From Patellaria atrata CBS 101060 (lineage: Eukaryota): 64,000 nt of DNA. The stretch is from NCBI GenBank assembly GCA_010093705.1, contig MU006094.1, forward strand, positions 843,550-907,549, given 5' to 3'. The notes beneath the pieces were generated by a model that saw only the letters and a list, made by a program, of their open reading frames with translations, was not told where the DNA came from and made no database searches. The translations under genes and the position numbers were made by a program. The first letter of the stretch is position 1; each line of letters begins with the position of its first letter. Below, piece after piece: positions 1 to 64,000 of this stretch.

Positions 1-2163
1 GAGATGCTCCTCCCTCTCCTCCCTTCTGCCAACGCTCTGCCTACGACACGCAAACATACAGTAATGATCCGTGCCGTCTCTCGCGATCGTAATACTGCAA
101 TTTACGGCAAGGTGGTGTCCTGTTCTGCAAAGCGATCCAATGATGTAGTTGCTGGCTGACCTTCCCCTCATCCATACGAATCCGTGCCACAAGCTGATTC
201 GAGAGATTCAGCTTTTCCCTTGTTTCCAAAAAGGCCGGAAAGTCCGAGCGGGCGTCCTTCCCCAAAGAGAGGAATTAGTGTATTTATTTTCATTAACCCT
301 TACCGCAATCGGTTGAATTTGCGTCCTTTTGACTCACCACTTTCACCTCCAGAGTAGACAGCAATCTTTCAGAAAAGATATTATTATAATTGCCCGCCAA
401 CAGTGCCTAGTAAGCCCTTAGCAAATCTATCTGCAAAGTAGAATGCCGTGACGATTACGGACTGTGAAGAATCCATATGTGTTACGGAATCATATGACGA
501 GCTATGTAAGCGTACCCTCTAATGGGTACGGTCTCAGTACAGTCATCCAGATACTCCGCGGGGACGGACGAAAGGCCTATTAGAGAGTGTCTCTGTTGAG
601 ATGCCAAATCATCTTCAAGGCCAAAAAGGGTAACATGAAGCTCGTTGTATTATGGTTCCAGAACGCATAAACGCACCGAAGGCTTCGAGAAGTTGTTTTC
701 AGGAGAAAGAAAATAATGGTTCGAATGCCTATGGAGAGCTCTGGATCAACGGAACACAGCCGCAAGAAAAGATTGTCATTCATCAGTGGCTGCCTTCGCC
801 CAAAGACAAAACCTGCCGGATACGCTCTAGAGTCATAACTTTGAGCAACTTTGAGCTTTGTCTAGGATCGTAGTCAGCCAGATTGGCATTATCGCTGAGA
901 ATGGTTCCCTCTCTCAAACACCTCATCAAATCGAAGTGAAGCTCCGGAAGGCGATTGTTCGATTCCGAGCTTCATCCGATCTCGCGGTGCTGATATCCTT
1001 GGGGTTCCGATGGATTGGGAAAGGTGGCAAAGTCTGGAGGCTGAGTCAACGCTTTTCAACCTGAACTGCCCGACCCGACATCATACATGGCAACAGTCGC
1101 ATCATGTCACCACCCAACAACCTCTCTAACCTCCACAGCCCACACCGTGATCGGAGGGTAATCTTTATTTGAGGAACAGGCAGCAGAGCCACGGGCGCAC
1201 AGAGCTCCAGAGTTCGGTAATGGGGAACCGTGGCACCATAACGTGACCGATACTCGTTGGCAACCATGGGCTGGCTGTATCAAAGACACTTCAGCAGAGA
1301 CGCATCCTTGGTCATTGTTGACTTGTGGGATGGATCAAGATTATTTTCTCATCTGTTCTGCTGACCGTGGTTATCCGCGGCGATGGTGGCCCTGAAGGAC
1401 AAAACGTGTCATCCACCTGAGCGTGAGATTCTTTGTTGTGAGTTCGTAAAAGGCTGGTGGCTGCCTGGAGGTCAATCTCGAGTTCTCGATCTAGCGTGCT
1501 TGACGATTGCTCATCGTGTGTGTGATGCCCAAAATTTCCGCAACGACAGTGAGACACGGGCTGAATGTGATTTTCATGGGGCGATATGAGATACTGCAGC
1601 CTAATTATGGCGATTATTGATTGGTTGTGCAGTCACCCATTTGCATGGTATTATTGACAACAGTAACCAGATAACAGCATTCTCGCACAGATTAATGCTG
1701 ATTCTCGAAAAGATTGACGAATACGCAAGATACGTGCAAGACGTGAGATTTCAGCTCAGATCGCCGTAGGCTGCTTTGAAGATAATGCATACTTCTTGAC
1801 GCAGGAACGATCATATTGGAATTATACAATAAGCAAGATATCTGGAAACAATCCAATCTCAGTCCAGGTATGTCGAGAGATGACGATAGTAACAGTTGAG
1901 AAGGTAGGCGCAAAACCACCAGGCAACAACCGCCAACAATCGCCCCGTCAGCTCAGATGCATAATGCGACAAGTCAATGAAAAGTAAGATGCAACCCCAG
2001 GATTTCCTACACATAATAAGAGCCACGTGAAAAATCAGACCAGCCGCCGCCATCGCATGCATCATATTCTAGGGAGGGTACTCGGTTTTGCCATATTTGG
2101 CGTCGCCCGATACACGCACGACGCTTCTGTCCTACCATCATACTATTGTCGATAATGCACTGT

Positions 2164-4663
2164 CTATTCCCTGTTCATCAAGAAAGGGCACTCGAAGCGT
2201 GTGATCCTACTCATCTCTTCGTGTGTTGCCCTGGCCTCCTCACTTGAAGCTGGGACAGCTACGGCTTCACCGTGGTGCGGATGGACCATCTGCTCCATAT
2301 CTTTTGAGTAAGGGCGTACGATGTCGCTAGGGCAGTCGAAGAATTGGTCAACTACATCATCGTATTCACCGTCCTTATAGAGGTTGGAAGTTTCCGGGAT
2401 AGAGCTTTCCTGCACACGCTGTTTGATTGAAGCATCTTCATCATCTTGGATCTCATGGTCATGCTCTGTCAGCTGCAGCGAGGTCGGAACCTGTGAGCTG
2501 TCGGGATGTGAAATCCGTGTCCAGCTACTACAATTTGAGCTTGACCGTCTTGACGAACATGCTGGAACTGGAGTCTCTGTAACGGTGGCCTCATTCCCAA
2601 TGGTCTTATAAATGTCTTCGGAAGTCATGTCGCCAGATATCAGTACTGCACTGGTATCGTCTGTAGATTGTTGCGGTACGCTTTTGGTGGCGTTTTCTAT
2701 AGCATCGATAGTCTCGTGAGCGTCTTCAGGTCTAGAAACTCCAGGTACCGTTGTGAGATTGATATTGTCTGTAGATGGTTGTGACAAGCTTTCCGTAGTA
2801 CTCATCACAACATTGGTGGTCTCCATGTTCCGCTGTGGTCCTTCAGCTACACTTGCCTCGTGAAGAGATTCAAGAGTTCCATCGTGCGAAATCAGCGCCG
2901 GTTGACTATCAACCTGATCATCTTCAGGAGGTAACTCCTTTTGACTTGTAGCATTCTGTTTTAACTGTGGGATGATTTCAACGTCTGGAGTGACTATTGT
3001 TTGAGAGTCGATGGGATCATCTCCTCGAGGTAAAGTTGTATTCTCTATCACGTCGGGCTCAATAGTTTCTATAACCGGAACGACTGTTCCTTGGCACTGA
3101 ACGGAACTATCTTCAGGAATTGGCACATCTGGATTGACTCGGCCTAGATCTGAGTCCTCAATAGTCTTTTCGTCTGTGGAGGTAGCTGGCTCAGGACTGA
3201 TAAGATCTTCCTTACGCGGCTCTACCTCTTCGTTGATTGTATTCCGCTTGGGGTTTTCAGCAGTCTCAACTTGGGTGTTAATCAATGCTTCAGGAACAAC
3301 AGAACCATCCTCGGGAGGTACTACCTCTGTACTGGTTGCATCGCTTTCCGCATTTTCCTCGTTGATCGTGGAGTGAATTACTAAAACCTCCGGATCAGTA
3401 GAGTGCTTGTCAAGATTATGAGACGTATGAGCTTCATGAAATTCATCTTCATCCACATCCTCTTCTTGCTTGCTGATTTGAGGTGAGACGACAAGTGTCG
3501 ATTGTGAGTCAATAGAATTTCTACGAGCTAAGTCTGGACTGGTACTCTTTTCATCAGATTCGGGCGCAGGTTGTGTGTTGAAAGGAATAGTCGTGTTCAC
3601 CCGCTTAGGAACGATCACTCTGTTAACAACTCCAGTCGGCGCGATCTGTCGAAACATTTCCATCGGATCAAACCAGGTTTCGACCTTTTGAAGCCGAACC
3701 TTATTATCGACGTGTGCGATAGTCACACCCTCGATGTCGATAGACCCGCCATGAGCCTTCGATGTTATTTTCTCCCCCTTGCTAAGCAACTATTAGACAT
3801 TGTCATTTTCTGAACATTGGTGGTACACTTACTCATTGAAGCCAACATAGTCATTCTTCATGGTACCCCAATGACGCCATCTGAATGCGACAACAGGAGG
3901 TCCACTATAGACTTCTAGCACCTCCCACGCAAAGGTGGGCATCATACGCTTGAAGGTTTTATGGCTCGAGGCGAAGTCAGAATGTTCGGGGCTGTAATAG
4001 TCGTTGGGGGCAATAATAGCATTGTATGTTCCTACTTTAAGCATGTGATCTGCGCCCTGCGGAGGACCACCATTGATAGCAAACGTGTATTTATCGTGAT
4101 CAACAGTACGCCAGTCAGAGAGGACTGGCTTGAAAGATGCTTCAACCTCCCAATTCTTAACCAGGTTTTCAACAAGTTGGGGCAAGCTTCCAGCTGCATG
4201 GTCCATGCGTTTCGCTACAAATATTATTAGTACATTGATAAGAGAGCAAATAAGAACAAGATGCGGTGAAACCAAAGAAATGCAAGATAAAGCTGAGCGA
4301 TTAGTTGTGTAAGAACCATGCAGCTTCTCGTGACGATGACCTCGCAGTTGTACGACAGATCGGGCGGAATTTCATACGTGCACTGCGTGAATACTGACGG
4401 AATGGAACAAGGCCACCACGTGGATAAAAATGGAGATATATTGAGTACAACTCAAGGTGGATCTTCGTGAAGTGAAAGATGAGAAGATGGTAAAGACCAC
4501 GCTTACTCTTTGCAAAGACGTCCCGGGTTTTTGAGTAGTCCGGAGCTCTACCATACCTCCACTTTGCATCTGAATCCTTTAAAACAGCATTAGGATCTGT
4601 CAAGTAATCCGGTAACTCTTGAGCTGGATCGGACGGTTGGGGTGACTGCTCGACGGTAGTCAT
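2164..4663 (-). CDS. Pathogen-related protein (SnoaL/NTF2-like 'pathogenesis-related' family) with long acidic low-complexity region; 3 exons (4663-4507, 4214-3833, 3781-2164)
   Basis: Motifs LPDYLTDPNAVLKD..WRYGRAPDYS, LVENLVKNWEVEASFK, FKRMMPTFAWEVLEVYSGPPVVAFRWRHWG and VETWFDPMEMFRQI. GTAAGC/GTAAGT donors and TAG acceptors join the three ORFs in frame. Confidence 0.85.
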
Positions 4664-7600
4664 CCTATATGCTAGAGAGAGGTTTGGAGACTGTAGAAAC
4701 GGAAGAGTAATAACAAGAGACTGTAAGTGTCAAAAGCAGGGTTGACAGTGAACAGGATAAAAAGATCAGGATGTCAGGAATGTGAGAAAGGAAAGTGACA
4801 GTAGGTCTGGTGATTGAGGGAAGACAGGTGGGTGGGCGAGGAGTATAAAAGGGTTTACTCTATTCCTTACGATGGTCTGTATCATGCCAAAACGTGGGAT
4901 ACCAATGTATTAAGAAAGAAAGGTGCCAACTTGCCATCTTCGTCCGGGGGAGGAATTACACATGGCAATTCCCACAAAAACGCTTGGAATGTACATTCAA
5001 TCTAAGATAAGTGACCCTTTTGTCCTTTTGACACGCATCCCCGGCAGTTTCGAGGATTGTAGGACCGAGAAAGTCAGCCACCATGATGCATCACTCTTCA
5101 ATCATCCTTACTTTGTTTCACCTGCAGAGGCCGAGATCTGGTCCAAGATCGGTAATAGATTTTGGAGAGTGACTCCCGTTCTCGGATGTATCCAGTTGAG
5201 GAAGGCTCTCTCTGCTACAGTGTCGTTCGTGCCTTCCATCCGAGTCTTCTCCTCATACCATGGTTCCAATTGGTAGCTAGGATGAAGATCTGAAGGGTAT
5301 TTGCAGAAAGTTGGTGAACACGGTCCGATATTGTGGTGGAGTAAAGGGATGAATCAGGCTAACTTAGCTGCGGAACGCCGTAAGGAGTGCTTTTGGTGGG
5401 TCAATGAGTGCACAAAGATGATGAGCCTGGTATCAGGAGAAGACTTGGGTACCGAGGGCTTTTCCCTGTTCTCCTTACGAACTGATCATATCGCCTTCAA
5501 CTTTCTTCCACAAGTTCAATCATTGGATCCAGATGGAAATCCTGTGAACTCGAACGCCTGTTCGAAATAGGAGGTTGAATTGCACCACCCAGAGTCTCAA
5601 ACGATTCCATGGTATGGTACGACCATATTTTTTTTCTCCGATGCGCAGGCCATCAAGGATCAACGTCGTACAAGCAAGAAGCGCCTATTGTTATCGGGAA
5701 TTTCCCTTCTCGGCTCGTTCGATACCGTAATATTTTAGGTATCTAGTGGTAGTGAGAGTCCGAGAGGGCTAGGTATATGCATGCTTTGAAAGAGCATCAC
5801 ATCAGCGGGATCTCCGAAATGCGGATATAATCGCTTCAACCTGACCTTTCTTTGTTTCGTTCAATTTAGCTCATTCTAAAAGAATCCTCATTGGACCTCC
5901 CGTACTAGATCCCTTACTTAAGACGGGAAAGAGACTCGAAAATTTCTTAAAGACCACTGAAAGTCAAGGAAGCACTAACCGTGACACTGATAAAAGGAGC
6001 ATAGGTTTGGTCTCTCAAATTTCTCACAGGCGTGCAACCTGTGGGTGTTAGTTAGCGCAAGTGTGTGAGAAGTAACGTTGTCTTGACTCTTGGTTCTTGG
6101 TTCTTGGTTGCTGTTTGGAGCTCTGATGCCGGTTTAGATCCGTATGCAGAGTTTTCCCCTTTTGATGCCATACATATCAATCTGCGAATTGCCGTGCTTG
6201 ATCTGATCCGCCTACCAGGTCAAGAATCTCGAGGTCTGAAATACGGCGTGTGATTCTCGCGTGGCAATCCGTTCCTTTGGAATGCATCTCGATGAGACGG
6301 AAAGTACCTTAGATCTTATGTAGGAGGATATTGTAATCGTGTCATGCAAAAACGAAGCCGTTATGATGCATGTTACAGTTATAGCGTGAGAAAAGCGAGC
6401 GAATTACGCCGGCTATAGTTGAAAAAGCGTTTTCACTTGGCACATACAGTTATCAATGGAGCCATAGTCGCATAAGAGGAAACCCCACATTAGCCATGAG
6501 GCTTTGTGGTACGACGATGGCGTCCCCCCCTCTGCGAGATTTCGATCGTGCGGGATTTCGCAAAGATATCTACTTTAAGGCCGGTCAACGAGCTTGTGTA
6601 TTAAAAGATAGGACAAATATTCGACAGCTGGCCGTTCTAACCTTTATGACACAGGGGAATATTGGAGAGTAGCGTGACATAGTTACACGTCCGATACAGA
6701 GGAACTTAGGCTTGTTTGGCGTCTCTTTCAACGTCTGTAGATCCTGTATCGTGGGGAGACTAACAGCTAGCACAGCATGGAATGGAGAGTAAACAACGTT
6801 GATTTAACGCCAGGGCGTCACGACATTCCGTTTGACAACAACGGATACATAAGCGGCGGTCTGGAAGGTATCCGTCTAAACTGTCAGGCTCCAATGGAGT
6901 AGTGCTCGGAGCGTATGTTTGCACGACATCAAACGTAATGAGCCAAGGTGAGATAGACACTCGTTGTTATGAATTCATCATTACTGTGTGCAAACATGTG
7001 GCGTTGCATGAACGTTGTATGCATAGCATCAAAGGGATAACGCTTCTGTAGCTTAGGACTAGATCAAACCCTATGTGAGGAGGGATCAGACCTACCTGAG
7101 ATATCATACTCGTTGAAATTTCTTGAAGAACATATATCGTCCGGTAAACATCAGCTTTGAAGATTGTCAAGAGGATGAAATGAACGGAAAGAATATTTGA
7201 ATTGCCAAAAAAAAAAATATAAAAAAAAAATAGCATCACATGCTATACACACTAAGCAGTTAAGGCTAGATCAAGTTTACCGAACTGTTAAATTGCACGA
7301 CCGAGGACCGAGCCCGCTTCCGGTCGTTGATGAAGTTGGTGTACTGTAAGAGACTATCGCTTTTGTCTATGACACCCTGAGAGTCTTGCACATCGCGGAC
7401 CTTTAGTACCTAAAGTATCTGTTCTACGATGAATGACCTAAAGCGATTGATTCCTGTTCAAAAGAAAACGACTGGAGAGCTAATAAATCTGCTTGATGGC
7501 CAAGAATACAACACTAGAGGTAGCAAACTGCACAAATAACAGTACTGTATGAGCGGCATTTCATCCTCATTGGATATTACTGTACAAAGACAAACCATCT

Positions 7601-8595
7601 TTCAAGTGTCTTACATCATTTTCGTCCCTGTAAGTGGAATGTGTTTTAACTAAGGCGGGGAATGAGCGTAGCTGTGTACGGTAGGGAATACAGTGATACA
7701 GGCCCTCCCTTCTTGTTGACAAACTTTATGACAAGAGGACGTCTCCCGTTATAGTACACTGATATACAACCTCTTCAAGTCTTCATGCAGACTGTATTGA
7801 AGTACTGGGATCGTTGTGGAGTGCCCAAGGGGTTGGTGTCAGATTTACCGATACGACTGAGATTGGGATGTACAAATACGTATTGTGAGTACGTATTTCA
7901 GTATGCAGATGAGGCACACATAAGTCTCGTTGAAAACTGGACGAAAAGGTGATGTCTAAGAAGCTAAGAATAGTGTAGTCTATTCCTTTGTCCTGGTCCA
8001 AAGGTATTGTGGGAGATGTATTCTCTCGCAGTGGTTCTGGTGATAGTCCTTGAACTATGTAGCTCGCTATTATTCGAAAAACAGCGCGGTTTCATTTTGA
8101 AAGATATCATATTCTTTCGAAGTTACTTCAAGGTACTGTAAATACTTGCGTACCTTACCTTTACGCGCGTCCTTTACAAAGGTTCGTTATCGTTGGGGCG
8201 CGGGTGTGGCGTTACGATAGGCACAGCCCCAGATCTTCCCGTCCACGAAAACCCGGGGGTGCAAGGTGTTTCAAGTTTGGACGTTCAGACATCTATCCTC
8301 ATATTCTCCTGATTCCCGGCGATACTCTCCATGTTTCCCTTCTGCGAGGGTCTATTTCGTCGTAATTCTCTCCGACCCAAATATCGTGTTCTATCCCTTC
8401 GTCCTGATTGATTTATACTCGTTCCATTGCACTCAAGATCATAACATCAACCTCGTGAACCCTTAGGGGTAACGCATACTCCTGGAAGAGACGGCATTTC
8501 CCTCTGAAAAAGTTGACTGGAACAACTCTAGACGAGAAAAAGACAGTATCTCGTCAGTAAAAATATCCTGGGAAGATTAGGGAATTGAGTCGACA

Positions 8596-9699
8596 ATGGC
8601 TACAACCTTCTGGCAACGGGATCTCGCATCCTCATTTGACGACGCTCGCGACACCTTATCATCGTGGGACAAATGCATGGACAAGAACTATTGCAAGTCA
8701 GTCTTCCTTACCGTGATGCAAACATTCTCTTTCAACACCCAACCCATTCCTAACGTTTAACACAGATGGCCCGTCATAGTCGGAATTATTATTGGTTCAC
8801 TCATTCTAATATCAGTCCTCATCTGCATCATCCGCTGTGCCTGCTGCGGCGCTGCGTGCTGCTGTAGTTGCATGTCCTGCTGCACATCCTGCTGTCCATC
8901 TGGGGGTCGCAAACACAAAAACCATGAATCGCTCCCCTCTCCCGCCCCGATGCCCTACGACGGGCCCATTGATACACAATACGCTAGTCGTGCCGGCATG
9001 CCGATGTATGGCGCCGGGTTCCCTAGTTCCGTTTCCACCTACGGCTCCAGCGCCCCGCAATACGCACAATTCGACGCCTCGACGAATAAGGGCGGCAAAT
9101 TCAACGAGGATGCGCTACCTGCGATGCCGAGCTGGGATACCGCGACGCAGAGAAAGGTCCAGGTTGAAATAGAGGAGGAGGAACCCCCTAGGAATCAAGA
9201 GGTCGGCATCGCGATGAAGCCTCTCGACCGTGACGGTAGTTTGCACGCGGACTACGGCAACACTCATAGCGCAACGAGTCCGATGCTACCTAACGCAGCA
9301 GGTGCTCCTCTTCGCTCTCCAGTCTCACCATACGCGCAAACTCGCTCCCAATCGAATGACATGTATACCCCACAATCGCGCACATCCCCTGACGATCGCT
9401 CCACCGACCCATATTTCCGACAACCGCAGCAAAACTCGTACAACACCTACGACTCGCCTTACCAAATCAATCAGGAGTCCGGCGTACTTACGAGCACTGG
9501 AGGGCAGAGGACGCAATCTCCACCTCGGGACGATTATCGTTATGCTTCACCGGCGCCGTATACGGACAACTACAGACATAACCAGCGGGGATTTCAGGAA
9601 AGTGCCTATGACAACTATCCGCCTAGCGGTTATGACGCATATCAGCCCCCGCAGCAGGTTAACAGGAGGCCCGTCGATGGGTCTTGGAGGGATATTTGA
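8596..9699 (+). CDS. Pin2-like ('fibroin-3 related') single-pass membrane protein; 2 exons (8596-8696, 8766-9699)
   Basis: SSWDKCMDKNYCK|WPVIVGIIIG, then a TM helix, a Cys-rich juxtamembrane stretch (CACCGAACCCSCMSCCTSCC), the motif NEDALPAMPSW, and a Y/P/Q-rich tail ending GSWRDI. Intron GTCAGT...CTAAC...CAG. Confidence 0.8.
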
Positions 9700-10794
9700 A
9701 GATCTCAAATTCAACAAATTTTTAGTGAACCACGTAATCTCTAGTTGTATCACAAAAACGTTCTGGGATATGGTAGCACAGCAGTCGCGGGAGGCAAGCT
9801 GAGAAATGTTCACAAGATTTTCGGTGGTGTTTCTTCACAGCCCTATTTTGGGTACAGGTTGTGGCTATGGTTTTGATTATTTCGGGTATGCATAGCGACG
9901 GCGTACAGGATTGTATATGAAGGCTCGATATCTCCTTCCTTTGGGCCGGGTACAGGGATTTATGTCTAGAATAAGGTCAATGGTATTCGACAGTGCAGGC
10001 ATTTCAGGCCGAATTCAAACTGACGAACCCCTAAACCCCCGTTACGCCATTGGATCTCTATCTTCATACGTAAAGTTCCCCGATCTCCACATTGTCGAGT
10101 CTTTGAATCTTACTCTACCTGCCTGGGAAGCCTCAAGACGTACCAGCTCCGCCCCAATCCGACCATAATAGCACAAATAAGCTTAGGATGTCGGAAAGCG
10201 GCGGGATAGTCGACCAGCGCCTTTCCGTGTACTAGGTATCAGGATGTTGAACAAGCAAACACCGCGTCACGGCGTACAGCAGACGAGATACTAGGGACCG
10301 CTGACCTGGTCCTAAGAGTAGGCTTACCACAGCTCTACAAGAGCGCAAAGTAGTGTATATGTTTGCTATTGATTGGGGTAAGCGCTGAACTGAACTGAGG
10401 TGAGAAATAGGGAATGGAGAGTTCGAGCTGGAAGATTGCGTGACGTGTGATGGCGAGGCGATGCGATGTGGTATAAATATCAGCTTGGTTGACTGGATGA
10501 GAGTTACGTCCAGTTAAATGCTAGAAGAGTAGAGAAGCCGTAGCTGAAACCAATAGCGCCGTTACCCGTATGACCAGCCATGCACCCTATGCTTCATCGT
10601 CTTTGAATCATCTGTCCCACATCCGAACAAAAAATTTATTAGTACAATGACACCTCGTTCACCGTTTCCCACGTGACAGCCGGGGATATCTGCAGTGCTT
10701 CCTTTTCACCACATTTGTGCCCCTAATCTTGAAGCAGCACTCATTGCTCCTGTCCACTCGGTCGCACATTCATTTACTCGGGCCCGTGATAATT

Positions 10795-11571
10795 TTACGC
10801 CGGCAACTTTGCCCCTTCTTGCAACGGCGGCGGTGGTTCTAGTCTTGTGCCTTCGGCCATCATACGCTGGAATCCTATTCCGACACCCTCAATGACCGCG
10901 ATAAGAATCGCTGTCGCAATAGCGCCGTTGCGCATCGCTCTTGGTCCGCCTCTTACAGCTAAAGAACCGCCGGTGAGAAAGCCGGCAATGATACCGTTCC
11001 AGGGGTCCTCCTTCTTACGTACACCTTTAACTGCACCTGGGATATGTGAGTTTATGAGGTGTCTGGAGAGGGGATTTTTGGATGTGGGGAAGGTTCTCTT
11101 CTGGGCGAGAGAAGGATTGACGGAACATACAGTCGTAACTTGAAAAGAGACCACCCCATACACCGAAGTTGCCTCCTAGGACGGGTGCGCGAGCTTTTAT
11201 GGCGGTTATTGCTGAGTAGATGTTAGTGATCGTTCGTAGGACATGTATGTTGGACGTTAGGCGTACCGCCTATTCTACGCTCTCCTAAAGGACTGGGTTG
11301 ATGTTAGTCGACTATCAATCCAGAATCTTTCTCTCTAAACACAAACCTATTTCTGAAACCTTTGACACCATGCCATACTATATTGTATTAATATGATATA
11401 TTCTTGATCAATATAAAATGTAGTACCTGCACCGCCAATTGCACTATAGGATACAATGATTAGTTTTTCGCAAGTTATATCTGGTAGTGGTGGACAACTC
11501 TACCCCATAGAAAATGCGCCCCCGAAATCACTCAGGGCCACCCATGGACAAGGATCTCTAGAATGATCCAT
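10795..11571 (-). CDS. TIM17: Mitochondrial inner membrane translocase subunit Tim17; 6 exons (11571-11504, 11443-11427, 11377-11347, 11292-11267, 11211-11131, 11036-10795)
   Basis: Spliced product [88 protein letters not shown] matches Tim17. All introns are GT-AG. Confidence 0.96.
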
Positions 11572-12010
11572 ATTGAGAGTCTAGGTAATGATGAACGGAG
11601 GTGATATATTAGGAATGACGCGGAGGTCAAGGTGGTGCGCGACTGCTCAGGAGATGGCGAGATAGAAGGTGATATCCGGATGATAAAGCTTCGGCGGGTT
11701 TGGGTAACTCTTTTCAACTACTCTAACGCATCCAGATGTCGAAAAGTGTCAAAATATACAATGGACAAGTTGAAGAGAGGATAACAGACATATGAAGAGT
11801 GCGGCAGTCCGGTACATACATGAGATTGAAAGGAAAAAGTCGCTCATGATGCGCTTCCTTTCCGCAAGCCGAAGTATTTCCGATTTTTGTATTGCACAAC
11901 CACAATGTGGTCACAAAACATTAGCAGTCTTCTTGCTGTCTGTCCTCACAATGGCAGTTATTTTACCTTTTCAATTGAGCTAACTGCTAGATACCGCTCT
12001 CAAGGTTACC

Positions 12011-14027
12011 ATGCCGTCCGTCACCACCATCGTTTCGGTGGTTGTGTGTCTTTCCGCAGCCCTCATAATTATCGTCTCCAACGGAGATCTACCATTCCCC
12101 TCTCTAAGGAGATCCGACGGCCTCAATTGTGAAATTACCGACTCAGTCAGCCACACACCCTATGTCGCAACTTGGAACGTATGGTGGCATCCTCAACGAC
12201 CGTTTAATGAAGAGCATCCGGGAACCGAAGGTCGTGGTCAAGGCGGAGGTTCTATTTCAAAAGCATGGAATATACTATACCATCTAGGAGGTAACGGCCC
12301 ATGGGTAGAAAAGGTTGATGGTGTTGTGCAGAAAGGCATTGCGCCGCCACTAGGTTGCAAAATTGAACAGGTTCATTTGGTGCGTTGGGGGTGATGTGAG
12401 CATTGATTGACGGTCATGCTCATTGAACCTAAGTAGATGTCGAGACATGCGGAGAGGTATCCTACAAAAAAAGCAGGAATTCGTAGGTTATGGAGTTCTT
12501 TTAGCTATGCCCTTATCTATATACAATGAATAGTATTGTCATCCTGGACTGTTCCACTTGATTGACGCTCTCCTAGGACTCATGAAAGTCGTCAACCGCA
12601 TCAGATCCGCAAAAACACCCCTCAAAGGCGATCTTGCCTTCGCAAATACATGGAAATATTTTACCACAGATACGTCCCATCCCTAAAAAATTACCCATAT
12701 CTCCCCTATTCTCCCCTTCTCATCCTACTCCATTTCTCATCCTTACACCTATCCATCCCTATCCACACTACACCCTAACAAACACCAGACCCTAAACTTC
12801 AACTCGAACACCTCACAACGACCGGCCCCTTCGCCGGCACCCTTGGCGCCTTCACGACCGGCGTCCGTCTCCGCACCCGCTACGCCCACCTCTTCCACTC
12901 CTCTCCCCCACAAGAAACCCACCCATCCAACACGAGCAAAACGCGCTTCTGGTCCTGCGACTGCCCCCGCGTCGCCGACACGGCCCGCTACTTCGCACTC
13001 GGCTTCTTCGGCCACGATTGGCGCACCCGCGCCTCGCACCAAATCATCCCCGAAGAAGTCTCCCGCGGCGCCGACACGCTAACACCCGGCGACACCTGTC
13101 TCGGCTATCTCTGGGACGGGGAAAAGGGCCACGGGTACGGCTGGGCGATGCTGGATGTCTACCGTCACACATACATCCCCGCCATCATGGAGAGGCTCGC
13201 AAAGCAGAACCCGGAGGTGCAGTGGGAGGAGGAGGAGATCTGGGCGATGCAGGAGCTGTGCGGTTTCGAAACCACGGTTCGCGGCGCGAGTAAGTGGTGC
13301 GATGTCTTCACCCGGGACGAGTGGCTGCAGTTCGAGTACGCGCGCGACGTCATACACTACTATCGCGCGGGGCCGGGGAATCCGTACGGCGCCGCTATGG
13401 GGTGGCTCTACTTGAACGCGACCACGAATCTTCTCCTCCAGGGCCCCGATGCCGGGACTATGTTTTTCAGCTTGTAGGTTTGAGATTCCACACCCCGTGT
13501 TTGTGAAACGGAGAGTAGCTGATATGGTGGTGAACAGTGTTCATGACGGCGACATCGTCCCCCTCTTCGCTGCTCTCGATCTCTTCCCGGACAACGAACA
13601 CCTCCCCGTCACGCATATCCCGCCGAATCGAAACTGGCGCACTTCGCAGTCTGTGCCTATGGGCGCGAGGGTTATTTTTGAATTGCTGAACTGTGGGGAT
13701 GAGTCTGACTATGATTCCGCCGGTGCGGGAAATAAACCCCACCATTTCGTTCGCGTAAACGTCAACGATGGCATCGTCGCGGTTCCTGGCTGCGATGATG
13801 GACCGGGCAGGAGTTGCGAACTGGGTAGATGGGCTGAGAGGGTTAGGAAGAGGGGAGAGGATGTTGGGAGGTTTGGGGACGTTTGTGGGGTCGAGGGCGA
13901 TGAGAGGGGGATTAGTTTTTTGCATCAGCGGTGGGATGGGGAGCGGGAGCGGGAGCGGGAGGAACAGGGAGAAGGGGGTAAGGGGGAACGGGGGGGATGG
14001 GGGGTGAGGGAGGGGGATAGGGATTAG
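12011..14027 (+). CDS. Histidine acid phosphatase / 3-phytase-like; 5 exons (12011-12379, 12437-12482, 12577-12669, 12789-13473, 13538-14027). Intron 3 donor reads AT, so possibly a disrupted allele
   Basis: N-terminal signal anchor, WNILYHLGGNGPW, catalytic RHAERYP (RHGxRxP-type), QELCGFE, YYRAGPGNPY, the HD motif (FVHDGDI) and FVRVNVNDG. Confidence 0.88.
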
Positions 14028-14699
14028 GGTGGAGTTAGAAGAAGGTGTGTGGAGTAGTTAGAGGTGATGATGGGATGAGGGAATATATATATAGAGAGAG
14101 AGGATGAATGTCACAACCTATCTCGTACCCCCTTTTCAAGGGGGGAGCTGATCAAGGCTAAGGGACGGACTCTAATCAACAATTAAGGTACTTTTATCAC
14201 CAAATCAGAGACAACGACTCATTACATCCCTTCCACTCCGTAATCGGGGATAAATAATAACACAACATAACATAACATAACATCAAATATGAGTCATTTT
14301 GTACACAGCGTACGCGATATCGTCCCCTCCCGAACACCCTTTCCACACATCAGTAACGCAGCCTGAAACCGCACCCCCCTTCTATGCCAAAACACCAAAA
14401 TGCCTCAATCCTATCTTCTACCTAATCTACTTAATGCCCCGAATGTATAAGACGGAAGGAAAAAGATCCTCTGAAAGGTTAGGGTTTGGCTCTAGAAAAG
14501 GAGGATATAGCGCTAGGATGGGGTCTGGATGCCACGCTTCGGGGGATGAAAGTGGGTACTCCGCCCAAGGTTAGCAACGGGGAAAAGAAGAAGGGGTTCG
14601 AACCGAGGTAGTTAGAGGGAACGGGGACAAAGGGGTGCAGAAGAAAAAAAAAAAAGGGGGTGTAGATGAGTGAGTGAGGGTGTAGGCGAGTGAGAGTGA

Positions 14700-14735
14700 G
14701 AGGGATAGGGGTTTGAGGGATAGGGGTTTGAGGGG
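14700..14735. repeat. 15-bp tandem repeat (GAGGGATAGGGGTTT) x2.4 in a G-rich intergenic tract
   Basis: Read directly from the sequence. Confidence 0.75.
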
Positions 14736-15212
14736 TGGGTCCCAGGAGGAAGGAGTGAGTCGAATTTTGAGGGGGTGTGTGCCCTGATTTGGCCCTTTGC
14801 CTTTACCCCTGGAATGGTAGGTCTCGCTGTTGTAGTTGCTATGGTGTCATGCGGTGATTTAGATGAGTTTGGTTATAAAAGGGTGCGGGAAGGGACAACG
14901 TTTGCGAGGAGGGGAGACTGAGAGAGCCTGAAAACGAGATCATGGAGGATAGGATATGCAGGCGAAATCCAGGGAGCGAGAGTGCTAAGTAAGGTTGGTA
15001 ATTGATATTCCTTATATGGGTACATATGGATATTGGTATTTTGTCACCAATGAAGAGACAGCCAGACAAAAGCAAATCAGTCCAACAACGCCTTAAAATG
15101 CTCCCCCATAAAAAACGCCCTCCACAGGTATCACGGCCCCTAGAACGCCATGTATGCCATGAAATAACAGGTCGGCCTAGAATCCTAATATATGCACTAA
15201 ATCACATTACCC

Positions 15213-17476
15213 TCAATATCCGAATTCCTCTACCCTCAACCATACCCCTTGCGCTCCCGTGCCTTTATGCACAGCTCTCTCGTCGCTCAAGCCGACCGTT
15301 GCGGTCCTAACATCGCTTACTAAACCCCTCGGGCCGCACACGACCACGGCACTCTCGCCCAGCGCTTGCTCGAGAGACTTGCGGATGATGTTTCGCGGCT
15401 GCGGTCGGCCGGAAAGGAGGGTGATGTGCGGGTGAACGAGAGGTTTGGCAAGCGAGATGGTGGAGGAGTTGGAGGAGACGGTTCTGGTAGTTGGAGCAGG
15501 GTTAGTAGGCGAAGTGGGTTTGGAGTCCGAGACGCCGGCAGGGATCACGGCGGGTTCAGAAGAGGATGCGCCGCAGTTGCAGTCACACACGACTTGAGCG
15601 TCAGAGGCGGCTTCGTCTTCGATGGTGTTGGTGCAGCAGCATGTACCGTCGGGTCCGCAAGCACCACCGTTGTTCGGAACGACGGAATCGGTATTCGAGC
15701 GAGCGTCAACTTGACGGATGGAGATTGCGTCGTCGGACTTCCCCTTTAACAACCCCTTTTCGTCAACCTCGGTTATTTCTTCTGGTTTACCGTGGACCGG
15801 AAGCTGTTGGGTAGGATTGGGTGACGAGAGCGGCGATTTGTGCTCTTCGGTGAAGCTAGGGTCACAGGTGACATAGACGCTGATATCAACCTCAACATTC
15901 GCACCGGCGTTCCGGAGGGTGTTGACGTCTTCGATCACGGTGGAGAGTTGCGAACTGAACCAGCCAAGCTGGCCGCGGGATTTGATGACCCAGACGAAAC
16001 GGATATGGCGGGTGACTGCCACATCTGGAATACTTAAAAACCCACCATTTTTCGAATCCGATCCAGGAGTGAGCCATGCTCGGACGATATCCCTGAGCAA
16101 TGGCATAGTGTATGTTGCACCAGTGCTTCCGGCGAAGAAGACGATACTGTCAAATTGCCTCAACGGTCTTATCCGTCCGTAAGGGCCTTCAATGCCTACA
16201 CTTTTCCGTTGGCATATCTGCACTTGATCTGTGATTGGGAGGTCACCTTGTTTCTTGGCGTGGCGGAAGAATCTCATAGTTCCTCCTTTTTCTGCTTTTA
16301 CAAGGAACTCCATCTTCCCATCTGCGGGTATAGAAGCAATGGTAAAAGGATGACTCTGGAGTGGAATGAGAGAATGACACGATAGGAAGACATATTGACC
16401 GGCCTTCCAACTGATAGGGGGATCGTGGATCGTGATCCGAGTGGTATTGTGAGGCAAAGGCTCAAACTCGGCTTTGAGGGACCAGAAACCGGACAATTGG
16501 CCAAGTTTACGCTGCTTGGGATGGAATATTGAGAGGTTGATGTATAAGATGTATAGTGCTCTGACTACACGGTCGAAGAAAAATAAGCCCACGGGAATCC
16601 ATACCCAGTGTTGGACTTCATCGGGAACGTGAATGAACACGAATCCAATGAATACCGCAAAGGAAACCAGATGCTGGAGAACGAAGAGTTCATAGTTCCA
16701 GCCTCGAATCGGGGTCATGGAACTTAGAACTATCCATACCAAAACTGCCCATGACATAACGCCTTTCCTGGTGATAGGATCCGTTCGTATCTTCTTCTCG
16801 ATGAAACCATCGTATGGGGCCCAGTTAGCAAACCAGTAGCCCATATGGATCGTTGCGGTTAAAAACAAACCGCGAGCGGTCCATCGATGGAGCCAGTTTA
16901 GTCTCTCATGACTGGTTCCAGTTAAGCAGCCAACGATATTGTTCTTACCCGCGAGAAGAAAGATGAGGGGTAATTGTGCGATGGAGACGAAGCCGCTCCT
17001 GTAGCCAATATCTTCGTAGGACCAGATATCGTTTGTGTCAAGTTTGTAGAAGCATAGGACAACGAGGATGATGATATATGCAAATACTAGACTTACTCGA
17101 CCAACCGTAGGTGCGTACAAGGTATGACCGCGGATGGAGATGGGAGCAAACGAGGCATGACGGGTTTCCCGTAATATGGCAGTTATCGTAGCTCCTATTG
17201 TAAAGAGGAGAAACTTGGGTTTGGCTGGTGTCGGCTGATTGAACTTTTGGGCAGACAGTCTGGATGGGACCTATTTAGTCATGCTGTCCTCAGTGAAGAA
17301 GGAGCGACCAACCTTTGTCTATGGAGGAACTTGTTGTACAAGTTCACAGCTGTGGCGGCTGCGATGAAAGTTCCAACAACGATCCAATAACCTTCTTGGA
17401 TGCGAAAGTTTGTAGGTACACCGTCACCCATGGACATAGAGCCCATGCTCATACCAGAAGTATGATCATGCGACAT
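15213..17476 (-). CDS. Ferric/cupric reductase (FRE family, Fre7-like metalloreductase); 2 exons (17476-17313, 17259-15213)
   Basis: His/Met-rich N-terminus (MSHDHTSGMSMGSMSMG), heme-ligating TM His (WLHRW, TIHMG, LQHL, FIHV), FAD motif HPFTIAS, NADPH motifs EGPYG and AGSTGATY, and C-terminal VVVCGP..EEFGY. Confidence 0.93.
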
Positions 17477-17769
17477 CTTGGGGCTTCGGCTCTCAACTTT
17501 GAGAGACACGGAAAGGGAGTCGAAGACAGAACAAGAAAGAGAAAGGGTGGTTTTGACAGGTTAAGAAAAGGCAGTTCCCAGTAGATTGCGACTTCCACCC
17601 AGGGAATATGCAAAGAAGACATGCGCCAGACAGAAATGAGGTTCCAGAAGAGGCAAGCCTATGTCATGGATAAGACTAGGGTTATCGATATGGAAATAAT
17701 GGAAGAATGAGGAGATGAGTTTTGGGATTTAGGAGAGCATAAGAGGATGCGACACCCATCATGGTGTAG

Positions 17770-17799
17770 GTATGAGCTTTTCATGCTCGTTTCTGCTCA
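17770..17799. promoter_or_regulatory. Cluster of three CuRE-like (Mac1/Cuf1-type) GCTC(A/G) cores in the FRE/CTR divergent promoter; a fourth TGCTCA lies at about 17991
   Basis: GTATGAGC 17770-17777, TGCTCG 17784-17789 and TGCTCA 17794-17799 resemble the known CuRE core TGCTC(A/G). They lie between two copper-uptake genes. Confidence 0.55.
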
Positions 17800-18565
17800 C
17801 ATCCCACTTTTGCGGTCAGTCCTACCGATACTCTATACAGATACTGTACCATGTTCTCACTTTCTGACTTTCTTACGGCACAAGGCCACACTAGGGTAGG
17901 ACGCACAGGGAATATTCGGCACACGGTCGATCAAAGGGTCGATTTGAGGCTAGCCCCACCAAAGAAGCTTTGTATTCTCCAATCAAAACCTGCTCAAACA
18001 CCCTCAGGGCTGTCAAATCGCCTCCACGCCAACTTTCTTTGTTAACTACCTCAACCTGAAAATATCATTATTCCAACAAAATGGTACAAACGAGCCTCTT
18101 TAGGGCAGTAGACGACTCCGTACTGTAAGCCGAGGACTATCACTAAAGTAGAGTATATACTCACCACACTTTCTTTTCTTGCCTTGTTGTATGCTTCTAC
18201 CCGTAATACCTTACCTCTTTTTTCCCCCATAGACTGTCACAGACCTGCTACTTCCTGTCCCGACTGCATTTCAAACATCCCACCTTGGCTTTGTCGCAGC
18301 TTTGGTGTTACCCCACGAACATACGTTAATGACTGTACAAAAGCCCAAGATCATTCCTTTCATGCTTTACAGCGCGAAAGCTTGAAAAAGCACAGCGCGC
18401 GTTTGAGCGGGTTCTACGCTCTGATACATATTACTTTACTTCCATCCAGTCATCCATCTATTCTTCAGACCCTACCTTGCCATCTTGACTCCCCTTCGAC
18501 TGAAGAGAACTACGTCTTTACGCAGAACCACGAATATCTAAGTTAATCTCATCTCAACCTTCAAG

Positions 18566-19192
18566 ATGGAGGCAAGGCACCCACATGGGGATATGGATCA
18601 CTCCAGTATGGGCACATCATCTCACATGAACATGGTTTTCTTCTCCGACACCAAATCACCCCTATTCTCCTCAATGTGGACTCCCACGTCCGTCGGTCAA
18701 TACGCCGGAACATGTATCTTCCTCATCGTCCTCGCCATCGCCTTCCGCTCCATATTTGCCGTGAAGCATCGTCTAGAAGCAAAATGGCTAGACGAGGCAA
18801 TCAACAGAAGATACGTCGTCGTAGCAGACAAGACTCCCGTCGCAGAACAAGTAATTAGAGATACCGATTCCAAAACCGCCGTGTTGTCTGCCAACGGAGT
18901 CGAGGAGCAAGTGAGAGTCGTTCACCGCCCAGTTCCTGCTATTCAACCCTGGAGATTCAGCGTTGATCTCCCAAGATCGTTAATTGTCACCGTAATGGTT
19001 GGCGTCGGATATCTGCTGTAAGCAGAACTCATCCCTACTCAGGATCTTCATGACAGTCGCTAATTCTATGTAAACAGTATGTTAGCAGTCATGACAATGA
19101 ACGTTGGTTATTTTCTCTCAGTCCTAGCTGGCACTTTCATCGGAGAGCTAGCTTTCGGACGATACATTCAGCTTCACACCGACCATCATTGA
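18566..19192 (+). CDS. Ctr-family copper transporter; 2 exons (18566-19017, about 19078-19192)
   Basis: Met/His-rich N-terminus with MNMVF, WTPTSVGQYAGTCIFLIVLA, PWRFSVDLPR, the TM2 MxxxM motif (YLLMLAVMTMNVGYFLSVLAG), and a C-terminus ending HTDHH. Confidence 0.94.
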
Positions 19193-19805
19193 TTTTCGCA
19201 TTTCTGCTTTCAAGACATCGTTCGGCGTTGGTGGATCATTTCGGTATCGTTGCAAGCACGTCTTGCCGGTTTCACGTGTACATGGTATAAGTGCTGTGGA
19301 AGCACCGATGCCATCGTGTACAGCGGGCGGTTTTATCTTCACCGCCAATATTTTTAAACCAAAACATGTGAAAGAACGGTGAGAACACAGCTGGTGTTCC
19401 ATTTCATCTCAAAATGCAAATTCTGATCATATTCAAAATATCCGCATGCCATTTTTGAAGGTCTCACAGTGTATAGTGCATGTCATACGTTACAAGTATA
19501 TTTCTACAATCTGAACGGAACCAAGTCCGCCTTTTCAGCAATCAAATCAGCATCAGCAGCAATCAGCATTAGCTATTTGTACAACCGTCCAACATGACGA
19601 AGTATCCCGTACCACATCCCACAACTGCATGCTGTACCACAATTATTCCGTCACTGAACTTCACCGATAAAAAAATCTCCCAAAATCGAAAAACCCCAAA
19701 GCACTGTTAAACAAACATCCACATCCCAACAATAAGATAGGCTGTCACGTCACTAGACACAACACATCACTAGGTACAGTAAATAAAGACCCTCCCCCTC
19801 GCAAA

Positions 19806-19806
<1 letters not shown>

Positions 19807-19851
<45 letters not shown>

Positions 19852-19889
19852 TTCCCCCCCCTTCCCCCAGTCCCCCGTCCCCCGTCCCA
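19807..19889. repeat. Poly-C homopolymer (about 45 C) with adjacent C-runs; G-quadruplex-prone on the minus strand
   Basis: Read directly from the sequence. Confidence 0.9.
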
Positions 19890-20549
19890 CGTCAACAACC
19901 CCATATATTGTCCGATCCTATAACAGCATGCCCCACCAGCGAGCCCTCGGTGGGGCTTTCCTGCTTATTGTCTGTCCTACCTGTTGAAGTTGGAATTGGT
20001 CCTACTGCTAAGGTATTGCCAAGCGCTAGAGCACCGATGGGGTATTTGCGTTTGCGTTCGTCTGTATATGACTAATTGGGCTTTTGACATGTGTGTGTGG
20101 GCACTGTCATTCAGGTGCTTGTCGTTTTTCGAGGTATGGACTATGATCTGGTGGATGCAGGGTACGGTGCAATAGGAGAAGACTTGGAGGTTTTGAAAGT
20201 GATCTCCTGTCCAATAGTTCTACTTGGTAGCGGCCTCGTAAGGTATTCGGGGTGAAGCTTTTCCATAAGCGATGAATTCTACATATACCGCTCTGGAACT
20301 GCACCGATCAATTTCATAGTCTTAAAAACAAAAAAAGGACCAATAACTTAAACCGAGAGAAAAACTCGTTGTGAAGTGATCATACCTTACACCAATCCCT
20401 CAAAGCCCCACAACGTTGGTTTCCCCCACCCGAAAGTTCCTTAGGCCCACCCAGCCAACCAATCACCTCCAAGAAAGATGAAATTCCGTATTTGCATTGA
20501 ATACATTCTATTTATGGACAATTAAGGGATCAACAATTCCCATCCCGTT

Positions 20550-20622
20550 GCCCGGCTAGCTCAATCGGAAGAGCGTGGGACTTTTAATCCCAAGGTCGAG
20601 AGTTCGAGCCTCTCGTCGGGCG
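20550..20622 (+). tRNA. tRNA-Lys (anticodon UUU), intronless
   Basis: Acceptor stem GCCCGGC/GTCGGGC, D-arm TAGCTCAATCGGAAGAGC, anticodon arm TGGGA-CTTTTAA-TCCCA, T-arm GAGAG-TTCGAGC-CTCTC, and a downstream T-run (Pol III terminator). Confidence 0.96.
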
Positions 20623-20988
20623 TGCTTTTTTCTTTGGAGTTTTTTCCCCTACATGGGAGATATTTACTGTCGATACTGGATGCTTCTTTTTATTTATTTT
20701 TTGAGAAGGGGATTATTTTGTGATTTCACGAGATCGGGGGGCATAAGGACACTATACGATATGTGGGCAAGATACAGGTATCACAGAAGCAATGCAGAAG
20801 TATTTGAGTATATTGGATTCAGATATCATATCCGCCCCGTTCGCAAATCATATTATATATATTTTCCCGCTTCTAGAAGCTCGCTCCCCGTCGTAACCTT
20901 ACACAATCCTCTCGCCGGAGGTATCTCCTTCAAGTTACCTTGGCAGACCCGCCTCCTCCATAAGCTCAACATTAACGTAGTAACGCAT

Positions 20989-21741
20989 TTACAACGCGGC
21001 AAGTCCTCCGACGACGCCCAGCGCGCCGACAACATAGCCTACGAACGGCGTCATTTGAGCTGCTAGGCCTGTGGATGTGGATGTCGAAGCGCTGGCTTCG
21101 GATTCGGTCGCGCTGGCTGAGGGGTGGGAGTGCGAGTGACCGTCCGAGGAGGATTCGTTGGCGTTCATGCCCCCTTCGAGGGGTTGGACTTGGATGCCGG
21201 AGCTGTTGGTGCAGTGGTCGTTGTAGTCTGTTGTGCTGAGGGGGGTGGATGTGAAGGTTATGTCGGCGCACTAGCAGGGAATCGGTAAGAAAGTTTCGGG
21301 TTTCAGCGATGAGATAGGGAAAGGGAAAGTTACCTGATACAAGCCACCGCTCGGATCGCCGTTCGAGAGAACCTGAATCGTTGCGTTCATGCCTTCGGTC
21401 AGGTTCAGCTCGTCGGGGAAGGTCACCATGCCGAAGCAGAAGTTCTCGGGACCGCGCTCTTGAATCGTCGGCACGAGCACGTGGTTGTAGGCGTCGCCGG
21501 GGTCGTTGCCGAGGGCGAGTACGACTTGCAGTTTGGTTTCCGTGTGGCCGAGATCGAGCTGGATGGGGCCGCCGCTGAGGGGGAAGGGCGTGCGTTCATC
21601 GGAGACGTCGTTGAAGCCGCCGCAGGGGAAATCGCCTGCGGTGCGGTCTTCGAAACCACGAGCTTCGGGCCATTCGAGCTGGAAATGAGCGGAGGTGAGG
21701 AGGGGAAAGAGAGAGAGAGCTAGGGTGGATGTGGAAAGCAT
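20989..21741 (-). CDS. GPI-anchored copper-binding protein, BIM1/Cbi1-like (X325, LPMO-like fold); 2 exons (21741-21334, 21270-20989)
   Basis: Signal peptide ending TSA leaves His1 (HFQLEWPEARGF..PCGG). Later motifs are GHTE, FCF and NATIQV..GGLYQ|CADITF, then an S/T-rich stalk with HSHSH and a hydrophobic GPI-type C-terminus (GYVVGALGVVGGLAAL). Confidence 0.85.
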
Positions 21742-22263
21742 GTTAATGGTTGTTTGGAGAATGGGGAGATTATTTGTGAACTATTTGATCTTTCTGGAGC
21801 TATCTGGAATTGAAAAGGAGCTCAGATGAGAAATGGAAGAGACGAAGGAGGATGTGTCAATGTATACGAAATTAGTCAATCGCGGAGTCCACCTGACAAT
21901 GCAATGATAATGATCTAATGACTAAATTCCAGTGACACACAACTCAGGATAGAAGGCAAATGGAAGTTTTGGAAGAACTCGAAAGCTCCAAGACTCTGGG
22001 GTAACAGCTCTTTTAAAGCTGCAACGTGAACCGGTACCTCGCATTCCTGTCCTCCCTAAGGTAAGATTCCATTTCCGCCACCACGGTGCCTGTCAAAGAC
22101 ATGTACAGTACAGTACAGTAGGTACATTTCCAACCATTCACCACGCATCCATCAGCAACGCGATTATCTCAAAAGAGCCTTTTCAAGCATTCAAGCTTCG
22201 CTGCCGCGGATGACGGGATGTTCCAACTTGTTGGTAAGTAACGGCAGAGTTGATAGAGCGGAA

Positions 22264-22283
22264 ATATGAGCGAGTATGAGCAA
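22264..22283. promoter_or_regulatory. Tandem CuRE-like motifs (TATGAGC x2) about 530 bp upstream of the BIM1-like gene
   Basis: ATATGAGC-GA-GTATGAGCAA; the reverse complement contains TTGCTCA. The same 8-mer GTATGAGC occurs at 17770. Confidence 0.5.
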
Positions 22284-24245
22284 GTTTCTCATCCTAGCGC
22301 GGGGGAAAACGAAGAGATGATGGGCGCGAGTCAATGCCGGACATGGCATCGCTTGAGCCTCATGGCAGACAGGCTATATCGGGCTTACATCGGGGCGATC
22401 CAACGTTAACCCAGTATTTTCTTCGCGGCTCTCTTTGAGCTTCCATACAAATATACCTGTGCCCGGACTCACAGCACACCCCTATACAGGATGGTACCTT
22501 TACGTGACAAAGTCTCCGCAGATTTTAACGCTACAGATTTGATAGCGCGCAATTGTTAAAAGAAAGTACAGAGTACTAGAACTACTTGAACTAAGAAATC
22601 GCAGTGCAACAGTATCTAATTTGTATATCTCCAATCCACCGTTGATCTTACCACCGCAATGGACTTGGACATATGGGATGATGCTTCGGAAACCGTATAG
22701 GAAACTCTATCATCTACACTTCGAAGCTGTTTGTACGGTTGCGGATCCTTCGTCCGGTTTTCGACTTTCCTGTACGATCACGCCAGACAGCTATACAAGC
22801 CCGAGCGTACGGTAAAGCGAGCATTGCGCCGAAAGAGAAGAGAACAAACCATTCCTGGGAAGATACTTCCGTCGACATCGTTGAATCCCTTTGGATATAA
22901 TTCATCACGTTGCGGCCTTGATGGGTTAGAGAAGTTGAACGTTACGGCAGGCAGTCATATCATGTTTCGTCTCCTATAGATACGTCGGCATGATCGCCAT
23001 TAAAATGCGGATCCAACAGCGACGGCACCAGTTCTCATACACTGCCTTTCTACGCTCCCAATCGAGAATCTCAGTGCCAATGCCTGTTTTCCACGCGATG
23101 TCTGGATGTGCAAGCACGGCGTCTCGACTATCTGGACTGCTAATGCGATACTTATCTTTGAGACCTGGATCGGCCTAACCCTGCTCTCTGAGAAGAGTAA
23201 GGAAACCCTAAAATTCCGCAACGGGTTGCAAAAGGTGCACCTGTAACATTCTCATATGGCAGGCCGTCGTATGCTGGCCTTACAGAACAAAGTTCAGTAC
23301 ATCCAGGCGCTGGTAGACGAATGCGGTTAAGCTGATTACTTGAGTTATCGGATTCTGTGAGCTTTGGTACTTTCCCTCATTCTGGGCCATTCAGCATTAA
23401 CGTGGCAACCTGGAAGTTGTCTCATCAAGATCTAGCCCAATTTTATCTCTAGATCTCTTTCCTTTCTTCCGCTCGTTTTTCTTCATCTCATTCCCCATCT
23501 CTTTTCATCTCCGAACCGCAGGCCTATCTCGTTGTTGATTGTCTGTGCGAGGGTCACTAAAAATGGAGCGAAGAAATTCCTCATCTGTGTTTCATTGAAT
23601 TTATTGTTCATCTCGAATTGTTCTTCATATTCATCTCACTCTACGAATCCCTTTTGTTCTTAATCTTCATTTGGGTCAAAATATACGTCAAGAATGGTCG
23701 AGATAGGAAAGGGGGTGTGACTTCACACAAATTCCATTGATTCAACTTTTGTGCGAAGGCGGAAGACTTGCGCCATTTCGAACGGTTTCGGGGCTTTCGT
23801 ACACAAGTGCGTTTCGTCATACTTCGAGTCGGAGGCCAAGTGGTCGGATTCCCTACTTTGATGCTTGATATATGTAAAATACGTGAGGTTCAAACGCGAA
23901 TCACTACGAGAATATTGCTCGTATCGAAACTTATAATTCACAGCTGAGTTTGTATGAAGAAGGTAGTATCCCATCACATCTGTTTACCACATCCTCAGGT
24001 TCTGCTCCTCTATTTGCCGGAGGCATCTTCCTACTTCTTACACTAGGAATAAATGCGCCGCTAGATCTGAAGCGCCTTAGGAATTAGCATTCGTGATTCA
24101 TTGCAATTAGGACACAATTGGTTAGTTGATATTCCTAAATTGTTTCCCTGTCCATACGTTTCATTCGAGGGCTGTATTATACTACACAATATCGTAATTT
24201 CGCATTAAACACTGCTATAGTTCCGGGAGAGAATTCCCAAACGGC

Positions 24246-25229
24246 TCAGATAAAGTTAAGCTGGACCATCTGCCAAAAGTCCCGAACGAATGCTCCGCCC
24301 TCTTCTAACAATAGAGAGAATTCGGTGGATGCTCCAATCGTGTCAATCTCGCATACTATATACTCTCGAACTAGTGCGCGTAATTCATCGACTGTATTTT
24401 CGTAATCCGGCGTATTTTCATTGGAGTAAGCGTACCTCGCGAGTTCAACAATATCACTAACCTGTTCTCTGTGAAGCTTGAAATTGGCTAGTGTTTCGTG
24501 AAGCTTTAAGAGGCATAGTGACTTGAGGGGTTCAACCCCGTACTTATCTGCGAAGGTATAGAGACGAGAAAGAGATAAGAAGACGTTCGTGTAACTATGG
24601 TAAGGCTCATTGTTGACCATTACGTGGCAGGCATAGGCCGATCTTGTGGCCGGCGGGAACTCTGAATAATAGTTCTTTTTCTTGAACGATCTTCTTAACC
24701 TTTCCTTCTTTGTCATATTCTTATAACTAAAACCCTTCCTAGTTTTCCCCTCCCGTGTTGACAGACTAAATCCATCAAAATCAGCTTCTACTGGTACTGG
24801 AACGGGCTCTTCCACTGGTACCCATCCTTGTGGTTGTACTGGCAATTCTTCTACTACTTCCACCAATGGTTCTTCGAGAGGCGGTTCATCCTCTTCTAGC
24901 GGTGACGGCTCCGGCTCCTCTACGACGGTAATGGGCAAAGGGGGAGTGAAGTCACCCATATATGCAAACTGGCAAAACCGCACAAAGTCATGCTCATCTA
25001 TATCCTCTAGATGTGCTGATCTGCTTTGCGCCTCCAGCATTCTACCGTTTATAAGAGAATTGAGTGCATCTGACTGTCTTGCAATCGCGGCAGAATGGGC
25101 GACTATGGGTGTTTTACTGCTCCCGATGAAGAATGTAAATTGCTCGGAGCAAATGATACTGCTAGGGATTTAGCATTTTGATACACATGACTGAACGTAG
25201 TAAACTTACTCCTTGTAGACGTAGGACAT
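24246..25229 (-). CDS. BTB/POZ domain protein; 2 exons (25229-25210, about 25161-24246)
   Basis: FTFFIG..PIVAHSAAIARQSDALNSLINGRMLEAQ..LEDIDEHDFVRFCQFAYMGDF and a C-terminal LYTFADKYGVEPLKSLCLLKLH, typical of fungal BTB proteins. Tandem TAGCAG acceptor. Confidence 0.88.
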
Positions 25230-25958
25230 CTTAAGGTTGTCTGGGGTGTAGATTCACAGAGGAATCTGGGTAGTCGAAATAGCCTTGTTTGCTCTTGAAA
25301 CGACCGGTCTGTGTTGTTTCTTCGAACTGACTCAAGTAGGACACTTGGGACACCTGAAGAGCTTCTTATCTTGAAATTACAACATGTTTGCAAATAACTC
25401 TGAGTAGTGTCAATGAGCTTCTGATATAGAGCTAATGTCAACGCGGGAAACTAGGAATATTAGTATACCTTAGCTAGCTGTAAGTGATTTCGCTACGTTG
25501 CCTCGCTTAACTTTCTTAATTAGTATATTGCTACGGAAAGCCCAAGACCTTTTGGTAGTCCTACCCCAGCTGGGACGATTGGCGGGGAGAGGTAGGGTCT
25601 AACACAAGTTCCTTATATTTCTTCCCTAGAATCACAAGAATAGTGTCTATCGATCTAACGCTATTTTCCTCTTTAGAATTTACCTAGAGACTGTGTCTAG
25701 GGTCACAATATGATACAGATGCTGGACTTGAAGTTTACCAAAAATGTAGACATATTCGAAATACAAGGAGAAATGCCAAATAGCCCGATGAGACGAATTA
25801 TTTCAGTGTTTGTGACCCGTTTCGCACACGAATGAGGACATCACCCGTATATCCCCTTACAGCTGTCAAATTCACAATTGTTTCCCACACCATCACCTTA
25901 TCAATGTATCATGCCTGAGACAATGATAACACCATACGCACAACCCCAACCTATCCCC

Positions 25959-26532
25959 TCACCACTCACCCGAACCAGCTCTCGAATGATCCCTAATCTC
26001 CTGCTTCCGTCTCTTAACCGCATCCGCCAGACTCCGCTGCTCCTCCCTAGCTCTCGCAGCAGCAGCCTGTCTCTGCTTCTCTCCGTCTTCGGCCTGGGCT
26101 TCCCATACTACTCAACCCATCAGTAATCCCACCAAACCCATCTAGATGCATTGGCTAGAGAGAGGGATAGGGTAGGGTAGATACTCACTCGACTTATCAC
26201 TCTTCGAATACTCCTTAAGCTTCGTGACGAAACTGTCGAAATCCTGCTGCCGCTTTTCCCGGTTTTCGAGAGAGCGTTTCTGGAGCTCGGGATTGTATCT
26301 CTGCGCGGATTGGTTAGCTGAGTCTTTCGTGACGATAATCCGTATTTGGGGGGGTTTTGGGAGAGGGGTACTTTGAATAATTCCTCTTCGGTCGGTGTGA
26401 GGTAGCTGACGAAAGCGGGACCGCCGATGCAGAGCAAAACTCCTCTGATTTGGGTTAATAGGGGAATAGGGGGTGACTGATGAGGGATGTGTACGTTGCT
26501 ATCATTTGCACCCAGGCTTTGGGGCTTGGCAT
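25959..26532 (-). CDS. CBP4: Cytochrome b (complex III) assembly factor Cbp4; 4 exons (26532-26495, 26444-26372, 26300-26189, 26107-25959)
   Basis: Spliced product ..[70 protein letters not shown].. matches the Cbp4 family. Confidence 0.9.
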
Positions 26533-29500
26533 TATGGTGAGGAATTTTGGAGCTAGGTTACTAGATAGGAGGTAATGGTCGGTAAGGGGTTTTCAACGCA
26601 TCAATATGTCTTTCCCAATCTCCCTTGCTCTTTCTGTAAGTTCACTATCTTGATCACTGACTGATGATGATGAATTGATGGAATTCTAGATGGTTTAACT
26701 CTGTACGAGGGTAGGGTCTCTAATAGTTCATTTTGGGAATGGGCCAATTATTCAATTTTGGTTTTAAAGTGGTCCGTGCTCTTGAGATCAAAACGGCGCG
26801 ACATCACTCCCGTCCGGGCTTCTAGACAAAGTCTCCAACATTGTATCAAACAAATTAAGGACGATTGAATCAAATATCGAAGGTGTTTTATTGTATTGCT
26901 ATTTCCATCTCATACTCGTCAACCTTTCATGTCACAGTCAGTTCGCGCTCTATTACACATCTCCATGTCTCTATCCTCTCGTGGTTCAAATCGTTATTCG
27001 GATATTTCATCATCCCCTTCTTGCAGTTACTAGCAAAACCCCTTAAAGCATCGTATACAGTTTTCTCCTACTAAAGTCCTCCAGTCATTCAGTTCTTTTT
27101 GAATCATCAGCCTTGATTGTCTATCTAAACTTACTAGGTCAGGACGCCCTTTCTCGAAAAGGCAAATGATTTCGCGGCGGTAGGATTAATGAGAGAGACA
27201 TAAATCAACTCGTCAAAGGATACGGGCTACTGGGAACTACTAGCTAAAAGAATGCCTAAACTAGTAACCTAACTGTTCAACAGTTCAGAGAACGGTCAAG
27301 AAAATCCCCTTGGGGCCGTGGTGCAACTTGGAATGTGCATCAGAAGCTATAAGACATTTGACATGAGTGAAGGAAGTTGATAAAACAATAGTTGGGAAGC
27401 GGTCACCAATCGCACCACTGCAGAATAAAAACCTGGAGGCCAAAGTTCAGAGGTAAAGTCGACCTTTTGGTTCCATTCCGAAGACTAGCAATAGCCGATA
27501 TCTTGGAAGAGACTATGGCAACGAGCATCGTCTTCTATGTAGCGGCCGACAGTCTTCCATTGCTGCCCTCTACACTCACTGGAGACTGGGTTGATGAACC
27601 ATATTTCAAATGTCTTAATAATCCTCCCTCGCATATACGGTCCATGTGGTTGTTACAGCCATGAGTCTCTTCTAAAGTCCCATTATTTCGTAAATATCAG
27701 TCATGTTGTGCTGTTTCATTCCCTTTGGGCTCTTTTCATTTCGTACCTTCTCTCGTCACGTACAATTCTATCGTTGGGTATAGTCCGACCTGTTTTGTAC
27801 AGTTTAGCTATTCTGCCAGTCATGATGGGGATCCTTTAAAGATCAATAGTTGAGTTTGATATCCCTGTATCAACGAAGGATACGATCAAACCATAGCTTA
27901 CTATGGCGCTAATGTTGTAGATGTCCTCACCAGAGAAATACACATACCTCCATATGGTTATGAGAAGTGGAAATCCAGTTTTAACTAGTGAAAGGACATT
28001 TGGAGAAGCAAAAAGTCTCAATGGAGATACGTCCTGGTCTCAAAATAGCCATCGCAATACCTACGAATATTCGCTTAAAAAAATACTTTTCCCAATCTAC
28101 AAGGGATTCAGAAGATGAACTCCCCCGGCTAGAGTCGAACTAGCGACCTCCAGATTGCGGAATCCTTGATGGGATAACAGTCTGTCGCCTTAACCAGCTT
28201 GGCCACGGGGGATGATGAATTATTGACGTTCGGCATCTGATCCGCATCTGATATGACTTTCCTTGTGTACCAAAAGGCGAAGTGGGTCGTGTGCTCGGCT
28301 GGTGGTTCGAATTCTGCCCCCGACATGATACCGACCATAATCCGGGACAAAGAACGCTTTAGCATAAATTTGATGGGTAAAAGTTACAATTCCCTGTTGT
28401 AATATGAGTTTGTGAAGAAGACTTAAGAGGTGCTGAGCGGAGCGTCTTGTTGAATCATGCTCGCCATCAAGGAGTCGCCCCGAAATGGTTTCACTATGAC
28501 TGCATCAGCGACGAAGAAGAGTTCTTGTGTTTCACACCACCTAGAACGGCCTGTTGCGTGTCTCCATTCATAAAGGGGACCTGAGAGAGTCTTAGCGATG
28601 ACTTTTGAGCGAACGGAAATAACTTGACACACCTTTCGGGACCGCAACTAGCGCTGGAACACACGTAGACTTTTTTGGAGCTAAAAGGACTGTGTCGTAC
28701 CATGGCACTTTTTTTTCAACGAAATGTACAGTACAATGATGTGTTCCAGATTGTCTACTGCGATGTCACTCTTCATAAGGACTGAACCAGTGGAGAGATT
28801 GTTCTCATGACAATGTGCCAACAACTCCAGCGGCGCCCTTGACACATGTCGTCCACGGAATGTTCTGATATTATTTGTAAGCTCTAAGGAAGGGGTCAAT
28901 ACGCTTGCTGGATATATTGTAATAGTTCTACCATCGGGATGAGAGAAGAATCAGATTGAATTAAAGGGGAGCCTTCGTGAGGATGACGGACGGAGAAAAT
29001 CTGAGAAGGCCTGCCCCCTGATTCTGGGCTGTATAGTCAAGAGACGAGCTCTTACACTACAGCTGACAAGCTGGGACTGAGTGTAACCATGACGGAAAAC
29101 CGAGCCCCAGTCTCATCTTCCAGGGCTCAACCTGATTTTGTGGATAAAACCTTCGATGCGTTCACGATACTAGGCAAAAGTAAGATTTGATACCCTTGAA
29201 ATTCCGAGTTACATTTGAAGAACAGAGCTGGTGAGCATAAACGCGCTCGCCCTGTATTCCTAAACGGTATTCTAAGGCAAAATATGGCAATCGAAGAAAA
29301 TCTAGGCAATATCATCATTTAGGTTGGATCATATCAGTTCGCTATGTATGGCCTCGATGTATTGGGACGCGTAATGTCGATAGACGAATCTGCATGTTGA
29401 ATGCGGGTTGATACAATCGAAATATCGGCATGTTGTTTGGCTCGATATACGATGGGTGGTAAAGCAGGACCAATCTTCGCCCCTACAGAATATCCTCGAA

Positions 29501-30668
29501 TATAATCGCAACCCTCGTACTGCTGTCTTACAATGTCGGCACTAAAGACTCGAGTCGCACTGGTTGAATTGAGTCCACGACGGACTTTGATTAGAACTAT
29601 ACACCGCAGCAGAAACTCAAATGCTTTCTTCGTAAGAAAGTTGGTTCACCGACTATAACGGCTGAAGTAGAAGCAAGCGTGTTGTATGTATAACAGTATA
29701 TCGGGCCAGGTGATATACTCTATGAAACTCAGCAACCGTACCCGAGGAAACGATCGTATTTTCGGAATCCTGCGATATCTGATTGGCCCGCGACAAATAC
29801 TTCTTTTGTTCTTCTAAGCAGGGCTGAAGCTGGACCTTTACTTCGCCACGAATGTTGTGACAAATTTTCAACCGGTCCCAGCGAAACGCGCAAGCTACTC
29901 ATAACGATTTACCGCCTCAGGAGATTTTTTAACTTCCCGTCAAGGAGACCGGTCTACCAACTTGCTAGAACGTGGTGAGGATTCAGGAGGCTGAGACAAG
30001 CGTCGGATAGTTAGTGTAGGATGCTAATTGGCCTACTCAAACTACTCAGCTCTTATTCAGCAACATCGCGCTTCTCTATGGTAAACATGTGAACTCCTTT
30101 TCACAACAGCGGAGATTTCGGTGCTCTTAATCATCCATCGTCCAACAGACGGAATAACGGCGCGTAAAGATACTCCTTGTCCAAGCACGTATGATGTTCT
30201 TAGCTGATCCGTCATAATCTATGCTGCGACCATAGAATCCAAGTATGTAGTGTTCTTCTTTACTCTTGCAACGATCCTGCCTTTGCTTTGATAAGGATCA
30301 AAACAGTTAGATCCACCAAACACGTTTCATTTACCTATGTCAAGCATTATTACGCGGCCTTGATGCTTGGGACCTCGCTTCGCTGTGCTTGATGTAACAA
30401 CATGGATATGCTGCTTCTGTGTTGTTCACCTAGTGGGCTGAAACCGCAATGACCATCTTCGAATATCAGCCGTCAAAATATGATAAGTATGGTCTGTTCT
30501 ACGTGCAACTTACATTTCACTTCCAACTACTATTCTTAATATTATTTCATCCTCCACCGTATCGATTTCTAAACATCTTTCGGACGTGACAGTGTCCGTT
30601 TCTCAATCTCCGACTCTTCTATCTCCGTCTTCTATTTCTTAATAGGGGTGCAACCCAAGACCGTTGTC

Positions 30669-31602
30669 ATGGCCACTCCAACAACCACAAGTTCCTCTCC
30701 CAGTTCCAGTATCTCAGAGCTCCCATGTATCACCTATACGCCAGGACCGCATGGCGAGGTTCCTGTTGATGCATGTAACTCAAGATACCTAGCTACCCCT
30801 TCTTTCTCATGGGCTGTTGTTTTCCTCGTCATCTTTGCTATCTTGACAGTTGCTCAAATAGCACAAGCGATCATATTCAGAAAGGTGAGTTACCCTGTTC
30901 CCGAAGAGTGCCGAGGATGGGAACTGACACCGAGCCTTGCGCAGAGATTTGCTTGGGTCATGATTATGGGCGTGTCATGGCTTCTTGCCTCCTTCGTAAC
31001 TCGTACACTCGGTACTCGCGATCAGCAAAATCAAGGGTTGGCGATTATATCACAGCTCTTCTTACTCCTTGCGCCTTTATGTAAGTCTGAATCTCCCACA
31101 ATATACAACGTAATACCTCCATCCCCACTTCAACCACCCAAACAAACCCTTACCCAAGAACGACCTGGCTAATGAACGGGAAAGGGATCAACGCCTACGT
31201 CTACATGACCGCAGGCCGCCTGATCCATATGTACATCCCCAGCAAGCGCATCTGGCGCATCAAAGCGGCCTCGATCGGCAAATACTTCATCTGGTTCGAC
31301 ATCTTCGCCTTCCTGGTCCAAGGCACCGGCGGCTCCATGCTCACGCCCGACGCCAGCCCGGAGAAGCTGAAACGCGGCTTCGACATCTACATGGCCGGCA
31401 TCGGCATTCAAGAAGCCTTCATCGTCTGCTTCACAGTCGTCATCGCCATCTTCCACAAGAAGGCCCTGGAGCTGGAGCGCCGGGGTGAACTGAGGGACGG
31501 ACAGGAGGGGAAGGGGAGAGGGGGGAGGAAGTGGCTCTGGTTAACATTAGCACTCTATGCCGCTTTGGCCATGATTACGGTATGTCCCCGTTCTCACCAT
31601 CT

Positions 31603-31635
<33 letters not shown>

Positions 31636-32108
31636 TCTCTCCTTCCCCGGGTCCCCCTAACAACAACAACAAAAACAACTCTATAAGACGAGAGGAATTA
31701 TCGCTGATATTTGAGATTGGTTAGACACGCATCATATTCCGCCTCGCCGAGTTCTCCGGCGGCGTCGACCCGGAAGACAACCCGCTCCCTTTCAACGAAG
31801 CGTACGTCCTCGCCCTCGACGCCCTCCCCATGAGCATCTGCGTCCTCGTTCTCACCCTCATGCATCCCGGTCTCGTCCTCCGCGGCCCGGACTCCGAGTT
31901 CCCGAAGCTGACAAGGGCGCAGAAGAAGGCGCTCAAGGCGGAGAACAAGGCGGCGAAGGCGGAGAGGAGGGCCAGGGGGGAGAATGCCGGGTGGTGGAAG
32001 AGGGGCGGGGAGAGGTATAAGGAGATGGCGCATAGGGAGAGTGAGGTCGAGTTGAGGGAGGAGGTTGGTACGGGGTATAGTGGTGGGAGGGGCGCGGTTA
32101 TGGCTTAA
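30669..32108 (+). CDS. RTA1-domain (lipid-translocating exporter family) 7-TM protein; 4 exons (30669-30884, 30945-31080, 31185-31579, 31725-32108)
   Basis: LLLAPLWINAYVYMTAGRLI, YFIWFDIFAFLVQGTGG, IYMAGIGIQEAFI, RIIFRLAEFSGG, EAYVLALDALPM and HPGLVLRGPDSEFP. Confidence 0.92.
31604..31633. repeat. Poly-C tract (about 30 C) within RTA1 intron 3
   Basis: Read directly from the sequence. Confidence 0.9.
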
Positions 32109-32444
32109 AGGGCTTGGAATGGGGTGTCGTGGCGTTGGGATGTCGGACGTTTTTGGGAGCTTGGGTTGGGCATGAAGTGTTTGCTATGGGATAGAGGTAT
32201 CAGATACTCGCGATCTTGCTGTCGTAGAGGGGACGTCAAGATTCGGTTTCTTTCCTTACAAAAGCCTTGGAGCGTGGCTGATATACCCTCTCGTTGGGAG
32301 CGTAGTCGCCCCTCGATACATGGAAGAGAAGGAATTTGACCGCTGTATTCTATGAAGCGAGTCGATAATTTTGGCGTGAAAGCACATCTCCGGCAAGGAA
32401 ATCATTTTGTTCGGCACATATACAGTACACAGAAACCAGTCTAG

Positions 32445-33674
32445 CTAATAATTCGGCTCATCGTTCCAATACAACGTCTCATGATACACCTCCGGCCCCG
32501 TACTCGCAAAATCCCACCCAAACGTCATACGGATGAACTGCATAATATGACTCGCCGTCTTGATCTGGCCAGCGTCCGTGGGGTGCCACTGCGGCGAAAT
32601 ATCATTATGCTGCATGACCCCGGTATTATTGAAGTAGTGCACATAATCCGCGCCCTCACCCCTGAGCCTATTATACACACCGAAAATCTCGTCTCTGAAC
32701 GCGCCGACCTCGTAGTACGAGTTCCCGATGGCGCCGAAGCCGTTCGGGAGGGAGACGAGCACGATCTGCGCGGCGGGCCAGACGGCGTGGATCTTGGCGA
32801 CGAAGTCGAGGTAGCTGGTCACGTAATCGGCGGTCGCGACCATGTTGTGGGTGTTGTTGTCGTTGGTGCCGAGATGGATGAGGACGAGGTCGGCGGCCGG
32901 CTGGGTTTCGAAGATCCAGGGCTCGGGCTTCTCGCCGTAGAGCTCCTGCGCGCGGCCCGAGGTGTCCGAGGTCTGGAACCACTGCCAGATCTGCCCGCGC
33001 GGGTTGCCCCAGCAGTTGTTGTCCGAGAGGCAGATGCCGGGGTAGGCGGTGATGGAAAACTCGGCGTCGAAGGCGTTGCCGACGCCCCAGGCCCAGGAGG
33101 AGAGGCCCTCGTAGGTGTTGAACATGCCGGCGCTGATGGAGTCGCCGATGATCTCGATGGTCTTGGGTTTGTTGGGGATCTTGATGAGTTTGCCGTTGGA
33201 GTTGAGGTGGACGCCGGTGAGCTGGACGCCGTATGACCAGTTCGTGACACGCATCTCGAAGGTGCGGGGGCGCTGACCAGGAAGGGTGAGGTTGAAGCCA
33301 GGCGTGTTTTTGGTGACGAGGAGGTGGGTCTTGCCGCCCGTCACGTTGGTAAAGAGCCAGTCTTGCCCATCGATCCGGTAGCCGATGAGAGTGCCTGGGC
33401 TGGTGTGCTGCCCGAAGCTCAGGGCGATCTTGTCTCCTGTGTACCCGAATTTGATCCCTGGTGCGGACCACCATGAGATGTATTTGCTGTCCCAACGGCC
33501 CTTGTAGGAGATTTCGGTTGCATTGGGTCCGTATGACTTCCAGCTAGAGTCATTTCCGCTTATAGAAGTGATTGATGTATCTGGGAAATGGACATCACGG
33601 GGACGGCCATTTTCTATGATGGTTGCCGATGCTAAAGAAGCAAATGCAGCCAACAGGAGGCTTGAAAACCTCAT
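32445..33674 (-). CDS. Secreted SGNH/GDSL hydrolase, carbohydrate esterase family 2-like; intronless
   Basis: Signal peptide MRFSSLLLAAFASLASA, ISYKGRWD..WWSAPGIKF N-terminal domain, block I IEIIGDSISAG, block III HLGTND, and block V QWHP. Confidence 0.88.
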   Translation of the reverse strand: MRFSSLLLAAFASLASATIIENGRPRDVHFPDTSITSISGNDSSWKSYGPNATEISYKGRWDSKYISWWSAPGIKFGYTGDKIALSFGQHTSPGTLIGYRIDGQDWLFTNVTGGKTHLLVTKNTPGFNLTLPGQRPRTFEMRVTNWSYGVQLTGVHLNSNGKLIKIPNKPKTIEIIGDSISAGMFNTYEGLSSWAWGVGNAFDAEFSITAYPGICLSDNNCWGNPRGQIWQWFQTSDTSGRAQELYGEKPEPWIFETQPAADLVLIHLGTNDNNTHNMVATADYVTSYLDFVAKIHAVWPAAQIVLVSLPNGFGAIGNSYYEVGAFRDEIFGVYNRLRGEGADYVHYFNNTGVMQHNDISPQWHPTDAGQIKTASHIMQFIRMTFGWDFASTGPEVYHETLYWNDEPNY

Positions 33675-34732
33675 CTTGAACCTCGAACGAAGAAGAAAGG
33701 GAAGAGAGATAGAATGAAAAGTGCATATACTTAGCCATATATTCAACAGTACTTCGTTCTAGAGCAGAGGAAACGACAATAAATCGAACAGAATCGCGTC
33801 TTAGGACTTACATCTCCATATACTCCAAGCGGAGTGCTACTCTATTTCAATCGTCCAGGCTGATCTTGTTGTATGAGATTCACTGTAGTCAGAGATCTAA
33901 ATAATTTCGATCAACTCAAGCTACAGCAGTCTCTCATACCCGGGCAAAAGGGAAAGGAGTAGATCGCGGGACCTTGCATATGACCGTCTCCAAATCCAAG
34001 GTTTCATAGCTTCGTTCAATATATAGGACAATAAAGGGCGTCTACCACTGCTTAAGCGCACTCTCTGCGATATTATTGATCTGTGCCTCCCTTGCGATGA
34101 GAAATGGTGATGGATGCCGCGAACGGACCGGTTGCTCCGTTTCGAGAACGGGGTAGCAGAGGCTACGTTGTACTGAGTGACAGAAGAGGGTGTGGAATTT
34201 TCAATGAGGGTGTAGAATTTCGAAGAGGGTGGCATCGATGATGCACATCTCCTCTTTCAACCTCATATTTTCGCAGGGAAGATGATGATACGGTAGTTGT
34301 TGGATGCTACGTAATGTCACTATGTGCTTGTTAGCATGCAATCACCCTTTCGTGCTGCGCAATCCAACCGATCTGCAGTATAGGGCTGCATGTTTGCTCG
34401 ACATATGAACTGTAGTTCTCGCAAACCCCATCCTATCCCGCTATTCGAATGCTTCTTTTTCTTTGGCGTTGTAGAGGCGTTGTCGTGCCCTCAATCTCAT
34501 TCGCGTGTTGCTCTGACGCTTGACCTAAACTTGACTTTTCTCCCGTCCCCGAACTGTCTCCCAAAAGCACTTTGCACCTCCATCTGGTGATACAAACCCC
34601 CTCTGCAATACAAAAGTATCCCCCCTCGAGCAATCCGCACTGCTCATTCAGGTACTAGAGGGAAAGCCCGGCGCAATGGTCATTGTGTCCTCAAAGAAAC
34701 TATGACATGGCTCGGGAAAGCCTTGATTTCTG

Positions 34733-35228
34733 ATGGCATCTCCTGTCAGTTCTATCCCAGACACCCAGCTGGGACTCACGAGCGGCGAAGTCCAGCTTCT
34801 ACGTCAACACCAGCAAATTGCACTGTCTCACGGCGGACAATCTTCTTCGAGAGCTGCCAGCAATGCTTCCAGCCAAGGTCGACTCTTGCTGGATCCTACA
34901 AGCCTCCAGGCTCTGAGCTTGCATTTTGATCGGCTTATGCACGCCATCCAACAACGCTGGCAGCAAGTGAGCGTAAAACTATGTTTGATGATTGAAACAT
35001 CACTGACTGTCTCGGGTATAGTTGACAGAGCAAACCGAAATGGCGACCCAGATTCAGTACGACCGCGCCGGAAACGCACTCGAGATGGCCGATGCCGAAA
35101 TTCGCCGATTCCACAACATCCTGCGGCAGATTGACGAACTCGAAATAGAGTTTGACAAAATCCGACGCATCGGAGAGATCGTCAAAGGTTTTCGCGCTCG
35201 TGTCGAGGCTTTAGATCAACGCATTTGA
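34733..35228 (+). CDS. CNL1: BLOC-1 complex subunit Cnl1-like; 2 exons (34733-34966, 35022-35228)
   Basis: IPDTQLGLTSGEVQLLRQ..SSRAASNASSQGRLLLDP..YDRAGN..ADAEI..IDELEIEFDKIRRIGEIVKGFRARVE matches the Pezizomycotina Cnl1 family as I remember it. GT-AG intron. Confidence 0.75.
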
Positions 35229-36163
35229 CCACCGTATTACCCCTATCCAACAGAACCTTATCATGACTTTTACGACCATTTACACCATACACTTTTGTCC
35301 TCGCGGACACCAACACCACTATATCACTAAGAGCGGAAGCCTCGCGGCGCATTTGGGAGACATGGGAGGTGCATTTGAAGAGTTGTGCCTCGCGGTTTCT
35401 AGTGTCAAATTATGGGCATTTTGAGATATACCCCCTCCGTCTGCAATTTCGACATTGACTTGAGCGGTTATAGCCTTTGAATTATAAGCAACATTTAATT
35501 TGTGGTATTGTCGCACTGATTTGTATTTCATTGATTGCCGTATCTTTTTCTGCTTTCCAAACTCGTCCCGAGACCTCGACTGTTACTTATTTGTACTGCA
35601 TCGTGCCAGTTCTACTATTCCATTGCTGTGTATTATTGCATCTTTTTGGCCCTTCATTTCCTTATCAAGAGGAATTCTGTCGAGTCTGTCCGAGTTTTGT
35701 GCTGTTGCATCTCTACAAAGAAAAATCATACCGATGATAGTTTCTACATACCCTTATTCAGTAATATATTGAGATTCAACAAAATACACCAGCGTGCATG
35801 AGATATCCGTACATCTCATTGTTTACTACTGAATTATAATCAGCAGAAATAAGACAAATTACTTGATACCTCGTGTTATATCACGCAGTCAAAGGGATAG
35901 CAACAATTCAAGAAAGAAAAGAAATGTATTGAATCCGAAAAATAAACAAGGTGACTCAAAGAAAATCTTACCTCAGATCCGACCAGCGAATCATAACAGG
36001 CAAAGAAGTCTCCTACCATCCCACAAACTTACCATTCCCAGTTTCCACTGCTGAGAGACTGATCTACCGCTCCACCCTCACCTGCCTCCCCACCTCCAAC
36101 GGAATACTCACAAACCTCGCCCCCCTCTCCGCACCCGCCCTCATCGGCCTCGAAAAGTTCGGC

Positions 36164-36616
36164 TCAACGCCCGCGCATATGCGCCTCATAAAGCCTCTCC
36201 TGCTCCCTCATCTCCTCCTCCGTCATGCCTCTCTCGTGCCTAACCGCTACCCGTTGCGGACTCACCAGTCTCGACATCCCCATCTCGCTCATATCAGGAT
36301 ACCGCGCGTCTCTAACAACCCCCCCGGCTCCCTGTCCCTCAACCACCATCCTGACCGGCCTCTGTTCCGCCTCGACCTGCGCACGCAGCCGCTGCTCCAT
36401 CGCTGCTCGCGCGCTCGCGGCCACGGCTTCGTTGACTACGTGGCGGGCTGCGTGCTGTGCGGCGTCTGAGGCTGCTTCGATGTCGGTGTCGCGAGCGCGG
36501 GCGCGGTTGTTGCGGTAACGGGTGTAGAGTTGGTGGAGGGCGCCGCCGAGGAGGAGGAGGAGGGATAGGCCGGCGAGGGCGATGAGGAGGGGTGCCCAGA
36601 TTGGGAGGTTGATCAT
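36164..36616 (-). CDS. Hypothetical small single-pass membrane protein
   Basis: 150-aa ATG ORF with an N-terminal hydrophobic helix followed by a basic stretch and a DIEA motif. Possible 5'-UTR intron with a GTAAGT donor at about 36729. Confidence 0.55.
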   Translation of the reverse strand: MINLPIWAPLLIALAGLSLLLLLGGALHQLYTRYRNNRARARDTDIEAASDAAQHAARHVVNEAVAASARAAMEQRLRAQVEAEQRPVRMVVEGQGAGGVVRDARYPDMSEMGMSRLVSPQRVAVRHERGMTEEEMREQERLYEAHMRGR

Positions 36617-37800
36617 TTTCGCGTTTCGTTATGGGGGGGAATGTGTGTGCGTTTGTTGATGTTCTGTGGGGTTTGTATGGTGTGTTTTTATCTGTTTTTC
36701 CCTCTGAGTTTAGGGTGGGAATGACTTACCGTGTTTGTTTAGGGTGAGGGTATTGATGAGGGTTAGTCTGTCTTTTACTTTCGTGGAAGAGGGACCCGAG
36801 TGCTGTGGTATGCTTGAGTTTTGAGGGAATGAAGGGCAGGTATCTTTTACGGTCTGATGGTGAAGGGAGCTGGGGTTTCTATAATTGGGACTTGAAGCAC
36901 CGTTTTGCTGCTTGAAATACAATGAGTCTTTGTTCGACTTTGTTGGTCCGGTGTTAAAATATAACGGTGTTTTACTTATGTATTGATGGCCTTTATTTAG
37001 CGGAAACCTGGGCTTTGTGATGGACTATAACAAGGTCCATCGTTCTGTTTTGGAATGTGTACTCAAGATATGAAGCATGGATGAACCGATGCTGAGGGAA
37101 TGGGGTTAATTAGGTTGTTTCAATAGAGTATATCATAAGGTAGAAGTAAAATTCATAGAAAAGAGCGCGATATCAAATAAGAGACGTTAGCACTATGGGG
37201 GTACGGAAAAGGAGGGAGCTTAAGGGGAATGAAAGGTGGACACCATATCAACCCTAAAACCGGAAGTCGCGACGTTCAAATGATCTGCTCTTCCCTAAGG
37301 TACCTTACTCACTCTCACACAATGAACAGACTCACTCGAATTCATGAATAAACTGCATTATGCTGCACTGTCTCTCTCTCCTCTCCTCGATTCTATCTCC
37401 TCACTCCCACCATCTTCAAGCGAATCGAATATCTACAACCAAATCGTATACCACCATCTCATGTCAAATGCAGAGAAACTGAAATAGAAAGTGAGTGCCA
37501 TTTACGGAAAAGACCGGCTGTCAAGACCAAAAAAATGAGAAGGGGGATATCACTCCATTGCGCATCCACTCAACACCTCAACGCCATGCAAAAGCTCAAA
37601 CCCACAGCCCACCCGGATCGTAAACCGCTCGCTAAATGCGTGGTAATAGTGCTCTCTTCTCCTGATGAGCTCCCCGTTTCCTCCACATAAGTCCAAGATT
37701 GCATAAATAGTGCGCCAGAAGCTCAAAGCGCGTCTCTCTTTGGCTCTATGGTATCCGTCCACCTCTAAATGATAACCAAATTCGTCATTGTGATAAATGT

Positions 37801-40740
37801 CTACAAACTCATCGTCAGCCACTCCCACTCTTGCGGTCCCGTCCTCCCGTTCGGGACATTCTGGATCTGGCTCATGGGTATATGCTGCTGGATCGGTGGA
37901 GGGCCCATTTCCTTCTTCCTCGTGCTTTTACCGCTAGTATCTTCCGCGTCTCCCATTTCCAGCTCTTGTACTCCTACTTTACTCTGTCGTCTTTGGCGTT
38001 TCGGTGGTACATTTGCGCTGCGCGTCATTGCTGTGTTACTCGTAACTGTTGTAGGTGTAGTCACCTTTGGCGGGCCCGGTGCAATAGGCACAACACCTGA
38101 TTTAGGCAACGAGGTTCCTGTAGTAGACGTGGCAGAAGAGGGATTTCCAGTTGCAGAGCCTGTCGTTGACTTGGGAGATGCGGAACCATGATCGCTCGTT
38201 TTTCCACTCGTTGGCGTCGTAACTGGTGTTTGCGCAACTGAATTCTTCCTACTAGCACTCTTCTTTGAGCGACTCGTAGTTGAGCCGACAGTTGGAACAG
38301 TCTGACCGCTGCCGCGATTTCGCTTCTTGATAACATCCGTCTTCAACGAGAGCGGACGCACGACACCATGAAGTTTCAAAAACAAGCCGCAAGCATTACA
38401 CAATGGATGTCCCTCTGGATTACGCCTCCACAAAGGTGTGGTCTGGGTGAAGCAATTCATACACGTGGTTGGGGAACCATTCTGCTCTCCGGTCTTGGTC
38501 CCGCCCGGACTCTGTGGCCGAGAAGGAGCTGCGGAGGAGAATCCCGATTCTGGAGGTGAGCTGGGAGAGGATTGCGGTCTGGAGTGCATGTGTGGTTGAC
38601 CAGCCAAGCCAGGTGCATTAGGCGTTGAACTAATGCGGGGTATCTTCTGCCGCCTTGGGTCATTTCCACGATTCCTGATTTCGCTGACCGAAGCCGCAGA
38701 CCCATGAGCGCGACCAAGGCTACCACCGGGACTCCATTCTTGCGGTGAAGGTACCATTTCCGTACCACCTATCGTCACTTGTTTACGAGGTGGCCCGGCG
38801 GGATACCGCGCCGGTACTGGATTGAACTGGTTAGATAACCCAGTATCCCACTGGTAGCCACCGCCTATGTCAATTGAACCTTCATCCATGGGAGAATAAT
38901 CAGCTTGAGTTGACAAATTCCTATCGGCAAATGTGCCACCTTCGTCATCTTCGCCATCAGAGTCTGCACCGAATGTGAACATGTTGTCGTGACGGGTTAC
39001 CGGTATACCGGGTGTACGAGACGCTACCGAAAAGTCTCCTTGTAGGACTTGATTGGGGTCGACGTGACCTGGAGGGTGGAAAGCGGGCGCGGGAAAATGC
39101 ACTGGTGGGCCTACACTCGTGACTGCACTAAACAAAGAATCTCCCGCTGGATTGAAGATATACTGCGCTTGCATCGAATTAGACAATCCGGAAGGCCGAT
39201 GTGCACCGAATGCCTGCATCTGAGACGGATGTTTCATGTCCATGCCACGCTCGAAGTACATGTGCTCACTGCTCTCTGCTATAGGTTGCGGCGTGGACAC
39301 AGCAGAGGGGAAGGCAGAACCCGGAGGTGAATAGTAATCTGCGGAATTGAGAGATGAAGCCATCGAGTGGTTGTTATACATTTGCGGGAAATGTCCGGAA
39401 TTGACTGGAGGTGACCCGACCGGGGAGAAGGTAAATGAATGTTGAAAGGGTCCAGCAGATGATATTATGGGATCGTTGTCGAGGTTGAACGTATCGATGG
39501 AGAAAGGTACCTGCGGAGCATGGTGAGGTTGTGGTTGCTGGAATATTGGGAGTCCGCTGTGAGGTTGGTCTAGAGAGTAGTTGTTCATGGTGTGATCTAC
39601 GTCAGGTTCATTAGGTATGGTAATGCTATTGACTGGTGGAACTTGTGGTGAAGCATCCGCTCGTCTTTTTGGAGGCTATAGATCATGTAAGTACTGTGAA
39701 CATGATCCATGTCAAACACTGTACAACTCACCCTTCTTTCGTCGATGCTCGTCTTTCGCACGTGCCGTTGGACATATCCAAATTCAGTCCCTCTTGCGCC
39801 AACGGGTGGCACGGATGGTGCCGATGCTCTGGATATATGAAAATCCAGTTCATTGAATTGATTCTGCTTTCGAATCGGGATAGCCGAAGCGGTGGCGTTC
39901 ATGCTTGCGATCCTTTCACTTGATGGTGACGGGGACAAGCCAGCGGGTGAGGCGACCGAAGAGGGAAATATAAAGTCATCCAAATTCATGGGGTCCGGTT
40001 GCGTTGACTGCTGGTCAACCGACTTCCTGAGCTGGGCAATGCCGCTTGGAGCGCTAGTTTTGTTGGAAGGTCTTGAGACAATACTGCCAGATGTGCTCGA
40101 CTGGTTGGAGGTTGAGAATTGAGATAGCCTGTCACAAAGGTTCTGTTAGTTGCAAATACACAAGATTCCGTTCTGTTCAAGTGATGTTAAGATTGAAGAG
40201 GCGAATTTCGACTAACCCTTGCCGTTGCATCTCTTCGCGTTTTCTAAGCTTCATGGACATCATTCGCCATGTTAGATTTTCCATGCGCTCCTGGTTGGGT
40301 AATTGCGCTTTCGTCCTACTATACAACTTCCATATTTGTGTTCCTAGAGGATCCTTCTTCTGCATATCCTCTGGGCTTTCGAACTGTATTTCATTCTCTT
40401 TAAGACCCGGAAAGATGGTCTCTTGAAGCATGCCCTCGCGAGCAGCACTTTCTAACGGAGAGAGCTCCAGCTTGGTGTCTAGAGTACTCGCGGATGTGAG
40501 AGATTGTATGGTCGAAGAGGATCCAGAAGGATTATTGAAGTGTCCTGGAGGAAAGTGAACCTGTTGCGGAGAGGATGATGTATGGAACAAGTGCTGATCT
40601 ACGTGCTGTCCAATGGAGAGAGTTTCGAAGTCGTCTGAAGCAGATGCAGAGTGCAGGCACCCCCCACGCTCCCCATATTGCGCCCCAGACATTACCGGCG
40701 GGTGTTGCGCAAAATCCTGGGGTGCCGGACGCTGAGACAT
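37801..40740 (-). CDS. areA: Global nitrogen regulator, GATA factor AreA/NIT2; 3 exons (40740-40217, 40128-39732, 39675-37801)
   Basis: N-terminal [53 protein letters not shown] finger [50 protein letters not shown], and the NmrA-binding C-terminus EWEWLTMSL. Confidence 0.97.
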
Positions 40741-43700
40741 GCAACGAAAGCGGCGTGAGACTGCGGAGAGACAGTCAACAATCGCAGATGTTTATTTCTT
40801 TTTCGAGCGCCTTCCCAGTACCCAGGAGAAATACCTATGGGTTGCTTGCCGGTATGGCGCACCAACGAGATCGGGTCACGGAGGATTGGTATTATTCGGC
40901 AGAAGACAGTTCTCGCGGCGGGAGGTTCGTATGAACTGGGTGGCCTCGCAGGCTCGCACCCTGTGGCCAGTTCCGTTGCAGACAGGCCCTTCGTACTAGC
41001 GCTTGGATGCTTTTCAACACCCCTGCTCGTAAACCTAGTACAACTTGGCGGACAGGTTATGGCTGCGAGGCTGCTGTATGGATGTCGCTCTAAGGGAAAG
41101 TTAGGGATGGTCTGGATGAATTACGGCGTCACCCTCTTTCAAGAAGAGAATAATGAGCGATGTTCGCTCGACCCTTTGTACTCGAATGTCGAAAGCCCAC
41201 AACCGACTTCTGGTTGGTGGTGGTCGTTGGTGGCTCACTCTCTGCTTGACGAGTTCCTCGACGTTTGGGCCTAATGAAATATAATGGCGATTTCGTGGGA
41301 GGGACCTGGTGGAGTGGTGGGGGTGTTCTAGCTATAGTACATGTTTAGTTAGCAAATGACAGTTCGTCCACTGATTTACCGAGTCTCGGTGGCTTAAAGG
41401 TGCAGAGATGAAGCGTTTCTTAGAGGGGATGAGCGCCGAGCACGGCAGAAAACTCGGGTAAGCCCAATACAGAACATGCTAAAGGATGAAAGAGTCTCGT
41501 ACTGTACCTGATGATATTAAATAAGTGTGAGGAAAGTGTACTATACTATCGATTCAGGGAGTCGAGGTGGAAGTGTTGGCCGGTTTGCCCTTCTGGAAAA
41601 CAATCGTCTTGCCTTTGGCGAAGGCGCACAAGTGTCCCACGCGCAGGCTCGTGTGAAGGTAGATCAGGAATATTCCCGTCATCTGAGACGGATGAGATGA
41701 GGCGGTAAATTTGCGGACAAGGTTACAATTAGAGAAGATCTCAAAAAAGGTTCGGCGTGTCGGATCGGATGGCAACCAAGGTTAGCAGCTTGATCTTCTA
41801 GCAGTAGCGATATTCGACTCGACTGTGGAATTTGAGACCGGCAAAAAGCTTTTCCAGGTTGGCGTCATACAGAAGAAGAATAACTAGGCCACGGTCGTGT
41901 CGAAAGGTGGGTTATGGGTTATAGTTTGGAGGGAGTCCTTGGGGGGTCCTGGAGGGGTTCTTGGTGGTCTTCTTTTCGCTGCAAGACAAGTCCTTGATGC
42001 AAGCTTGTTGTCTCGTGCTTAGAACTAGACGACATGTGCGAGAATACCGGGGAGACCCACGCAAAGTATCGTGAACGCCTCTAGTCAGAAGGAATGATAC
42101 TGTATGGCAAGACCGGAGAATCAAAAGACAGCAGTGAATTTAACGGTGGTGGCGGTCTGAATTGAAGTCCGAATAATGAGCGTACAGCAACGTTCGCAGC
42201 TGCCCCGCACGCGTCGATTCACTGACGAATTTATTTTGCGGTGCGTTCCAAACTCTTCATCTCCACACGCGAATATGAACCCACTAAATGTAAGGTACTA
42301 CTACCTTACTGTTTAGAGGCCTGTCTCATACCAGATATTGCTAAACGCTTCTTATAGTGAAACCGATACGAAGTTCAACGGCCCTATTCTCCGTGCTATC
42401 CGCGACGCTCTACAGAACCTCCATTCGGTAGTCGGTACACGAAGCTTCATTGATTTAGAAGACTTAGCTATATGAGCTTCTACTTTTTTGACAACAGCAC
42501 TAACACCATGCTATTGTCCCAGACCGGTACAGACATTCCAAGCGTTAATAATCGTCACGAGTTCATGGACAGGTAGTCAGATCCGGGCGGTGGAAAATTT
42601 CATGTACTGTACCTGCACACCTTCAGTACGTCCGTCCATGGACAATCTCTTCCGACGAATTAGCCCTCCCTCTACCAGGCATTCAACGATTTTCATGTTT
42701 TTACTACCATGGATTCCTTCCTTAGACGATGTCATTGGTTCACCATGTTCCTTCAGTCCCGCCTTTTCAAGCCGGACTTTGTGTTCCTGACAACTTTTGA
42801 CATGAGGCGTAGTTGTCACCGAAAAAGGGATCGTCGAGATATTTTGGCGCTATACCTTCATGTCAACATTTGGTCCCTTAAAATTCCGATAGTATGAGTT
42901 TAGCTCTCGCTCATTTCGATTCTAGCAGTTAGCTTTATGATGCAAGCGTACGCAACTAGGTGTGTTGGTCCCGAGTTTTACACGACGCTGGCAGCGGAAA
43001 ACGGTGGAAATTTCCGCTCCGCGCATCAAAGCAGGTCAACAATTCTTCTTCTGCCATACTCACTCCTAAGCAGACAAGCCATCTCGACGGTAAGCAAGAT
43101 CTCGGCAATTTTTCTTTACTCAAAGACCAGCCGAAAAGACACAGAACAATTTGAGATCCGTCAAACATTTAATTCGACAATCTCCCTTTAGGGTCCAAGT
43201 GTGTTCTCCGATCGATCTTTATTATTCTAACTGCAGTACTGTAGTAAGTACATCTCTATATTCCTACTGTCTCTGAAGATTTTTTTGTAAGTATTTTCAT
43301 TTTGAGTTCTTCCATTGTTCATACATGGGGATTCCACTTTCCAACTTAGACCAATAAGAAATTTCGATACATGGAGAGTCTAGGCCACCAGTTGATCACA
43401 CTTCACCTATCTCCCGAATCTCCACGGAGGTACCAATGCAAGATGCCTATTGCCGCCCATAGATCTCAGAAGATCTTGAAGTTGTCGCATGTTCAACACT
43501 ACGGGGCGCGGGAAATACAGAAATTTTTCGAAGTCAACATTCATCCCGGGAGCTGCAGTTCAAATAGAGTCCGGTACCTGATCATTGCATGGAAAAAACT
43601 TTATGGAGTACATATGGCAGTTCAAGTAGCTCACCACCTCACGCCACACGTCCTCTAGAATAATGCGGAACTTCAATCGTGAGGTTTTCGAAGAAAAAAT

Positions 43701-46700
43701 TTTCTTTTAGAAGCTGAAGCTGATTCAGTGAGGTTTAATGATGTTATAATATCTGACTCCTGCTACGCCTCGGCGCGTAGACGTTACCTTCGCTACTCGC
43801 CGGTTCTGGCATGACACTGCGTTAGCATGGCGGGGCGGTCCAGTCCCTAAAGGTAGTGTGAGGTTGAAGAGACTCATTCGAGCAATACTCCATCCAGGTC
43901 CCTGTCAAGTGTCGTAAATGTCTAAAGGGATCCTCAACATCATCGCTGTTCTCCACCGATCAGAATATGCGTCTTAAGGATAAAGTAAAAGGCCAGTCAA
44001 GCCTTGTCCTTTTATCAATCCGCGAATAGGATGCGAAAGCTAATTAGAGTAACGACTCGATAAATTGTTTTTTTTATTCCCAATCAAGCTTCCTACAGAA
44101 TACGGAGTATGAGGTACTCAAACCACGAACCGTACTATCTGCACATCAACATCACTCTATGAAGATAGCCGGAGCCGCATTGATCAGATCTTGGTTAGAT
44201 CATAGTTCTACAAGATGAACCGCTTCCTTTGAGTCTCATACATCTTGACCCAGTCAATGATATACGAGCCAATAATAAAATGAGAAAGAATAATTGGTGG
44301 TTGAAATAGGACGAATTCGCTTGGGTGGAATTACGCAGATTGAGCAACTTCAACCGCAAGGTCGTGCATCTTAGCGTGGGGGTCATCCGACATACCCTCT
44401 CCACCCTCCACGTTCACAAGCCAGTGAGATTTGGGAACATGCATGAAATTCAAGCCACACCAGCTTTGAAGTTGCAGACTTTCTGCAATATTAACGCATC
44501 AGCATCTTAGTGTTATGCGCTTTTAAGCCGTGTAGAACCGGTAAAAGCCCTAGCAATGATTACATTCGCATCGAAAAAAATAGTTTTGATCCCAAGGGGG
44601 AAGATTGAAAGAGATGGAGAAACATGTGAGAACCTGAGGTGAGATCCTGCAGTGACCGATGGAACGTGCGCTCCAAGCGTTCAACAAGCATCGAAGACGT
44701 CGCCCGCGGGATGGGAAGTTCTACAGAAACCAAAGGAGAGGACTGTTTCGTCACATATGGAACAAGCAACTTTATTAGGGCACGCAGGGGCTATGATTCC
44801 ACTAGTTTCAGCTTGTGGGTCTTGGAGCCTTGGACGAAGTAGGCGCGGTTGACTTTCTAAATCCTGGCGTTTAGTACTTCTGCTCAGGATCGAGGTGGAG
44901 ATTTAATTGAGGCGAAACCGTCTTCAACAAAAATTCCGCCGTTACCGCGTTGCTACTACCATGAGGCTAGAGGTGGGCTAGCTAAGAATCCAACAGCGAC
45001 CTCGTGTGCTCTTTGACCTCTTCGCACGAAGCACCAGAAGTTGGCATGTCTCAATTCTCGAAAGTAAGATTGACTAGACGTCCACTAGAAACACGCGTAT
45101 CATAGGGTACCGCCGCGGAAAGTATCGAAGCTATGCACAGTCAACAGAATAAGGACGTACATCGGATGACTCGGGATTTCCGATGGGACCTTGAAGCATC
45201 CAGATATCGTTGGACGACGTTAATCCCAACCATGCAAAGCGCACATTACTGCTCTTGGTGGGGATAGATGTCGGCGTGGGGGGGTCACCGCAGCGCAACT
45301 CCATCTACGGTAGTAGGTCGCCGTTCTTGATGGAGGGGTCGACAGGAAGAGTGATGCTCACTCTTCTCCATTCACAACAGGGTAGTGACAACCATGGCAA
45401 GACCAATCAACTATGGGGCGTTCTTCGTGCGATTAGGTATACTTTCAGGCTGATAATTCCTCCATATTGGCCTCATGCAAAGGATTAATAGGAATGGCGG
45501 TATAGCCCACTTCGAACCCGTTATGAGCCGTACGGGGTGACTCGATGCACATGTGAAAGTCGGACGAGAAAGTAACCAGAAATAGGACCAATAAGGAATA
45601 TTACGACGCTCTACAGTCTATAGCAGCATCTTCGAGTCGGCTCAACTCCTCCTTTTTATCCTGTACGACGTCGAGACAAACTTTCATTCAGGCCTTCCAT
45701 CCCGTGATCGTGACCTCTGTCCTTGGCATGTTGACGCAGGTACCGTACACTCGAAAGAAGATCAATGGTCAAAATGGTCCACGTTGATGTTCGTATGGAG
45801 GAGAGACGACACTTGTCTCTCAAAATCACTCAAAATCATCGAGGAGGACATTCCTATTTATGTCCGTTCCAACGATACGATTTTCGAGTTCAGAACAGCC
45901 CATCATCCACTCCCCACCCGCAAACGGCTTATCTCTGTGTCTCCTATCGCTCCAATAACCGACAGCAAGACCTAGCCAGCGTTGTTCGACATGATACGCT
46001 ATGGTCCGCATTCTCGAACCGTATCCTTCTTACACGTGGAGTATCTTCCCATCAGATAGTTCTAGCTTCCTATCACGGACCAAAGAATGGACTTGTCCCT
46101 GTCGAAAATCTTATCGCGCCCTCCGCAGCGAACGGTGACTCGCATATGTGAAACGTTATTGCAGCCGGATGGGCCCGCAAAAACGCTCCATCTGTGATAA
46201 GCCTCTTGTGGGGAGAACGGTCGATATCTTTTCGAGTCGCGTGCTGCTGTTCACGCAATAATTGTAAGGTAAGGTATGTGCTGGTGTTGTGTCAAAAGCC
46301 TGCAATTGGTGAGATAAGAGGTGCGGTCTGAGACACGAATATTGTTATCTACCAGATCCCACACCTAAACCTCAATGTCGGGTCCCATGAAAAAAATCCT
46401 CCGACCCAGCATCTCGTTTCCAGTTATTCACTACGCGCCTAAGCAGGACGCGGAGTGTTCATAGACACATTCAAGCTTTTTGTATGGTATAATAATGGCG
46501 CAATTGCAAACACGTAACCCCAACTCCACGTTGCCTGAGCTCCACGATATCTGCACCCTAGGCGGCAGGTTAAAAGCCACCAAGGTACCCTGGCATGCTT
46601 TTCTAAAGTAGGCCTTATAGCAGTAACTGATCTGTAATGTCCTCTCCCGGATCTATTTCAATATGGTAAGCACCCATGGCGGGAACGCCGAAAAGACCCA

Positions 46701-46823
46701 AGTGGCTCTTCCCATAGGAATCAGGCAAACCATATGAGAATCACTCCTGCAAAGAGCTTTCAGATCGTGTGTCGTGTGTCTGGCTAACTTCAACAACCCC
46801 GCCAGTCCTGACCAAGGCCTCTA

Positions 46824-47272
46824 TCAAGATCCATTCTTCTCTTGCTCCTTGCTTCCAGATTGTCCTCCATTAACCGTCTCCTCGCCCAGAACCTTACTAG
46901 CAGCCATAAACCTAGATCAAGTTCACATCAGCATGAATCCACTCCAGAGCTTTCCCCACCATCTTAACTCCAGATTGTCCCTCGACAGAGTAACATATGA
47001 CTATTCCTTGATATCATTTCAAGACATCTATTACTTCCAGTACGGAATATCTCCACTTACATGCCTCCCGCATATCCTCCCAATCCTCTCATAGCCTCCG
47101 CCTGTACCGCCGTCATCCGCAACAAATTCTCCAAATCCGAAACATTCGCCGTGAGCTGCGCAAGCTGAGAGTGTAGATGCGAGAGCTGCCGTGGCTTCTG
47201 TGAAGGTACGGTACTGAGACGGGACGTGGTAGGCGGTTGAGCTGAGGATGGCCTGGGGGGATTGGATGACAT
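46824..47272 (-). CDS. HSK3: DASH/Dam1 complex subunit Hsk3; 2 exons (47272-47061, 46911-46824)
   Basis: KPRQLSHLHSQLAQLTANVSDLENLLRMTAVQAEAMRGLGGYAGGM|FMAASKVLGEE. Confidence 0.88.
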
Positions 47273-47581
47273 CGTGAACGAAGGTTCGCTCGTAGGAGAA
47301 TATACTGGTGCTACGATTCAACGCGGAAGGTAATTACGCGGTGGGATAGCTTTCAGACGAGAGTGAGTGGATTTGGGGAAGTGGGTGTATTTTGTTCACC
47401 TTTGACGACATTTCGCTTGGTGAAGATGTGAGGCTTGGCAAGGGTCCATTTCGCGGGATCAAAAGCTCGTCACCTCGTCTTCAAATTTACCCACGGCCAG
47501 TCAGATACCGGTTCAAGACTTTAAGAGATGAACACAGCTTCATTGACGATTTATTGAAGGTGTTGTATTAGATTCTTTACA

Positions 47582-48003
47582 ATGTCAATGACAACTCGTC
47601 GCGTTGTCCTTACTGGGGCAGTTACAGCCATCACGGTAGTCGGAGTTATTTACGGTGCTGGACTGAAGATGAGACAGGAACGTACACAGGTAGGAATATA
47701 TCTTCCATACACAGGTCACTCTTTTAGGTTCCCCCCATTTCTTCTATTTCTTAACCTCATTCTACTCCCTTCCTTATCGTCATCCCAATCGAAGATACAG
47801 CCTTATTGTATGTTCTCTCACACTCTCTGATATTTCTAAAAATAAACTCATTGGAACTACAGGAACAAAAGAAACTATTGGAAGCGACCCCAGAACAGCA
47901 AATTGTTCAACTGGAAGCACATAAGCGCGAATTACTGAGAAAAAAGGCGGCCCTAGAAGAGAAGATAAGCGATGTTAGGGCACGGAAAGAAAAAGAAGGG
48001 TAG
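47582..48003 (+). CDS. Small conserved fungal protein with an N-terminal TM segment and coiled coil (possibly mitochondrial); 2 exons (47582-47689, 47863-48003)
   Basis: RRVVLTGAVTAITVVGVIYGAGLK..Q|EQKK..ATPEQQIVQLE..RELLRKKAALEEKI. GT-AG intron in frame. Confidence 0.7.
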
Positions 48004-48443
48004 AGACAGTTATATGTCAGTAGATAAAAGTGAATGCGGCGCTGGGCGCACAGGCAAATGCATGATACATGAGGACGTCAGTCGTTCCGGCTCAAAATTG
48101 GGCGATGAATAGGGCTTGGGAGCACTTCTTGCGCCTCTTCTATCACGAGTTTCCCATATAATATCGGGTCGAGGAGATTAATGAATGCCGTACGAAGAAG
48201 ACCTTGGGAGGTCAGGTGTTCAACAAAGGAGATGTACAGTCGATACATTCAACGTGTCTTAATACCGATTGGGAGAACTGCTACCCGGGAAAACAAATCA
48301 TTAGGAGTCAAATAGTAATACAGTTTTAAACACTCCTTTTAGGTAAATAGATTTACATTTCTGTGCACAATATTCTAACATAAAATATCAGGCACGGCCA
48401 AAAAGCTCTAATGAGTAGCAATACAAAAGCGTAGAACAAGCAC

Positions 48444-49286
48444 TTAGACCATGTCGGTGGACCCCGAGATCCGGTTCTTATAGCGCCATGCAGAAGTTAT
48501 ACCGGCAAGAATGACCAAAAGAGCAACGATAGCTAAAGCGATCCAAATCCACTTGACGATACTACCCGTTTCATTGACGTGCTTTTCTTCTTCTTCCTTG
48601 TTGCTCACTGCCTCTTCATGTTCATTGTTATCTGAACTTTCCTCGTCGTCCTCAACGTTCGATCCTTCTGGCCGTTCCACGCCGTTGCGCTGCTGCTGCT
48701 GTGGTGGTGAGCTAGTAGTCAATGTAGTGAGTGTGGGAATGGACGAATATGTCGCTGGACTGAGAGTCACGCTAGGCAAATCCGTATTGATTAAGGTACC
48801 AACTCCATTATCCGGTCCTGCATCCAGTGACGGCTGAGGACCCCAGATGAGGGTCATAGTCTTGAGTATAGGGCCAGCGGAAGAAGCAGCTGATGATTCG
48901 ATAGGAATTGGAGGGATAGAGACAGAGGACTCCGTCGCCGTCAGATCGGATGCCGGAGGAACTGTCATCGTCACCGTTACATTTGGCAAGCTACTACTGA
49001 TTCTAGATGAGATCGATGCGCTAGCAATCGTGGATCCGTTCTGCGGAACTATCGATCCGGGCAGCAAGAGCGGCAACGTTCCCGGGCCGGTGGTGATTGG
49101 CGCCGCTGAAGTGGTTGGCATCACCGATCGGGGAAGAGTAGGTGGTACCGTCATCGTACTTGTTATTGTCGAGGTTACCGTCACGATACCGTTGCTCGGG
49201 ACATTCATATCGCGTTCATGGGCCAGGACGGCCTTTAATCCTAATGCGAGAAGTGTGGTTAGGAGAGGTTGGGATCTCATGTTCAC
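48444..49286 (-). CDS. Secreted/type I membrane Ser/Thr/Pro-rich (mucin-like) cell-surface protein
   Basis: 280-aa ORF with a signal peptide, S/T-rich region, acidic patch, C-terminal TM (WIWIALAIVALLVILAGI) and a short basic tail. Confidence 0.7.
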   Translation of the reverse strand: MNMRSQPLLTTLLALGLKAVLAHERDMNVPSNGIVTVTSTITSTMTVPPTLPRSVMPTTSAAPITTGPGTLPLLLPGSIVPQNGSTIASASISSRISSSLPNVTVTMTVPPASDLTATESSVSIPPIPIESSAASSAGPILKTMTLIWGPQPSLDAGPDNGVGTLINTDLPSVTLSPATYSSIPTLTTLTTSSPPQQQQRNGVERPEGSNVEDDEESSDNNEHEEAVSNKEEEEKHVNETGSIVKWIWIALAIVALLVILAGITSAWRYKNRISGSTDMV

Positions 49287-50026
49287 TATCCTTACTTGTT
49301 GATTTTTATTTGAGATGTTTGGATTGTTGGTTCGTTTGTTGATTTGATTTGTTTTAGATTGCTGCTATGCTAATATACTATTCATAATCAGGCCAGTGGG
49401 TTGAATATATAATCCTTCACAGTAGCTTCACAATGTGGTTTGTGATAGACATTATTCTCGGGCCATGTTGAACAATATCCCCCTATCGCAATCATCAAAC
49501 TCCTTATTGATACCACTGTATATCGAAATGGCTTCACAATGTACATGTTCATGACATCCTTATTTGCGGAGGGCCGAAACTGGATATAGGGGGGGTTGTA
49601 TGTACAATGTCCTTGTTACACGTATTGCTCATACTGGCCAAAGCTCTGCTGTATCTATTTTCAGACGAACGTAAAAATGAGCATATGTCTAGCTGAGAGC
49701 TCAACGAGAAAACAAGGTGTTGATTGAAAGAGTAGATAAACTTTTGAGAGGATCTAAGATACGGCAGAAAATTCGAGCTCTACTGCTATCAGAAGAGGAG
49801 AAGTGGGTATAGTACAGTACAAATCCGCTAGATGTTGCCCTGATAGACGCACACTACAGTATACTCCACCTCCGTCCCATGACTCCATAGCAACCATACC
49901 CTCATCAGCAAGAGAGTAAATAAAACCCACCCCACGCCATGAACTCCACGACGCCATTTTTTCCATCCGATATAAAACAGCACAACACCCCACACGTCAC
50001 TCGCCTCTTTTGCGTAAAAAACACCC

Positions 50027-52522
50027 CTAAACGCCCACAACACTAACCCAAATCTCCCCCACGCCCTCCTGCCTCACCCCAAGCAACCCCTTCGTAGCAA
50101 GCCCCAGCACATGCAAAAGCCCCTGCGCAGCAACGACATTCGAGTTCACCGCCGGGGGCAACAACTCCGCGAACCCGACCTCGCCATCCCTCGCACCTTC
50201 CGTCTGGATCCCTGCGCCCCGCTCCTCCAACCGCGCCTCAACGAACGAAAGGAAGTTCATCCCCTCGGCGTCCAGCGCGCTGCGCAACCACTGCGTCTCG
50301 CCCGCCGTCTGCGTGTCGACGTAAGCGGCGGGGCCGAAGGCTTCGAAGTCCTGCGTCGTGGGATCGTGTCGTTCACCTCTTTCGCCTTGGGGTCCGTCGC
50401 TGAAGAGGGGACCGCCGATATCATCGTCGTCGAGATCGCTGCCGAGGTATGTTAGGTCGCCCCTGCTGTGCCGGAGGAGGGGGCTCGCGCTGACGTATCT
50501 GCTCCGCGAGCTGGGACGGCCGAGGGTCGATGTCGCGGCGCCCGGAGGCAAAGTGGCGCGCAGGGAGGAGTTGCGCGTGGCGGAGAGGTTCCAGGGCATG
50601 CTGGAGGCGGGGTTAGAGGAGAGGGTGGAGAGGGCGGCGCGGGGGTGTTCGGGGTCCTGGTGTTGTTAGTTTTATTTTTCTCTTTTCTTTTCGATTGTGC
50701 TTGTGATTGTGACTCTGAGGGGAGTGGGTGGTGAATGAGGCAAGGTTGAGGGAGAAAAGGTGGGTGTATGGGAGACAGGGAGCTTACGAGATCCTCCATC
50801 TCAGGCGCAAAACCCTCATCCATATCTTCGACACCAGCGCGGCCGATCTCATCCGAGTGCTGTCCGTCGGATCGAGGACGCACGCGCCGCTCCGCATCTT
50901 CAGTTCCCGGTTCGGTATCGTCGTGCTCGCGCTTCCGTCCCACGACCGGAGCTCGCGAAACGCCCGTGATGGCCTCGAAGAGTGCGTCGCCGCAGAAACC
51001 TCTGAGGGGACCGGCGACCATGCCGGCTCCGAGACCGCGACCGATGCCTCCGATACCCGCGCCCCAGACCCAGAAATCGGCGTTCTTCTTCGCTTGCATG
51101 GCGAGCCTGTGGTGCAGTTTATGTTGGATCCCTTCCGCCATTGTCTGCGCGTATGTAGTGTTCCACCTTGCGATCTCCCTGCTGCGGAGTTCTTGGTTCG
51201 TATCGAGAGGAATGATGCGCGGTGCGCGTGGTCTGCGACGCATTGGCGCTTCAGCTGTATTCGTGGCCTCCAGTTCTTCGCCGGGGGCAGCGGATGGTGG
51301 TTTCTGTTCTTCGCGAGGAGGTGAACGATGGATGGTTGGAAAAGCCTCGCCTTCTGGGAGGGGAATACAGTCGTCTTCAAGAGGAAGATCAAAATCCATA
51401 CGTTCCCCAAGCTGCTGGTCTCATGGTCAAAAGCTTATTCATGTCTTAGGGACAAACAAGCAACTTACATCGAGCCCAGCCATTTGACCTTCCTCGTGTT
51501 CCCGTCTGACCCTGGAACTGGTTCCATCACTTCCCGGTACCGGCCTTGCAGTACCGACGGACGACTGTCGTGGCCCAGCTAATGGTGTCGTGAACTCCAG
51601 CAAGTTACCTTCGGCATCAAACTCGAAGTCTGCTTCCGGTAAGAGACCATCGTCCTCTTCGCGAGCAGAGAGGACGCTCCCGCCAAGCGGCTTACTTGCG
51701 CTTGTAAGGTGGTGGTCATCTCCCGAGATGATGAAGCCACCGATATCCGCTCCCGCAGCCGTGTCAGTGGAAGGGATAATTAAACCTCTGATCATCGCAT
51801 CTTCAGGTGTGCGCGGTGTATGTGGTGACTGGACGCTTGAGTTAGACGTCGAAGATACGTCTATTCCGGAGAGATCGAAGTCCATGAGAAGGTCGGGAAG
51901 GAAAGCTGGATCATCTTCGAGGACGAGTTGATCAGGTCTATGAGAGAATTAGTTAAGTAACAGAAGACGTGAAATCTGACTCACCGAGCACGACCAGTTT
52001 CGACATCCGTCTCCTCGGCGCTGACTACGCGTAGCATTTGTCGGATGTTGTTTTGTGTGGTCTGCGCATCTGATAGCACATATCCACATTGCTGATCATA
52101 GACACGGGAGACGCCAACACTAAGAGCGCATTAGCATAGAGATCCTTCAGCATTCGCGCTCAAGCTAAGTTAAATTGTCTCGTTTGAACGAGAACTCACA
52201 GCAGGTTACTTTGCAGGCGGAGGGCCATAGGCGCTTCTGGTGTCAAGATAGTCTCGCATGCTTTCGGCACATTGACATCGAGAATAGCTTTGCGATTGAC
52301 TTTCTTCAAACTCGACTTTGGGCCCAGAGTCGCGACGAGCCTTAAAGGGCTATTAGCTAAGAAGTCTCATTGGAGAAGAGACGAATCCACGACTTACCAA
52401 ACCGTAGCAACACCGTACTTTCGAGATGTGAGAACTAGTTTGAGGGTTAACGGGTTCAAGCTCGAACCAAACGCGTCACGTCACGTTTGGGTTGAATTCT
52501 TACCTTCGTGACTATAGAACAT
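50027..52522 (-). CDS. REC8: Meiotic cohesin kleisin Rec8 (Rad21/Rec8 family), multi-exon
   Basis: N-terminal MFYSHEVLTSRKYGVATVW|LVATLGPKSSLKKVNRKAILDVNVPKACETILTPEAPMALRLQSNLL|VGVSRVYDQQCGY and a C-terminal winged helix (FAELLPP..VAAQGLLHVLGLATKGLL). Confidence 0.9.
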
Positions 52523-52754
52523 GGCGAACTACTAAAGGTTGATGCAGATTACAATATTCTACGGAAGAGACGGAAGATAGAAGCCATAGAAGATTAAGAG
52601 ACAAATGTAACGCGAAAAAAGTAGGATAGATGAGAGCAATCGACAGAGTTAAAGAAATAAAGGAGCAGGAGAAGAAAACGGAAGAGCTTGAGGTAGACGA
52701 GGTCCCATCTGTGAAGAGCAGATATGCGGCACTTCTCGACGCGTCCTCACGCGT
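52471..52754. promoter_or_regulatory. MCB (ACGCGT) elements at the REC8 promoter and intron 1
   Basis: ACGCGT at 52739-52744, 52749-52754 and 52471-52476 (intron 1); ACGCGAAA at 52610-52617. Confidence 0.6.
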
Positions 52755-53042
52755 CTCAATCAAATTGGGAAAGAGCGCAACCGGGAGGGTGGCGAAGTGG
52801 ACGTAGAGTCATTCACAGAGCAAATTAGAGGGTATTTCGAGATTTTAAGGGGCATTCAGACCATATTAATTGACTGTTAGCTGCTACTTGCTAGGAGACG
52901 CTCAACGTACAAAGCCTCTATGCTCGCAGTCGCTACGCTCCTACCGCCATGCTAACTTGAAGTGCGCATCGTTATGCATTGCACGTATGTACCTAATGCT
53001 TCGGTGATCATCACATACCAAATAAACATGTTACTCTCTAAG

Positions 53043-54954
53043 CTATGCTTTTGAATTCTCATCCGCAGCTGGAAGTGGGACAGCGCGGTATAGAAGAATG
53101 AGAGCAGAGTGGCTTTGACCTATACCTTTATTAGAGAAAACACTCATTGTCGAGGAATTAGGACATTACTTACCACCGCCGGACAAGGTCTCAATTCTAT
53201 CATTGTCAACCTCTGTCACCTTGTCGTCGTTGAACCACCACCACTTCCCATCTTCCTCCTTTCTCTTTCCAGTTACTGGATCCTTGGGTCCCTGCTTCTT
53301 GATGAAAGAAGTATAATGTCCGCTATCAGCGCTGGCACCTTGGTGCGTGATGACGCCACGAAGCTCGTACAGTCCAGTCTGGTTTGCGCCCTCATCAGCA
53401 GCGAGTTCTAGGTTAACAAGTGTCAACAATTCCTTCTTTGCAGCAAGAATCGATGCCGCTTTCTCAGCATCGATTTGGGCGTCAGTTTTGTATTCGACAT
53501 CTACCATTTCTGTGTCTTCCGACTTCGATTTCGAGGCATCTTTCTTGCTGTCTCTCTTGTCTTTGTTAGCCTTGCTGCTTGACGCACTGGGCTCCATGTC
53601 ATTCTCTTGTCCCGCCCGCATGCGCTTCTGTCGCTTCTTTGCACGCTCAACATCCTCTTCTTCCTTCCTGATATCTCTGATTTTATCTCGGATGGGGACA
53701 AGCTTCTTCCTCATATCCTCAGTGCAAAACTCAACCACGTCGAGCTCATGTGGGAAGGTGACTTTTCGCATGATCTTAGCCTTCTTGTTGGTCGTTCTCC
53801 TCCAGTCGAAGCGCATGAAGTGCACCGGAAGGTATTTGGGCAGGCGAGCGATACGTGAGGTCTTGGTATAAAGAGCATCTCGACCAAGAGCTTCGGATCG
53901 CTTGTCGATCTGTTCCTTCAAACCCGCCGCTAACCCGTCTCTCAGGTGATTTGTGTCAGCATTGATATGGCAGTTGAGCTTGAAGAATGTGTCGGTCGTC
54001 TCAATAGGTTCCTCCCCTGCTTCCTTGGCGGCTGCTTCATCGCATTCCATCACGGACTCGAACTTTCCAGCCATATATTTATCGATGAAGGAGAGGTCAT
54101 CAGCTTGGCTGGATGACCCACCAGATGCACCTCCCTTCTTCAACTTATTCCGTAACTGTGAGATGATCTGTGACCAAGCCTCTTCAGCGTCCTGTTGCGC
54201 CCATCCGTTACCGTCTTTTGCTTTTTGCGCAAATTGTGGGAATGCCGTACGAAGAGCGTTGAGGAACATTAGGGGCGGAAACCCTTCTTGTGTTTCGGCC
54301 AGCTGTTTAAGAAGATCGCGTAGAGATGCTGTGAGATCCGTGCTAGCACCAATGCCACCTAATCCAAATTGACTCAGATTGGCCGCACCGCTTGAGCTCG
54401 ATTCACTGTTGAGACAGGATAGTCAGCTCTGTTGTCCCTATCCCGAATCAATGTGGAGAATAACATACCTTGGCGTATAGCTTTGGAGCTCATCGTACAG
54501 CTCGGGGATAGCCCTAAGTGTCTGCAATGTAGCATTCATGTAACATGTATTTCCTAAATTCTGTAAACCAGCCGGTATAGCGCCTTCCGTCTGTGCCTGC
54601 TCAGCCTCCGTCATATCCTCTAAGAATTTGACTGCTTGTTCGGGTTTTGCTAATGCTTGGAGGCCCTCAGCCGAAGGTGTACCCATCATCATGAATACTT
54701 GGTTAGGCTTTGCTTTCAGTGCGGAAAGTTCGGTGTCATCTTTCAGTTGTCCTCCTTTGACCAGGACTTTCATACGTTCGGGTTCGACGCCAGTAAGAGA
54801 GTAGAGCTGGAATTTGAAGGTCTCCCCGGTGGTCGTGGGGTCAAGCTCGACCTCATACTTTTTACCCTGATGCTTGACGATGACTGAAAATCGTATAAGT
54901 TAGTATATGCCGAGCTGTCAAGAGGGTGGACTACTGGCCAGGTATAGGATCCAT
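53043..54954 (-). CDS. UBP6: Proteasome-associated deubiquitinase Ubp6/USP14; 4 exons, first intron GC-AG
   Basis: UBL domain (VIVKHQGKKY..FKFQLYSLTGVEPERMKVLVKGGQLKDD), Cys box GLQNLGNTCYMNATLQ, QQDAEE, His box HQGASADSGHY, WWWFNDDKV and GGGQSHSALILLY. Confidence 0.96.
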
Positions 54955-55448
54955 GATGGAAAGCTTGTGGTACAGATGCTGGGGTGCTGGAAGCTCAATA
55001 TAATTAATTAGTTGAATGAGGGAATGTTTGAGCGCTGACTGCGTGCTGCTGGTACCATACGTTGTGGTCTGTGGGGCAAGTTCGAGACTGGATGAAGTAC
55101 GATTGAAGAGATATTTTGTTTCTGAAAGCTTAGGAAGCTTCAACTACTCGAGGCCGCTAAATTCTATGAAACGGAAGCTTACAGAACGTCGTGGATATGA
55201 ATGTTTGTAGCGTCCGATAATGGAGTTTACACAACGCGGTGAGTGGTGGCGGAGATGACGAGAATACTAGGCATGTTTGCATCTGTTTGTTAGTGCGGGG
55301 CGGGCGGAGAAAGACGCGCACCGAATGGTGATCAATTTAGACCTCAGATCTATGCTAGTGTCATGTGTGAGGTATAAGGATTCAGATACTCGAGGCATAA
55401 TAAAGTTTCCATAGAACTTTGAAGTAGAAATTCTGGGCCCCCATAGTC

Positions 55449-56213
55449 ATGGTAAATCTCAAATACCTCAAATTGAGGAAACTATTCAAATATGATGCTG
55501 ATATTGACAAAAAAAGTCCCAATCATTACGGCCATACCTCCAATGTGTACGGTCGTCACTCACAGCGGCGTTGTCATTATCAAATTTTGCATCCCAAACG
55601 TCAGAACGACATAATGTTCCTGAGATCGAAGCTGCTAGTTCACCAGAGGTTCTATTAAATCCACTTACCGTATCCCGCAATGAGAATGAGAGGGTCTTTA
55701 TAGAGCCAAGTATCAACAGCGTTCGAATCAGTATCAAGATCAAACAAGCCGATGAGATTGAGAATATCCTCGTACACAAGTTTACGCGGTTCTTGACTCA
55801 GAGAGCAGAAGCATTTTTCATTCTCCGCCGGAAGCCGGTCAAGGCATGTTACTCAGTGCTCACTAGGTTTCTAACCTCTTTACGTATGACTGACTCTCCT
55901 CACTTAGGGTTATGATATTTCCTTTCTGATCACCAACTTTCATACCGAAGAGATGCTGAAGCACAAGCTGGTGGATTTCATTATTCAGTTTATGGAGGAA
56001 GTCGATAAAGAAATATCCGAAATGAAGCTTTTCGTAAGTTAATCAAAGACATGAAATCTTGTTCACCTTATATATACTTTCATATATGAGTAATTCTAAT
56101 CACTGAGTAGTTAAACGCTCGAGCACGGTTCGTGGCCGAGTCATTCCTGACACCGGTATGTCCAATTGGAACACTTTATCTATACTGTGCTAATTGACTA
56201 ATAGTTCGATTGA
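55449..56213 (+). CDS. ARC19: Arp2/3 complex 20 kDa subunit (ARPC4/Arc19); 5 exons (55449-55451, 55517-55843, 55908-56033, 56111-56155, 56205-56213)
   Basis: [39 protein letters not shown]...[65 protein letters not shown]. Confidence 0.97.
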
Positions 56214-59200
56214 AATTCTTTCAGATTCAGAACTGTAGTTTCTTTATAGCACCCTATCTACTATGCATGAAGATTCAGAGAAGAGCATGGCGGTCTAGGT
56301 TTATGGTTAGATATCGGCTGCTGGTCGCCACGATGAGATGAGGATGGTGAACCACTATCCATAACGACCCAAAATTCATATAGACTGTTGGCCTAGTATC
56401 GGATAGAATGAGAACCAATCTCTACACTTAAAGACCTTTTTTTTTTGCCGTCATTGTCCTGTGATACTTGATCATGAGGTCAAATATATCTCGCTCGGCC
56501 TGATATCATGATTGTGTCCTTGGTCCTGTTCAATATATACTGTACCTGTCTTAAGATGATTTATTTTCGATCTGACGATTTCTCCTTGTAGACACCCCTA
56601 TTATTACAATACCATCTCTCTATCTTTGTTTTTGAATTCGCCCGTCTTCCGAATAGCATGCTGTAAGAGCTATTTTCGACTAGTTGTCATGCTTAAAAGC
56701 TTTAGGAATGTATGCAGGCAATATCTCCTACAGTGAAAGGGAGTTATGATTAATTACTACTCCAATAGTATGAATCCATTGATGCAGCACTCTTTGAAGA
56801 CTTATCTCTGGAGCTTGTGGGTTCTGTCCGAACCGTAGCTCTGACACCGGAACGCTGTTTAGACAAATAAACTAGCCGTATGGAGGTTTCCGGAAGCGTT
56901 AAGAACGAAACCGGAATGCTAGTGATACTCAAGGAATGGAAGCAGTCTCAAGAATTTATTGTGTGGGTGATGGACGTCGTGCAAACTATGTTCGTTGTGA
57001 TAGAAAATTTATCAGCAAGATAGTTGCAGTATATAATCTTCATTGAATAAGGATTTATTTGTTTCGTTTCAGGAGACCGTGTCCTGTTCCACTCCATTTC
57101 TGTACAGTAGAAAATCCTCAACTAATAAAATATGGCTAATGCAGTACACCTATGCAAGTATCGTATAGTCAGTTTCACAATACACCCCTAACAATGAGAA
57201 AGGGGCGAATAATTGATTCCCCTGATGTGAGATCCTCAAGGATACAGGTGAACATAATTGTTCAGCTAGATGTAGTGAAATGTACGAAGATTTGGCTAAT
57301 GGTAGGCAACGCAGAATAGGTACCTTAGCACTTAATGAACGGATGTTCCAATTTGATGTAAGGTGGCCCAATTGTGATTATGGCGATCTCGAGTAATTCA
57401 GTAACACCGGTGCTTTTAGACAAAAATGAGCGCTGTCGTACGACATCCGTAGACTCTATGAGTATTAGCGTACATTGAAATGATGTTGCCTTGAAAACCG
57501 ACCCAGCTGGATGTGGTACGGGTAAATGTAGATGCTGGGGAAGGATTTAAGTCATTTACGCTCTTCGATGACCGGAGGAGCTCAGGGTCGGACTACAAGA
57601 TGAAGTAAAGGAAAGGATGATCAGTTCGCTACCGAAGAATGGTCAGATCTGCTCAGCGCTAGTGATTAACCATAACTTTATGGTTATCTTTTGCACGCCA
57701 TGTGGAAGGGGCCGTTCTGGTAACACCGCGACGGAGTCGTTGGAGCGTATCTTAGGCCCATACGGCTGTAGGCAGCAGAGTTGTATTAGTCGTGATAGGC
57801 TACTGAACGTCCGAAACACTGGATATTGTTAAAAAGCTCCAGTCAGCCTCATATGCGGCTGAGACATTTTGGGGAGGGCAGACGTTAAAAGTGAATGATC
57901 AACGAACGAGCGACACGATACTTTAGGGTGATTGGCATCCAACCCCTGGAGTACCTGTCAGAAAACATGCTTATATTTAAAGTTAAGCTGTGTTACGGCG
58001 ATCCCGCTGGGTGAAGCTCTAGGTAGCTTGGTTAAACTTCTTATGGCGAAGCGCCAATGAAAAGGGAGGGAAGGTCTCCGGCAGGCATGTTGGCTCCATC
58101 ATCAGCTCAGTTGATCTTTTGCAAGAGCCCCAAGTGACGTCTTGTGTGCTTGTGTGGTGAGCTCGCTCCGGGGAAGCCAAGCCGACTCAGCCTCACACAC
58201 TTGCAAGCGAAGAGCCTCAAGATAGAACGACGCACTCCAAAAGGGAACCAGGGGAACTCTTGCGGCTGAGGCTTTTCGTAGAGCAGAGTAGATATCGACG
58301 GTATTCTACGGTTACCTTACATTACCTTACCTACAATTGCCGAAGATAACCCCAATATATGATTATATGGTTGATGGGGGTTTGAGTAACGTGAGAAGCC
58401 GGAAAGATTTCATGCCGACGGGTTGTGTAACTGGAACGGAGCATATGGCGATTGTTACACTCGTATATTGTGCATCGGGCAAGCAAACGTGAGATTTGAG
58501 CGCTACCTCACATCTTCATTGTTGTCATGCTAAGGAACGGGCGCGAGGTCAACCTAAGCCTTTGGCTGTGGCTCCGGTGGCTCGGTGGGTAGAACCTGAA
58601 CTAGAACTATTTGGGTGCTTGGCGGTCAGCACCAGCCTCAGCTTCAACCTCCGAACCTCAGCCTTTACCCCTGGCTGTCAACGTCAGTGGAGAGTAGAGT
58701 AACCTTCAGAGCATTTAGACTCAGCGATTAGGTTTCTACACAAGCTTTTCAGACGTTCGATCTCTGAGAGCGTGTTTCTAATCTAGACAACTTCTGGATT
58801 TTCTGACTAACGGACGTCGTTGGCCCCATAATAGCATCCCAAGCCAAGAATGAATAGTAAACAAGACTGTGATTGGTTCCCCTTCGAGCTGGATCTAGAA
58901 AATATGATCCAAAATTTACTTTTCTTAGCCACATAATCACCAATAGAACGTTGTATGTTCCCTTCCAAGCTGACCGATACCTCCGCGACGTCAACCGTTG
59001 GAAATGCCCCCCACGTTGGATGGAGGCATACCGAACCTAAGCTCTTGTCTAGGTCCCGGATGTCCTCATGTGGCGCCAATTCCTCGTGGTTCTTATGTTC
59101 TAGGCAGATATCCAAGAGGGGGCAATGTACCTTTTCCACCTAGCTGGTGCGACCTGAATTCACAGAGAGACTACTCCTATAATACCTTTTGCATTTTCTA

Positions 59201-59583
59201 ACTCCACTAACAGGGGCTAATTGTTTTCCATTTCCTAAGATCTACCAATCAGGAAATGATTCCACTAGGTTGATAGTAATTGAACATTCTACTTTTCTTT
59301 CCAGTTACTTTTCCGTATGACTGTATCAGCTCCACCGTTCTCAAGTCCTGGACGAAATGTTTCTCGGATCTACGCACATATCTCGAGTTATTCTGTTTGT
59401 GGCTTCGGCGTAAATTCCATTTTAACACTAGTAGAGGCTCTACCTCATCATACCCTTCCAGCTTTCCCTTAACCATTTCTCTATTGGCGGATAACGAGTT
59501 TCAAAGCTAGTTCAACACAGCGAACTGATCTTACATATTAAGAACCAGCATATGGCCATATAAAGACTTCGTTGTCTCATACA

Positions 59584-60773
59584 ATGGATCAGCAGCATCA
59601 AGACACAACTACGATAAGTTCGGAGTCTTCAGTAGGCTCAACGACATCTCCGCGAATTCATATACCCTCGTCAAGTTACCTTACAGTACCAAACAATCCT
59701 CCTCGACGCCTCCGTTCTTCCTCTTTACCTCCTGGCCCACATACTCTACATCTTCCAACACGCAGTACTCAATCGCAGCCTTCAACGTCTCCTACTATCG
59801 TCGGCGCACCATTTCCTATCCTTCTATCACAACCCGTAGCGCATGACCCTCCAGACCTATTTAGTTATAGTGATCCAACAACCCCCATTGCTCTCACCGA
59901 GCAACTTTTACAAGACACAGCATTAAGGCGAGAGCTACCCTTCATGTCTGTTTACTCGACGTCATCTGTGGATTCGGATTTCAGCAACCCCCCAGCTAGA
60001 GTATACAAACTTCCGTCATTCGCAGATATGAGTGACCGTAGGAGTATTAGTGAGGTAAGCTTCACTGATCCATGCTCCACCCTCAGAAATATGTATTTTG
60101 TGAAATATTCTACAAGTTAAGATTGCTGACAGCTAGCTAGTCGGAAAAGCATCAGCTTGTGCAATCGTTGAATTCGCACCGTGTGAACACACTTGTCGAG
60201 CTACGAAGAATCGAAAAGATCTTCGCTAGTCTAGGGTCTCCTGATGTAACTGGACCTATGACAGCAGCCTGTATGTTGTTCTTACTCTGTCCTGCTTACG
60301 TACTAATAGCTTTCAGGGTCTTATTACGTCAACAGCCACAGTCTATTGACAGAACTACGGAATCTTACCAAGAATTATCCTTTTAGGTAAAGCATACAAA
60401 GTTCGAAATAGTGGTAAATTAGAACGCTAACATTTCTTTACAGCTCCGAGTGCCTTGATGAAGCGAAACGACGAGTATACTCTGATCCTGAAAGTAATAA
60501 AAGCTGGAATCTCTGTTGGCTTGTGCTATCAAAACTACAAAATGAGTACGTCTCTACGAAAAATACGCTTATCTTCTCAACACAATAATTCTGACATTCT
60601 GTAGCCAACTCATTAGATATTATGCACATTATCAAGCCTCTCAACCACAGATGTGGGGGGGCCAGATCCCCACTGCTGATGGTGTGCAACGCCTGAGCGA
60701 CGCCTTTTACAACGAATGGAACTGGGCTGCAAGCGAAATGCTGCGACACTGGGATGTACCTCCTTGCGTTTGA
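59584..60773 (+). CDS. Conserved hypothetical fungal protein; 5 exons, start codon uncertain
   Basis: Four GT-AG introns (donors at about 60055, 60271, 60387, 60546) splice in frame to give ..SHRVNTLVELRRIEKIFA..MTAAWSYYVNSHSLLTELRNLTKNYPFSSECLDEAKRRVYSDPESNKSWNLCWLVL..MWGG..EWNWAASEMLRHWDVPP. Confidence 0.8.
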
Positions 60774-61638
60774 GATCCTCATGTGCGCCCTTTGAATTTA
60801 ACTGAAAAGCGTTGCTTTGCTGCATGAACCGATGAGCGTTTGATTAGTCTCATTTCAGGGGTATAATGGGGATTGAGGCGCTGCTTAGAGGTATGGAGTT
60901 GAAGCATGGCAGATTTATCTTCTAATTCTTCTTTCGGGCTTTACTTGTTGATTGAGATTGTAAGCTCAGAGCTGGATCTCAGGCCTCTTGGTAATGGTTT
61001 CTTTCTTGGTTTTTTGTCTTGTTCTAACACCTTTACATTATTGATACCTTTCTTAGATAGACTTATTCGTTTTGTTTGTTCGAAGATACCATATATTCTG
61101 CTCCGCGATCTTATATATGAAGAGTATGAGGGTTTTTTTTTCTTATAAATCAATACCCAGGAAGAGGCGCATGAACAACTACACAATACATGAAAGACGG
61201 CATTGTAATAGGGTGTATCCTATAAGATAAGCTAAGAATGAAAGCATATGAAATCGATACTGACTACGTCTACGACAAAGATTTACTTACTCCTCCCAAG
61301 GATCAATAAGATGGAGCGCATAGATGGTGATAAGAAGGGCTGATTTGATCGCTTGATTTATAGAAGATATGCATGACCATCTATCTTCTTCCTTTCGCCC
61401 GCTTCATCCTCTATAACACCTCAAAGTAAGTAATGAAGGAATGCTGAACATGAAGTTGAATTTGAGGTCTGTGCCAAGCATGGAGTCGGCTTAAAGTTAA
61501 ATTAAAGTTAATTCTATCTTTAGAACTAACTTCACGGAGGGCCCGAAGCTGTACCTGGAGTTCATCAGCGAACGTCTGATCGTTATTAGGGGGAACTCTC
61601 ATAAAACAATCGCCTTCTGCATTGTCCCTTTCTATGCT

Positions 61639-62418
61639 ATGTTCCAGACATCCCTCACAGCTTGGCTGAACAAGCCAAAGACTGTTAAAGAGCCCCCCCC
61701 AAATTTAATACCATTAACAACAAATGTAAACATTCTCATAGCTAATGGTCCACAGAACATCAAAGCAGCACCTCCCAGGCAGGATGATATAATCTCATGT
61801 CCGAAATCGCCCCGTAAACATGTACCATCATTCGGGAAGCTCAATGCTCTGCCATCGAACGTCACACTCGAACACCTAACGCCAGAAACCCTGCCCGCCT
61901 TCAAACGCCTCAACGCTCTCCTCCTCCCAATCCCATACCCTCAAAAGTTCTACGATGAAATCTTCTCCGATCCCATAACAGCTGGAATCACACTAATGGC
62001 ACTCTGGCATTCCAAACCATCTACCGCCTCCATGTCATCCCCCTCCGAACCTTCAACCTCCAAGCCTACGCTCGTCGCCGCGATCCGGTGTCGCATTCTC
62101 CCCACCGAGTCAAAACCGACCCTCTACATCTCGACTATTGGCATCCTCTCACCTTACCGCTCTCATGGTCTAGCAACTCATCTTCTTTCACGCGTGTTGT
62201 CGCATGCGATTGAGGAGTACGATGTTGGGACAGTGAGCGCACATGTGTGGGAGGCGAATGCGGAGGGTAGGGAGTGGTATCGGAAGCGCGGATTTGAGGA
62301 GGTAGAGTGGGAGGAGGGGTATTATCGAAGGCTGAAACCGAACACGGCTATTAGGGTAGAGAGACGGGTGGGTGTAGGGGATTTGTTGATGACAGCGAGA
62401 GAGGAGAGTGAGGGTTGA
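61639..62418 (+). CDS. GNAT N-acetyltransferase, Naa50/Nat5-like
   Basis: FKRLNALLLPIPYPQKFY, LYISTIGILSPYRSHGLATHLL (motif A), and AHVWEANAEGREWYRKRGF (motif B). Confidence 0.88.
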   Translation: MFQTSLTAWLNKPKTVKEPPPNLIPLTTNVNILIANGPQNIKAAPPRQDDIISCPKSPRKHVPSFGKLNALPSNVTLEHLTPETLPAFKRLNALLLPIPYPQKFYDEIFSDPITAGITLMALWHSKPSTASMSSPSEPSTSKPTLVAAIRCRILPTESKPTLYISTIGILSPYRSHGLATHLLSRVLSHAIEEYDVGTVSAHVWEANAEGREWYRKRGFEEVEWEEGYYRRLKPNTAIRVERRVGVGDLLMTAREESEG

Positions 62419-63530
62419 AGAGACGGTAATATTATGGTATGGTTCAGAGAGCAGTTCGATTGTTTGGACGCAGCAATAGGACAGACTGTAATGGTGGTTA
62501 ACTCTCGACGATGCTCTTCGCCCTAAGAATTGGTGCTAAGCGATACCGTTACACCTGGAAGTAGAGATTCTGACTCTCCTCTCGATATCTATGCTACTTC
62601 AGGAGACTGGCCGAAGATCGTCAGAAATTATTACGTCCCAATTACCATACGAGGAAAATGTGTTGCATCGTGAACAATTCAACCCTAACCTCGACTTTTA
62701 CTCGGACCGATTCGATCATCTACTCGGTTTATTATGCACATGAGAATTGAACTTCCTTCCGGACGATGACACCACTCTTCCTATTAAAGAATTTGCAGAG
62801 ATATTTGAAGAATTGAAAATGAGAGGCAGAAAACTTAGCTATTCAAGCAGTGACGCATAAAGAAAGTTCTTCAAAGCTGAGGTGGAAGCGGATGCGAAAA
62901 ATGTTCCAATCCAGTGGTTTCTCGAACACTTTCCAGCACCAAGAAGAGACGGCACACGATCATGGAACGAAGAAAGCACGCAATTACCAAGTGAAAGCTA
63001 CATATAACGGATTCTTTTTCGATGACGTACAATAAAACAGGGCTCGTCAGCAGTAATTGTGAAGTTTTCAGCTCTACAGACCAGGGTTCACAAACTTTTC
63101 AGGGGAAGGAAGAGAGTTTCAGTCTTATTGTAAGCTCAGGAAATCATCTGTCAATGAGTACCCGATTCAGGTGGAACTTTAGGCGAGAGGAAAGGGGTGT
63201 CTAGCTTCTATGCTATTGAATCACTTGTCATCTCTCATATGACTATTTCTCCTTAGTCGATCGGAAATATTTGCATATCAATAATCAGTATGGCTGAATA
63301 GAATAGTTTCTTTAAGGTAGTATTTCTGAATATCGTGTCATCTCAGCACAAAATCACTTTCAAAAGGGAACACTAAACATTCAAGTCTCCGTTCAATATA
63401 TTGTATTCAGATCACCTGAAACAGGTAATAGCAAAACTCGGAAAATTACCACGAGCTTCCGCTACCGTTGACAACAATACATGACCTCTTGCGCTGACGA
63501 TTAAACCCAGACCGCTTTTAGACTTTGTGA

Positions 63531-64000
63531 TTACGATCCTTGCAGTCTCCTTCGTTCTATCCATTTCAATAAAGCTTCCACGTCGCGATCATGCTGATCG
63601 GCTGGTACGTACATCCACGTCTCCTTCTCCCTGTTCCAGCCCCGGTTTGGCATGTACGCTTCCAACATGTAGTAGTTGTCTCTATGGAAGGGGAAGTCCA
63701 AGCTTGGCGGCCCACTCCTTTCAAGGAAGTAGTCTGTTCCAGATAATTCGTCTTCTTTGGTCATGTGAAATCTTCTACGCTTGTTTCCCTTGTTCTCCCC
63801 GTGCCGACGAATAGAGCAAACAGTAGAGTTTAGATGTACCTCTAGAATGAGCGCATGCCATAAGGGGCTGCGCAAAGCTTTTGAGACTATTGCAGCGTTG
63901 GCCACGATAAGATCGGTATTCCACTGTGGTTGCGTTCCGCGCGGTATCATCGGAATAGGTTCGCCCTTCTCTAGATTAGGTTGCCAGTGGGCAAAATCAA
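63531..64000 (-). CDS. 3' end of a conserved hypothetical fungal protein that runs off the window edge
   Basis: The frame is open to the window end (DFAHWQPNLEKGEPIPMIPRG..NKGNKRRRFHM..FLERSGPPSLDFPFHRDNYYMLEAYMPNRGW). It resembles a Pezizomycotina family C-terminus from memory. Confidence 0.7.
   Translation of the reverse strand, partial: DFAHWQPNLEKGEPIPMIPRGTQPQWNTDLIVANAAIVSKALRSPLWHALILEVHLNSTVCSIRRHGENKGNKRRRFHMTKEDELSGTDYFLERSGPPSLDFPFHRDNYYMLEAYMPNRGWNREKETWMYVPADQHDRDVEALLKWIERRRLQGS

Follow-up and report, generated by a model that had tools for sequence, protein, structure and literature searches.

The genes for a metalloreductase, a copper channel and a BIM1-like surface protein stand side by side in the dothideomycete Patellaria atrata, which raises the question of whether copper capture, reduction and import are encoded there as one unit. 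The locus lies in a 64,000-nucleotide stretch of contig MU006094.1, hereafter the window.

The genes and their products

A FRE-family reductase gene on the reverse strand and a Ctr gene on the forward strand are followed by a tRNA-Lys gene and then by a BIM1-like gene on the reverse strand (Table 1). The original prediction had assigned the first two genes a shared divergent promoter of about 1.1 kb, and the spacer measured between the intact FRE gene and the CtrA2-type Ctr gene agrees with it. It had also placed the BIM1-like gene next among the protein-coding genes, with only a tRNA between. This is borne out by the annotation: the database entries for the BIM1-like protein (P0001, 229 aa) and for Ctr (P0053, 188 aa) are 100% identical to the queried exons and as long as the spliced models, and since their accession numbers are consecutive, the annotation has no further protein in between. 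In the 1,796-bp gap, the longest open reading frame that starts with ATG has 112 codons and overlaps the tRNA. A detail missing from the prediction is that the Ctr and BIM1-like genes converge, the latter having its own promoter. The tRNA was considered as a part of the module and rejected as a bystander, since no tRNA was found in any of the 20 related loci scanned.

Table 1 Features of the P. atrata locus, with positions in the window
Feature	Position	Strand	Remarks
FRE-family metalloreductase, 736 aa	15213..17476	-	exons 17476-17313, 17259-15213; PF01794/PF08022/PF08030
Shared FRE-Ctr divergent promoter	17477..18565	.	1,089 bp, ATG to ATG; two TGCTCA
TGCTCA, Mac1-type core site	17794..17799	+	matches F. 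oxysporum Mac1 ChIP consensus
AAACCTGCTCA, extended Mac1-type site	17986..17996	+	in shared FRE-Ctr promoter
Ctr copper channel, CtrA2 type, 188 aa	18566..19192	+	PF04145; intron 19019-19078
tRNA-Lys(TTT)	20549-20623	+	sole tRNA detected across the window
X325/BIM1-like protein, 229 aa	20989..21741	-	intron 21271-21333; PF20238
AAACTTGCTCA, extended Mac1-type site	22277..22287	-	about 540 bp upstream of BIM1-like ATG

The FRE gene has a single short predicted intron (17260-17312, 53 nt), and an alternative 38-nt intron would give a protein of 741 aa. Its product matches PF01794 (E 1.5e-29), PF08022 and PF08030; the haem ligands His179, His193, His251 and His265 and the HPFT, GPYG and FAGSTGAT motifs are all intact, and the four-His haem, FAD and NADPH domains of FRE/NOX metalloreductases are thus all present. 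Residues 1-29 form a Met/His-rich tail that is conserved at all 13 related trio loci compared, and as this tail precedes an extra N-terminal hydrophobic helix it is probably outward-facing. The tail, the promoter shared with Ctr and the TGCTCA sites suggest indirectly that the substrate may be cupric and not ferric. The Ctr protein (PF04145, E 4.9e-24) carries the MxxxM-x12-GxxxG motif at residues 152-173 and, at Met23, the methionine that the family has some 20-25 residues before TM1 (48-66). It is 56% identical to P0202, the Ctr of an Aspergillus cluster, and 27-40% identical to its own paralogues; a search of viral contigs with it gave no match.

The first exon of the BIM1-like gene alone matches PF20238 (E 2.1e-27, 96.8 bits against a curated cut-off of 27). 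Its product starts with a hydrophobic leader (residues 1-18) that ends in Ala, and with the cleavage site placed from the alignment His19 would be the mature N-terminus, as originally claimed. Ala18-His19-Phe20 is unchanged in 50 of 50 aligned homologues, and His19 aligns to His1 of LaX325. All 50 also have His66; position 129 is Asp in 42, His in 5, Glu in 2 and a gap in 1, and the loop Asp of LaX325 falls at most two residues from Asp129 in phmmer. Cys40, Cys102, Cys137 and Cys156 are the cysteines, and the C-terminal part consists of a Ser/Thr-rich stalk and a hydrophobic end (211-229) which, judging from the sequence, is of GPI type. The match to LaX325 (PDB 6IBH) is found by sequence (E 8e-16) and by Foldseek (E 2e-11), the structure model (core pLDDT 85-98) having the LaX325 fold (34% identity, TM 0.76 by target length). 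The X325/BIM1 domain proposed at the outset was thus recovered, and the protein is a candidate GPI-type X325 protein with the putative copper ligands His19, His66 and Asp129 in place. In a quick tree based on few columns, the window's BIM1-like group stands apart from two paralogue groups.

Cellobiose dehydrogenase is the electron donor of LPMOs, and one may wonder whether FRE likewise feeds electrons to the X325 protein, which would then be an enzyme akin to LPMOs, the Ctr gene being incidental. The next fold matches after LaX325 are indeed AA11, AA9 and AA10 LPMOs (E about 1e-4, 12-16% identity). Nevertheless, the protein has no match to the LPMO Pfam families (AA9/AA10/AA11) and has a candidate fourth ligand. 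Cryptococcus neoformans Bim1 is reported to be neither redox active nor able to cleave cellulose, and the Asp of its Gly-rich loop occupies a site that is open in LPMOs (PMC7529816); Asp129 lies on the matching loop. Moreover, the direct neighbour of the BIM1-like gene is Ctr, not FRE, in every linked locus, and such an enzymatic role is very improbable.

Mac1-type sites in the promoters

Both promoters of the locus contain TGCTCA, the consensus reported from Mac1 ChIP in F. oxysporum (PMC11563359), and the site is conserved among relatives, as would be expected of a Mac1 regulon. It occurs 27 times in the FRE-Ctr spacers (14 of 14), where it is the top-ranked 6-mer (shuffle mean 8.5; 0 of 300 shuffles reach 27), and 22 times in the linked BIM1-like promoters (14 of 17), where it ranks second (shuffle mean 9.4; 1 of 300), although the promoters counted are not all independent, L016/L017 and L019/L020 being close kin. 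Of the 23 other Ctr, FRE, BIM1 and copper-fist genes of P. atrata, 5 have the extended site in their upstream 2 kb (0.135 expected under a uniform-genome null). An unlinked BIM1-like paralogue on contig C11 carries the extended site. The extended motif shows no genome-wide enrichment (84 sites against 82 for the reversed control), and its two matches in the window are partly circular, since the window sites were among those that defined it. Neither the yeast CuRE, TTTGC(T/G)C(A/G), nor the A. fumigatus TGTGCTCA is present in the window promoters. P. atrata has two copper-fist genes, which may be of Mac1 or AceA type. In A. fumigatus, CtrA2 is a high-affinity importer and a target of MacA (PMC6514546), and after mac1 loss in F. 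oxysporum ctr3 is reported to rescue only together with fre9 (PMC11563359). From these promoter motifs, the three genes seem to be induced jointly in many filamentous fungi.

Linkage among relatives

Among 76 metagenome loci, 50 belong to close relatives (at least 94 bits to P0001), which form 29 groups at 90% identity. The whole trio is present in 12 groups, 2 have Ctr and the 5' end of FRE at a contig edge, and 2 have Ctr followed by the contig end; 4 have no FRE-Ctr pair and 9 are too short to judge. Ctr therefore adjoins the BIM1-like gene in 16 of 20 informative groups, and all three genes are found in 14. The trio spans Dothideo-, Eurotio- and Leotiomycetes, with Aureobasidium, Penicillium, Exophiala and Cadophora among its named members, so that the synteny expected by the original prediction extends over at least three ascomycete classes; in four Aspergillus species the BIM1 and Ctr accessions are consecutive. 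Loci of distant paralogues have a Ctr or FRE match in 0 of 26 cases (5 groups with at least 4.7 kb on both sides). The linkage of BIM1-like, Ctr and FRE genes beyond chance is confirmed. Yet the idea of a strict three-gene unit is weakened by the four groups that hold a BIM1-like gene and no FRE-Ctr pair: there is no Ctr or FRE match within at least 5.9 kb on both sides in L037, L042/43/49 and L044/46/47, nor in the 10 kb upstream in L022. The claim that the locus physically links capture, reduction and import is upheld at the level of the genes in the window, while in some relatives a BIM1-like gene remains where FRE and Ctr are missing. In L037 and L022 the flanking genes are common with trio loci and the Mac1-type site is kept. 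Whether a locus is linked or not bears no relation to the residue at the third-ligand position, which is Asp in the unlinked L037 and His in the linked L062. One 90% cluster contained BIM1-like and Ctr proteins together (15 of its 23 members listed), and a search for BIM1-like/Ctr fusions among proteins of 402-2000 aa found none, the sole fusion being with PF07247; this is a weak negative.

Several scenarios may explain this distribution. One is that gene order was simply inherited, with no selection on the position of the BIM1-like gene. Other neighbours are common within Dothideomycetes, one example being the acid phosphatase on the left side of the window cluster, which has a match in the L018 flank, and the linkage was lost in four groups. 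Nevertheless, flanking genes recur chiefly among members of one class, and at altered positions; between classes almost only the trio is common, apart from a single match of 41% between L022 and L065 and kinase paralogue matches. With three copper-function genes that have the same promoter site, mere inheritance is hardly credible.

Another possibility is that Mac1 control keeps the genes together without any relay, the X325 protein buffering wall copper or supplying wall cuproenzymes and not specifically this FRE and Ctr. This would fit a BIM1-like gene which has its own site and which, in 4 of 20 informative groups, persists where FRE and Ctr are missing, as well as the extended site of the unlinked paralogue. 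It would also fit C. neoformans, where Cbi1 is described as having cell-wall effects independent of Ctr1 and cbi1 mutants as having wall, melanin and copper-resistance phenotypes that are absent in ctr1 mutants (PMC9258870). On the other hand, a promoter site of its own makes linkage needless, yet 16 of 20 groups retain it, with two orientations and reshuffled flanks (where both genes are placed, 13 groups are tandem-type and 2 convergent, plus the convergent window). In addition, the interaction of Cbi1/Bim1 with Ctr1 is both physical and genetic (as cited in PMC9258870). Co-regulation without a relay is possible, although rather unlikely.

A proposed copper relay and known systems

The reading that we favor, and consider probable, is that the trio is a copper-starvation uptake module whose products act in series at the cell surface. 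According to the motifs and the relatives, low copper would lead Mac1 to act on TGCTCA in the FRE-Ctr and BIM1-like promoters and induce the three genes. The GPI-anchored X325 protein would then hold Cu(II) near the membrane through His19, His66 and Asp129 without redox cycling; its fold and residues are observed, and Cu(II) binding is suggested by LaX325 and Bim1. FRE, whose motifs are observed, would reduce Cu(II), the presumed substrate, with NADPH electrons carried by FAD and two haems, and its Met/His-rich tail, probably outward, may hold the Cu(I) produced, which a CtrA2-type trimer would import, as known for the family. Copper could pass from protein to protein through direct contact or be released locally in between; a predicted complex of the X325 domain and the Ctr trimer, folded without alignments, scored 0.00 and speaks neither for nor against a contact. 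A narrower version, which is unlikely, would make this FRE subfamily a dedicated X325 release factor that reduces the His-brace Cu(II) and delivers Cu(I) via its tail to the Met motifs of CtrA2. If so, it would account for the supply of a Cu(I) channel by a redox-silent protein that binds Cu(II), and A. fumigatus CtrA2 would gain a named cupric reductase.

The original prediction knew of divergent FRE-CTR pairs but of no described cluster that includes a BIM1-like gene as well. In A. fumigatus, though, Afu6g02800 (a GPI protein), Afu6g02810 (ctrA2) and Afu6g02820 (a metalloreductase), the same three gene types, were described in a 2008 study as neighbours that are induced together, and their joint deletion caused menadione sensitivity (PMC2481287). 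What stands is that the study recognised neither the GPI protein as a copper protein nor the cluster as a capture-reduction-import unit; in its available part, oxidants, neutrophils and iron were tested, and not copper. Afu6g02800 (P0174), whose cluster representative carries PF20238, is 45% identical to the window's BIM1-like protein over 183 aa; the window's Ctr is 56% identical to an Aspergillus section Flavi Ctr beside a BIM1-like gene, and the A. fumigatus Ctr and FRE were matched by gene type. The window differs from most relatives, which are tandem, in that its BIM1-like gene is convergent, 1.8 kb away and beyond a tRNA. Since the A. fumigatus trio rises with neutrophil ROS and its deletion is menadione-sensitive, the locus could serve iron uptake or general oxidative stress. 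Yet the deletion strain is reported to grow normally with H2O2 or under iron limitation (data not shown, PMC2481287), menadione sensitivity would be expected from loss of copper for Cu/Zn-SOD, and the conserved promoter site is that of Mac1, all of which makes an iron or stress locus extremely improbable. Under copper excess ctrA2 falls 4.85-fold and Afu6g02820 is among the genes higher in the wild type than in the aceA mutant (PMC8425704), so that the regulation of FRE may differ; Afu6g02800 is absent from one supplementary file of that study.

Divergent, Mac1-regulated pairs of reductase and channel are described for A. nidulans (freC-ctrA, in 110 of 127 species, PMC7705104) and F. oxysporum (fre9-ctr3 and fre12-ctr1b, PMC11563359). 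They resemble the window in their single promoter with Mac1 sites, but the available passages of both papers describe no X325 gene alongside. AnCtrA is Ctr3/CtrC-like and has no significant match to AfCtrA2, which makes freC-ctrA a different pair from the window's; a second FRE-Ctr pair of P. atrata, on contig C3, has members only about 25-40% identical to those of the window. The gene listed as orthologous to ctrA2 in F. oxysporum, ctr1a, is reported as unclustered (PMC11563359). FOXG_02393 (divergent from fre10) and FOXG_01130 were considered as candidate BIM1-like genes of that species.

C. neoformans Cbi1/Bim1 and Laetisaria arvalis LaX325 (PDB 6IBH/6IBI) share the family and fold of the window's protein, including the N-terminal His, the second His, the Gly-loop Asp, the GPI-type end (in the window, a putative one) and low-copper control (in the window, predicted from motifs). 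The BIM1-Ctr1 link of Cryptococcus is functional, and the available passages mention no gene cluster or dedicated reductase (PMC7529816, PMC9258870). In Pseudogymnoascus destructans, likewise an ascomycete, the BIM1-like genes BLP2 and BLP3 are reported as BCS-induced along with CTRs (CTR1a/b) and FREs, and the authors proposed a CTR/BLP/reductase model (PMC12113139, PMC13208438). Unlike the window there is no trio, the locus tags of BLP2 and BLP3 lying far from both CTRs (PMC12113139). By locus tag, BLP2 (VC83_03095) adjoins a FRE gene (VC83_03096), on which the source passages make no remark.

The trio is thus a variant on known Mac1-regulated FRE-Ctr pairs, its parts and pairs being known and its adjacency in print since 2008. 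Copper uptake matters for virulence on plants, which is reported to depend on it (PMC11563359), and a P. destructans gene labelled by its similarity to Afu6g02800, a best-hit label that does not imply orthology, is up 21-fold on bats (PMC5810475). How Bim1/X325 hands copper to Ctr is described as unclear for Cryptococcus (PMC9258870), and a 2019 review depicts the reductase serving A. fumigatus CtrA2/CtrC as "an unknown ferric reductase" (PMC6514546). The conserved cluster offers candidates for both the X325-to-Ctr copper route and the CtrA2 reductase, and it is genetically testable in model ascomycetes, where a triple deletion has existed since 2008.

Layout of the locus and its three proteins

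The original prediction had placed genes for a FRE metalloreductase, a Ctr copper channel and a secreted BIM1-like protein side by side, and the gene models and Pfam domains found at these positions bear this placement out.

Features of the FRE-Ctr-BIM1 locus and its flanks, in window coordinates
Feature	Position	Strand	Remark
Histidine acid phosphatase (PF00328)	12779-14027	+	flank
FRE	17476..15213	-	one short GT-AG intron
Ctr	18566..19192	+	one short GT-AG intron
tRNA-Lys	20549-20623		between Ctr and BIM1-like gene
BIM1-like gene	21741..20989	-	one short GT-AG intron
BTB-domain protein	24246-25169	-	other flank

FRE and Ctr stand head to head (1,089 bp between start codons), and Ctr and the BIM1-like gene tail to tail, separated by 1,796 bp. 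The FRE intron has two workable versions, giving 736 or 741 aa; the database proteins of the other two genes (P0053 for Ctr, P0001 for the BIM1-like gene) have the same lengths as the spliced models and consecutive accession numbers. A poly-C run of about 45 bases, followed by short interruptions, lies between Ctr and the tRNA gene (~19806-19852). The flanking acid phosphatase is matched in an Aureobasidium-like locus (L018).

The predicted X325/BIM1 domain was recovered by both HMM and structural model. The protein scores 96.8 bits against PF20238, and LaX325 is its sole match among sequences of solved structure (E 8e-16). The AlphaFold2 model, built from a 50-row alignment, has a pLDDT of 75.5 on average and 85-98 in the core, with a disordered tail; it matches the LaX325 fold with E 2e-11 and LPMOs at about 1e-4 only; an LPMO-type enzyme taking electrons from FRE is a very improbable reading. 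All 50 homologues have His19 and His66, and 49 of the 50 carry Asp, His or Glu at position 129. These candidate ligands fit the site that PMC7529816 describes for LaX325 and Bim1, a His brace joined by an Asp from a Gly-rich loop. The candidate third ligand, at alignment position 129, has changed from Asp to His in Pleosporales and in other lineages (L042, L046, L062), which would give a three-His site.

The Ctr has both a Met ahead of TM1 and the MxxxM-x12-GxxxG motif. It is 56% identical to the Aspergillus cluster Ctr and 27-40% to its own paralogues, and is by sequence of the CtrA2 type. The haem, FAD and NADPH motifs of FRE are intact. In the window and in 13/13 related trio loci, the N-terminal 23-34 residues of the reductase contain 3-10 Met and 0-2 His. 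This Met/His-rich tail looks like a Ctr ectodomain and, judging by an extra hydrophobic helix ahead of the six-helix core, would face outward; simple hydropathy scanning flagged three helices only. The FREs on contigs C3 and C4 of the same genome have His-rich stretches near their N-termini.

Linkage among relatives and paralogues

Metagenome contigs were scanned once with the BIM1-like alignment as a single peptide pattern, yielding 76 loci. Their neighbours were called by tblastn (E 1e-4) with the window FRE, the window Ctr and an Aspergillus Ctr as queries, and loci were grouped at 90% identity. The 50 loci of close relatives form 29 groups, 9 of them on contigs too short to be informative. 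The predicted synteny recurs: in this biased sample, whose hits include no named sordariomycete and in which highly diverged Ctr or FRE may escape detection, Ctr adjoins the BIM1-like gene in 16 of the 20 informative groups. The whole trio is present in 12 (11 as FRE<- Ctr-> BIM1->, one convergent as in the window), Ctr with the start of FRE at the contig edge in two (L031, L058), and Ctr followed by the contig end in two (L025-27, tandem; L035, convergent). The pair is absent from three groups with at least 5.9 kb scanned on each side, and from L022, with 10 kb upstream and 1 kb downstream in view. Neither Ctr nor FRE accompanies distant paralogues at any of 26 loci, five groups having at least 4.7 kb on each side.

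Where cluster members are named, the trio loci belong to Aureobasidium, Penicillium, Exophiala and Cadophora, the last three from the organism obtained for 3 of 10 loci looked up. BIM1-like and Ctr accessions are consecutive in A. novoparasiticus, A. pseudonomiae, A. caelatus and A. pseudocaelatus. A fused gene model may explain why one 90%-identity cluster mixes both proteins from Aspergillus section Flavi; no BIM1-like-Ctr fusion was found among proteins of 402-2000 aa. At L081 (7607-10591), two different BIM1-like paralogues form a head-to-head pair with about 1.5 kb between them.

Flanking genes are common mostly within a class, with changing positions, and the trio spans classes; neutral gene order is a scarcely credible explanation of the linkage. 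Since L037 and L022 keep the flanks of trio loci and lack the pair, the BIM1-like gene can stay when the pair is gone. Such unlinked relatives speak for the main rival, co-regulation of the trio with a separate wall-buffering role for the X325 protein, as do the Cryptococcus cbi1 phenotypes independent of Ctr1 reported in PMC9258870; we regard it as possible, though rather unlikely.

The P. atrata genome holds four Ctr, about 16 FRE and five BIM1-like loci, two of the latter apparently duplicate copies. No Ctr or FRE match lies inside 100 kb of any other BIM1-like locus. C11:548489-549445 and C72:938-1894 carry an identical paralogue with an extended Mac1-type site, likely either assembled twice or recently duplicated. 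The genome has a second Ctr-FRE pair, also divergent (C3:1653418-1658600), of subfamilies unrelated to the window pair and with an extended site upstream of each gene; a BIM1-like match was sought there and none found.

Mac1-type sites in the promoters

Words were counted in promoters with start codons set by eye, against 300 shuffles. TGCTCA is the top 6-mer in FRE-Ctr spacers (27 copies, 14/14 spacers; shuffle mean 8.5, reached in 0/300) and second in linked BIM1-like promoters (22 copies, 14/17; mean 9.4, 1/300), statistics that overstate independence because the sets contain close kin. It also occurs in 5/5 promoters of relatives for which no Ctr is visible, namely four unlinked ones and L030 on a short contig; there the excess is not clearly above chance (6 copies, reached by 34/300 shuffles). 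Other enriched words in both promoter types are ACAGTA and CTTGGC/GCCAAG, which we take to be the PacC site.

TGCTCA is the Mac1 ChIP-seq consensus in F. oxysporum (PMC11563359), and A. fumigatus MacA binds TGTGCTCA (PMC6514546). The extended version AAACNTGCTCA is common among the sites in trio promoters; it occurs 84 times across the genome against 82 for the control, and exactly twice in the window, once per promoter. The other copper-family genes of the genome, 23 in number, gave an independent test: five have it within 2 kb upstream, where a uniform null predicts 0.135. These five are the C3 Ctr, the C3 and C4 FREs, the C11 BIM1-like gene and a copper-fist gene on C35. The C9 Ctr has a site with one mismatch. 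An iron role for the cluster is most improbable.

Several TGCTCA lie upstream of the copper-fist transcription factor gene (C35:60595-60920, L147), which suggests that it may be under Mac1 control or autoregulated. Four copies, three of them exact extended sites, fall within 200 bp at C3:1698663-1698860 (L145 5664-5862) with no clear gene adjoining; they may mark a small copper-regulated gene that has escaped recognition. At C6:760679-760727 (L146), a pair of extended sites, 38 bp apart, lies near glycoside hydrolase-like and secreted protein genes, recognised by eye.

A putative copper-uptake line and its known counterparts

The trio combines identified and intact parts, conserved linkage and conserved Mac1-type sites. 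We consider it probable that it forms a Mac1-induced uptake line: Mac1 would induce all three genes in P. atrata, the X325 protein would hold Cu(II), FRE would reduce the Cu(II) so held, and the CtrA2-type channel would bring in Cu(I), presumably in that order. A direct copper relay, with FRE as release factor, is doubtful.

The channel gene of the A. fumigatus copy, Afu6g02810, is ctrA2, and Afu6g02800 falls in the PF20238 cluster of P0046. FRE-Ctr pairs are described, without an X325 gene in the passages concerned, in PMC7705104 and PMC11563359. In F. oxysporum, one Mac1-bound promoter serves both fre10 and the uncharacterised FOXG_02393. P. destructans BLP2 and BLP3 are induced by BCS (PMC12113139 and PMC13208438), and BLP2 (VC83_03095) and a BCS-induced FRE (VC83_03096) have consecutive tags, with no Ctr adjoining in what PMC12113139 reports of them. 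No description of a FRE-CtrA2-X325 cluster as such was found in a search that most subscription papers lay outside. The original prediction knew of no described cluster with a BIM1-like gene, which holds for a copper unit in the literature searched, but the A. fumigatus copy was already observed in 2008 (PMC2481287), without a copper reading. New here are the recognition of the third gene as X325, the linkage count including its negative cases, the promoter site common to the trio and the Met/His-rich tail of the reductase. The trio is a real, conserved and coherent three-gene extension of the known Mac1-regulated FRE-Ctr pairs.
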